In this document: positions 1 to 9,272 of the stretch, in pieces
How the letters are laid out: each line of letters begins with the position of its first letter
Position numbering within the stretch: the first letter of the stretch is position 1
DNA from: a virus
Taxonomy: Duplodnaviria; Heunggongvirae; Uroviricota; Caudoviricetes
Length of the DNA: 9,272 nucleotides
Direction: 5' to 3' (one strand)
Virus record (IMG/VR): IMGVR_UViG_2695420685_000020
Position numbers and translations under genes: made by a program
The notes under the pieces: model-generated
What the model was told of the DNA's origin: nothing
Databases searched by the model: none
The model's input: only the letters and a program-made list of their open reading frames with translations

Positions 1-49
1 CCCCGTCAGTAGCTGAACAGGAGGGACAGCTGATAGAAACAGAAGCCAC
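1..49 (-). CDS. insA: insA of IS1, 5' end only (partial, continues past left edge); apparent GTG start at 49
   Basis: Minus-strand reading from 49 gives GTG GCT TCT GTT TCT ATC AGC TGT CCC TCC TGT TCA GCT ACT GAC GGG = (M)ASVSISCPSCSATDG, the InsA N-terminus as I recall it, preceded by GAGGTG. Confidence 0.55.
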   Translation of the reverse strand, partial: MASVSISCPSCSATDG

Positions 50-104
50 TGGAGCACCTCAAAAACACCATCATACACTAAATCAGTAAGTTGGCAGCAT
101 CACC
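1..104 (-). mobile_element. IS1 insertion sequence, terminal 104 bp (element continues past the left edge); 23-bp terminal inverted repeat at 82-104
   Basis: Reverse complement of 82-104 is GGTGATGCTGCCAACTTACTGAT, the IS1 left terminal inverted repeat as I recall it; the whole of 1-104 matches my recollection of the IS1 left end including the start of insA. The match stops exactly at 104, where gluconokinase coding sequence begins. Confidence 0.75.
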
Positions 105-353
105 GATGGCGACTATGAAACTATTCTCGCGCGAATGCAGCGTCGGGCTGGGCATTTTATGCCGGTAGCGTTACTAAAAAGTCAGTTTGAGGCACTGGAG
201 CGTCCACAAGCAGATGAACAGGATATTGTGCGCATTGATATCAACCATGATATTGCCAATGTCACCGAACAATGTCGGCAGGCTGTGCTGGCGATACGAC
301 AAAACAGAATATGTGCGAAAGAGGGCAGCGCCTCAGATCAGCGCTGCGAATGA
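105..353 (+). pseudogene. idnK: 3' fragment of a gluconokinase gene (IdnK/GntK family), apparently truncated by the IS1 insertion
   Basis: ORF track 135-353 (72 aa) plus in-frame upstream codons from 105 (DGDYETILARMQ...) resemble the gluconokinase C-terminus (LLKSQFEALERPQADE... compare GntK LLVSQFETLQEPGADE). The frame hits TAA at 87-89 inside the IS1 end, so no P-loop N-terminus is present in this window. Position next to ahr and leuX fits idnK. Confidence 0.6.
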
Positions 354-356
354 TTT

Positions 357-1376
357 TCAATAATCGGCTTTCAACACCACGCGGTAACGCGCCTTACCGT
401 CGCGCACATGCTGGATGGCGTCGTTAATTTTCGACATCGGGAACAGTTCGGTGGTCGGCGCAACCTTGCTGCGGGCGGCAAAACGCATCAGCTTACGCAG
501 CTCATAAGGCGTGCCGGTAGCAGAACCAGAGACGCTGCGATCGCCCGCAATTAACGTAAAGGCCGGAACAGACAGCGGCGTGAGAACCGCACCGACCGTA
601 TGGAAATTACCGCCATAGGTCAGCGCCTCAAAATAGGGCTGCCAGTCGAGGCTGACGTTGACGGTGTTGATAATGAGATCAAACTGCCCCGCCAGTGCTT
701 TCAGTGCCTGCGGATCGCGGCTATTCACCACTTTATCGGCACCCATCGCCAGCACTTCCTGCTCTTTCGCCGGATTAGAACTAAAGGCTGTCACCTCGCA
801 TCCCATTGCGTGCAGAAGTTTTATAGCGATATGCCCCAGCCCGCCAATACCAATTACCCCAACGCGGCTGGTAGCAGTGATATGGTGCATCAACAGTGGT
901 TTAAAGACCGTGATACCGCCGCACAACAGCGGCCCGGCGGACTCGATATCAATATTTTCTGGCAGTGGAATCACCCATTGCCAGTCCGCACGCAACTTCT
1001 CGGCAAAGCCACCGCGATTCATAATCGTCGGCACCGCACCTTGCTCGCAGTTGATCTGATTACCGCTAATACAGGCGTCGCAGTGACCACAGCTACGCGC
1101 CGTCCAGCCAATCCCGACACGCTGACCGACCTGCAAACCTTTATCCTGCGCGGCGCTCCCGAGTGCCACCACGCGCCCAATCACCTCATGCCCGGCAACC
1201 AGCGGATATTGTGAAAATCCCCATTCGTTATCGATCATCGACAGATCGGAATGGCAGATCCCGCAGTAATCCACCTGCACTTCAACATCTTGTGGCCTCA
1301 GCTCACCGGGATCGTACTCATAAACTTCCAGTTCTCCGCCCGCTTCTTTTGCGGCATAGCTTTTTATCATCGACAT
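357..1376 (-). CDS. ahr: Zn-dependent NADPH aldehyde reductase Ahr (YjgB), medium-chain dehydrogenase/reductase family, 339 aa
   Basis: ORF track 357-1418 minus. Likely true start is ATG at 1376 (MSMIKSY...) with AGAAGGA Shine-Dalgarno upstream. Zn/ADH motifs present: CGICHSD, GHEVIG, CGHCDAC, and Rossmann GIGGLGH. Stop TGA at 357-359, 3 nt from the convergent idnK stop. Confidence 0.9.
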
Positions 1377-1513
1377 TTTTTGGTCCTTCTCTGGTGTTGT
1401 TTGGGAAGTGTAGAGCATGGCAGGGCGGGGTGCCTGGAGTGTGACAAAGGTTACACATCGCTGTATGCAATGCTGAAAATTTCAGCACTTAGCGAGGTGC
1501 GAGCAAGCTGGCG

Positions 1514-1542
1514 CTTGCATGGTGGCGTGCGACAGGTATAAT
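1514..1542 (+). promoter_or_regulatory. Candidate sigma70 promoter for leuX (-35 CTTGCA/TTGCAT, -10 TATAAT at 1537-1542)
   Basis: Perfect TATAAT hexamer with TTGCAT 16 nt upstream (or CTTGCA at 17 nt), about 30 nt upstream of the mature tRNA 5' end at 1572. Confidence 0.45.
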
Positions 1543-1571
1543 CCACAACGTTTTCCGCATACCTCTTCAGT

Positions 1572-1656
1572 GCCGAAGTGGCGAAATCGGTAGACGCAGT
1601 TGATTCAAAATCAACCGTAGAAATACGTGCCGGTTCGAGTCCGGCCTTCGGCACCA
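1572..1656 (+). tRNA. leuX: tRNA-Leu (anticodon CAA), 85 nt with long variable arm and encoded CCA
   Basis: GCCGAAGTGGCGAAATCGGTAGACGCAGTTGATTCAAAATCAACCGTAGAAATACGTGCCGGTTCGAGTCCGGCCTTCGGCACCA: acceptor stem GCCGAAG/CTTCGGC, anticodon loop TTCAAAA (CAA), T-arm GGTTCGAGTCC. Confidence 0.92.
1637..1656. other. Probable attL core region (3' end of leuX) of the integrated P4-like element; exact core boundaries not determinable
   Basis: Inference only: P4-family integrases integrate into the 3' end of tRNA genes and an integrase gene starts about 150 bp downstream. The matching attR copy would lie beyond the window. Confidence 0.3.
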
Positions 1657-1768
1657 TTATTACTTCCAAGTCCATCCGAGTAAGTCCGATTATCCATTAA
1701 AAATCAATACTTTCAGCGATTTCTACGATCCTGGATCGTCCGAGGTTGTCCGTTGAAATCCGGATGTC

Positions 1769-1791
1769 ATTGGGGGCATAATTGGGGGCAT
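1769..1791 (+). repeat. Tandem 11-bp direct repeat ATTGGGGGCAT x2 (1769-1779 and 1781-1791) just upstream of int
   Basis: Seen directly: cATTGGGGGCATaATTGGGGGCATc. Function unknown; position between the attachment region and the int start suggests an integrase arm-type or regulatory site. Confidence 0.5.
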
Positions 1792-1808
1792 CTTAACTTC
1801 GATTAGAA

Positions 1809-3095
1809 ATGTGCCCCCAAATGAAGCTCAATGCTAGACAAGTCGAGACAGCAAAGCCAAAAGACAAAAGCTACAAAATGGCCGATGGCGGCGGTTTGTA
1901 TCTCGAGGTTTCGGCCAAGGGGTCTAAATACTGGCGCATGAAATACCGACGCCCCTCTGACAAAAAAGAGGATCGCCTCGCTTTTGGTGTTTGGCCGACC
2001 GTGACGCTTGCTGAAGCTAGAAAGAGGAGGGATGAAGCGAAAAAGTTGCTGGCGCAAGGTATAGATCCAAAAGCAGTACAGAAAGAGGCTCAAGCAGAGA
2101 ATGCTGGTGCTTATAATTTTGAAACTATTGCTCGTGAATGGCACGCCAGCAACAAACGTTGGAGTGAGGATCATCGGGCGCGTGTTCTTCGCTATCTAGA
2201 GCTGTATATCTTTCCTTATATTGGCTTGTCTGATATCCGACAGCTTAAAACTAGCCATCTTTTAGCACCGATAAAAAAAGTTGATGCCAGTGGTAAGCAT
2301 GATGTGGCGCAGCGTCTTCAGCAACGTGTTACTGCTATTATGCGCTATGCCGTACAGAACGATTATATAGATTCAAATCCTGCAAGTGATATGGCTGGTG
2401 CGTTATCGACAGCTAAAACGCGGCACTATCCAGCTCTACCATCACATCGTTTTCCTGAGTTCTTAGCACGTCTTGCTGCATATCGTGGTCGTATGATGAC
2501 GAAAATTGCGGTTGAACTTTCTTTATTAACATTTGTTCGTTCCAGTGAGCTACGTTTCGCTCGCTGGGATGAATTCGACTTCGATAAATCTCTATGGCGT
2601 ATACCTGCAAAACGCGAGGAAATTAAAGGCGTACGTTACTCATATAGAGGAATGAAGATGAAGGAAGAGCATCTCGTTCCACTTAGTAGGCAAGCGATAG
2701 GGTTGTTGGAGCAGTTAAAGCAGATTAGTGGTGATAAGACGCTGCTTTTCCCTGGGGATCATGACGCAACTAAGGTTATGAGTGAGAACACTGTTAATAA
2801 TGCATTGCGTGCGATGGGCTATGATACGAAAACAGAAGTTTGCGGACATGGTTTTAGGACAATGGCACGTGGTGCGTTAGGAGAGTCAGGATTATGGAGT
2901 GATGATGCTATTGAACGCCAATTGAGCCATTCGGAACGTAATAATGTGCGAGCTGCGTATATTCATACGTCTGAGCATTTAGATGAGCGCAGACTAATGG
3001 TCCAATGGTGGGCAGATTATCTTTATTCCAACAGAGAGAAGCATATCTCTGCTTTTGAATTTGCAAATAAACTTAATAAAAATAGCCTTGATTAA
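1809..3095 (+). CDS. int: P4-family tyrosine integrase (site-specific recombinase), 428 aa (alternative ATG start at 1821)
   Basis: ORF track 1809-3095. N-terminal arm-binding-type region (AKPKDKSYKMADGGGLYLEV), C-terminal catalytic region with HGFRTMARGAL (H-x-x-R) and RAAYIH (catalytic Tyr). Located directly downstream of a tRNA gene. Confidence 0.9.
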   Translation: MCPQMKLNARQVETAKPKDKSYKMADGGGLYLEVSAKGSKYWRMKYRRPSDKKEDRLAFGVWPTVTLAEARKRRDEAKKLLAQGIDPKAVQKEAQAENAGAYNFETIAREWHASNKRWSEDHRARVLRYLELYIFPYIGLSDIRQLKTSHLLAPIKKVDASGKHDVAQRLQQRVTAIMRYAVQNDYIDSNPASDMAGALSTAKTRHYPALPSHRFPEFLARLAAYRGRMMTKIAVELSLLTFVRSSELRFARWDEFDFDKSLWRIPAKREEIKGVRYSYRGMKMKEEHLVPLSRQAIGLLEQLKQISGDKTLLFPGDHDATKVMSENTVNNALRAMGYDTKTEVCGHGFRTMARGALGESGLWSDDAIERQLSHSERNNVRAAYIHTSEHLDERRLMVQWWADYLYSNREKHISAFEFANKLNKNSLD

Positions 3096-3172
3096 GTCTC
3101 CGCTTAGTTTGAACTAGCCTTCATCAACAGCAATGCTTGTGTCTTTTTAACCTTCACTTAACACCTTCTTAG

Positions 3173-3213
3173 GCAATTATTCCATTGCTTTTAAAAACTA
3201 AGTATTCCTTAGT
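3173..3213. promoter_or_regulatory. Two palindromic operator candidates (C-boxes) upstream of the controller gene: GCAAT-N6-ATTGC (3173-3188) and CTAAG-N5-CTTAG (3198-3212)
   Basis: Seen directly: GCAATtattccATTGC and aCTAAGtattcCTTAGt. Both carry a TATTCC centre and sit 50-90 bp upstream of the C-gene ATG at 3263. From memory, CTAAG-N5-CTTAG is the reported C.EcoO109I binding site. Confidence 0.55.
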
Positions 3214-3262
3214 AATTTCGAGTGTAAAAAGTGCAAACCTACCTCCAAAAAGAGGATTTTCG

Positions 3263-3568
3263 ATGCTTCCAATTAGGTTAAAAAAAGCCCGATTGAATGC
3301 TGGGTTAACTCAAGAACAGCTGGGAATACTTGTTGGCATTGATGAATGCTCTGCCAGTGCTCGCATGAATCAATATGAGAAAGGTAAACATATGCCCGAT
3401 TTTTCACTTACTAAAAAAATCGCTGATTTATTAAATGTCCCTGTCTCATATTTTTACACACCCGAAGATGACTTGGCAGAAATTATTTTGTTGATTAATA
3501 AACTAGACAAAAAACAGCGGTTAATTTTATTAAAAAATTTATCAGATGGATTTATAAGTCATGAATAA
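3263..3568 (+). CDS. Controller (C) protein of an R-M system, XRE-family helix-turn-helix regulator, 101 aa
   Basis: ORF track 3185-3568 begins at a TTG; the internal ATG at 3263 has an AGAGGA Shine-Dalgarno 6 nt upstream (3251-3256). HTH segment LTQEQLGILVGIDECSASARMNQYEKGK. Stop overlaps the start of the next ORF, and palindromic operators lie upstream. Confidence 0.8.
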   Translation: MLPIRLKKARLNAGLTQEQLGILVGIDECSASARMNQYEKGKHMPDFSLTKKIADLLNVPVSYFYTPEDDLAEIILLINKLDKKQRLILLKNLSDGFISHE

Positions 3569-4379
3569 GCAAGAAGTTATACTTAAAGTGCAGGAGTGTG
3601 CTGCGTGGTGGATTTTGGAGAGACAAAGTAAACTAACAAAGTTAATGTCAGAAACAATGTCCATAAATCCGTTTATGACCCCTTTTATTTTTGATTATCA
3701 TTCCCTTAATGATTTTGATGAACTAGTTGAAGCAATAATTGCTAAGCATTTAATGACTGGGCATGATACTGGCTTTGGAAAATTGATTGATGAAAAAATA
3801 CTTCCTAGAGTGTTTGGTGCATATAAATTAGATAAAAGTTATAGAGCTGCCAACGAGCCTTTTATACACCCTTGCTTTGATGAAATAGATCATGTAATAC
3901 AAAGGGATGATGGTAGAATTGAGCTTTTATCTCTTAAGGCAGGGAAATGGACTATTCAATTGACGATGGCTGTCCAACTAAATAAAGCATTTCACGAAAT
4001 CATAAATAATTATCCTGGAGTGGCTGACAATATAGTGGTTGGGGTTTTTTATGGAAATAGCCATGGATTAACTGATAAGTATAGAATCTTACGAGGTATC
4101 AATACTGGTGCAAACCACAATGTGATTGATATTCGTGACAAAGTGCATGTATATGCTGGTAAAGAATTTTGGTCATGGCTTAACAATGGTGAGGCTGAAA
4201 CCCAGCATTGGGTACTTGAAGGTATAGAACGTGCTGTAAAAGAAGCAGATATAAAAGAAAAAAATAAAGATCTTATTGAAAAATTCAAAGAACATGTTGC
4301 AAAGAAGTACAATGAGCAAGTTCTAAATGCTGATGGCACAGCTCAATGGCACAAATTACTTGAAATGATTAATGAATAA
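3561..4379 (+). CDS. Type II restriction endonuclease candidate, 272 aa (possibly EcoO109I-type)
   Basis: ORF track 3561-4379. ATG overlaps the C-gene stop by 8 nt (ATGAATAA). Lies between a C-protein gene and a convergent m5C methyltransferase gene. Contains a plausible PD-(D/E)xK-like segment (FDEIDHV...IELLSLK). Length agrees with my recollection of R.EcoO109I (272 aa). No direct homology check was possible. Confidence 0.7.
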   Translation: MNKQEVILKVQECAAWWILERQSKLTKLMSETMSINPFMTPFIFDYHSLNDFDELVEAIIAKHLMTGHDTGFGKLIDEKILPRVFGAYKLDKSYRAANEPFIHPCFDEIDHVIQRDDGRIELLSLKAGKWTIQLTMAVQLNKAFHEIINNYPGVADNIVVGVFYGNSHGLTDKYRILRGINTGANHNVIDIRDKVHVYAGKEFWSWLNNGEAETQHWVLEGIERAVKEADIKEKNKDLIEKFKEHVAKKYNEQVLNADGTAQWHKLLEMINE

Positions 4380-4407
4380 AAAACTGGCCTAAGGGCCAGT
4401 TTTTTTT
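4378..4407. terminator. Bidirectional intrinsic terminator between the convergent R and M genes
   Basis: AAAAACTGGCC-taag-GGCCAGTTTTTTTT: 7-bp GC-rich stem (4383-4389 / 4394-4400), 4-nt loop, A-tract on the left and T-tract on the right, located in the 38-bp gap between the two stop codons. Confidence 0.65.
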
Positions 4408-4417
4408 ATGACTAATT

Positions 4418-5671
4418 CTAAACTTCTTCTTCAAGGTCGTAGTAAGAAACATCTCCACTATATGCTTGACCATTTTTAAAGAAAGATCTGGTTCTAATAT
4501 GCGGTCTAATATGGGTTTCTATATAATCTGGAGTTACTAAATCAGCAACCTTATTTTCTTGTATACGATGAAGAAGTTCCATAGCAGCTTCCCCTGCAAC
4601 TTTACCTAACCGGACAGGAACTGCGTTACCTATCTGTCTGAATTTTTCTGTAGTTGTACCTTCAAATTTCCAGTAATCAGGAAACTCTTGTATCGCGGCA
4701 GCTTCACCAACAGAAATAGCTCTAAGTTCAGTTGGGTGGCACATACTTGTTCCCGCATGATTTGGCATTGTTACTACTGTGGGTGAAGGAAACTGGAAAG
4801 ATAGTTTCCTCCAGTAAGCACTTCTTCCTCCTTTAAGATACCAGCTTTTTCCCATAGATTCTTTTTGCATTTCTTCTGGCATGCTTCTCCAGTTTCCGCC
4901 AGGTGGAACCATTGAAAGATATTTCAGTTTTCTTGGCGAAAAATTCATGACTTCTGGATATTTATCAACAAAACCGCTCTCTGGGCCAATTACATCCCCC
5001 AGCGTTTTGAATGGCGGAAGATTATCTTCTACTCTATTGCTGAATAAAGGGGAGGCGAAATTGGCTATCATTCCGAAGCGATTACCAATTAAAATAACAC
5101 GCTCCCTAATTTGTGGGGCTCCATAGTTGGCAGCATTAACTACAAAGCAATCCACATGATAACCTAGTTTATTGAATTCGTTAGCTACCCTTTTTATTAG
5201 AGAGCCTTTTTCGAAAGCAGATGCTGCGATTGTGCCTGATAGCTCCTTCTTTTTAGAAGCTGGAACTATAGACATTGATAATAAACCGCGTACGTTTTCC
5301 ATTACGAAAACTTTTGGGTTTAATTCTTTAATCATTCGAACATATTCGAAAATAAGCTGCCCTCTGGCATCTTCTAGCCCTAACCTATTTCCAAAAACAC
5401 TAAATGCTTGGCACGGTGGACCGCCAGCAACTAAATCTATTTCTTCTTTATCATTCACTCCGGCTAGTGCTAATAATTCAGAGCCAGTGCAGTCAACAAT
5501 ACTACCTTCGAATACAGCAAGATTTGGCTTATTAGTTTTAATTGTTTTTAGAGCTGCCTTATCTTGTTCAACGCAAGCTACGAGCTCAAAGCCAGCCTCT
5601 TCGAGACCTAAGTCTAACCCCATTGCGCCACTAAATAGCGAAATAAACTTTTTACTAGACAAAATAATCAC
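4418..5671 (-). CDS. DNA (cytosine-5) methyltransferase, Type II modification enzyme, about 414-417 aa (start codon uncertain: GTG at 5671 or TTG at 5662)
   Basis: ORF track 4418-5671 minus. Canonical m5C-MTase motifs: I FSGAMGLDLG, IV GGPPCQAFS, VI ENVRGL, VIII QIRERV, X GNAVPV. No ATG at the N-terminus; AGGTGA lies upstream of the TTG at 5662. Confidence 0.9.
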   Translation of the reverse strand: MIILSSKKFISLFSGAMGLDLGLEEAGFELVACVEQDKAALKTIKTNKPNLAVFEGSIVDCTGSELLALAGVNDKEEIDLVAGGPPCQAFSVFGNRLGLEDARGQLIFEYVRMIKELNPKVFVMENVRGLLSMSIVPASKKKELSGTIAASAFEKGSLIKRVANEFNKLGYHVDCFVVNAANYGAPQIRERVILIGNRFGMIANFASPLFSNRVEDNLPPFKTLGDVIGPESGFVDKYPEVMNFSPRKLKYLSMVPPGGNWRSMPEEMQKESMGKSWYLKGGRSAYWRKLSFQFPSPTVVTMPNHAGTSMCHPTELRAISVGEAAAIQEFPDYWKFEGTTTEKFRQIGNAVPVRLGKVAGEAAMELLHRIQENKVADLVTPDYIETHIRPHIRTRSFFKNGQAYSGDVSYYDLEEEV

Positions 5672-5804
5672 CTACATACTTAGCAGCCAAATACTAGGAT
5701 ATTGTAAAGGATTAACACTAATCCTCAACTCAAGTTTCAGGGATCTTAGCAGAATCTGCTTTGCAAGGATTCTATGAATGTAAATTAATAGATACTGGCG
5801 CGCA

Positions 5805-5823
5805 GTGCTTTCCCCGCCTCGCC
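5805..5823. other. cos site: 19-nt cohesive-end sequence of P2/P4-type phages (reverse complement of GGCGAGGCGGGGAAAGCAC)
   Basis: Exact 19/19 match at 5805-5823 (GTGCTTTCCCCGCCTCGCC) to the P2/186/P4 cohesive-end sequence as I recall it, located immediately downstream of psu where P4 carries cos. Confidence 0.7.
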
Positions 5824-5923
5824 CGCCCGCTTTGTGGGATGGTTTTAATGCAGTTGCGCTGACACGCTCAGGCCACGCCGGGCGTGGCGCGATCTGCAGA
5901 AAATGAGGCAGGAAAACGCATGC

Positions 5924-5956
5924 AAAGCCATGCACCTTATCGATGCATGGCTTTTT
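5924..5956 (+). terminator. Stem-loop with 3' T-run (AAAGCCATGCA-ccttatcga-TGCATGGCTTTTT); possible terminator or cos-region structure
   Basis: 11-bp perfect inverted repeat, 9-nt loop, followed by TT. Sits between cos and the psu stop. Function and strand uncertain. Confidence 0.3.
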
Positions 5957-5987
5957 CCAGTAAAAACGGGCGGATTTTCGGGGAATT

Positions 5988-6560
5988 TTACACAGACTGA
6001 CGTGATGCCAGTTGCGCACTTTTACGCGAAAAAATCATGTTCTGCGCAGGGGTGAATTTTTCACGGCTGTCATCCACCGAAGCCGCGTCAGGCCTGAATC
6101 CGATGGTCGTAAAAATGTCGCTATCCTGTGCGGAATAATTAATTTTTTCCCCCTTCGCAAGCCAGGAAAGAAGGGCTTCACGCAGGGCATCTGTGGCACG
6201 CTGTATGGCACAGTTTCGGGCAATGGCCGTCAGCTCACTGTAGCCCATCAGCTCCGGTGCCAGTGCCGCCGCCAGTGCTGTGCCGTGCTGCTGCATAAAA
6301 TCATTCAGCCGGTCGCGGATGCTGATGTGCTGAACGGCTTCATGCGAACGAATATAACGACCGGCGGTCTGATTCACCTGCCATTTTCTGACTTCGATAA
6401 TATTGCGTAATTCGTCAAGGCGACTGACGTTTCTGCCTTCTCCTGACAGAAGCCGCAGATATTCCTGTTCGGCCGCTGCCAGCTCATTTTTGCGTTGCAG
6501 CCATGCTGCTTTGTTATTCTGGCAGACCTCAAAAGCCTGCTGTAATGACATTGTGGTCAC
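5988..6560 (-). CDS. psu: Psu (polarity suppression / Rho-antagonist capsid decoration protein) of P4-type satellites, 190 aa with GTG start (alternative ATG at 6551)
   Basis: ORF track 5988-6560 minus. N-terminus xTTMSLQQAFEVCQNNKAAWLQRKNELAAAEQEYLRL closely resembles P4 Psu as I recall it (same 190-aa length). AGGAGA Shine-Dalgarno 7 nt upstream of the GTG. Confidence 0.88.
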   Translation of the reverse strand: MTTMSLQQAFEVCQNNKAAWLQRKNELAAAEQEYLRLLSGEGRNVSRLDELRNIIEVRKWQVNQTAGRYIRSHEAVQHISIRDRLNDFMQQHGTALAAALAPELMGYSELTAIARNCAIQRATDALREALLSWLAKGEKINYSAQDSDIFTTIGFRPDAASVDDSREKFTPAQNMIFSRKSAQLASRQSV

Positions 6561-6574
6561 ACCCCGTCTCCTGA

Positions 6575-6820
6575 TTAATGGTTGAATGGTGAGCTGTAAC
6601 AGCCTTTAACTTTTCGGACAACAGCCGGTGCTGTGCTTGCCGGTGCTGGTTTTTCCTCCGTGACCGGAGAACGAATCACGGCACAAATTGACTCATGCGT
6701 TTTAAATGTCGCCGAACAGTAAATATTCTGGCACTGCAGATAACTTTCTTTGACATTGTCACTCACATACCGGCTGGTGCGGGTATGCGCTGAATGACGA
6801 CAGAAAGGGCAGCGCATCAT
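6575..6820 (-). CDS. Ogr/Delta-family zinc-finger late-gene transcriptional activator, 81 aa, single domain
   Basis: ORF track 6575-6877; true start likely ATG at 6820 (MMRCPFCRHSAHTRTSRY...), overlapping the sid stop as ATGA. Cys4 pattern CPFC...CQNIYC as in P2 Ogr (MFHCPLCQHAAHARTSRY...). Confidence 0.85.
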   Translation of the reverse strand: MMRCPFCRHSAHTRTSRYVSDNVKESYLQCQNIYCSATFKTHESICAVIRSPVTEEKPAPASTAPAVVRKVKGCYSSPFNH

Positions 6821-7551
6821 GACAGCAGTCCTCTGGCCTTCAGCTCTGCTCCCTGCTGGTCCATTTTGTCCTGCCACACCTTGCGCTGTGCCGGTGTGCC
6901 TGCCACCTCATAATCCATGTGCGGGAGTGTTGCCGCTGACAGTCCGGCCAGCCGGAGAACCGGCTCACCGCTGAGGCTGATTTGCATCTGTTTAATTTTC
7001 TGCTCCAGCGATGATTTCACCTGCTGCATGACAGCCCTTTCCGGTGCGACGTAACCCTGATGGCCGGTGGTGTTGGCGAGCGGATTTTCCTGTACCAGAA
7101 TGCTCAGATGCATTGCCCGGACAAGCGCCTCACAGGTTTCATTCAGGGCGTGTTCCAGCTCATGCTCTGCATACAGACTCAGAAGGTGATGATGTGCCTT
7201 CCGGTAGGCGGTGGCCGTGCTGTCACACGCCCCTTTCAGGCGTTCGCGTTCAAAATTCAGCACCACGGCCAGATTGTCATATTCCTGTACCAGCTCCCGG
7301 CGTGCCACGCGCTCAATGTGGCGCTGTTTCAGCTCGTCGCTCAGGACACCACCGGCTGCACGAAAGGCCGTGCGCCAGTCGTCAGCGTCGTTTCCGTCGG
7401 CTTGCGCCAGCGCATTTTTTTCCTGCTCTGCCCGTTCAATGGCCGTGACGGTCTCATCCATCAGGCGGGCGTTCTCAAGATGAGCGACTCTGGCCTTTTC
7501 CAGTTGTGCCAGCGCGGGTTGCAGATATTCAGGGATGGTGTTGTCAGACAT
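6817..7551 (-). CDS. sid: Sid (capsid size determination, external scaffold) protein of P4-type satellites, 244 aa
   Basis: ORF track 6817-7569. ATG at 7551 (MSDNTIPEYLQPALAQLEKAR...) has a GAGGA Shine-Dalgarno 8 nt upstream and gives 244 aa, the length I recall for P4 Sid. Gene order sid-delta-psu matches P4. Confidence 0.85.
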   Translation of the reverse strand: MSDNTIPEYLQPALAQLEKARVAHLENARLMDETVTAIERAEQEKNALAQADGNDADDWRTAFRAAGGVLSDELKQRHIERVARRELVQEYDNLAVVLNFERERLKGACDSTATAYRKAHHHLLSLYAEHELEHALNETCEALVRAMHLSILVQENPLANTTGHQGYVAPERAVMQQVKSSLEQKIKQMQISLSGEPVLRLAGLSAATLPHMDYEVAGTPAQRKVWQDKMDQQGAELKARGLLS

Positions 7552-7623
7552 TTTCCGGCTCCTCGTCACTTCAGGTTAAGAAAATTGTGACGTACACCGG
7601 ACAACAACACGACGCATTGCAGA

Positions 7624-7641
7624 TGTGCCAGCCCTGACACA
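7624..7641. promoter_or_regulatory. Delta/Ogr-type activator dyad TGT-N12-ACA upstream of sid (candidate Psid activator site)
   Basis: TGTgccagccctgacACA at 7624-7641. Centre is about 80 bp upstream of the sid ATG, compatible with an activator site centred near -55 and a 20-30 nt leader. A second dyad, TGTgacgtacaccggACA, lies at 7586-7603. Confidence 0.45.
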
Positions 7642-7720
7642 GGAGACTCATCCTCAGACCGGCAAGCCAGGAAAAGGTCGCAGGAAAAACCGGCTTACTG
7701 TTTGTTTTTTTATATTTTAC

Positions 7721-7824
7721 TGTTCACCTCTGTTCACCTTAATAAAAAAGATAAGTAATACAGTAAATTAAATGGTGAACAATCGCAGTAATGACTGTTC
7801 ACCGTCTGTTCACCACTGTTCACC
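7721..7824. repeat. Iteron cluster of the octamer TGTTCACC (crr-like cis replication region / alpha primase binding sites)
   Basis: Direct copies at 7721-7728, 7731-7738, 7796-7803, 7807-7814, 7817-7824 and one inverted copy GGTGAACA at 7774-7781. TGTTCACC is the type I iteron of P4 ori/crr as I recall it. Located between sid and vis. Confidence 0.65.
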
Positions 7825-7982
7825 CGTTCATGGACTTTTTGTGCTGTTTATTACTTTTTATTTTTATTAATTAACTGAAATAAATAAGAAAAAACAATTT
7901 GTATTTCACTATAATTTTTTCCAGCTCCTTCCAGAGCGTTTTAAAGCCATCTGGCGCTGATGTACAAAAAATACACAGCCAT

Positions 7983-8000
7983 TGTAAGACTGCCGGAACA
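7983..8000. promoter_or_regulatory. Delta/Ogr-type dyad TGT-N12-ACA upstream of vis (candidate late-left promoter activator site)
   Basis: TGTaagactgccggaACA at 7983-8000, about 110 bp upstream of the vis ATG. Confidence 0.4.
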
Positions 8001-8102
8001 AATCCCCCCTGTTGCGTCTGCCGAAAATATTCACAAAATAAAGCGCTACCCGAAGCCGGACGGACTTATCCGGTGCTGTATGGACATTAACGAGGTAGCC
8101 CG

Positions 8103-8369
8103 ATGCAAGCTGTTTTTTCTTCCCCGTCTCCCGCCCCTGTGACGCCACTGATGCCGCTGCCGGACATCACACAGGAGCGTTTTCTACGTCTTCCGGAAGT
8201 GATGCACCTGTGCGGCCTGTCACGCTCGACCATCTACGAACTCATCCGTAAGGGGGAATTTCCGCCGCAGGTGAGTCTTGGCGGTAAAAATGTGGCCTGG
8301 CTGCACTCTGAAGTCACCGCATGGATGGCCGGGCGCATTGCCGGACGCAAACGGGGGTACGACGCATGA
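8103..8369 (+). CDS. vis: Vis/AlpA-family small DNA-binding regulator (P4 Vis-like), 88 aa
   Basis: ORF track 8103-8369. ATG with GAGGT 7 nt upstream. AlpA-type HTH segment [45 protein letters not shown]. Length equals P4 orf88 (vis) as I recall it. Confidence 0.8.
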
Positions 8370-8404
8370 TGATGCCCGCTCTGCAAAAACTCCCTTTTTC
8401 TGGC

Positions 8405-8434
8405 TTGCCTTTTTCCGGCATTTGCGGATATAGT
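8405..8434 (+). promoter_or_regulatory. Candidate sigma70 promoter (TTGCCT-N18-TATAGT) for the immunity/left operon (PLE-like)
   Basis: -35 TTGCCT at 8405-8410 and -10 TATAGT at 8429-8434, just downstream of vis and upstream of the complementary-box leader. Confidence 0.35.
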
Positions 8435-8465
8435 TTTTCCGCTGCCGCAAAATCGGCAGCCGGGC

Positions 8466-8757
8466 GTGAGAACCCGAGCAATTCACAGGCGACATATGAC
8501 GCGCCACGCGTCTTTTTTTGTGTCGCAATCAATGCCACAGAGCGCCAGATTATGGTGTGGTGTGTGGTCAGTCGTGCAGATGGCATTCCGTGCATCCTGC
8601 CCGCGTCCGCTCATTATGCCGCAGAGTCAATGGTAGCTCAGGCGGGGCAGCCTCCGGGCTGGCCGGTATCCTGTGAAGCCGGTATTCTCACCCCCGTCTG
8701 GGCTATCGCCATCGAGCGTGAGAACTCCGGCGATAGCGTTATTTGCTATTCACAGGA
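8466..8757 (+). ncRNA. Immunity-type leader with CI/c4-like antisense boxes: box A 8466-8489, complementary box B 8669-8691, box C 8718-8757 (overlaps the RBS of the downstream small ORF); RNA boundaries unknown
   Basis: GTGAGAA...TTCACAGG occurs at 8466-8489 and at 8718-8757. Its reverse complement CCTGTGAA...TTCTCAC occurs between them at 8670-8691. Box C ends in AGGAGG, the Shine-Dalgarno of the ORF starting at 8768. Confidence 0.35.
8498..8519 (+). terminator. Intrinsic terminator: GACGCG-cca-CGCGTC followed by T7
   Basis: 6-bp GC stem at 8498-8503 / 8507-8512 with T-run at 8513-8519, about 60-80 nt downstream of the candidate promoter. Confidence 0.5.
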
Positions 8758-8767
8758 GGCTGCCATC

Positions 8768-8965
8768 ATGGCTACAACCCTTACCCCCTCACACCCTGAA
8801 TTTGTCTTTGTGTTTGCGGCTGTCCGTCGCGCAGACCGTCATCCCCGTATCTGTATGCTTCGCACCGTCGCCGGTGATGAACGCAGTGCCCGCCGTTCCC
8901 TTGTCCGTGACTATGTGCTCTCCCTTGCTGCCCGTCTGCCGGTGGTGGAGGTGTCCCGTGCGTAA
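8768..8965 (+). CDS. Small Icd/Kil-like protein (65 aa), first gene after the immunity leader
   Basis: ATG at 8768 with AGGAGG 8 nt upstream ([65 protein letters not shown]). It is the C-terminal part of track ORF 8321-8965, whose upstream portion is the non-coding leader. Family assignment is by position and recollection of P4-like annotations only. Confidence 0.55.
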
Positions 8966-9245
8966 TAAAAAAGCCCCTCAGACCGTCTCAGCACGTCATG
9001 ACGCCCGTGAACACCTCAGCATTGAGGCTTACCATAAGCTCAACCGCGCCAGCGCCGTATCCCAGTTTGTTGGGGGTGATTTGATTCACCGTGAACTCTC
9101 CGGCCTGCATCAGCTCTACATTCCGCATATTTTCAGTTACCTGAATGAAGATATTGATTTTGTGCTGAATGAACTGAAAGCCAAAGGCCTGTGCCGCGAT
9201 TTTCTCGCCCAGCAGAAAGACCGGGGAGACAGGACGCATGTTTGA
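8958..9245 (+). CDS. Hypothetical protein (95 aa) with GTG start overlapping the preceding stop (GTGCGTAA)
   Basis: Open frame to TGA at 9243-9245 with no in-frame ATG. GTG at 8958 is preceded by GGAGGT (8947-8952) at 5-nt spacing. Corresponds to the 3' part of track ORF 8673-9245. Confidence 0.45.
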
Positions 9246-9272
9246 TTTTCCCCAGCCCGGTGAGATTTACCG
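9238..9272 (+). CDS. 5' end of a further ORF ([11 protein letters not shown]...), partial, continues past the right edge
   Basis: ATG at 9238 overlaps the preceding TGA (ATGTTTGA), with GGGGAGA/AGGA upstream. Only 11 codons are visible. Confidence 0.25.
   Translation, partial: MFDFPQPGEIY

Follow-up and report, generated by a model that had tools for sequence, protein, structure and literature searches.

IS1 is an insertion sequence of 768 bp with an insA-insB′ gene pair read through a −1 frameshift. It transposes by way of the frameshift product, InsAB′, and normally duplicates 9 bp of its target. Among the IS1 copies of Escherichia coli K-12, a simple insertion flanked by such a duplication is the commonest state. 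The idnK gene (also known as gntV) encodes the thermosensitive gluconate kinase of the GntII/L-idonate locus of E. coli, which comprises idnK and idnDOTR; GntK, as is established in E. coli physiology, can phosphorylate gluconate in place of IdnK. An insertion sequence has been met in this gene before: in a laboratory-evolved strain, an IS4-like element was reported at IdnK residue 167 (bioRxiv 10.1101/2024.07.31.606091).

Here, we describe an IS1 end that abuts idnK within a stretch of 9,272 nucleotides (the window), and compare it with the closest known cases. There are three points of comparison. First, the terminal 104 nt are those of IS1A and IS1B of E. coli K-12 and relatives, including the left inverted repeat, the position of the insA promoter, and the InsA N-terminus; the window differs in being cut inside IS1, and holds 104 of the 768 nt of the element. 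Second, the window shares nt 316–564 of idnK, without a difference, with K-12, B, and C strains, as well as the gene order, in which idnK converges on ahr and is followed by leuX; unlike intact idnK, it has IS1 in place of codons 1–105, the P-loop included. Third, the locus and the mode of inactivation (by an IS, with or without adjacent deletion) are those of the other IS-hit idn loci, namely those of strains 1008S13, F11, isolate 23, OkiPb01710, and the evolved strain, whereas the IS lies elsewhere in those loci, and none of 5,426 complete E. coli genomes has the junction at idnK nt 316.

The IS1 end

The first 104 nt of the window (1..104, minus strand) correspond to IS1 nucleotides 1–104, the left, insA-proximal end of the element. 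Three IS1 copies from complete E. coli chromosomes served for comparison. Identity is 104/104, with no mismatch or gap, to both the IS1A of strain F11 and the IS1B of isolate 23; the copy in strain 1008S13, a divergent third one, is 97% identical to the IS1 end of the window. When the three copies are aligned with the window, the similarity stops exactly after ...GCATCACC, at position 104. The preliminary description had placed the end of an IS1 terminal inverted repeat at this very base, and the alignment bears it out.

The ~23-bp terminal inverted repeat by which the IS1 family is recognized is found at 82..104 (minus strand). It reads GGTGATGCTGCCAACTTACTGAT, is the same in IS1A and IS1B, and is an imperfect inverted copy of the right repeat (IRR), GGTAATGACTCCAACTTATTGAT, found in F11. 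Further in, the first 16 codons of insA (VASVSISCPSCSATDG; 2..49, minus strand) begin with a GTG at 47–49, which is the IS1 transposase start annotated by RefSeq in F11. As in the family at large, this start lies ~55 nt from the left repeat (IRL), and the 16 codons carry the zinc-finger N-terminus (M/V)ASVSISCPSCSATDG. The sole promoter-like site in window 1–1700 lies at the IRL (70..97, minus strand, read from 97 to 70; −35 CTGCCA, −10 TATGAT) and is directed into IS1; from its position, we take it to be the insA promoter. No such site directed out of the element was found in window 1–1700. Because the end present is the IRL, next to insA, IS1 transcription runs leftwards, away from the idnK fragment.

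The idnK remnant

Position 105 is the first base of idnK codon 106 (Asp). From there to position 353 (105..353, plus strand), the window carries codons 106–187 and the TGA stop codon, with 100% identity to idnK nt 316–564 and full identity to the K-12, B, and C-type gene. Gluconokinase coding sequence in frame from 105, as first proposed, is therefore upheld by this identity. The loss of an N-terminal half had also been proposed; the loss itself stands, and its extent can be refined, since the break falls between codons 105 and 106 of 187 and slightly more than half of the protein (residues 1–105, 56%) is missing. The remaining claims about the gene were likewise sound. The P-loop, GVSGSGKT, occupies residues 10–17 of intact IdnK, outside the fragment. 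A TAA in the idnK reading frame (87..89, plus strand), seen in the translation of 60–353, lies inside IS1 and shuts off read-through from IS1 into the fragment. The kinase gene is interrupted, as is evident from the IS1 end abutting codon 106 and from the partial match to the IdnK model NF007336: the fragment matches only the C-terminal 40% of the model (positions 106–176 of 176), and its 139 bits fall short of both the cut-off (304) and the score of intact IdnK (395.8 bits).

Orthology of the fragment to E. coli idnK follows from identity and synteny. It is convergent with ahr and near leuX, and window 105–1500 has 100% nucleotide identity to many E. coli chromosomes annotated idnK/ahr. Membership among functional gluconokinases is another matter, since the fragment gives no full-length match above the curated cut-off (NF007336/TIGR01313) and, starting at residue 106, has no N-terminal P-loop (Walker A; GxxGxGK[ST]). 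Judged from its sequence, the fragment is a remnant of a gluconokinase family member rather than a functional one; it cannot act as a kinase because there is no P-loop, a TAA in the IS stops read-through, and no outward promoter-like site is found. The idnK gene of the source strain is therefore dead. Its convergent neighbor ahr and leuX are not affected. The first in-frame start after the TAA at 87–89 is an ATG at 135, which yields an ORF of 72 aa from Met116 onward (135..353, plus strand; taken from the ORF list). This ORF is not a functional gene. The exact 72-aa protein is on record under the names “D-gluconate kinase” or “shikimate kinase”.

The proposed event

An IS1 of the IS1A/IS1B type very probably transposed into chromosomal idnK between codons 105 and 106. 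Its IRL abuts idnK nt 316, and insA reads away from the fragment that remains. The event would have been a standard cut-or-copy transposition by InsAB′, in which 9 bp of target are normally duplicated, here GATGGCGAC. This candidate target site (105..113, either strand; idnK nt 316–324) is positioned from the junction. Its first base is G and its last base is C, and it lies at the 3′ margin of the AT-rich (37–42% GC) 5′ part of the gene; the target preference of IS1, as reported, agrees with both the G...C ends and the AT-rich edge. A second copy of GATGGCGAC would be expected beyond the IS only if the insertion is a simple one. The convergent neighbor, ahr, is unaffected. Because GntK phosphorylates gluconate and most E. 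coli lack the idn locus, we expect the phenotypic cost of losing idnK to be small.

Occurrence of the junction

In a megablast search with window 1–1500, none of 5,426 complete E. coli genomes matched in a single piece. The matches that covered both parts of the query were three two-piece ones, in which IS1 lies in idnD at three different sites. The exact 36-mer spanning the junction is absent from GTDB species representatives, JGI metagenomes, and IMG/VR, and a relaxed 28-mer with the C/T allele is absent from GTDB representatives. Nor are partial proteins of 83 and 87 aa, whose N-termini would derive from the IS, on record. A near-identical strain was reached by another route, by following the least common of the window's proteins, a prophage protein of 244 aa found on 29 contigs, and not the break. 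The contig concerned (L046; DBFXIM010000056.1 of GCA_048126935.1), from a draft isolate assembly, matches window 108–9272 with 2 mismatches in 9,165 nt; its end, at position 108, falls 3 nt short of the junction. A break near the junction is expected where short-read assembly meets a multicopy IS. Because L046 stops 3 nt from the junction, and because the exact junction is absent from the collections searched, we conclude that the insertion is real and lineage-specific.

Two apparent markers of the insertion proved misleading. The 72-aa ORF, on record in hundreds of contig sets, was rejected as a marker: all the long contigs inspected derive it from frameshifted idnK, not from IS1, its sources being noisy long-read assemblies and a true S. 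sonnei allele in which the gene is divided into ORFs of 104 and 72 aa. Contigs with an end at idnK nt 312–326 were mostly rejected as evidence of an IS. Many metagenome and Logan contigs begin or stop in this interval, and their extensions show native bases (TA...). The clustering of contig ends there is due to polymorphisms, not to IS1; the polymorphisms near the junction are C/T at nt 324 and, at codon 105, TTA>TGA or a −1 frameshift. Among such contigs, only L046 is informative, as the prophage protein and not its end led to it, and a second isolate contig, L065 (see below), is at most weakly so.

Independent pseudogene alleles of idnK with point mutations at or near codon 105 are seen in L025, L026 (S. 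sonnei-labelled), L004, L009, L012, L071, and L081. Their types include a split into ORFs of 104 + 72 aa, a TTA>TGA nonsense mutation (L071), and a small deletion (L081). The polymorphisms at codon 105 and the C/T at nt 324 fall where contig ends accumulate in metagenome and Logan assemblies. Some isolate assemblies are also broken inside idnK (L031, L051, and L053, ~5.8-kb contigs; L073; and L062); these contigs start at idnK nt 315 or 318, or end at nt 314 or 323. In L031, a native base A precedes GATGGC, so this is not the IS1 junction of the window. Such breaks could stem from another IS, inserted independently close by, or from a quirk of assembly.

Simple insertion or IS1-mediated deletion

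What lies beyond the IS depends on how the element came to its present position. The state that is marginally the likeliest, at about an even chance, is a simple insertion that left the 5′ half of idnK, and idnDOTR, on the far side. Such an insertion would place the IRR end of IS1 against ...CTCTGGTTAGATGGCGAC, and the left junction would read ...TTAGATGGCGAC joined directly to GGTAATGACTCC.... The strongest alternative, which we regard as a real possibility somewhat short of an even chance, is an adjacent deletion by intramolecular transposition of an IS1 further left, or later recombination between two IS1 copies. Either would have removed or relocated the 5′ half of idnK, possibly along with idnD/O/T/R or more, and the IRR would abut unrelated DNA with no repeat of GATGGCGAC.

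Precedent at the locus itself is mixed: the IS1 in idnD of 1008S13 has a target duplication, but two of the three IS1 copies at the idn locus of complete genomes (those of F11 and isolate 23) have none, which speaks for a deletion or recombination. The IS1 copies of K-12 point the other way, toward the simple insertions with duplications that are the commonest state there. Also in favor of deletion are the absence of a fusion protein joining the IdnK N-terminus to IS1 from the protein collection and the absence of a left-junction sequence from JGI metagenomes. For the fusion, read-through proteins of the form IdnK(1–107/108)::IS1 IRR, with duplications of 7–10 bp, had no exact match among ~15 billion proteins, and neither did partial fusion forms with 1–4 IS-derived residues. 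The same collection includes a genome with four exact window proteins (CTT61920, CTT62024, CTT62070, and CTT62113). In a fuzzy protein search, which covers cluster representatives only, no representative covered the IS-derived tail of the 134-aa fusion. The predicted pattern of left-junction DNA was absent from JGI metagenomes. The missing fusion protein is, however, a weak argument: PGAP gives no proteins for pseudogenes, clustering hides members, and variants defeat the exact look-up, for which one substitution is enough. Taken together, the negative searches for fusions and junctions tilt weakly toward deletion.

Contig ends in two isolates offer weak support for the simple insertion. L065, from the isolate assembly GCA_044698635.1, stops at idnK nt 321, and L046 starts at nt 319, so that each end lies 3 nt inside the putative 316–324 duplication. 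This is the symmetry that a 9-bp duplication combined with uniform trimming of contig ends would give. The two samples differ, however, and contig ends gather at nt 312–326 for the unrelated reason given above.

A third reading is that mis-assembly or a chimeric contig joined the IS1 end to idnK, and that idnK is intact in the organism. The start of the window does fall inside a multicopy repeat, and its 104 nt of IS1 equal the overhang of a de Bruijn assembler with k=105; indeed, given this 104-nt overhang, the source contig probably ends at the left edge of the window. But the join falls at the exact terminal base of the IRL, which is a signature of transposition and not of a repeat-collapse error, and an intact idnK in an isolate would assemble straight through, whereas L046, assembled independently from a near-identical strain, likewise stops within 3 nt of the junction. 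Because of this break and the join at the exact tip of the inverted repeat, an artefact is very unlikely indeed. Neither the similarity to IS1 nor that to idnK is due to chance.

Insertion sequences and loss at the idn locus

The idnK gene is present in 2,053 of the 5,426 complete E. coli genomes; 62% are without it. In many strains, the whole idn cluster (idnK and idnDOTR) is absent and yjgR directly adjoins ahr. In such idn-less examples (L015, L019–L023, L042, L043, and L050), matches to the window begin at 364–367, past the idnK stop codon.

Among the genomes that bear idnK, there are 11 in which one place covers <80% of the gene. One of these, OkiPb01710 (NZ_AP042666.1), has idnK split by IS30 at ~nt 260 and an IS1A in idnO. 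Three other chromosomes carry IS1 elsewhere in the locus. In strain 1008S13, the IS1 in idnD is flanked by a perfect duplication of 9 bp, CGGTGCCTT. In F11, IS1A joins the 5′ end of idnD to an unrelated gene, and in isolate 23, pieces of idnT and idnD are joined by IS1B and idnO has been lost; neither copy has a target duplication, and for this reason we regard both as deletions or rearrangements.

It can be argued that the idn locus, and this stretch of idnK especially, is a recurrent target of IS insertion and IS1 deletion because its loss is selected rather than simply tolerated. Four separate IS1 events and an IS30 in natural strains, together with the IS4-like hit in the laboratory, speak for this reading, as do the frameshift and nonsense alleles at codon 105 and the fact that 62% of complete genomes lack the locus altogether. 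Nevertheless, we consider selected loss improbable. If it were true, the window would be one step of convergent decay.

The region downstream of idnK

The chromosomal backbone (105–1656) is identical to that of K-12, B, and C-type E. coli; idnK-ahr alleles labelled S. sonnei have only 96.5% identity to the window, and S. sonnei was rejected on this ground as the source. The ahr gene (357..1376, minus strand), which encodes an NADPH-dependent aldehyde reductase, is intact and convergent with idnK (NF047908, 553.7 bits against a cut-off of 470; annotation of matching genomes). It is followed by leuX (1572..1656, plus strand; ARAGORN and the Rfam tRNA model), the tRNA-Leu(CAA) gene that serves as the attachment site of a P4-like element.

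The remainder of the window (1657–9272) is a P4-like satellite prophage, integrated at leuX and running past the right end of the window. Its genes are those for an integrase (1821–3095), psu (5988–6560, minus strand), ogr/delta (6575–6820, minus strand), the 244-aa protein, named “glycoprotein 3” (6817–7551, minus strand), alpA (8103–8369), an icd/ash-like gene (8366–8965), and a derepression protein (8958–9245). In the variable hotspot of P4 between int and psu, there is a type II restriction-modification module (3263–5671) that consists of a C protein (3263–3568), a restriction endonuclease of 272 aa (3561–4379), and an m5C methyltransferase (4418–5671, minus strand). The exact proteins of the module are named EcoO109IR and Eco0109IREP in their sources (Q9RPJ3 and Q9RPJ4), which makes it the EcoO109I system. 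The placement of the module fits P4-satellite defense hotspots as outlined in PMC9122126.

Three Rfam matches above the gathering score lie near the right end: the a1/b1 targets of C4 (8428–8480), isrK (8441–8518), and the C4 antisense RNA (8626–8713). From these matches, 8428–8713 is a predicted P4-type RNA immunity region, which overlaps the icd/ash-like ORF. P4-like relatives, compared at 6545–6807 (L014, L015, and L017), have an ogr/delta of 81 aa or 166 aa. The window, L016, L021, and L023 have the 81-aa type, and megablast alignments break at 6545–6807 for the 166-aa type.

Implications

IS1, idnK, and the knock-out of an accessory gene by an IS are all already known, and the window is an ordinary, strain-specific case. 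Its significance beyond annotation is small, and it touches no open question. For annotation, the 72-aa ORF at 135–353 should be labelled as a pseudogene remnant, not as “D-gluconate kinase” or “shikimate kinase”. The junction at idnK nt 316 serves as a clean marker of the lineage, since none of the 5,426 complete E. coli genomes searched has it. For the biology of E. coli, the window is one further example of the IS-driven erosion of the accessory L-idonate/GntII locus.

Follow-up and report, generated by a model that had tools for sequence, protein, structure and literature searches.

What kind of element occupies the 3' end of leuX in this DNA, and can it still behave as a satellite phage? 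We examined a stretch of 9,272 nt (the window), for which an earlier note had proposed a P4-type satellite prophage integrated at leuX. Alignment to the P4 reference genome (NC_001609 / X51522), a comparison that the note had recommended, shows that the window is collinear with P4 from position 1633, where the homology begins, over all backbone segments and in the prophage permutation. Together with the gene families and immunity RNAs, this bears out the proposal. We are highly confident that positions 1637-9272 are the left two-thirds of a P4-like satellite of about 11.4 kb, put into the 3' end of leuX by its own tyrosine integrase. The kind of element is one already described: a P4-type satellite prophage that occupies leuX, a tRNA gene, in a chromosome of E. 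coli type.

The P4 backbone downstream of leuX

At its left end the element resembles P4 in its leuX site, its attL core and its integrase arm sites:

1572-1656, plus strand: leuX, tRNA-Leu(CAA) (ARAGORN; Rfam tRNA, 59.4 bits), the integration target
1637-1656, plus strand: attL core GAGTCCGGCCTTCGGCACCA, the last 20 bases of leuX and the same as the P4 attP core
1770-1820: three Int arm-type repeats, TTGGGGGCATAA (plus), TTGGGGGCATCT (plus) and TTGGGGGCACAT (minus)
1809-3095, plus strand: int, P4-type tyrosine integrase (Pfam Arm-DNA-bind_3, Phage_int_M and Phage_integrase)

The arm repeats equal those at P4 3954-3965, 3942-3953 and 3915-3926, respectively, with no differences. Int is 428 aa long when read from the ATG at 1809 and 424 aa in public-record calls, which start at 1821. 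It is 91.5% identical to P4 Int at the amino acid level, with a C-terminus that diverges from that of P4 past position 3020, and the exact protein is present on 249 contigs.

Beyond int, P4 and the window have a common order of hotspot, cos, psu-delta-sid, Psid/PLL, ori, vis, PLE, CI RNA, epsilon and ORF151. The late genes and the control sites next to them are as follows:

5805-5823, minus strand: cos, 19-nt cohesive end GGCGAGGCGGGGAAAGCAC, an exact 19-mer common to P2 and P4
5988-6560, minus strand: psu, 190 aa, capsid decoration protein and Rho antagonist (Pfam Psu, 1e-87)
6575-6820, minus strand: delta, 81 aa, late activator with a single Ogr/Delta zinc finger (Pfam Ogr_Delta, 2e-18)
6817-7551, minus strand: sid, 244 aa, external scaffold for small capsids (PHROG 6165, 4e-114)
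7586-7603 and 7624-7641, minus strand: Psid region, two TGT-N12-ACA dyads with 38 bp between centres
7721-7824, unstranded: ori, six TGTTCACC type-I iterons, predicted alpha-binding sites, homologous to P4 9310-9413
7983-8000, plus strand: TGT-N12-ACA dyad upstream of vis, PLL activator site
8103-8369, plus strand: vis (ORF88), 88 aa, AlpA-type excisionase and late-promoter regulator (Pfam Phage_AlpA, 7e-21)

The homologies claimed for psu, sid and delta hold, and the late operon runs on the minus strand toward cos, as the earlier note had stated. Amino acid identity to the P4 counterpart is 96.8% for Psu, 97.5% for Sid and 98.9% for Vis (P4 ORF88). All three dyads fall at the expected promoter positions, and the six iterons at 7721-7824 compare with 0.21 copies expected by chance. 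For Sid there is no Pfam family.

The remainder of the window holds the immunity region and epsilon, with the immunity RNAs assigned to Rfam families RF01695, RF03163 and RF01394:

8366-8965, plus strand: kil/eta/'cI' ORF, 199 aa, Phage_ASH / Icd-like (Pfam Phage_ASH, 7e-24; supported by the RefSeq name in a relative)
8405-8434, plus strand: sigma-70-like promoter TTGCCT-18-TATAGT at the PLE position; the leader RNA match begins at 8441
8428-8518, plus strand: immunity leader, with the seqA target and the terminator GACGCGCCACGCGTC followed by a T run
8626-8713, plus strand: CI immunity RNA, a C4-family antisense RNA that includes seqB (Rfam C4, 74.9 bits; gathering 45)
8713-8734, plus strand: seqC, second target, a direct repeat of seqA complementary to seqB
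8958-9245, plus strand: epsilon, 95 aa, helper derepression protein (Pfam Derepression, 2e-49)
9238-9272, plus strand: start of ORF151, which runs past the window end; its first 11 aa are those of P4 ORF151

The leader matches two Rfam models, c4-a1b1 at 8428-8480 (49.5 bits; gathering 46.7) and isrK at 8441-8518 (69.7 bits; gathering 50), and 8457-8472 in seqA is complementary to 8685-8700 in seqB. A generic scan for sigma-70 promoters and terminators performed overall no better than on shuffled sequence, and from it we kept only the sites matching the P4 PLE and the leader terminator. The final 137 aa of the kil/eta/'cI' ORF are 100% identical to the P4 'cI' ORF, and epsilon is 98.9% identical to its P4 counterpart.

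Every item in the order that the earlier note had given, from int through cargo, cos, psu, delta, sid, dyads, iterons, vis and leader to an icd/kil-like stretch, is present in the orientation stated. Three of these can be refined: the icd/kil-like stretch is the P4 kil/eta/'cI' ORF with an embedded CI RNA, followed by epsilon; the cargo, which the note had left unnamed, is the EcoO109I restriction-modification system; and delta is a short, single-domain variant. Epsilon was absent from the note's gene list.

Nucleotide identity to P4 is 83% in int and 95.5-96.7% in psu and from sid through epsilon, and the proteins other than delta are 91-100% identical in amino acid sequence. Each backbone ORF in the window is full length, with zero internal stops. 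Of the seven genes that define P4-like satellites in SatelliteFinder (PMC10085698), six lie inside the window, namely Integrase, Psu, Delta, Sid, the AlpA-type regulator (Vis) and Epsilon/Ash; the seventh is the alpha primase-helicase. The sequence shows all P4 backbone modules present, without interruption.

Right end, mobility and rival readings

The earlier note had placed the right end of the element outside the window and had advised looking rightward for an alpha gene and an attR. ORF151 is indeed cut by the window end, and both features were found in a near-identical contig, L009, which differs from window 108-9272 by 2 mismatches in 9,165 bases (99.98% identity). This contig carries ORF151, ORF106, a 777-aa alpha primase-helicase, crr repeats and attR, where the 3' end of leuX recurs some 3.8 kb past the window edge. 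Alpha, crr and attR thus all lie beyond the window and are known from L009, alpha and attR also from the E. coli TUM9757 element (L003). Taking the right end from L009, we infer a whole element of about 11.4 kb. While attL is inside the window, attR is seen solely in L009 and further relatives, where it takes a variant form. A search of L009 for the 24-nt attR repeat, exact or with up to 3 mismatches, did not find it; the variant attR was located by aligning to P4. Its core is irregular, with GAGTCCGGCCTTCG followed by three copies of CACCTTCG, an 8-nt unit, and this might lower the efficiency of excision. In other relatives attR is one G shorter than the attL core.

These attR variants speak for a rival reading, in which the element is an immobile remnant derived from P4, that is, a fixed defence island at leuX that the host retains, made up of EcoO109I and leftovers, with excision and packaging lost. 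Insertion sequences point the same way: an IS1 lies 1.5 kb leftward and shows IS activity in the source genome, in strain ESDR8 an IS21-family element lies within the stretch that matches, and in E. coli H709c the P4 prophage that bears EcoO109I reportedly had its sid disrupted by IS21. In the window, however, sid is intact, as are all other backbone ORFs and the cos, iterons, dyads, arm sites and CI RNA. Alpha is full length in L009, the element's length of about 11.4 kb suits capsids of P4 size, and the one-G-short attR is so widespread among relatives that we regard it as the normal state of the leuX site. We therefore consider loss of mobility quite unlikely.

Two other readings have next to no probability. 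P4-type integrases at tRNA genes, including leuX, are common on non-phage islands, and two relatives (L006 and L007) have a second integrase after attR; even so, a genomic or pathogenicity island merely using such an integrase is already refuted by gene content, since the window holds six of the seven P4-like core genes along with cos, ori and the immunity RNA, while virulence or other island cargo is absent from it. Origin as part of a P2-like helper prophage, suggested by cos (flanking homology at about 5798-5864, 90-95% identical to P2-like phages over about 60 nt) and by the 54-57% identity of the short delta to P2-family Ogr proteins, is likewise already refuted by gene content: capsid, tail, terminase and lysis genes are all absent from the window, and psu, sid, epsilon, vis and the CI RNA, all specific to P4, share 97-100% identity with it.

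For the P4-like satellite that we favor, P4 biology (Lindqvist, Deho & Calendar 1993, as cited in PMC13586616) suggests a life cycle. In the lysogen, the CI RNA (8626-8713) would pair through seqB with seqA and seqC, so that transcripts from PLE end early and alpha and epsilon stay silent. In the presence of a P2-like helper, the helper's Ogr or Cox and the satellite's own delta would turn on PLL and Psid through the TGT-N12-ACA sites. Vis and Int would excise the element, alpha, encoded beyond the window, would bind the TGTTCACC iterons for replication, and epsilon would lift helper repression. Sid would then make the helper capsid protein form small shells, which Psu would decorate, and the helper terminase would cut at cos. 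By analogy, the element is expected to be excised and packaged with a helper. No helper prophage is visible in the 9,272-nt window.

The EcoO109I cargo

Between int and cos lies a 2.8-kb slot (3021-5804) without homology to P4, and the G+C content of the cargo is 33-41%, as opposed to 51-59% in the P4 backbone. Where the P4 hotspot carries gop, beta and cII, that of the window holds what its sequence identifies as the EcoO109I type II restriction-modification operon:

3158-3212, plus strand: C-boxes upstream of the C gene; CTAAG-N5-CTTAG is perfect at 3198-3212, with a 2-mismatch copy at 3158-3172
3263-3568, plus strand: C.EcoO109I controller, 101 aa, HTH (PADLOC Control_protein, 3e-69)
3561-4379, plus strand: R.EcoO109I type II restriction endonuclease, 272 aa (PADLOC REase_II, 5.5e-198)
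4418-5671, minus strand: C5-cytosine DNA methyltransferase, 417 aa, convergent with R (Pfam DNA_methylase, 7e-65; PADLOC MTase_II, 3.5e-105)

The two C-boxes are spaced 25 bp apart, and both motif and spacing agree with the operator described in PMC3115060. The C protein, whose gene overlaps that of R by 8 nt, is exactly UniProt Q9RPJ4, an entry from the H709c work named 'Eco0109IREP'. A weak Pfam match (RE_EcoO109I, 1e-5) could suggest that the endonuclease is a distant relative, which is ruled out by its identity at 272 of 272 residues to the crystallised enzyme 'EcoO109IR' (PDB 1WTD/1WTE). The methylase encoded at 4418-5671 is presumed to be M.EcoO109I.

The window contains no RGGNCCY site, against 5.7 expected. 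We rejected avoidance of EcoO109I sites as a specific feature of this element because P4 (none, with about 11 expected) and loci lacking the restriction-modification system (0-6, with 10-22 expected) are also short of them.

The placement of the cassette has precedents. Kita et al. (1999, J Bacteriol 181:6822), cited in PMC9122126, reportedly described a P4 prophage of strain H709c with EcoO109I between int and psu at leuX, as in the window. More generally, P4-like elements have a hotspot of variable cargo between psu/cos and int, adjoining cos as here (PMC9122126; PMC13586616), and type II restriction-modification systems are among the cargos of this psu-int defence hotspot (Rousset et al. 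2022, PMC9122126). The window cargo is one particular allele of that hotspot, nothing further.

In a lysogen, M.EcoO109I would shield RGGNCCY sites while R.EcoO109I would cleave incoming unmodified DNA, and C.EcoO109I, acting at the C-boxes (3158-3212), would postpone R expression on entry into a new cell. The cargo would thus act on its own as anti-phage defence of the host, and it probably stabilises the satellite as well. The value of the locus lies mainly in its correct annotation, as a further instance of a satellite and a restriction-modification system that are both well studied, in a systematically surveyed hotspot; it also offers a clean textbook case of a mobile satellite bringing a defence system to its host.

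A short delta and a recombinant backbone

The one backbone protein that departs strongly from P4 is delta, which has two domains and 166 aa in P4 and a single domain of 81 aa in the window. Aligned with the N-terminal half of P4 delta, the short form shows only 52% identity. The P4 alignment breaks at 6545-6698, which raised the possibility of a deletion pseudogene; we rejected it, given the intact zinc finger, the occurrence of the 81-aa form in 155 of 5,426 complete E. coli genomes and the presence of the exact protein on at least 1000 contigs. We infer that the 81-aa delta is able to activate the satellite's own promoters.

The closest relative in a complete genome is the leuX element of E. 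coli TUM9757 (NZ_CP128931), which is 99.05% identical over window 105-6545, EcoO109I cassette included. This full element, with alpha and attR, has a P4-type 166-aa delta, and in the right arm its identity to the window drops to 94%. Because TUM9757 matches the left part and yet differs in delta and in the right arm, the window is a recombinant in which two P4-like lineages meet within delta. Among relatives, an identical Sid adjoins at least four different cargos, a pattern of one Sid beside differing cargos that has been described (PMC9122126 and PMC13586616). Together with the swapped delta allele, this shows reshuffling of core and cargo.

A rather unlikely further reading is that the joint, which sets a short, Ogr-like, single-domain activator in an otherwise P4-identical backbone, marks a shift in the set of P2-family helpers that can activate the satellite or be exploited by it. 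Delta alleles would then be, besides defence cargo, swapped modules that set helper range. The 81-aa allele itself is widespread and intact and occurs alongside several cargos.

Collinearity with phage P4 and integration at leuX

The window contains a single tRNA gene, tRNA-Leu(CAA), which lies downstream of ahr, where annotated E. coli chromosomes have leuX. The 20 bases that close leuX (1637-1656), GAGTCCGGCCTTCGGCACCA, are identical to the annotated attP core of P4, and int encodes arm-binding, central and catalytic integrase domains.

ahr, leuX and the left end of the element
357-1418, minus strand: ahr
1572-1656: tRNA-Leu(CAA)
1770-1781, 1782-1793 and 1809-1820: three 12-nt Int arm repeats, identical to those of P4
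1809-3095: int, 91.5% identity to P4 Int

Local BLAST of the window against the P4 reference genome identified three collinear blocks.

Blocks shared with P4
1633-3020: P4 4101-2715, 83%
5824-6545: P4 11624-10903, 96.7%
6698-9272: P4 10436-7861, 95.5%

Homology ends at 3020 and restarts exactly at the cohesive end. This layout is what results when the P4 genome is closed into a circle at cos and opened at attP, which is the prophage map. Because the blocks lie in prophage order, the individual features listed in the earlier note are real and correctly placed. P4-like satellites have been defined by seven genes (PMC10085698), six of which are in the window and the seventh in the near-identical contig L009. 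The note's identification of a P4-type satellite prophage at leuX is supported.

At the left edge, bases 1-104 are an IS1 end, to which the IS1 copies of more than 5000 plasmids show 100% identity. The IS1 cuts the gluconokinase gene idnK, of which only the 3' 249 nt (105-353) remain adjoining it. A search with the whole window matched every E. coli genome many times because of this IS1 end.

Searching for exact copies of the Sid protein gave eight contexts (L004-L011). One of them, L009, equals window 108-9272 except at positions 7979 and 8184, and ends where the window's IS1 starts. Past the window edge it has ORF151, ORF106 (DUF5375), a 777-aa alpha primase-helicase and two crr repeats, with P4 homology running down to P4 position 4079. 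Its attR core (12939-12973 of the L009 reverse complement, window-equivalent about 13046-13080) consists of GAGTCCGGCCTTCG, three tandem copies of CACCTTCG and CACCA. Other leuX relatives have a single copy of the 8-nt CACCTTCG, and their attR is GAGTCCGGCCTTCGCACCA, one G short of the attL/tRNA core. With L009, attL and attR are 11,409 bp apart, compared to 11,624 bp in P4. The full element is likewise present in E. coli TUM9757, the closest complete genome. The earlier note's reading would have been refuted if alpha or attR were missing within 5-8 kb to the right or if the psu, sid or delta homologies failed; since both are present in L009 and all three homologies hold, its reading stands.

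Late operon, origin and immunity region

The late genes sid, delta and psu read toward cos on the minus strand. About 60 nt around the cos 19-mer also match cos regions of the P2 family.

Late operon
5805-5823, minus strand: cos 19-mer, GGCGAGGCGGGGAAAGCAC
6560-5988, minus strand: psu, 190 aa, 96.8% identity to P4
6820-6575, minus strand: delta, 81 aa, one Ogr/Delta zinc finger
7551-6817, minus strand: sid, 244 aa, 97.5% identity to P4
7586-7603 and 7624-7641: TGT-N12-ACA dyads upstream of sid, centres 38 bp apart

Assuming a transcription start some 25 nt ahead of the sid ATG, the dyads fall near -55 and -17; delta/Ogr sites at Psid are reportedly arranged in this way in the work of Julien and Calendar.

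Origin to right edge
7721-7824: six exact copies of the ori octamer TGTTCACC (0.21 expected), corresponding to annotated P4 ori type-1 repeats
7983-8000: third TGT-N12-ACA dyad, preceding vis
8103-8369: vis, AlpA family, 98.9% identity to P4 ORF88
8366-8965: long ORF, Phage_ASH, named 'Icd-like' in RefSeq relatives
8405-8434: promoter-like site at the expected PLE position
8428-8480: c4-a1b1
8441-8518: isrK, with a GC hairpin and T run at its end
8626-8713: C4 antisense RNA
8958-9245: epsilon, 98.9% identity to P4

The three RNAs, all Rfam matches above the gathering score, directly follow the promoter-like site. Within the C4 match, 8685-8700 is complementary to 8457-8472 and 8713-8731, which are direct repeats of each other; P4 immunity has this seqB/seqA/seqC layout. 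The C-terminal 137 residues of the Icd-like ORF are identical to the historical P4 'cI' ORF. Only the first 11 codons of ORF151 precede the window end.

None of the sequence modules is missing or damaged. If the element follows established P4 biology, Int would have put it into leuX, and lysogeny would be kept by CI RNA pairing with seqA and seqC, terminating PLE transcripts. A P2-like helper would switch on PLL and Psid via the dyads; Vis and Int would excise the element, and alpha would replicate it from the iterons and crr. Epsilon would derepress the helper, delta would turn on its late genes, Sid and Psu would remodel the capsid, and helper terminase would cut cos.

A short delta allele at a recombination joint

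Whereas P4 delta has 166 aa and two domains, the window's delta is a single domain of 81 aa, with 52% identity to the N-terminal half of P4 delta. Among phages, it is closest to Ogr proteins of the P2 family (54-57%). We rejected the idea that it is a lesion, as the allele occurs in 155 complete genomes and the exact protein on at least 1000 contigs. Because identity to TUM9757 is 99.05% left of delta and only 94% right of it, the window is a recombinant in which two P4-like lineages are combined. The joint is 6546-6697, where the delta allele switches (81 aa versus 166 aa), and the right arm is 98-100% identical to elements with other cargos.

EcoO109I as variable cargo

The segment 3021-5804 has no P4 counterpart, and its G+C content is 33-41%, compared to 51-59% in the P4 backbone.

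Cargo genes
3263-3568: 101-aa HTH protein, exact match to UniProt Q9RPJ4 'Eco0109IREP'
3561-4379: 272-aa endonuclease, 272/272 identical to crystallised R.EcoO109I (PDB 1WTD/1WTE); overlaps the HTH gene by 8 nt
5671-4418, convergent: 417-aa C5-cytosine methyltransferase

A perfect CTAAG-N5-CTTAG (3198-3212) lies 25 bp from a two-mismatch copy (3158-3172). This pair fits the operator class of C.Csp231I and C.EcoO109I, including its 7 extra spacer bases (PMC3115060). Given these operators, the endonuclease identity and the exact HTH match, the cargo is the EcoO109I type II R-M system (RGGNCCY). In the lysogen it would act as a defence and probably also as a stabilising module, with the C protein timing when the endonuclease is expressed as the element enters a new cell. 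The Pfam RE_EcoO109I model gives this genuine enzyme a score of just 25.8 bits (E = 1e-5), so weak matches to the model can conceal exact ones.

At 99% identity or more, the cassette occurs in 69 of 5,426 complete E. coli genomes, with one chromosomal copy each; 68 genomes have a locus that matches 80% or more of the whole window, so this is essentially always the context of the cassette.

No RGGNCCY site occurs in the 9.3-kb window, where shuffles predict 5.7, or in P4 itself (about 11 expected). Site loss as an adaptation of the element was rejected: P4 and chromosomal loci without R-M are equally depleted, so the depletion appears to reflect the general composition of these genomes.

In 1999, Kita et al. 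reportedly described EcoO109I in a P4 prophage at leuX, where it lies between int and psu. Their work is cited by Rousset et al. 2022 (PMC9122126), in which the psu-int locus of P4-like satellites is a cos-adjacent hotspot, type II R-M included. Elements of this kind are already known, and this one essentially in its details as well. Among L004-L011, the same Sid protein stands beside four hotspot contents between psu and int: a 565-aa ORC/CDC6-like protein, a 276-aa protein without a Pfam match, a 761-aa AAA_13 ATPase and EcoO109I. This agrees with published statements that the defences can differ between elements whose core genes are identical (PMC13586616). In L006 and L007 a second P4-type integrase lies just past attR, suggesting tandem islands at leuX.

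What the first reader, a model, noticed from the sequence alone, without database searches (positions are those of the whole stretch)
3173..5671. Controller-regulated Type II R-M system carried as cargo in the int-to-cos hotspot of a P4-like satellite
Between the integrase gene and cos/psu, where P4 itself carries non-essential genes, sits a compact C-R-M module: an XRE-type controller gene with upstream palindromic operators, an overlapping 272-aa endonuclease candidate, and a convergent m5C methyltransferase sharing a bidirectional terminator. The module is visibly A+T-rich compared with the satellite backbone and the chromosome (not computed), indicating horizontal acquisition. This is a defence system travelling on a phage-helper-mobilisable element. 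From memory, the EcoO109I system (RGGNCCY) was described in exactly this kind of P4-like context, so this is probably that system or a close relative rather than a new one.
Basis: partly seen in the sequence, partly recalled or inferred. Interest (0 to 1): 0.8.

Follow-up and report, generated by a model that had tools for sequence, protein, structure and literature searches.

The report
EcoO109I restriction-modification system on P4-like satellite

Summary
The 272-aa ORF (3561-4379) is 100% identical over its full length to crystallised R.EcoO109I (PDB 1WTD/1WTE). The 101-aa HTH protein (3263-3568) is the exact sequence UniProt holds as Q9RPJ4 (labelled 'Eco0109IREP'). It overlaps the R gene by 8 nt and is preceded by the published CTAAG-N5-CTTAG C-box (3198-3212). 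The convergent 417-aa ORF (4418-5671) is an m5C methyltransferase. A strong A6/T8-flanked hairpin (4378-4407) lies between the two stop codons. The module has 37% G+C, against 53-54% in the flanks. It fills the variable int-to-cos region of a P4-like satellite: attL core in leuX at 1637-1656, int, the exact 19-nt P2/P4 cos at 5805-5823, then psu, delta and sid. The published attribution of EcoO109I to this location is to Kita et al. 1999 (not held; cited by Rousset et al. 2022, who list it among known systems in the P4 psu-int hotspot). The same module (>=99% identity) is in 69 of 5,426 complete E. coli genomes, always chromosomal. Novelty: already known. Minor extras are a mosaic backbone with a short single-domain delta, an int allele linked to the cargo, and a DraII-producer plasmid homologue.

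The parts
1572..1656 (+). leuX tRNA-Leu(CAA). Its 3' end (1637-1656) is identical to the 20-bp P4 attP core, so this is attL of the integrated satellite.
   Evidence: ARAGORN. Rfam tRNA. Exact match of the reverse complement of P4 4078-4097 at 1637-1656. K-12 synteny idnK-ahr-leuX-intB.
1809..3095 (+). P4-type tyrosine integrase (428 aa from this ATG; annotated as 424 aa in relatives).
   Evidence: Pfam Arm-DNA-bind_3, Phage_int_M and Phage_integrase. 91% aa identity to P4 Int. 83% DNA identity to P4 up to window 3020.
3158..3172 (.). Candidate distal C-box (TTAAC-N5-CTTAG), 25 bp upstream of the proximal one.
   Evidence: 2-mismatch match, not significant alone. The position fits the statement in PMC3115060 that the EcoO109I sites have 7 bp more spacer than the 18 bp of Csp231I. 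Inferred.
3198..3212 (.). Proximal C-box / C.EcoO109I operator CTAAG-TATTC-CTTAG (extended palindrome ACTAAG..CTTAGT, 3197-3213).
   Evidence: Exact match, the only one in the window. Corresponds to motif 8, 'ACTAAGGA-T-TnCTTAGT', quoted for C.EcoO109I/C.Csp231I.
3263..3568 (+). ecoO109IC, controller protein, 101 aa, XRE-type HTH.
   Evidence: Pfam HTH_19/HTH_3. PADLOC Control_protein over 101/101 positions, 228.8 bits. Exact sequence named 'Eco0109IREP', Q9RPJ4.
3561..4379 (+). ecoO109IR, Type IIP restriction endonuclease (RG^GNCCY), 272 aa. Overlaps the C gene by 8 nt.
   Evidence: 100% identity over 272/272 residues to PDB 1WTD/1WTE, E = 1.9e-187. Pfam RE_EcoO109I. Exact sequence Q9RPJ3. 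PADLOC REase_II, 653.7 bits.
4378..4407 (.). Bidirectional intrinsic-terminator-like hairpin A6-CTGGCC-TAAG-GGCCAG-T8 between the convergent R and M genes.
   Evidence: Sequence. RNA folds of -17.5 and -17.0 kcal/mol, z = -4.6 and -5.5. Function inferred.
4418..5671 (-). ecoO109IM, C5-cytosine DNA methyltransferase, 417 aa from GTG 5671. An alternative TTG at 5662 lies behind an AGGTGA Shine-Dalgarno-like sequence.
   Evidence: Pfam PF00145, E = 7e-65. TIGR00675 dcm. PADLOC MTase_II. Same protein annotated in all carriers.
5701..5728 (-). Candidate sigma-70 promoter of the M gene (TTGAGG-16-TACAAT), enclosing a 7-nt inverted repeat AGGATTA-N4-TAATCCT (5708-5725).
   Evidence: Consensus scan (the number of sites is not above chance). 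Inverted repeat. Inferred only.
5805..5823 (-). cos: the 19-nt P2/P4 cohesive-end sequence GGCGAGGCGGGGAAAGCAC. It marks the right-hand boundary of the variable cargo region (about 3021-5796).
   Evidence: Exact match, 0 expected. Identical to P4 positions 1-19, and P4 homology resumes here.
5988..6560 (-). psu (polarity suppression / capsid decoration), 190 aa.
   Evidence: Pfam Psu, E = 1e-87. 96.7% DNA identity to P4.
6575..6877 (-). delta-like Ogr-type zinc-finger activator, single-domain form. The probable start is the ATG at 6820 (about 81 aa).
   Evidence: Pfam Ogr_Delta. 51% identity to the N-terminal half of P4 Delta. Identical DNA in other P4-like elements.
6817..7569 (-). sid (capsid size determination), 250 aa ORF (244 aa in P4).
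   Evidence: 95.5% DNA identity to the P4 sid region. No Pfam hit.

Best explanation
The region is the EcoO109I Type II restriction-modification system, made of three genes: ecoO109IC, ecoO109IR and ecoO109IM. It occupies the variable, non-essential segment between int and cos of a P4-like satellite prophage integrated at leuX.

Mechanism:
- M.EcoO109I, a C5-cytosine methyltransferase, is transcribed from its own promoter on the minus strand. It protects host and satellite RGGNCCY sites.
- The C and R genes form one operon with an 8-nt overlap. Its transcription depends on C.EcoO109I binding the CTAAG-N5-CTTAG C-box upstream of its own gene.
- R therefore appears only after C has accumulated, by which time the DNA is already methylated. 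This makes it safe to establish the system when the satellite enters a new cell.
- The R.EcoO109I homodimer then cleaves unmethylated RG^GNCCY sites in incoming phage or plasmid DNA.
- A shared hairpin terminates both convergent transcripts.

Because the module lies inside the att-to-att, cos-containing satellite genome, and is about the same size as P4's own gop-beta-cII segment, it can be packaged into P2-type helper capsids and spread horizontally.

Shown here: the identity of C and R, the gene order, the overlap, the C-box, the hairpin, the G+C contrast, the att/cos/backbone context and the distribution.

Taken from the literature, not tested here: the recognition sequence, the dependence of R production on C, and C binding and bending of the operator.

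Inferred: the M promoter, terminator function, and anti-phage benefit in the native satellite context.
For: - R is 100% identical to crystallised EcoO109IR over 272/272 residues.
- The exact C and R sequences are UniProt Q9RPJ4 and Q9RPJ3, labelled Eco0109IREP and EcoO109IR.
- PADLOC Control_protein, REase_II and MTase_II give full-length hits. Pfam gives RE_EcoO109I, DNA_methylase and HTH_3.
- The C-box CTAAG-N5-CTTAG is exact at 3198-3212 and matches the published motif 8.
- PMC4824078 reports that inactivating the C gene abolishes REase production in EcoO109I.
- The hairpin folds with z = -4.6 and -5.5.
- G+C is 0.37 against 0.53-0.54 in the flanks.
- The attP core is at 1637-1656, cos at 5805-5823, and P4 homology lies on both sides of the cargo.
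- Rousset et al. 2022 list 'the type-II RM system EcoO109I (Kita et al., 1999)' among known systems in the P4 psu-int hotspot.
- The module is >=99% identical in 69 of 5,426 complete E. coli genomes, in the same context, with a full-length alpha primase gene further on.
- Both coding differences from the O157 copy are synonymous.
Against: Nothing contradicts it. The limits are these:
- No REBASE was available, so M is assigned by position and family. The three source names shown for the exact M sequence do not include 'M.EcoO109I'.
- The primary papers (Kita 1999, Kita 2002, Hashimoto 2005) are not held in the library. They are cited second-hand or from memory.
- The window stops before alpha and attR, so the mobilisability of this particular copy is unverified.
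- Promoter-like sites in the region are no more frequent than in shuffles.
Confidence: 0.96

Rival explanations
1. The module acts mainly as a selfish addiction (post-segregational killing) cassette. It stabilises the P4-like prophage in the chromosome rather than serving as anti-phage defence: cells that lose the element would be cut by residual R as methylation is diluted.
For: This is general knowledge of Type II R-M systems (the Kobayashi model). From memory, the abstract of Kita 1999 spoke of 'horizontal transfer and stable maintenance'. The module is nearly invariant (>=99%) in all 69 carriers and always sits at the same locus. The int allele is co-inherited with it.
Against: This is not exclusive with defence, since both follow from the same biochemistry. 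RGGNCCY sites are scarce in E. coli DNA: 7 in 50 kb of K-12 against 33 expected. That would weaken killing but not abolish it. Rousset et al. treat the hotspot cargo as antiviral. No test was done here.
Confidence: 0.3
2. The copy in this window is a silent or decayed remnant in a defective, no longer mobilisable satellite. On this reading the genes are intact by sequence but are not expressed or not transferable.
For: The window ends at 9272, before epsilon/alpha and attR. From memory, the type strain H709c has sid disrupted by IS21, and one carrier here (ESDR8, H31) has IS21 genes within the matched stretch. Another carrier has IS1 in int (H83). The delta gene is the short single-domain form.
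Against: C, R and M are full-length and identical to the functional proteins, and the C-box and hairpin are intact. Within the window, int, cos, psu, delta, sid, alpA and the CI/C4 RNA region are all intact. The short delta is a common variant found in 159 genomes, not a lesion.
Confidence: 0.1
3. An orphan methyltransferase next to an unrelated ORF, with no functional R-M pair.
For: None found.
Against: The 272-aa ORF is the crystallised endonuclease itself.
Confidence: 0.01

Closest known systems
EcoO109I R-M system of E. coli H709c (Kita et al. 1999 J Bacteriol 181:6822; Kita et al. 2002 NAR 30:3558; structure PDB 1WTD/1WTE)
   Same: The R protein is identical. The C protein is identical to Q9RPJ4. 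The gene order is the same (C then R, with M convergent), as is the C-box motif. The location between int and psu of a P4-like prophage is also the same, at leuX (the leuX site for H709c is from memory).
   Different: From memory, H709c has IS21 inserted in sid. Here sid is an uninterrupted 250-aa ORF. The backbone also carries a short single-domain delta instead of the 166-aa P4-type delta seen in the 69 carriers among complete genomes.
P4 psu-int defence hotspot (Rousset et al. 2022, PMC9122126; also PMC13586616, 2026)
   Same: The cargo lies directly next to cos, between int and psu. It is A+T-rich and matches the size of the P4 gop-beta-cII segment: 2,776 bp at 36.6% G+C against 2,687 bp at 35.1%. 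EcoO109I is explicitly listed as one of the known systems there.
   Different: Nothing substantive. The left homology break lies inside the 3' end of int, about 70 nt before the stop. I did not find this detail stated in the passages I read.
Csp231I C-R-M system (C.Csp231I; PMC3115060, PMC4824078)
   Same: The C proteins are about 70% identical. They share the CTAAG-N5-CTTAG C-box class, the larger ~11 kDa C protein and the convergent R and M genes.
   Different: Csp231I recognises AAGCTT, and its C and R genes do not overlap and have separate promoters, with R expression independent of C. In EcoO109I the C and R genes overlap by 8 nt and R production is reported to depend on C.
Probable DraII system on Deinococcus radiophilus plasmid NZ_CP086386.1
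   Same: It encodes the only R.EcoO109I homologue in PLSDB: 41.5% aa identity over 99% of the protein. An adjacent region is 69% identical in DNA to the M gene, apparently convergent with it. D. radiophilus is the source of DraII, the RGGNCCY prototype (from memory).
   Different: A distant host phylum, plasmid-borne, with no detected C-gene match and only 41% identity. I have not shown that this plasmid locus is DraII.

Membership tests
EcoO109I R-M system (specific system) | Endonuclease with the R.EcoO109I sequence | tested here: met
   272/272 residues identical to PDB 1WTD/1WTE chain 'EcoO109IR'. Exact sequence is UniProt Q9RPJ3.
EcoO109I R-M system (specific system) | Controller protein C.EcoO109I encoded immediately upstream of R | tested here: met
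   The exact 101-aa sequence is Q9RPJ4, 'Eco0109IREP'. It overlaps R by 8 nt.
EcoO109I R-M system (specific system) | Cognate m5C methyltransferase adjacent to R | tested here: met
   PF00145 at E = 7e-65, convergent and 38 bp from the R stop. Identity with the REBASE M.EcoO109I entry was not checked directly because REBASE was not available.
EcoO109I R-M system (specific system) | Cleavage and methylation specificity RG^GNCCY | not testable with these tools
   This follows from sequence identity of R to the characterised enzyme. It needs a digestion and protection assay.
C-protein-controlled Type II R-M (C.EcoO109I class, motif 8) | Palindromic C-box CTAAG-N5-CTTAG upstream of the C gene | tested here: met
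   Exact match at 3198-3212, 51 bp upstream of the ATG, with 0.2 matches expected at <=1 mismatch. The motif is as quoted in PMC4824078.
C-protein-controlled Type II R-M (C.EcoO109I class, motif 8) | Second dimer-binding site separated by an extended spacer | tested here: inconclusive
   TTAAC-N5-CTTAG at 3158-3172, 25 bp upstream, fits the '7 bp more than the 18 bp of Csp231I' statement. A 2-mismatch match is not above chance, however (3 observed against 3.25 expected).
C-protein-controlled Type II R-M (C.EcoO109I class, motif 8) | R expression depends on C | not testable with these tools
   Reported for EcoO109I by Kita 2002, as summarised in PMC4824078.
P4-like phage satellite | Core genes int, psu, delta, sid, alpA, ash/epsilon region and alpha | tested here: inconclusive
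   int, psu, delta, sid and alpA are present and intact in the window, as are the CI/C4 immunity RNA elements. alpha lies beyond the window end. It is present and full-length in two related carriers.
P4-like phage satellite | P2/P4 cos site | tested here: met
   Exact 19-nt GGCGAGGCGGGGAAAGCAC at 5805-5823, identical to the left end of P4.
P4-like phage satellite | Integration at a tRNA gene with the P4 att core | tested here: met
   The 20-bp P4 attP core is exact at 1637-1656, the 3' end of tRNA-Leu(CAA). attR lies outside the window.
P4 psu-int defence hotspot cargo | Variable segment bounded by int and cos, unrelated to the P4 gop-beta-cII segment | tested here: met
   P4 homology stops at window 3020 and resumes at cos. 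Other E. coli genomes match int at only 80-90% and lose homology at about 3020-3026.

The most novel reading that the evidence does not exclude
The most novel reading not excluded is about the backbone rather than the module. This window carries a recombinant in which the EcoO109I cargo, together with its linked low-G+C int allele, has been moved onto a different P4-like backbone with a short, single-domain delta. The left recombination breakpoint would lie inside the 3' end of int. This would be a concrete example of int-plus-cargo travelling as a unit. None of the 69 carriers among complete genomes has this backbone. Cargo swapping at this hotspot is already described in general terms, so even if true this is a small increment.
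Probability: 0.5. Interest if true: 0.15.

Novelty: already known. Interest (0 to 1): 0.1.

Why it matters
It matters little as a discovery. By the citations available here, the system, its controller, its crystal structure and its residence in a P4-like prophage were published between 1999 and 2005. The P4 int-psu locus was formally described as a defence hotspot in 2022, with EcoO109I named as an example. The value of this result is as a positive control for the scan: a tool-free reader correctly recognised a C-R-M module, its satellite context and even its identity. The locus remains a clean textbook case of a defence system carried on a helper-dependent satellite.

Tried and rejected
1. 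Restriction-site avoidance. RGGNCCY has 0 sites in the window against 5.7 expected. This looked like possible self-avoidance, but the motif is depleted about fivefold in a 50-kb K-12 stretch that lacks the system (7 against 33), and P4 itself has none in 11.6 kb. At the K-12 rate, about 1.3 sites are expected in the window. I rejected it as a special feature.

2. Suspected frameshift in R. RefSeq annotates R as 244 aa in O157 and TUM9757. Alignment shows only three SNPs plus a 1-nt difference in the terminator T-run (4400) between the window and O157. Both coding SNPs are synonymous. The 244-aa call is therefore a start-codon choice by the annotation pipeline, not a lesion.

3. Primary papers. 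I tried to read Kita 1999, Kita 2002 and their PMC copies. None is held. I relied on secondary citations.

4. Terminator scan. The consensus scan did not report the R/M hairpin. Direct folding showed it clearly.

5. Plasmid or phage origin of the cargo. No plasmid in PLSDB and no phage record carries the module. There are only weak hits, plus the D. radiophilus homologue.

6. C-box half-sites upstream of M. The CTAAG pentamers near 5680 and 5745 have no partner half-site, so I did not treat them as operators.
Full report
**1. What is in the window**

ORF listing, Pfam, ARAGORN and comparison with K-12 give this layout:

| Feature | Coordinates | Strand |
|---|---|---|
| 3' end of idnK | 135-353 | + |
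| ahr | 357-1418 | - |
| leuX tRNA-Leu(CAA) | 1572-1656 | + |
| P4-type integrase | 1809-3095 | + |
| three-gene module | 3158-5730 | both |
| P2/P4 cos | 5805-5823 | - |
| psu | 5988-6560 | - |
| Ogr/Delta-type gene | 6575-6877 | - |
| sid | 6817-7569 | - |
| alpA/vis-type gene | 8103-8369 | + |

- The last 20 nt of the tRNA (1637-1656) are identical to the annotated P4 attP core, so this is attL.
- P4 DNA aligns to window 1633-3020 at 83% (int), 5824-6545 at 96.7% (right end of P4 to psu) and 6698-9272 at 95.5%.
- The 19-nt cohesive-end sequence that begins the P4 record is present exactly once, at 5805-5823.
- The region between about 3021 and 5796 has no counterpart in P4. It replaces P4's gop-beta-cII segment. 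The two are almost the same size and composition: 2,776 bp at 36.6% G+C here, 2,687 bp at 35.1% in P4.

**2. Check of the observation**

- *Controller gene.* It most plausibly starts at the ATG at 3263, with AAGAGGA 6 nt upstream, and ends at 3568. The product is a 101-aa HTH protein.
- *Operators.* An exact CTAAG-N5-CTTAG palindrome lies at 3198-3212 and is the only one in the window. A degenerate copy, TTAAC-N5-CTTAG, lies 25 bp upstream at 3158-3172. That position fits published remarks on the EcoO109I operator spacing, but the match is not statistically significant on its own.
- *Endonuclease candidate.* The 272-aa ORF starts at 3561, 8 nt before the C stop codon.
- *Methyltransferase.* The 417-aa ORF on the minus strand (4418-5671) is a C5-cytosine methyltransferase (PF00145, E = 7e-65; TIGR00675).
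- *Terminator.* Between the two stop codons lies A6-CTGGCC-TAAG-GGCCAG-T8 (4378-4407). It folds strongly on both transcripts: -17.5 and -17.0 kcal/mol, z = -4.6 and -5.5.

**3. Identity**

- The 272-aa protein is identical at all 272 positions to the chain 'EcoO109IR' of PDB 1WTD/1WTE.
- The exact C and R sequences are in the large protein collection under the UniProt names 'Eco0109IREP' (Q9RPJ4) and 'EcoO109IR' (Q9RPJ3).
- PADLOC's REBASE-derived models hit end to end: Control_protein 101/101 positions, REase_II 272/272 positions.
- The M protein is the one found next to C and R in all carriers.

This is therefore EcoO109I itself, not a relative of it.

**4. How it works**

From the literature available here:
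- C proteins of the C.EcoO109I class bind the CTAAG-N5-CTTAG type C-box, motif 8.
- For EcoO109I specifically, inactivating the C gene abolishes endonuclease production (PMC4824078 summarising Kita 2002).

Together with the 8-nt C/R overlap seen here, the standard model applies. M is made constitutively from its own promoter. A candidate is TTGAGG-16-TACAAT at 5728-5701 on the minus strand, but this is only a consensus match. C accumulates slowly and then switches on the CR operon, so that R appears after the genome has been methylated. The recognition sequence RG^GNCCY and the crystal structure are established knowledge. I did not test them.

**5. Context in the literature**

Rousset et al. 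2022 (PMC9122126) describe the P4 locus between psu and int, next to cos, as a hotspot with more than 300 gene arrangements. They name 'the type-II RM system EcoO109I (Kita et al., 1999)' among the known systems found there. A 2026 study (PMC13586616) confirms that the int to psu-delta-sid hotspot is the main defence locus of P4-like elements.

**6. Distribution**

- The module (3100-5800) occurs at >=99% identity in 69 of 5,426 complete E. coli genomes. There is one copy per genome, never on a plasmid, and many of the listed carriers are O157:H7.
- Compared with O157 FRIK944 it differs by three SNPs and one T in the terminator run. Both coding SNPs are synonymous.
- RefSeq's 244-aa annotation of R is a start-site choice, not a truncation.
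- In FRIK944 and TUM9757 the element continues through an Icd-like gene, a DUF5375 gene and a full-length primase-helicase (alpha). The elements of this lineage therefore look complete. The window itself ends before alpha and attR.

**7. Side observations**

(a) *Short delta.* The delta gene here is a single-domain Ogr-sized form, 51% identical to the N-terminal half of P4 Delta. Identical DNA exists in 159 genomes, for example O145:H28 RM12761. None of the 69 EcoO109I carriers has it: they cover 93-96% of the window. The window's backbone is therefore mosaic.

(b) *Int allele linked to the cargo.* The 3' part of this int allele is >=99% identical only in the 69 carriers. All other genomes match at 80-90% and lose homology at window 3020-3026, about 70 nt before the int stop. 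The int allele and the cargo are linked, and the left edge of the variable region lies inside int.

(c) *Cognate sites.* RGGNCCY is absent from the window, but this reflects an E. coli-wide depletion.

(d) *Immunity RNAs.* Rfam finds C4 antisense RNA (8626-8713), isrK (8441-8518) and c4-a1b1 (8428-8480), which is the P4 immunity RNA region.

(e) *DraII-producer homologue.* The only plasmid in PLSDB that encodes an R.EcoO109I homologue is a 10.3-kb plasmid of Deinococcus radiophilus. The R match is 41.5% aa identity over 99% of the protein, and the adjacent M-like DNA is 69% identical. That organism is the source of DraII, the RGGNCCY prototype (from memory), so this is probably the DraII system.

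**8. Verdict**

The novelty class is 'already known'. Interest is low (0.1). The finding is a good positive control for the first-stage reader rather than a discovery.

Noticed in passing
window 6546-6877 (delta region): The delta gene is a short single-domain Ogr-type form (about 81-100 aa), only 51% identical to the N-terminal half of the 166-aa P4 Delta. Identical DNA is present in 159 of 5,426 genomes, for example O145:H28 RM12761. None of the 69 EcoO109I carriers in the complete-genome set has it, so this window combines the EcoO109I cargo with a different backbone variant.
   Followed up: partly
window 2600-3095 (3' part of int): This int allele (G+C 0.446; 83% DNA but 91% protein identity to P4 int) is >=99% identical only in the 69 EcoO109I carriers. 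All other E. coli genomes match at 80-90% and lose homology at about 3020-3026, roughly 70 nt before the int stop. The left boundary of the variable hotspot therefore lies inside int, and the int allele is linked to the cargo.
   Followed up: partly
whole window; L003 (P4); L004 (K-12 4470000-4519999): There are no RGGNCCY (EcoO109I) sites in the 9.3-kb window (5.7 expected from shuffles) and none in the 11.6 kb of P4. The motif is about fivefold depleted in K-12 DNA that lacks the system (7 observed against 33 expected in 50 kb), so this is a species-wide bias, not local avoidance.
   Followed up: yes
window 8428-8713: Rfam gathering-score hits to c4-a1b1 (8428-8480), isrK (8441-8518) and C4 antisense RNA (8626-8713), all on the + strand. 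This is the RNA-based immunity region of P4-like elements (CI RNA and its targets). It overlaps mechanically listed ORFs that are probably not genes.
   Followed up: no
plasmid NZ_CP086386.1 (Deinococcus radiophilus, 10,303 bp), positions about 445-2041: This is the only PLSDB plasmid with a homologue of R.EcoO109I (41.5% aa identity over 99% of the protein; annotated 'PmeII family type II restriction endonuclease'). Next to it is DNA 69% identical to the M gene, apparently convergent. D. radiophilus produces DraII, which has the same RGGNCCY specificity (from memory), so this is probably the DraII R-M locus.
   Followed up: partly
window 5701-5728 (minus strand), inverted repeat 5708-5725: The candidate M-gene promoter TTGAGG-16-TACAAT contains a perfect 7-nt inverted repeat, AGGATTA-N4-TAATCCT, between its hexamers. 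This could be an operator for M expression or a chance palindrome in A+T-rich DNA.
   Followed up: no
carriers NZ_CM169472.1 (ESDR8, H31) and NZ_CP075632.1 (2018-166, H27/H83): Some carriers have insertion sequences inside the satellite. ESDR8 has IS21-family istA/istB within the matched stretch, reminiscent of the IS21 in sid that I recall for the type strain H709c. Strain 2018-166 has IS1 splitting int.
   Followed up: no
L001 23757-26700 (O157:H7 FRIK944, downstream of the satellite): Just beyond the P4-like element at leuX, the O157 chromosome carries further defence genes: a phosphorothioated-DNA-binding restriction endonuclease and type II Zorya zorE/zorB2. The leuX locus is thus a composite defence island in that lineage.
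   Followed up: no

What the first reader, a model, noticed from the sequence alone, without database searches (positions are those of the whole stretch)
3173..3213. Paired palindromic operators (C-boxes) with a shared TATTCC centre upstream of the controller gene
GCAAT-tattcc-ATTGC (3173-3188) and CTAAG-tattc-CTTAG (3198-3212) lie 10 bp apart in the promoter region of the C gene. Two adjacent dyads are the typical layout for C-protein autoregulation: a high-affinity activating site and a lower-affinity repressing site that delays endonuclease expression after entering a new host. The second dyad matches the C.EcoO109I site as I recall it.
Basis: partly seen in the sequence, partly recalled or inferred. 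Interest (0 to 1): 0.55.

Follow-up and report, generated by a model that had tools for sequence, protein, structure and literature searches.

The report
One known operator, one chance palindrome
The window is the well-studied EcoO109I restriction-modification system of E. coli: the second palindrome is its already published controller-protein binding site, and the first is most likely a chance palindrome that no related system shares.

Summary
Both palindromes are at the stated coordinates, 9 bp apart rather than 10. The window is the EcoO109I restriction-modification cassette on a P4-like prophage. The R ORF is 100% identical to crystallised R.EcoO109I, and the C ORF is about 70% identical to C.Csp231I.

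Dyad 2, CTAAG-TATTC-CTTAG (3198-3212), is the published C.EcoO109I operator. It is the only perfect match in the window. It is 13-15/15 identical in every orthologous cassette, and the same motif precedes 76 of 80 related C genes.

Dyad 1, GCAAT-TATTCC-ATTGC (3173-3188), is not a C-box:
- It has 5-6 mismatches in the 10 arm positions and a 6-bp spacer.
- It is at chance frequency (33 such dyads in the window).
- It occurs only in E. coli copies and is 2-5/16 identical in nine orthologous sequences.
- It lies in a segment that is 52-55% identical between orthologues, against 81-90% for the core control region.

Real paired boxes in this family are two CTAAG-N5-CTTAG copies 33-34 bp start to start. 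The second site proposed in the literature (3158-3172) is also not conserved, so the EcoO109I type appears to be single-operator.

Verdict: already known, low interest. The paired-operator reading is not supported.

The parts
3198..3212 (.). C.EcoO109I operator (C-box) CTAAG-TATTC-CTTAG. The extended palindrome A-CTAAG...CTTAG-T spans 3197-3213.
   Evidence: It is the only perfect match in the window and is 13-15/15 identical in nine orthologous sequences. The same motif lies upstream of 76 of 80 related C genes. It is published as the C.EcoO109I binding site (Kita 2002, as cited in PMC2795595 and PMC6765115).
3173..3188 (.). Dyad 1, GCAAT-TATTCC-ATTGC: an E. coli-specific palindrome, most likely chance and not a C-box.
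   Evidence: Occurs at chance frequency. It is 2-5/16 identical in orthologues, none of which has a dyad at this position. The pattern is present only in E. coli copies. It has 5 mismatches to the box arms in the best register. As an RNA hairpin it gives -4.9 kcal/mol, z = -1.4.
3158..3172 (.). TTAAC-ACCTT-CTTAG, a box-like site with 2 mismatches, 25 bp upstream of the C-box. Its position matches the 'related palindromic' second operator proposed in the literature.
   Evidence: Found, where the count of sites with up to 2 mismatches in the window equals the chance expectation (3 found, 3.25 expected). The 25-bp spacing matches PMC3115060 and PMC4321490. It is not conserved, at 1-6/15 in orthologues. 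A C/A polymorphism in its centre, at 3164, distinguishes the window from the compared E. coli copies (L125; L109/L122/L123).
3225..3245 (+). Conserved block TAAAAAGTGCAAACCTACCTC downstream of the box. It is a candidate -10 element (AAAAGT, 3227-3232) plus the start of the leader.
   Evidence: It is 15-21/21 identical in orthologues, with conserved spacing to the box. Its function is inferred. The sigma-70 scan finds no consensus promoter on the + strand.
3250..3256 (+). Shine-Dalgarno sequence AAGAGGA, 6 nt before the C start codon.
   Evidence: Read directly from the sequence and conserved in orthologues.
3263..3568 (+). ecoO109IC, the controller protein (101 aa, HTH).
   Evidence: Matches Pfam HTH_3/HTH_19. 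E = 1.7e-33 to C.Csp231I, PDB 3lfp. The recognition residues S32, Q37 and H43 are present and invariant in the family alignment. RefSeq annotates the same ORF.
3561..4379 (+). ecoO109IR, the restriction endonuclease (272 aa). Its start overlaps the end of C by 8 nt.
   Evidence: 100% identical over 272 aa to PDB 1wtd EcoO109IR.
4418..5671 (-). ecoO109IM, a C5-cytosine methyltransferase, convergent with C-R.
   Evidence: Pfam DNA_methylase, E = 7e-65. No box-like site lies near its upstream region.

Best explanation
The 3173-3213 interval holds one real regulatory element and one coincidence.

The real element is the single C.EcoO109I operator, CTAAG-TATTC-CTTAG (3198-3212). A dimer of the helix-turn-helix controller protein encoded just downstream (3263-3568) binds it through residues S32, Q37 and H43, one monomer per CTAAG half-site, and bends the DNA. 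In this way the protein autoregulates the promoter of the C-R operon. C and R overlap by 8 nt and so are presumably co-transcribed.

The best -10 candidate is the invariant AAAAGT at 3227-3232, inside a strongly conserved block. That would place the box over the -35 region of the promoter.

The upstream palindrome GCAAT-TATTCC-ATTGC (3173-3188) has no operator role. It arose in the E. coli lineage within a fast-evolving, unconstrained stretch between the integrase gene and the operator.

Shown here: the identity of the system, the uniqueness and conservation of the box, and the non-conservation and chance frequency of dyad 1. Taken from the literature: C binding and bending at the box. Inferred: the promoter position, and therefore whether occupancy activates or represses.
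For: Identity of the system: R is 100% identical to PDB 1wtd. C matches C.Csp231I at E = 1.7e-33. The C5 methyltransferase and the P4-type integrase, Psu, Ash and derepression proteins are present. A tRNA-Leu lies beside int.

The box: it is the only perfect site in the window. It is 13-15/15 conserved in the Klebsiella, Cronobacter, Salmonella, metagenome and viral-contig orthologues. It is present even in Salmonella, where the cassette sits in a different genomic context with unrelated upstream DNA. The motif lies upstream of 76 of 80 family members. The recognition residues are invariant and are described structurally in PMC4321490. The experimental binding site is quoted in PMC2795595, PMC6765115 and PMC1885659.

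Dyad 1: it is at chance frequency. Identity across orthologues is 2-5/16. The pattern occurs only in E. coli copies. The surrounding segment 3096-3192 is 52-55% identical between orthologues, against 81-90% for 3193-3262, 83-89% for the C gene and 78-87% for the 3' end of int. Natural boxes in the family deviate by at most 2 of the 10 arm positions, whereas dyad 1 deviates by 5-6. With the related C.Csp231I, protection mapped to a racR site 1 mismatch from consensus. A second racR site that keeps one perfect half-site with an unrelated second half was not required for that protection (PMC9638921).
Against: Non-conservation shows that dyad 1 is not needed in other hosts. It cannot exclude a recent E. 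coli-specific function. The E. coli copies compared are 99.4-99.6% identical, so there is no power to detect selection within the lineage.

Dyad 1 lies exactly 25 bp from the box start and shares its TATTC centre (10/15 identity in register). One relative, L034, has genuine boxes 25 bp apart.

The primary paper (Kita 2002) could not be read, so I could not check whether its footprint extends over 3173-3188.

The promoter is not mapped here. No + strand sigma-70 consensus match was found.
Confidence: 0.85

Rival explanations
1. Dyad 1 is a weak auxiliary C-protein site. It would be a decayed duplicate of the box that is occupied at high C concentration, or cooperatively, giving the two-step switch the first reader proposed.
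For: It starts exactly 25 bp upstream of the box start and shares the TATTC centre, with 10/15 identity in register. One relative, Acinetobacter L034, has three perfect boxes, with 25 bp and 33 bp between successive box starts. Two-operator logic is the norm for C proteins (PMC2632904).
Against: Five of the 10 arm positions are wrong in the 5-N5-5 register and 6 in the other. Natural boxes tolerate at most 2. An identity of at least 10/15 arises by chance with P = 0.14. Dyad 1 is absent from all orthologues. The aligned orthologous sequence is TCATCC/TAATCC-like, so the shared centre looks inherited from non-box DNA rather than duplicated. The flanks show no similarity to the flanks of the box.
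Confidence: 0.05
2. Dyad 1 is neutral in sequence but lies in a length-critical looping spacer. On this reading C dimers bind TTAAC-ACCTT-CTTAG (3158-3172) and the box (3198-3212) and contact each other across the 25-bp spacer, as proposed for C.Csp231I.
For: The literature names a 'related palindromic' second site with a 25-bp spacer (PMC3115060, PMC4321490). The site with 2 mismatches is exactly 25 bp upstream of the box. In Csp231I the spacer length matters but its sequence does not.
Against: The 3158-3172 site is not conserved in any orthologue (1-6/15), and no orthologue has a second site with 2 or fewer mismatches. Sites with up to 2 mismatches occur at the chance rate in the window (3 found, 3.25 expected). 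Real two-box relatives use an 18-19 bp spacer. Even if this reading were true, dyad 1 would still not be an operator.
Confidence: 0.07
3. Dyad 1 is a small intrinsic terminator, or an RNA hairpin, that ends integrase transcription before the C promoter.
For: The hairpin extends to 7 pairs (AGGCAAU/AUUGCUU) and is followed by UUUU. It lies 78 bp after the int stop codon.
Against: The energy is -4.9 kcal/mol with z = -1.4, and 22 of 200 shuffles fold as well. The stem has only two G-C pairs and the U run is only 4 long. The terminator scan does not report it. No orthologue has a hairpin there.
Confidence: 0.03

Closest known systems
C.EcoO109I operator of the EcoO109I R-M system, E. coli H709c (Kita, Tsuda and Nakai, NAR 2002; Sorokin motif 8)
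   Same: Dyad 2 is this element. The sequence CTAAG(N5)CTTAG is the same. It lies upstream of the same C gene, followed by an R gene 100% identical to crystallised R.EcoO109I. The setting, a P4-like prophage next to tRNA-Leu, is also the same.
   Different: There is no real difference. A secondary source quotes the site as 47 bp upstream of the start codon. Here 50 bp separate 3212 from the ATG at 3263. Dyad 1 is not part of the published element.
C.Csp231I OL/OR operators (Citrobacter sp. RFL231; PDB 4jcx, 4jcy, 4jqd)
   Same: The protein clade is the same (about 70% identity, with S32, Q37 and H43 conserved) and the half-sites CTAAG/CTTAG with a 5-bp centre are the same.
   Different: Csp231I has two perfect boxes with an 18-bp spacer. 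OR overlaps the -35 hexamer (CTAAGA), the transcript is leaderless, and R has its own promoter. EcoO109I-type cassettes have one conserved box, a leader with a Shine-Dalgarno sequence, and an R gene that overlaps C.
C.PvuII / C.AhdI / C.Esp1396I two-operator switch (GACT-N3-AGTC x2 with a 4-bp linker)
   Different: The recognition sequence is different. The operators there are adjacent, binding is highly cooperative, and both boxes carry the same motif. Dyad 1 and dyad 2 here do not share a half-site.

Membership tests
C.EcoO109I/C.Csp231I-type C-box (Sorokin motif 8) | Inverted repeat CTAAG-N5-CTTAG (5-bp arms, 5-bp centre), with at most 1-2 arm mismatches in natural sites | tested here: met
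   Dyad 2 (3198-3212) matches perfectly. The range of natural variation comes from 80 loci.
C.EcoO109I/C.Csp231I-type C-box (Sorokin motif 8) | The same sequence criterion applied to dyad 1 (3173-3188) | tested here: not met
   The arms are GCAAT/ATTGC with a 6-bp spacer. There are 5 arm mismatches in register 3173-3187 and 6 in register 3174-3188 (hand count).
C.EcoO109I/C.Csp231I-type C-box (Sorokin motif 8) | Lies upstream of a C gene of this clade that carries the recognition residues S32, Q37 and H43 | tested here: met
   The C ORF 3263-3568 matches C.Csp231I. The residues are present and invariant in a 30-sequence alignment. Their roles are described in PMC4321490.
C.EcoO109I/C.Csp231I-type C-box (Sorokin motif 8) | Conserved at a fixed position in orthologous cassettes | tested here: met
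   This holds for dyad 2: 13-15/15 identity, at -65 to -67 from the ATG in nine orthologous sequences. Dyad 1 fails the same test, with 2-5/16 identity and no dyad in any orthologue.
C.EcoO109I/C.Csp231I-type C-box (Sorokin motif 8) | Specific binding by the cognate C protein | not testable with these tools
   Reported for the 15-bp site by Kita 2002, as quoted in PMC2795595, PMC6765115 and PMC1885659. The primary paper is not held. There are no data for dyad 1.
Two-operator C-protein switch (OL activating, OR repressing) | Two copies of the same palindromic motif at a conserved spacing, with the proximal copy over the -35 element | tested here: not met
   Dyads 1 and 2 have different half-sites. 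Family pairs are 33-34 bp start to start in 30 of 37 cases. No orthologue of the EcoO109I cassette has a second site with 2 or fewer mismatches. No weak downstream copy was found: the best has 5 mismatches.
Rho-independent terminator (for dyad 1) | A stable G+C-rich stem followed by a U tract, folding better than shuffles | tested here: not met
   -4.9 kcal/mol, z = -1.4, two G-C pairs, four U. Not reported by the terminator scan.

The most novel reading that the evidence does not exclude
EcoO109I-type controller systems may run on a single operator, lacking both the second box of Csp231I-type relatives and the upstream second site suggested in the structural literature. The invariant 21-bp block 3225-3245 would then supply the rest of the control logic. 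Under that reading this clade uses a simpler or different autoregulatory circuit than the canonical two-operator C-protein switch. For dyad 1 itself, the only novel option left is a recently acquired E. coli-specific site for a host factor.
Probability: 0.3. Interest if true: 0.3.

Novelty: already known. Interest (0 to 1): 0.1.

Why it matters
It matters little beyond bookkeeping. The functional element flagged here was described biochemically in 2002, and its protein family has crystal structures with DNA.

The useful outcome is negative. The attractive-looking pair of palindromes should not be annotated as paired operators.

There is also a modest by-product. Comparison of orthologous cassettes indicates that neither dyad 1 nor the literature's proposed second EcoO109I operator (25-bp spacer) is conserved. 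The looping model built for C.Csp231I therefore may not transfer to EcoO109I. The real unknown in this control region is the conserved block downstream of the box.

Tried and rejected
- The primary papers (Kita 2002, PMC134244 and its DOI; Kita 1999, PMC94149) are not held. The experimental facts are therefore taken from citing papers.
- The sigma-70 scan of 3000-3600 found no + strand promoter. It found only a chance-level minus-strand match that overlaps the box.
- A metagenome scan and a viral scan for the extended box returned mostly unrelated coding-sequence hits. They added identical or near-identical E. coli copies (one with a 3164 SNP) and one more orthologue, L124.
- Distant searches of E. 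coli genomes and plasmids found no copies of intermediate divergence. Selection on dyad 1 within its own lineage therefore cannot be assessed.
- An SD-sequestering hairpin (CCUC 3242-3245 with GAGG 3252-3255) has only 4 pairs, -1.5 kcal/mol consensus energy and no compensatory changes. I did not pursue it.
- Rfam has no hit in the control region.
- I considered dyad 1 as a duplicated box and rejected it: the flanks are dissimilar, and the orthologous sequence at that position is not box-like.
- I considered dyad 1 as an int terminator and rejected it.

Full report
**What is in the sequence.** Both dyads exist at the stated coordinates: GCAAT-TATTCC-ATTGC at 3173-3188 and CTAAG-TATTC-CTTAG at 3198-3212. 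They are separated by 9 bp (3189-3197), not 10. They lie 90 and 65 bp upstream of the ATG (3263) of a 101-aa helix-turn-helix ORF.

**What the locus is.**
- The ORF after the HTH gene (3561-4379) is 100% identical over all 272 residues to crystallised R.EcoO109I, PDB 1wtd.
- The HTH protein matches C.Csp231I (PDB 3lfp) at E = 1.7e-33.
- A convergent C5-cytosine methyltransferase follows at 4418-5671.
- The flanks are P4-like: tRNA-Leu(CAA) at 1572-1656, a P4-type integrase, then Psu, Ash and derepression proteins, and C4/CI RNA and isrK.
- 69 of 5426 complete E. coli genomes carry the cassette at 99% identity or more.
- RefSeq annotates the same C ORF.

The window is therefore the EcoO109I restriction-modification system itself, and the C gene is ecoO109IC.

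**Dyad 2 is a known element.**
- Citing papers state that Kita et al. (2002) identified the C.EcoO109I recognition sequence as the 15-bp CTAAG(N5)CTTAG upstream of the C start codon, bound presumably as a dimer and bent by about 54 degrees (PMC2795595; PMC6765115; PMC1885659).
- The C.Csp231I-DNA crystal structures show base contacts from S32, Q37 and H43, and note that these residues are identical in C.EcoO109I (PMC4321490). They are present here and invariant in a 30-member alignment.
- In my own survey of 80 genomic loci encoding relatives of the C protein, 76 have at least one perfect CTAAG-N5-CTTAG in the 220 bp upstream.
- It is the only perfect match in the 9.3-kb window.

**Dyad 1 is not significant on its own.**
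- Perfect dyads with 5-bp arms and a 5- or 6-bp spacer occur 33 times in the window, against 20 +/- 4 in shuffles.
- A 167-bp region with this composition contains at least one with P = 0.44.
- The shared-centre argument is also weak. Some 6-mer of the box recurs in the 102 nt upstream with P = 0.43. A 15-mer at least 10/15 identical to the box occurs there with P = 0.14.
- Read as a C-box, dyad 1 has 5 arm mismatches in register 3173-3187 and 6 in register 3174-3188 (hand count), and its own symmetry needs a 6-bp spacer.
- Natural boxes in the 80 loci deviate by at most 2 of the 10 arm positions.
- With the related C.Csp231I, footprint protection in racR mapped to a site 1 mismatch from consensus. 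A second racR site that keeps one perfect half-site with an unrelated second half was not required for that protection (PMC9638921).

**The comparative test is decisive.** I retrieved orthologous C-R-M cassettes with the same layout and C proteins 67-89% identical to the window's. They come from Klebsiella (L081, L082), Cronobacter (L083, L084), Salmonella (L085, L086), metagenomes (L087, L088, L091) and a viral contig (L124). The Salmonella cassettes sit in a different genomic context. Identity to E. coli, anchored on the box, is as follows.

| Segment | Identity to E. coli in orthologues |
|---|---|
| Box, 3198-3212 | 13-15/15 |
| Block 3225-3245 (TAAAAAGTGCAAACCTACCTC) | 15-21/21 |
| Dyad 1, 3173-3188 | 2-5/16 (random level) |

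- The Shine-Dalgarno region is also conserved.
- No orthologue has any dyad at the dyad 1 position.
- GCAAT-N6-ATTGC occurs only in the E. coli copies among 125 loci, plus one unrelated hit inside a coding region.
- In gapped pairwise alignments the segment 3096-3192 is 52-55% identical between orthologues. The core 3193-3262 is 81-90% identical, the C gene 83-89% and the 3' end of int 78-87%. The stretch that holds dyad 1 therefore evolves faster than the surrounding coding DNA.
- In Salmonella the DNA upstream of about 3190 is unrelated, which amounts to a natural deletion of dyad 1.

**The paired-operator layout of this family is different.** Of the 80 loci, 42 have one perfect box, 31 have two, 3 have three and 4 have none. 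Thirty of the 37 adjacent pairs are 33-34 bp start to start, which is an 18-19 bp spacer as in Csp231I. Both members of each such pair are perfect CTAAG-N5-CTTAG sites. Sorokin et al. describe this motif class as a single palindrome with a weaker copy downstream. In the window the best downstream candidate has 5 mismatches.

**The literature's proposed second operator.** The structural papers propose a second, 'related palindromic' EcoO109I operator with a 25-bp spacer (PMC3115060; PMC4321490). That matches TTAAC-ACCTT-CTTAG at 3158-3172, which has 2 mismatches and lies exactly 25 bp upstream. Dyad 1 therefore lies inside what the literature treats as spacer.
- This proposed site is itself not conserved, at 1-6/15 in orthologues.
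- No orthologue has a second site with 2 or fewer mismatches.
- Such sites occur at the chance rate in the window.

EcoO109I-type cassettes thus look like single-operator systems.

**Mechanism.**
- From the literature: a C dimer binds and bends the box.
- Shown here: the box and a downstream block are the only constrained non-coding elements. C and R overlap by 8 nt.
- Inferred: the invariant AAAA(G/A)T at 3227-3232 is the best -10 candidate. It keeps the A at position 2 and the T at position 6, and it sits at a fixed distance from the box. That would start transcription near 3238-3241, include the conserved Shine-Dalgarno sequence in a leader of about 24 nt, and put the box over the -35 region.

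This differs from Csp231I, where the -35 hexamer is the left arm of OR, the transcript is leaderless and R has its own promoter (PMC4824078). The scan found no + strand consensus promoter, and I could not read the primary paper. The sign of regulation at this promoter therefore remains open here. Secondary sources say that inactivating C abolishes R production.

**Rivals for dyad 1.**
- A decayed duplicate box at a 25-bp offset. One relative, L034, has genuine boxes 25 bp apart. However, the similarity is at chance level, and the orthologous sequence at that position is not box-like.
- Neutral sequence inside a length-critical looping spacer. This depends on the non-conserved 3158-3172 site.
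- A weak int terminator. The hairpin gives -4.9 kcal/mol with z = -1.4, has four U after it, and is not conserved.

None of these would make dyad 1 an operator of the kind proposed.

**Verdict.** Half of it is the published C.EcoO109I operator and the other half is most probably a lineage-specific chance palindrome. It is already known and of low interest.

Noticed in passing
window 1-9272: The EcoO109I recognition sequence RGGNCCY does not occur anywhere in the 9.3-kb window, on either strand. Shuffles give 5.7 +/- 2.4 sites, and a Poisson estimate of P(0) is about 0.003. This looks like restriction-site avoidance in the P4-like element that carries the system.
   Followed up: partly
window 3225-3245: The 21-bp block TAAAAAGTGCAAACCTACCTC, 13 bp downstream of the C-box, is 15-21/21 identical in all orthologous cassettes and sits at a fixed distance from the box. 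Apart from the box it is the most constrained non-coding element here. Its function is unknown. It is a candidate -10 element plus transcript start.
   Followed up: partly
window 3158-3172: The position of this site matches the second EcoO109I operator proposed in the structural literature (25-bp spacer). It is not conserved in any orthologous cassette, and a C/A polymorphism in its centre, at 3164, distinguishes the window from the compared E. coli copies.
   Followed up: yes
window 4379-4408: AAAAAACTGGCC-TAAG-GGCCAGTTTTTTTT lies between the convergent R and M genes. It is a perfect 6-bp G+C-rich stem flanked by an A run and a T run, which looks like a bidirectional terminator.
   Followed up: no
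window 3561-3645: RefSeq (strain 7784) annotates the endonuclease as a 244-aa ORF that corresponds to a start at window 3645. The crystallised protein has 272 aa and starts at 3561, overlapping the C stop codon by 8 nt. Gene callers on orthologous contigs are split the same way, between 244 and 272 aa.
   Followed up: no
window 3242-3255: CCUC (3242-3245) can pair with the Shine-Dalgarno GAGG (3252-3255), and the complementarity is kept in orthologues. It is only 4 pairs with no compensatory change, and the consensus energy is -1.5 kcal/mol.
   Followed up: partly
L041:2880-3010: An Ectothiorhodospiraceae relative has two boxes with a covaried half-site, CTACG-N5-CGTAG and CTACG-N5-CATAG. Its C protein carries K in place of R34 in the recognition helix. 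This may be a natural change of specificity.
   Followed up: no
L001-L054 (the enterobacterial group with one box at -73 to -76): About 35 chromosomal loci encode relatives of the C protein whose matches to it cover only 75-80 residues, with one perfect box. At +33 bp, where two-box relatives have the proximal box, they keep only remnants: CTAAG-AGAAT-CCTGT, CTACC-AGAAT-CGTGA or GAGAATCG. This looks like a proximal operator in various stages of decay. Their gene context was not examined.
   Followed up: no
L034 (Acinetobacter sp. ANC 4805) and L024 (Colwellia MAG), upstream of the C homologue: These loci have three perfect CTAAG-N5-CTTAG boxes. The start-to-start distances are 25 + 33 bp in L034 and 27 + 35 bp in L024.
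   Followed up: no
window 2700-3095: Nucleotide similarity to phage P4 int (84%) stops at about window 3020, some 75 bp before the int stop codon. The 3' end of int and everything downstream as far as psu therefore differ from P4. This is where the R-M cassette sits.
   Followed up: no
window 8428-8713: Rfam finds the P4-type immunity RNAs: the c4-a1b1 target (8428-8480), isrK (8441-8518) and C4/CI antisense RNA (8626-8713).
   Followed up: no

Follow-up and report, generated by a model that had tools for sequence, protein, structure and literature searches.

Positions 5805–5823 of the analyzed stretch of DNA (9,272 nt, here referred to as the window) are very probably the cos site of a P4-like satellite that has inserted at tRNA-Leu(CAA) (leuX, beside ahr), and the EcoO109I restriction-modification (R-M) system next to it would be an ordinary cargo that moves with the element. 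Sequence comparison supports the original prediction, which had read this 19-mer as a P2-family cos through which, if functional, the satellite and its R-M cargo could be packaged. The R-M system would therefore reside on a helper-dependent mobile element and could spread with it between E. coli strains. The relevance lies in the movement of defence systems, a point which was made for EcoO109I in 1999 and generalised in 2022. What the window adds is limited to a clean cargo/core mosaic with a breakpoint that could be mapped to within ~40 bp at cos.

The plus strand reads GTGCTTTCCCCGCCTCGCC at positions 5805–5823. Its reverse complement, the cohesive-end 19-mer on the minus strand, is exactly GGCGAGGCGGGGAAAGCAC. 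This sequence is identical to bases 1–19 of P4 (NC_001609 / X51522), the left end of that genome, and to the P2 features annotated as 'cosL; left cohesive end' and 'cosR' (NC_001895). The proposal of an exact P2/P4-type 19-nt cos was confirmed by these identities, and the reverse complement of the P2-family cohesive end named there proved to be correct letter for letter. The cos of phage 186 differs from the 19-mer of the window at 2 of the 19 positions (GGCGTGGCGGGGAAAGCAT). Allowing up to 3 mismatches, GTGCTTTCCCCGCCTCGCC had no second match in the 9272-nt window (0.01 expected in shuffles), and the chance expectation for an exact 19-mer in 2 x 9272 positions is ~7e-8. The flanking genes are likewise those named before: a C5-methyltransferase gene (4418–5671, minus strand) at a distance of 133 bp and psu (5988–6560, minus strand) at a distance of 164 bp.

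Based on the ends of the P4 and P2 records and on the annotation of phage 186 ('top strand cut at 5' end and bottom strand cut at 3' end'), staggered nicks would be placed between 5804 and 5805 on the plus strand and between 5823 and 5824 on the minus strand.

The 19-mer is embedded in a conserved block of ~60 bp (5798–5857, minus strand), which was delimited by alignment with P4, P2 and 186 and by column conservation. The alignment to the P2 and P4 cos regions, suggested earlier as a check, gave an identical 19-mer and 95% identity of the block to P2 records over 60 bp (~57/60; blastn against phage records). When the circularised cos junctions were aligned, P4, P2, 186 and the window shared CTGCATTAAAACC..CCC..AAAGCGGGCG, followed by the 19-mer and by TGCGCGC, the latter on the left-end side and common to P2, 186 and the window. 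A conserved core of ~55 bp around the 19-mer, shared by P2 and P4, is described in passages of PMC2231350 and PMC9594776 that cite Ziermann & Calendar 1990. Outside the block the flanks of P2 (portal gene Q and old) are unrelated to those of the window.

To describe the natural variation of the site, IMG/VR was scanned for exact matches to the 19-mer. At least 120 loci were found, and 119 of those listed had enough flanking sequence to be analyzed. According to Psu or portal-protein matches, 93 of these 119 listed loci were P2-like and 19 were P4-like. The cos block from -35 to +26 was conserved across the 119 listed loci, and among the matches listed the P2-like as well as the P4-like class kept ~35 bp next to the 19-mer toward the right end and 7 bp toward the left end. 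The 19 listed P4-like loci had the whole 140 bp toward psu conserved. On the side opposite to psu their conservation collapsed ~9 bp past the 19-mer, which marks the cargo boundary. The window follows the P4-like pattern exactly, since its cargo starts ~8 bp past the 19-mer; the nonessential cargo of P4 itself also begins a few bases past it.

In the columns conserved in the 112 listed P2-like and P4-like loci the window matched at all but three positions, which are naturally variable. Compared with P4, the right flank carries three substitutions (-17, -16 and -12; CCATCCCAC vs CCGCCCCGC), each of which occurs in natural P2-like or P4-like cos sites. The exact combination CCATCCCAC was absent among the 119 sampled viral loci of IMG/VR, and it is present in identical form in a P4-like element of E. 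coli O145:H28 RM12761. A small hairpin that is fully paired in P4 loses a base pair through one of the three substitutions. Additionally, the base just left of the 19-mer is a C in P4 and a T in the window, as in P2. A terminator scan gave a single match, a hairpin of 5 bp that overlaps the cos block, at a frequency expected by chance.

Beyond the block, the psu side of the window corresponds to the right end of P4. By blastn against phage records, positions 5824–6100 aligned to the last 277 bases of P4 and ended at the P4 terminus. A direct comparison of 5824–6545 with P4 11624–10903 gave 96.7% identity over 722 bp, with P4 base 11624, where the record ends, at window position 5824. By this alignment the 19-mer is directly adjoined by the right end of P4. 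From the psu stop codon to the 19-mer there are 164 bp in the window as in P4. The P4 cos also has the 19-mer, its orientation and the post-psu hairpin in common with the window.

The remaining gene content is that of a P4-like satellite in its chromosomal setting. The flank is represented by ahr (357–1418, minus strand), an ORF whose homologue is annotated as ahr beside the near-identical E. coli element of TUM9757 (L002). The integration target, tRNA-Leu(CAA) (1572–1656, plus strand), was identified by ARAGORN and Rfam. Its last 20 nt (1637–1656, GAGTCCGGCCTTCGGCACCA) are exactly the attP core of P4 (P4 4078–4097) and are therefore assigned as attL. Of the duplicated att core this is the copy within the window, attR being located past 9272. 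A P4-type tyrosine integrase gene, int, follows at 1809–3095 (plus strand; Pfam Arm-DNA-bind_3, Phage_int_M and Phage_integrase), and its product is 91% identical to P4 Int over residues 1–429.

On the other side of the cargo and of cos, psu (Pfam Psu, 1e-87) codes for the polarity suppression and capsid decoration protein, with 94.7% identity to P4 Psu over 190/190 aa. It is followed by a gene for a short, single-domain Ogr/Delta transactivator of 81 aa (6575–6820, minus strand; Pfam Ogr_Delta, 2e-18), which stands in place of the two-domain delta of 166 aa found in P4. The capsid size determination gene sid (6817–7551, minus strand) is uninterrupted, and its full-length tblastn match to P4 Sid had 97.5% identity over 244/244 aa. 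Furthermore, alpA/vis (P4 ORF88), an excisionase-regulator gene, is located at 8103–8369 (plus strand; Pfam Phage_AlpA, 98.9% identity to P4 ORF88), and epsilon, which encodes the helper derepression protein, at 8958–9245 (plus strand; Pfam Derepression, 98.9% identity to P4 epsilon over 95/95 aa).

Between alpA and epsilon the P4 immunity region (8428–8713, plus strand) is intact. The c4-a1b1 target (8428–8480), isrK (8441–8518) and the C4/CI antisense RNA (8626–8713), all on the plus strand, were each present as Rfam matches above the gathering thresholds.

P4-like satellites have been defined by seven core components, namely int, psu, delta, sid, alpA, epsilon as well as alpha (PMC8628076). 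Six of the seven (int, psu, delta, sid, alpA and epsilon) were found in the window, in conserved order and all intact. Position 9272 falls inside the element, and alpha, crr and attR lie past it. In the close relatives examined alpha and an att repeat are present, and nine of the ten with the same cargo carry a second copy of the att core, with the exception of L134. The distance from att to att was 11.71–11.72 kb in eight relatives and 11.67 kb in a degraded one (L136); P4 is 11.62 kb long. The delta region of the window is ~314 bp shorter than in those relatives, from which a size of ~11.4 kb is extrapolated; how intact the element is as a whole, and how long it really is, are likewise extrapolated from the relatives. 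Of 5,426 complete E. coli genomes, 68 contained at least 80% of the window, and O157:H7 strains were numerous among them.

The DNA of the short delta was identical in 9 listed E. coli genomes and covered by at least 80% in 159 genomes, and the gene is annotated in the RM12761 element. This short form occurs commonly in E. coli. A segment of 270 bp (6546–6815) could be aligned neither to P4 nor to the other EcoO109I-bearing elements.

The cargo itself is, by sequence, a complete EcoO109I type II R-M system (C, R and M; 3263–5671). The first gene (3263–3568, plus strand, with the ORF open from 3185) codes for an HTH controller protein of the C.EcoO109I type (Pfam HTH_19/HTH_3/HTH_31). It overlaps the start of the gene for the restriction endonuclease R.EcoO109I (3561–4379, plus strand; Pfam RE_EcoO109I), which is identical in 272/272 residues to the crystallised endonuclease 'EcoO109IR' (PDB 1WTD). 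The gene for M.EcoO109I, a C5 cytosine DNA methyltransferase (4418–5671, minus strand; Pfam DNA_methylase, 7e-65), is convergent to R. The exact M protein was found in 1104 blocks of a public assembly collection, and 9/9 of the places listed were P4-like satellites at the same chromosomal locus.

The low Pfam score (25.8 bits) had suggested that the endonuclease was a distant relative of EcoO109I, a reading which was ruled out by the identity to 1WTD. In many E. coli records of relatives the endonuclease is annotated with 244 aa and not with 272 aa. A truncation was rejected, as tblastn gave 100% over the full length; with the full-length ORF entirely intact, the shorter annotation represents a difference in start-codon calling. 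Damaged copies are present in the relatives L135 and L136.

Upstream of the methyltransferase gene, a consensus scan returned one promoter-like site (5701–5728, minus strand; 0.6 expected by chance). Its position is left of 5797, the point at which homology to other P4-like elements stops, and it may perhaps belong to the cargo module.

EcoO109I recognizes RG^GNCCY. No such site is present in the 9.3-kb window, where 3–6 would be expected according to Markov models, or in the 11.6-kb P4 genome (6–10 expected). Self-avoidance by a carrier of EcoO109I was rejected as an explanation because P4, which lacks the system, has no sites either. The sequence was also depleted in the chromosomal flanks, and the mean in 1.2 Mb of P2/P4-like loci was 0.075 sites per kb. 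The depletion is general, and the scarcity is thus not specific to EcoO109I carriers.

The site of insertion of this cargo is known. A psu-int defence hotspot has been reported by Rousset et al. 2022, de Sousa & Rocha 2021 and PMC13586616 (2026), and it directly adjoins cos (Rousset et al. 2022, PMC9122126). Its occupants, according to a passage of Rousset et al. 2022 (PMC9122126), include 'the type-II RM system EcoO109I (Kita et al., 1999)', and the cassette HTH_19/HTH_31 + RE_EcoO109I + DNA_methylase is listed ~70 times in Table S1A of that work. The protein accessions of this cassette are those of the TUM9757 element, including WP_000936844, the counterpart of the HTH controller in the window. 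As far as PMC9122126 describes it in citing that study, the P4-like prophage of Kita et al. 1999 (J Bacteriol 181:6822) carries the same R-M system in the same int-psu position. A cos-adjoining hotspot filled by EcoO109I is therefore an arrangement already published, and compared with the P4 psu-int hotspot of Rousset et al. 2022 the window is one more instance without a difference in kind.

Some differences in detail were found. P4 carries gop, beta and cII where the window has EcoO109I, and the psu-side cos flank and delta differ from those of the window in every EcoO109I-bearing element retrieved. The EcoO109I element studied by Kita and colleagues is reportedly located at leuX as well, and its sid is said to be interrupted by IS21, in contrast to the intact sid of the window.

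According to the mechanism that we propose, Int and Vis would excise the element as a circle, and the terminase of a P2-type helper would recognize the ~60-bp cos block on the closed circle. The nicks would be set 19 nt apart, and a linear genome of ~11.4 kb would enter small capsids remodelled by Sid. The mature left end would be at 5823, reading leftward through M, R, C and int, and the mature right end at 5824, just after psu. With a left end that reads straight into the accessory genes, the R-M genes would represent the left-terminal accessory genes of the satellite. Cleavage, packaging and transduction, as well as the integrity of the element past 9272, are steps that we infer.

The P2/P4 system provides the model for this sequence of events. 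P4 shares its core cos with P2 because it uses the P2 terminase (PMC9122126), which packages P4 via the common site (PMC9122126, PMC2231350). P4 circles are cut at a cos of 55 bp to yield 19-nt ends, and plasmids with the P4 cos are packaged; the substrate of packaging is the excised closed circle (PMC2231350). The satellite excises, replicates as a circle and is then packaged into small capsids (PMC9122126, PMC2231350).

The earlier suggestion that the R-M cargo, 130 bp away from cos, moves with the satellite is supported, with a refinement. The distance is 133 bp and the genes lie inside the element; nearness to cos does not hold as the reason. The genes would travel because they are enclosed in the att-bounded element, and not because they are near cos. 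Since a complete R-M system occupies the known cos/psu-int defence hotspot, it would be ordinary satellite cargo which moves with the genome.

The only serious rival to a functional cos is a relic, meaning a genuine cos in a satellite that can no longer be mobilised, whether through damage to alpha, crr or attR past the end of the window, through a sub-optimal flank or for want of a compatible helper. Vertical inheritance would then be the only route left to the R-M system. We consider this unlikely. It draws on the location of alpha and attR outside the window and on the existence of degraded relatives, L136 with fragmented alpha, sid, psu and int and the RM12761 element (L007) with an integrase interrupted by IS3. 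On the other hand, the P4 genes within the window are all of full length, with 91–100% identity, the immunity RNAs are intact and attL is perfect. The three substitutions of the right flank compared with P4 could point to a sub-optimal site, but the same variant is unchanged in RM12761, an independent element at another tRNA with another cargo. Furthermore, the mosaic structure described below shows recent exchange between satellite lineages.

That the 19-mer is a chance match, or the cos of a P2-like helper prophage and not of a satellite, has a negligible probability in our view. P2-like phages do carry the same 19-mer, and nothing else speaks in favour of either possibility. The number of exact matches expected is ~1e-7 (0.01 in shuffles with 3 mismatches). 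The site is bordered by psu on one side and by int with the cargo on the other, and not by portal gene Q or an old-type P2 cargo; moreover, the flank matches the right end of P4 over 722 bp. Both possibilities were excluded by the match statistics, the P4-end alignment and the gene content, and a satellite cos is the reading retained here.

Comparison with individual relatives shows that the satellite is a recombinant, with int, EcoO109I and the 19-mer matching one lineage and the cos block, psu and the short delta matching another. Relative to the TUM9757 element, only 7 differences were found in the ~4.2 kb of window 1657–5823 (~99.9%), whereas 13 differences fall within 5835–5901 and delta cannot be aligned. 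The RM12761 element, which is located at tRNA-Sec and carries GapS4a as cargo, has the complementary pattern: homology begins at 5797, with 1 mismatch up to ~6750. Across genomes, at least four different cos flanks were found on the psu side of the EcoO109I module, and the junction was inside the conserved block. An exact search of IMG/VR with the 61-nt cargo/cos junction gave no match, and among complete E. coli genomes an identical junction was absent as well, the best match having 96.3%.

How the junction arose is more difficult to determine. The joining of terminase-cut cohesive ends from two co-resident or co-infecting satellites is a tentative explanation, and we regard it as rather doubtful; as a mechanism of cargo swapping it was only speculated by Rousset et al. 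2022. If true, junctions resolved to the base pair would be a genomic signature of cargo swapping mediated by cos ends. The alternative is ordinary homologous recombination within the conserved block of ~30–60 bp. Rapid cargo swapping in P4-like elements has been reported (PMC9122126, PMC13586616). The mosaic fits these reports, and it would be compatible with cos-end joining and homologous recombination alike.

The region between cos and psu contains further repeats. At 5872–5888 there is an inverted repeat whose arms measure 8 bp (GCCACGCC g GGCGTGGC). At this position P4 has ACCGCGCC-6 nt-GGCGCGGT, with arm sequences that differ from those of the window, so the repeat is kept despite changed arms. 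In 13 of the 19 listed P4-like loci an inverted repeat with arms of at least 6 bp was present ~50–65 bp from the 19-mer, which is rare in shuffles, and the arms vary in sequence; P2 lacks it. A hairpin with an 11-bp stem (AAAGCCATGCA ... TGCATGGCTTT) was read directly from the sequence at 5924–5954, just downstream of psu, and the same sequence occurs in P4. It is likely the terminator of the sid-delta-psu operon.

Finally, on the right-end side of cos, ATGCA (TGCAT on the cos-sense strand) is present in four copies (window 5847–5851 and 5920–5948). P2-like phages conserve in part a GGTGCATG...TTGCAT box located ~95–113 bp from the 19-mer. As these phages keep the box despite unrelated flanking genes, it is a candidate terminase recognition element.

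Follow-up and report, generated by a model that had tools for sequence, protein, structure and literature searches.

An iteron cluster between sid and vis of a P4-like satellite prophage in Escherichia coli very probably corresponds to the replication origin of phage P4

We analyzed a 9272-bp stretch of viral DNA, referred to here as the window. Over its whole length the window aligns to E. coli chromosomes at a site next to ahr and a tRNA-Leu gene, and a megablast comparison placed positions 6816-9272 on phage P4 (X51522 / NC_001609) with 97% identity, in reverse orientation. The window is thus an integrated P4-like satellite prophage of E. coli at the tRNA-Leu gene. The tRNA-Leu gene (1572-1653, + strand) is followed by the integrase gene (1809-3095, +), by a segment of mixed orientation encoding an HTH controller-like protein, an EcoO109I-like restriction endonuclease and a C5 cytosine methyltransferase (3185-5671), by psu (5988-6560, −), by a short Ogr/Delta gene of 81 aa (6575-6820, −), and by sid (6817-7551, −; 244 aa), which aligns to the P4 sid CDS. 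A spacer at 7552-8102 separates sid from vis (8103-8369, +), which encodes ORF88, an AlpA-family regulator/excisionase (Pfam Phage_AlpA, 7e-21) identical to P4 ORF88 at 87/88 residues. The remainder (8366-9272, +) holds a gene for an Ash-family protein (ORF listed from 8321), epsilon (“Derepression”) and the start of ORF151, within which the window ends, before alpha. The P4-type immunity RNAs c4-a1b1, isrK and C4 antisense RNA were located by Rfam at 8428-8713 (+); this system of CI RNA and its targets lies inside an ORF annotated as Ash/Icd-like.

The element differs from P4 in its delta gene, which is short, and in its cargo, a restriction-modification module instead of gop/beta/cII. The Delta protein encoded at 6575-6820 (−) has a single Ogr-like domain, versus a double domain of 166 aa in P4, and nucleotide similarity to P4 ends exactly at the sid stop codon (6816). 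Among relatives, the long form of Delta is found in locus L002 and the short form in loci L003 and L085-L092. The type II restriction-modification module occupies the hotspot between integrase and psu (3185-5671), where P4 has gop/beta/cII, and other relatives with an identical Sid carry different cargo at this hotspot, including an AAA_13/SMC-like ATPase and an ORC/CDC6-like protein. An identical Sid protein was present in 24 contigs among those examined.

Two TGT-N12-ACA dyads, found by pattern search, lie upstream of sid on the − strand (7586-7603 and 7624-7641), outside the repeat block described below and in a region identical to P4; we take them to be Delta/Ogr sites of the late promoter Psid, in line with the late promoters of P2 and P4. 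The same search revealed a further dyad upstream of vis (7983-8000, +), which would be the activator site of the late promoter PLL. Scanning of 7500-8150 for sigma-70 promoters returned no site, which is expected because the late promoters in this region are activator-dependent.

The spacer between the two genes contains a cluster of short repeats. Exact matches to the octamer TGTTCACC occur six times in the window, five direct and one inverted, and all of them fall inside 7721-7824, in agreement with the earlier note, which had described five direct copies and one inverted copy of the octamer within about 100 bp between sid and vis. Dinucleotide-preserving shuffles gave an expectation of 0.21 copies, and six copies were reached in 0/200 of them. 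Allowing one mismatch added scattered background matches to TGTTCACC elsewhere in the window, and no further copy in the region of the cluster. Analysis using a repeat finder revealed that the true repeat unit is a 10-mer, (A/T)CTGTTCACC, that is, ACTGTTCACC or TCTGTTCACC.

All six copies, which we refer to as type I iterons, are exact matches. Iteron 1 lies at 7721-7728 on the + strand, its full unit ACTGTTCACC starting at 7719, and iteron 2 at 7731-7738 (+). An A-rich spacer, AAAAAGATAnnTAATACAGTAA (7739-7773), separates these from iteron 3, the inverted copy (7774-7781, −), which forms an 11-nt inverted repeat with iteron 4 (7796-7803, +). Iterons 5 and 6 follow at 7807-7814 (+) and 7817-7824 (+). 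The centre-to-centre steps between successive iterons are 10, 43, 22, 11 and 10 bp, equivalent to 0.95, 4.1, 2.1, 1.05 and 0.95 helical turns; the steps are close to whole turns, and all six sites therefore lie on one face of the helix. On the − strand, iterons 3 and 4 (7774-7803) pair into an 11-pair hairpin with a T-rich run behind it, and in the sid direction this structure is scored as an intrinsic terminator. The terminator-like hairpin is probably a by-product of the inverted arrangement of this iteron pair, and it could form in unwound origin DNA.

To the right of the iterons, beginning 23 bp from the cluster, lies a block of 89% A+T (7847-7907). By nearest-neighbour energies, no other 40-bp or 60-bp stretch of the window is less stable (z ~3.1-3.2). 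The GC fraction is 0.12-0.27 across 7820-7919 and 0.12-0.15 in the block itself, so that the very A+T-rich flank reported in the earlier note is borne out. In nearly all related loci, a comparable block lies beyond the iterons. The block is a candidate DNA unwinding element, and melting would be predicted to start there.

In the P4 record, 9086-9809 is annotated as “origin of DNA replication” (rep_origin), and within it lie six features named “ori type 1 repeat”, at 9310, 9320 and 9331 (−), 9353 (+), and 9396 and 9406 (−). Alignment of the window to P4 revealed a one-to-one correspondence: iterons 1 to 6 are P4 9406-9413, 9396-9403, 9353-9360, 9331-9338, 9320-9327 and 9310-9317, respectively, and their offsets of 0, 10, 53 (inverted), 75, 86 and 96 are those of P4 in window orientation. 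The sid-vis spacer is 96% identical to P4 overall, with zero differences from the sid start codon to 7766 (7552-7766) and with all six repeats identical. The window thus shares with P4 ori (oriI) the octamer, its copy number, the layout of two direct, one inverted and three direct copies at the same spacing, and the adjacent A+T-rich block. It also shares the location, a spacer between sid and ORF88/vis with divergent late promoters, the activator dyads lying on either side of the repeats. Differences from P4 ori were also observed. A few bases of the A+T-rich block are substituted, making it still richer in A+T in the window, and the three “ori type 2” decamers of P4 are swapped for an unrelated 45-bp allele.

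Since the repeats equal the P4 “ori type 1 repeats” in sequence, order, orientation and spacing, the cluster should be ori itself, and we consider it very probable that it is the main replication origin of this P4-type satellite prophage. The ori cluster as such is already known, being the annotated P4 origin recurring in a P4-like prophage. The assignment of the octamers to the P4 type I iterons, which the earlier note had made, agrees with the P4 record, and its description of the region as a cis-acting replication element rather than coding sequence is upheld by the homologous P4 bases, which lie within the annotated origin.

Both alpha and crr lie outside the window, and a look-up of the exact Sid protein retrieved an element that extends further, L090 (GCA_048126935.1). 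Against window positions 108-9272, L090 shows 2 mismatches in 9165 bp and no gaps (99.978% identity). Together with the same restriction-modification cargo, this near-identity establishes L090 as the same element as the window. Beyond the end of the window, L090 encodes a cnr-like gene and an alpha protein of 777 aa, followed by crr. Its alpha is identical to P4 alpha at 767/776 positions (99%), and the C-terminal part is identical. The domain order of alpha is primase, SF3 helicase and winged helix (PMC2777425). Over residues 671-770, the C-terminal winged-helix origin-binding domain, L090 alpha equals P4 alpha, and the same residues of L002 alpha match PDB 1KA8, the P4 origin-binding domain that was crystallised, at 100% identity. 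The crr of L090 (4723-4995) is 96% identical to P4 crr and contains ten iteron copies at no more than one mismatch, in two halves of about 181 bp. In L002 and L003, alpha is likewise followed by crr with the same arrangement as in L090. The element therefore has, through L090, both an alpha with a P4-type C-terminal origin-binding domain and a second iteron cluster downstream of alpha.

The earlier note had placed a second iteron cluster near alpha and called that one ori, which would make the sid-vis cluster crr. Such a cluster is indeed present in L090; it is crr, and the name ori belongs to the sid-vis cluster. The octamer is indeed common to both sites, the alpha-binding sequence being shared and crr being a cis requirement of the same replication system. 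However, P4 crr (X51522 4291-4590), located directly after the alpha terminator, consists of two 120-bp direct repeats with five copies each. This tandem duplication, with its copies in mixed orientation, is absent from the window and sits after alpha in L002, L003 and L090, whereas the window cluster is laid out 2+1+3 and lies between sid and vis, as ori does. We therefore discard the reading of the window cluster as crr. The lack of an alpha-like gene or of a second cluster, which the earlier note had named as grounds for giving up its interpretation, is contradicted by L090 on both counts.

Two further observations were made around crr. A CDS of 111 aa covers its distal half (L003 13918-14253; L085-L090 ~4505-4840) and is labelled “integrase” in RefSeq; it is probably a spurious gene call on the iteron repeats. 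Four short contigs (L004, L005, L006 and L037) carry crr and an alpha that is 97-99% identical to that of the E. coli locus L002, itself near P4. They come from metagenome bins labelled Clostridiales, Ferruginibacter, “bacterium” and Ruminococcus, and these labels most likely reflect contamination by E. coli DNA in binning.

The position of the repeats also permits a transcriptional reading: instead of forming an origin, they could mainly be operators or insulators serving Psid and PLL, the divergent late promoters. The cluster does lie between two activator-dependent promoters (dyads at 7586, 7624 and 7983), and, read along the sid strand, the iteron 3/4 pair has the score of a terminator-like hairpin. 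The distances do not fit this role, however: the gap between the distal Psid dyad and the nearest iteron is ~80 bp, and that to the PLL dyad ~160 bp. A second group of the same octamer follows the alpha stop codon, at a place that lacks a promoter. In the P4 record the repeats belong to the origin, and the hairpin simply results from two binding sites being inverted. We regard a mainly transcriptional function as extremely unlikely; bound alpha may conceivably exert a secondary regulatory effect.

The comparison was extended across Enterobacterales using alpha as the probe. A total of 80 loci were taken from species-representative genomes, with alpha identities of 58-99%, in genera including Enterobacter, Citrobacter, Klebsiella, Raoultella, Kluyvera, Pantoea, Erwinia, Pectobacterium, Serratia, Rahnella, Yersinia and Edwardsiella. 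In 63 loci the sequence upstream of alpha extended for at least 3.2 kb; among these, a cluster was scored when at least 4 copies with no more than 1 mismatch occurred within 125 bp. An iteron cluster was detected in 47/63 of these loci, against a background of ~0.09 copies per 125 bp. The clusters, which come from many genera with alpha at 58-86% identity, have the same layout as P4, and many of the loci have a crr-like cluster 3′ of the alpha stop codon. Among complete E. coli genomes, the iteron block is present in 1002/5426.

An alignment of 32 origins gave the family consensus aC-T[G/a/c]TTCAC[C/t] for the iterons, with the core TTCAC conserved at 99-100% at all six positions. Because the 30 family loci in this alignment were chosen for having iteron-like clusters, these conservation figures are upper bounds; the count of 47/63 is free of that choice. 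The short spacers are variable and contain 1-bp insertions and deletions, which excludes a coding reading of the block. In the same alignment the A-rich spacer at 7739-7773 (AAAAAGATAnnTAATACAGTAA) stands out from the remaining spacers in that its conservation across genera almost equals that of the iterons, with a mean majority fraction of 0.79 versus 0.45-0.69 in other spacers and flanks. Inspection of 7739-7773 by eye gave no convincing match to an IHF site.

These data bear on whether the repeats could be an inactive relic in a defective prophage, intact only through recent divergence from P4. The element sits in the chromosome, RefSeq has no annotation under the iteron blocks, and the patch at the type 2 repeats is unlike that of P4, as would suit such a relic. 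Against this, the twin element L090 retains full-length alpha, a cnr-like gene, epsilon, vis, sid, delta, psu and int in addition to crr, and immunity RNAs are present in the window. Moreover, the iteron cores are kept in other genera down to 58% alpha identity as the spacers drift, which argues for selection and not merely recent divergence. A relic is accordingly improbable, and we retain the interpretation of the cluster as the P4-type origin.

A real difference between the window and P4 lies in a 45-bp patch at 7915-7960, which corresponds to P4 X51522 9176-9205 and to L002 17125-17170. About half of the columns in the patch differ from P4, and the flanks are 97-100% identical. Three alleles were seen: that of P4, that of L002, and one shared by the window and L003. 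On its + strand, P4 has at this place the type 2 repeats TTAAAGTCA, TTAAAGCCA and TTAAAGCAA at 10-bp steps; the window does not contain them. Its own patch gave a chain of two phased repeats, no better than chance. The window allele occurs in 344/5426 complete E. coli genomes and the P4 allele in 438/5426, so the window allele is common rather than aberrant. If the type 2 repeats were needed for origin function, the origin of the window would differ from that of P4.

Comparison with known operators points to a different role for the patch. The consensus of the P2 cox box is TTAAA(G/C)NC(A/C), PLL of P4 has a P2 Cox site upstream of it, and P4 is not activated by the Cox protein of WPhi (PMC3936717, PMC5009727). 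The P4 type 2 repeats contain two exact matches and one single-mismatch match to this consensus, so that they are probably part of the promoter PLL and not of the origin. Matches to the cox box number one in the window, isolated at 7941-7949, and none in L002. Judged by sequence, the patch at 7915-7960 is probably the upstream operator of PLL, outside the origin proper. A more specific proposal, which we advance only tentatively and consider rather doubtful, is that the patch serves as the operator for a helper Cox/Apl protein that switches on PLL, with alleles tracking the type of helper.

Several candidates for a partner of the patch were considered. Vis was rejected, as it is 87/88 identical between the window and P4 and has a single accession in L002 and L003, in contrast to the differing alleles of the patch. 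The likely Cox repeats of WPhi Pe-Pc (cctagaaaggac / cctagaagggac) share just 8-9 of 11 bases with units of the window and L002 alleles, which is too weak a likeness. A BLAST search of the patch against 50,697 phage records gave chance-level matches only.

Phased arrays of other short motifs were observed at the patch position in satellites from other genera. GGCAAAC occurs four times in L083 (3170-3206), phased at 10-11 bp. TTGCCA/TTGTCA is repeated four to eight times in the same phase in L023 (3436-3493), L034 (3441-3498), L018 and L007 (3477-3503), and GGCCAAT arrays, again at 10-11 bp, are found in L010, L016, L019 (3430-3475) and L078. Phased chains of at least four repeats were present at this position in ~25/55 loci, versus 4/300 shuffles. 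In phage 186, the annotated Apl operator (NC_001317 23056-23123) contains GCAA/GCTA seven times at 10-11 bp steps, with the consensus TGGCAA, and the phased TGGCAA/TTGCCA arrays in P4-like elements of other genera resemble operators of this type.

In P4, alpha reportedly binds the type I repeats and loops ori to crr; it also unwinds and primes the DNA alone, after which DNA polymerase III replicates bidirectionally, reportedly without DnaA, DnaB, DnaC or DnaG, and Cnr restrains alpha. An internal origin, oriII, has been described inside the alpha gene. In analogy to P4, we propose that alpha would bind the type I repeats at ori and crr through its C-terminal domain and bridge both sites. The adjacent A+T-rich DNA would then be opened, probably starting at 7847-7907, and the SF3 helicase and DnaG-type primase domains of alpha would unwind and prime. 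Host DNA polymerase III would subsequently carry out bidirectional replication without DnaA, DnaB, DnaC or DnaG, and Cnr, acting on alpha, would limit copy number. In the integrated, immune prophage alpha would not be made and the origin would presumably be silent, firing upon derepression or in the plasmid state.

The proposed scheme resembles that of iteron plasmid origins (pSC101, RK2, F, R6K and the P1 plasmid), which likewise have phased repeats for a winged-helix initiator beside an A+T-rich unwinding element, and a second iteron cluster able to pair with the origin. Their repeats are 17-22 bp long, in contrast to 8-10 bp in the window. A classical iteron plasmid origin has DnaA boxes, whereas a search for TTWTNCACA gave none in the sid-vis spacer (7552-8102); by its sequence, the window origin is not DnaA-dependent. 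The repeats of the plasmids are bound by a RepA-type protein, whereas the P4-type initiator is a primase-helicase, and host DnaA, DnaB and DnaG would therefore be unneeded. The likeness is an analogy of mechanism and not one of membership.

As the origin of a satellite prophage, the cluster is the same cis replication site as in P4. No new biology attaches to it. The layout of six T[G/A/C]TTCAC[C/T] units, conserved in many genera of Enterobacterales (47/63 loci), could serve as an annotation signature for P4-like origins. The variable patch is the only part that might repay more work: the “type 2 repeats” that the P4 annotation lists as part of ori resemble operators for a helper Cox protein and differ from one satellite to another. 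If this is true, P2 Cox would not wake the satellite in the window; some other helper would, or no helper at all, and the iteron origin would be a constant module of these elements, with the neighbouring patch as their helper-specificity module.

Follow-up and report, generated by a model that had tools for sequence, protein, structure and literature searches.

In phage P4 the CI RNA is processed from the leader and pairs with two sites, seqA and seqC, leading to premature termination (Hershko-Shalev et al., PMC4825925), and it is among the hairpin-like RNAs that have been discussed as substrates of E. coli RNase P (PMC5499578). In Gifsy-1 of Salmonella (isrK-orf45-anrP) the IsrK sRNA controls translation of orf45-anrP, IsrK is a structural homolog of the P4 seqA RNA and STnc1160 is a CI-like processed RNA (PMC4825925). 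The c4 region of P1 and P7 (immI; a1/b1, a'/b', a2/b2 and icd-ant) is a member of the same Rfam C4 family and clan, and its elements come in the same order: an upstream target, a processed antisense RNA and a downstream target covering the ribosome binding site of a gene for an Icd-like protein. At the anti-immunity locus of N15 and phiKO2, a small processed RNA (CB) controls icd-antA-antB. The RNA family and the regulatory logic are common to P4, P1/P7 c4, N15/phiKO2 and Gifsy-1 IsrK.

We analysed a stretch of 9,272 nucleotides from a Caudoviricetes virus record (IMGVR_UViG_2695420685_000020), referred to below as the window, in which an immunity layout of the P4 CI RNA or P1 c4 type had been predicted downstream of vis. 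This prediction was borne out. Bases 8380-8970 of the window were aligned with the minus strand of phage P4 (NC_001609/X51522, 8753-8163) and were identical at 589 of 591 positions, and the window matched the Rfam families C4, isrK and c4-a1b1 above their gathering thresholds. The sole difference from P4 in this interval is CG at 8440-8441, which is GC in the P4 record. Coordinates were converted from this alignment (P4 coordinate = 17133 - window coordinate). About 49% of the whole window aligned to P4, at 92.9% identity.

The genomic setting is that of a P4-type satellite at a tRNA gene. The integration site is tRNA-Leu(CAA), i.e. leuX, at 1572-1656 and is followed by a P4-type integrase (1809-3095, by family match); the Psu and Ogr_Delta families were matched in the window and sid was supported by the P4 alignment. 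The immunity region, all features of which are given on the plus strand, lies directly downstream of vis/orf88, an AlpA-family excisionase-regulator (8103-8369; Pfam Phage_AlpA, 7e-21) with P4 ORF88 at the equivalent place. The promoter, boxes, terminator, CI RNA gene, kil and epsilon are all shared with P4, as are the neighbours (vis upstream, sid, delta and psu beyond) and the leuX site, whereas the CG/GC swap at 8440-8441, a different cargo between int and psu and a shorter delta distinguish the window from P4. The cargo of the window between int and psu includes an EcoO109I-like restriction-modification system.

Judged from the sequence, there is a probability of about 95% that the region serves a P4-type satellite prophage at leuX as its immunity region, working as it does in P4. 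What carries this reading is the identity to P4, the presence of the RNA families, the three-way complementarity of the boxes and its covariation, the overlap with a ribosome binding site and the conservation of both the terminator t1 and the eta reading frame. Every testable feature of the P4 CI RNA immunity system was found, and no sequence evidence against a P4-type reading was found in the window. The region represents the classic P4 switch, which was among the first small processed RNAs known to control both termination and translation; the immunity switch is real but already known and its value as a discovery is small. The module is also common. In a megablast search, 1049 of 5426 complete E. 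coli genomes matched window 8050-9272, and with a more sensitive search about half of them (2838/5426) matched part of 8380-8970.

The other described systems are more distant. Window 8622-8807 can be aligned with P1-like phages at 72-75% identity, and in the P1-like phage D6 an isrK-like element, a predicted terminator and C4 precede icd-ant. In P1 and P7, however, antirepressor genes (ant) follow icd instead of satellite replication genes, and the box sequences differ. No ant gene was found downstream of kil in the window, where epsilon is located, and the element is therefore not a P1 operon. For phiKO2, about one third of the query aligned in two pieces (window 8418-8730, approximately 76% identity), and c4-a1b1, isrK with an annotated terminator and C4 are followed by icd and ant in the same order as in the window, but the N15/phiKO2 locus controls the antirepressor operon of a linear plasmid-prophage and not a satellite replication operon. 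For Gifsy-1, the seqA leader of the window matched the isrK model with 69.7 bits; in that system translation of a downstream ORF is reportedly activated in trans by the short RNA, leading to AntQ expression, whereas control in P4 is described as repressive, with seqA as a target of the CI RNA.

The candidate promoter proposed downstream of vis was recovered as TTGCCT (-35), an 18-nt spacer and TATAGT (-10) at 8405-8434 and was the sole promoter-like site in a consensus scan. We refer to it as PLE; the X02534 record places the -10 at this same position, the TTGC...TATAGT pattern was kept in relatives, and the transcription start is expected near 8441. The promoter is followed by an IsrK-like leader RNA containing seqA (8441-8518), which consists of hairpin 1, hairpin 2 and the terminator t1. 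In an Rfam scan of the whole window, isrK (RF01394) was matched at 8441-8518 with 69.7 bits (gathering threshold 50) and c4-a1b1 (RF03163) at 8428-8480 with 49.5 bits (gathering threshold 46.7), so that both lie upstream of the C4 RNA, and thermodynamic folding of the seqA leader gave the same three hairpins. The CG that the window carries at 8440-8441 lengthens hairpin 1 by one base pair relative to P4, and each of the 22 relatives that accompany the window in the covariation alignment described below (A2) has this version.

An intrinsic terminator between seqA and cI had been predicted at 8498-8519, and the terminator scan found it there as a 6-bp G+C-rich stem (8498-8512) followed by T7. 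We take it to be t1 of P4, which was reportedly named by Briani, Ghisotti and Dehò (Mol Microbiol 2000), with termination there said to be raised by the CI RNA and seqA. The original prediction regarded a terminator between box A and box B as a departure from P4. This view did not hold, since the same terminator is present in the P4 sequence, in the isrK model, in all 23 aligned relatives, in phiKO2 and in D6. In the aligned relatives, a swap of G-C to C-G was seen at the base of the stem. A variant architecture deduced from the position of this terminator was rejected, given that P4, N15-like and P1-like phages all have one.

Both strands of all 9272 bases were searched for GTGAGAA-N(5-30)-TTCACAGG, and three sites only were found, two on the plus strand (8466-8489 and 8718-8756) and one as the reverse complement (8670-8691); the number of bipartite matches expected from 200 dinucleotide-preserving shuffles was 0.00. 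The coordinates that had been proposed for box A (GTGAGAA-N9-TTCACAGG, 8466-8489) and box B (CCTGTGAA-N7-TTCTCAC, 8670-8691) were confirmed. For box C the proposed position (8718-8759) was correct and the proposed spacer of 25 nucleotides was not, the sequence being GTGAGAA-N24-TTCACAGGAGG, or GTGAGAA-N24-TTCACAGG(AGG) when it is written on the motif. Box A corresponds to seqA, with a1 (GUGAGAA, 8466-8472) forming the loop of hairpin 2 in the isrK structure and b1 (UUCACAGG, 8482-8489) located in the single-stranded stretch ahead of the terminator. Box C corresponds to seqC, with a2 (GUGAGAA) at 8718-8724 and b2 (UUCACAGGA) at 8749-8757, and its 3' half is exactly complementary to box B over 8749-8757. 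The complement of both, seqB (box B, 8670-8691), is located inside the small RNA, so that one RNA is complementary to one site upstream and one site downstream in the leader.

The cI gene, encoding the CI RNA of the C4 antisense RNA family, was located at 8626-8713 by a full-length match to the Rfam C4 model (RF01695, 74.9 bits, gathering threshold 45, model positions 1-87 of 87). According to the Rfam C4 structure line, the b' half of box B (CCUGUGAA) forms the loop of the second inner hairpin and the a' half (UUCUCAC) lies in an unpaired junction adjoining the closing stem. Because box B is inside the C4/CI RNA with its two halves exposed in a loop and an unpaired junction, it is the effector, with boxes A and C as targets; this settles which box acts on the others, a point that had previously been left open. 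The mature CI RNA is predicted to span about 8632-8710, corresponding to about 79 nt. It has a long closing stem followed by GCCA, a CCA-like 3' end, as in RNase P substrates, and the segment folds at -49.3 kcal/mol (z = -4.6). Thermodynamic folding recovered both Rfam structures (C4 and isrK). Folding of the region in silico had been suggested as a check, and in the minimum free energy structure of the whole leader box B was paired with box C in cis.

As predicted, the 3' end of box C covers the Shine-Dalgarno sequence of the small ORF that follows: b2 (8749-8757) overlaps AGGAGG (8754-8759), which is located 8 nt upstream of the ATG at 8768. This ORF is kil (8768-8965), which encodes a 65-aa Icd-like cell-division inhibitor (NCBIfam NF033153, phage_ICD_like, 1.6e-21) and is identical to P4 over its whole length. 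seqC thus overlaps the start region for translation of kil, the gene translated first downstream of PLE, and by analogy with P4 the ribosome binding site of kil is probably the first to come under immunity control. The Rho-dependent terminator timm of P4 has been assigned to X51522 coordinates 8365-8209 (PMC3177188). Converted via the alignment, these correspond to window 8768-8924 and map onto kil. The next gene, epsilon (8958-9245), encodes a helper derepression protein (Pfam Derepression, 7.7e-51) and is equivalently placed in P4; it would be a downstream gene of the operon that is silenced by immunity. The alpha gene is outside the window, yet it is present in a near-identical locus of a complete genome.

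The features above suggest the following sequence of events, in which RNA processing, CI-dependent termination at t1 and timm, Rho dependence and translation of eta are drawn from the P4 literature or from analogy with it. PLE (8405-8434) would be constitutive and give a leader transcript, the first approximately 78 nt of which would contain the target seqA and end at t1. Read-through past t1 would generate transcripts with cI (8626-8713), from which the CI RNA would be excised, with its 5' end formed by RNase P and with PNPase also taking part in the processing, as a stable RNA of approximately 79 nt that would display box B in a hairpin loop and the adjoining unpaired junction. Both halves of box B could then pair with seqA and seqC on newly made transcripts from PLE. 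Pairing with seqA would increase termination at t1, and pairing with seqC would hide the Shine-Dalgarno sequence of kil and leave kil untranslated, so that, as proposed, Rho would terminate transcription within kil at timm. In this way epsilon, orf151 and the alpha primase gene would stay off and the element would remain a prophage. Transcripts that start at PLL and are translated through the long eta ORF would escape this immunity control.

If the boxes function by pairing, a change in one of them should be accompanied by changes in the other two; such three-way compensatory change is predicted by base-pairing and not by protein coding. To the window we added 92 loci, comprising five from other genera (Kosakonia, Enterobacter, Phytobacter, Kluyvera and Mixta), 80 from IMG/VR and seven divergent E. 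coli loci at 69-92% identity. A scan of genome contigs with the 65-aa Kil protein contributed five loci, and most of the diversity came from IMG/VR and the divergent E. coli. The C4 scaffold was present in 92 of the 93 sequences, and an isrK-like element followed by C4 was found in all loci scanned with Rfam (14/14). The a' half-box occurred as TTCTCAC, TTCCTAC, TTTCCAC, ACGCCAA and CTGCAAA, and the b' half-box as CCTGTGAA, CCGATAAC, CCGTTAGA, CCTTGAAG, CCAATAAG, CCTTCAGA, CTTCGAG, CCTATGAC and CCAAGGTT. At least five a-types and nine b-types formed 18 box combinations among the 92 loci, and exact complements of box B were present both upstream and downstream in nearly all of these combinations.

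Covariation was quantified in an alignment of 23 representatives (A2). For the duplex between boxes A and B, 98.6% of the cells were paired and 12 of the 15 base pairs had changed on both sides. None of 500 shuffles reached the observed pairing and covariation, and controls in which the alignment was slid out of register were 40-54% paired. The duplex between boxes B and C gave a similar picture, with 12/15 pairs changed on both sides and 95.9% of the cells paired, the latter being an uncorrected underestimate because a 1-nt gap in A2 shifts the GTTATCGG-type seqC out of register; here too the observed values were reached by 0/500 shuffles, and the slid controls were 36-52% paired.

The immunity stretch is at the same time covered by a long ORF in the kil frame. 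This ORF (8366-8965) spans seqA, t1, cI and seqC and has ATG codons at 8366, 8369 and 8372, giving proteins of 199, 198 and 197 aa, and the frame is open back to 8321. Pfam Phage_ASH matches aa 22-146. We take the ORF to be the eta gene of P4. According to what is reported of the work of Forti et al. (J Bacteriol 1999), the 65-aa kil is the end of the longer eta (197-199 aa), and eta is said to be translated from transcripts begun at the upstream promoter PLL, such translation resulting in escape from immunity. Across the whole RNA region the eta frame was open in 76 of 78 distinct relatives, where it survives indels of 3, 6, 9, 24, 39 and 42 nt as well as paired -1/-2 or +1/-1 changes, and the other two frames contain 1-7 stops in relatives. 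The chance of an open frame for a single sequence is approximately 2-8%. We considered whether the long ORF might be spurious and rejected this, because the frame is kept in diverged relatives despite numerous indels. The stretch thus encodes a protein as well as an RNA, and the RNA mechanism would therefore stand even if the long ORF were translated. The original prediction had treated translation of this ORF as a single protein as a refutation of RNA-based immunity, which is not valid given that the ORF is eta, has a conserved frame and is reportedly translated alongside the RNA mechanism. Part of the sequence conservation of the region could be at the protein level, because the whole region is also an ORF with a Pfam family.

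The same ORF is the basis for an alternative in which the immunity factor is a protein, either the product of an old 137-aa 'ash/cI' ORF or Eta, and the boxes are a by-product of coding. The open and conserved frame, the Phage_ASH match, the RefSeq label of the 137-aa ORF in P4 ('transcriptional repressor / cI gene product') and the PGAP call of a 199-aa Icd-like protein at the locus all agree with it. It does not account for boxes that co-vary so as to keep Watson-Crick pairing, with 12/15 compensatory pairs in each duplex, or for matches above threshold to three structure-aware Rfam models. For P4, Ghisotti et al. (1992) reportedly found that immunity persists when the ORF carries nonsense or frameshift mutations that preserve the RNA structure. 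The literature describes the immunity factor as an RNA (PMC4825925, PMC3632133), and we consider a protein repressor extremely improbable. An RNA that controls immunity as in P4 could still be accompanied by an additional layer of the IsrK type, in which the short seqA RNA ending at t1 acts in trans. Since it has the same sequence as seqC, such an RNA could pair only with the CI RNA, as a decoy that would titrate it and tune immunity. The strength of the isrK match (69.7 bits, terminator included) and the conservation of element and terminator in the 14/14 scanned relatives, phiKO2 and D6 are in line with this, but in P4 seqA is explained as a target in cis through which termination at t1 is increased, which counts against a role in trans. 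The short IsrK RNA of Salmonella acts in trans (PMC4825925), and IsrK-like elements of P4-like prophages were required in S. Typhi according to TraDIS, with the role of the element, or of the short seqA RNA, in lysogenic maintenance described as unclear (PMC3632133). A decoy would, however, oppose immunity, whereas the TraDIS result suggests that seqA supports lysogeny. By analogy with Gifsy-1 a trans-acting seqA RNA may exist in addition to the P4-type switch, and we regard this as unlikely.

P4-type immunity in the window could also be a relic, with a module that is intact but unused and nothing left downstream to repress. Position 9272, where the window stops, falls within the gene that follows epsilon, which leaves alpha and the remainder of the element out of view, and delta is a 100-aa ORF here compared with 166 aa in P4. 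Against this, near-identical loci in complete genomes keep the full set through the alpha primase gene, copies of the module with 100% identity occur in other E. coli genomes and all P4 genes visible in the window are intact ORFs. The near-identity of the module (589/591) to the active P4 and these intact neighbours make a dead remnant very unlikely, and we retain the reading of a functional P4-type switch.

With regard to annotation, for which the result is of practical use, the long ORF appears in current pipelines as a 199-aa 'Icd-like', 'Ash family' or 'transcriptional repressor' protein only, and the CI RNA, seqA, seqC and t1 are missing from the pipeline annotation of this stretch. A large survey of P4-like satellites makes no mention of RNA.

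The assortment of the half-boxes is the sole mildly new by-product of the analysis. Heteroimmunity between P4 and phiR73 through the seq boxes was already known on a small scale. Among the P4-like satellites compared here the two half-boxes assort independently, with matching changes at all three sites. On the sequences compared, the chances are roughly even that this mix would represent a combinatorial code of immunity that recombination reshuffles and that determines between which satellites exclusion operates. Occasional recombinants were present, e.g. a locus (L077) in which seqA is mismatched to its own CI RNA.

The three-way match, in which the CI RNA pairs with seqA and seqC through two half-boxes, had natural exceptions among the 92 related loci compared with the window. 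In one of these (L077, 1172-1525) seqA was of the type GTGAGAA/TCTAACGG but the CI RNA and seqC were of a different type, GTGGAAA/TTCACAGG, and given this difference in specificity the locus looks like a recombinant in which the exchange took place between seqA and cI. Two other loci, L022 and L067, both carried a mismatch in seqA together with a 3-nt deletion in seqC. The frame of eta, the long ORF that runs in the kil frame across seqA, t1, cI and seqC, was interrupted in only two variants, L067 and L084.

In the minimum free energy structure of the whole leader, GCGACAUA, located directly 3' of box A, was paired with UGUGUCGC, located directly 3' of the T-run (window 8490-8526), and the predicted pairing encloses the t1 hairpin (8498-8519). 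The GGCGACA segment was nearly invariant across the alignment of 23 representatives, and the segment 3' of the T-run was GTGTCGC or ACGTCGT in most relatives, with pairing to GGCGACA kept via G-U pairs; a few relatives differed. The pairing around the t1 hairpin could represent an alternative structure that is formed on read-through only.

Over the 591 nt of the immunity region, the window differed from the P4 reference only in a dinucleotide at 8440-8441, which is CG in the window vs GC in X51522, NC_001609 and X02534, and the CG provides a seventh base pair for hairpin 1 of the seqA RNA. Since the CG version was shared by all of the relatives aligned with the window (22/22) and also by E. 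coli copies with 100% identity, the sequence comparison suggests that the GC of the P4 record may go back to an inversion made in early sequencing, or to a laboratory variant.

In the public annotation of window 8366-8965 the RNA genes were covered by protein labels only. PGAP labels the eta stretch '199-aa Icd-like protein', and elsewhere as an 'ash family protein' pseudogene, and the label in the RefSeq P4 record is 'transcriptional repressor (cI gene product, 137 aa)'. The Pfam family Phage_ASH (PF10554) matched at amino acids 22-146, and given that this part is the translation of the seqA-cI-seqC stretch, the conservation of the family may in part be due to RNA constraints. In the locus from the P1-like phage D6 (L097), a second and weaker C4-like match lay at 149-228, some 470 nt upstream of the phage's main C4 gene; it scored 40.2 bits, where the gathering score is 45, and so remained under the threshold.

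The cargo between int and psu (window 3185-5671) was a complete type II restriction-modification unit, with genes for a control (C) protein at 3185-3568, an endonuclease of the EcoO109I type at 3561-4379 and, on the minus strand, an m5C methyltransferase at 4418-5671. The endonuclease gave a full-length match to REase_II in PADLOC (654 bits), and the P4 defence hotspot is known to harbour EcoO109I (PMC9122126, which cites Kita et al. 1999). The ORF of the delta gene (6575-6877, minus strand) was 100 aa long, compared with 166 aa in P4, and contained one Ogr/Delta zinc finger; as listed, with a provisional start, it shared about 60 nt with the end of sid.

At the left end of the window, alignments point to a short repeated or mobile element that probably abuts ahr. 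Phage phi456 matched the first ~105 bases (window 1-107) at 99% in five places, the best chromosomal alignments began at 105 or 364, without the first ~105 bases, and many partial matches to the window were found in every E. coli genome.
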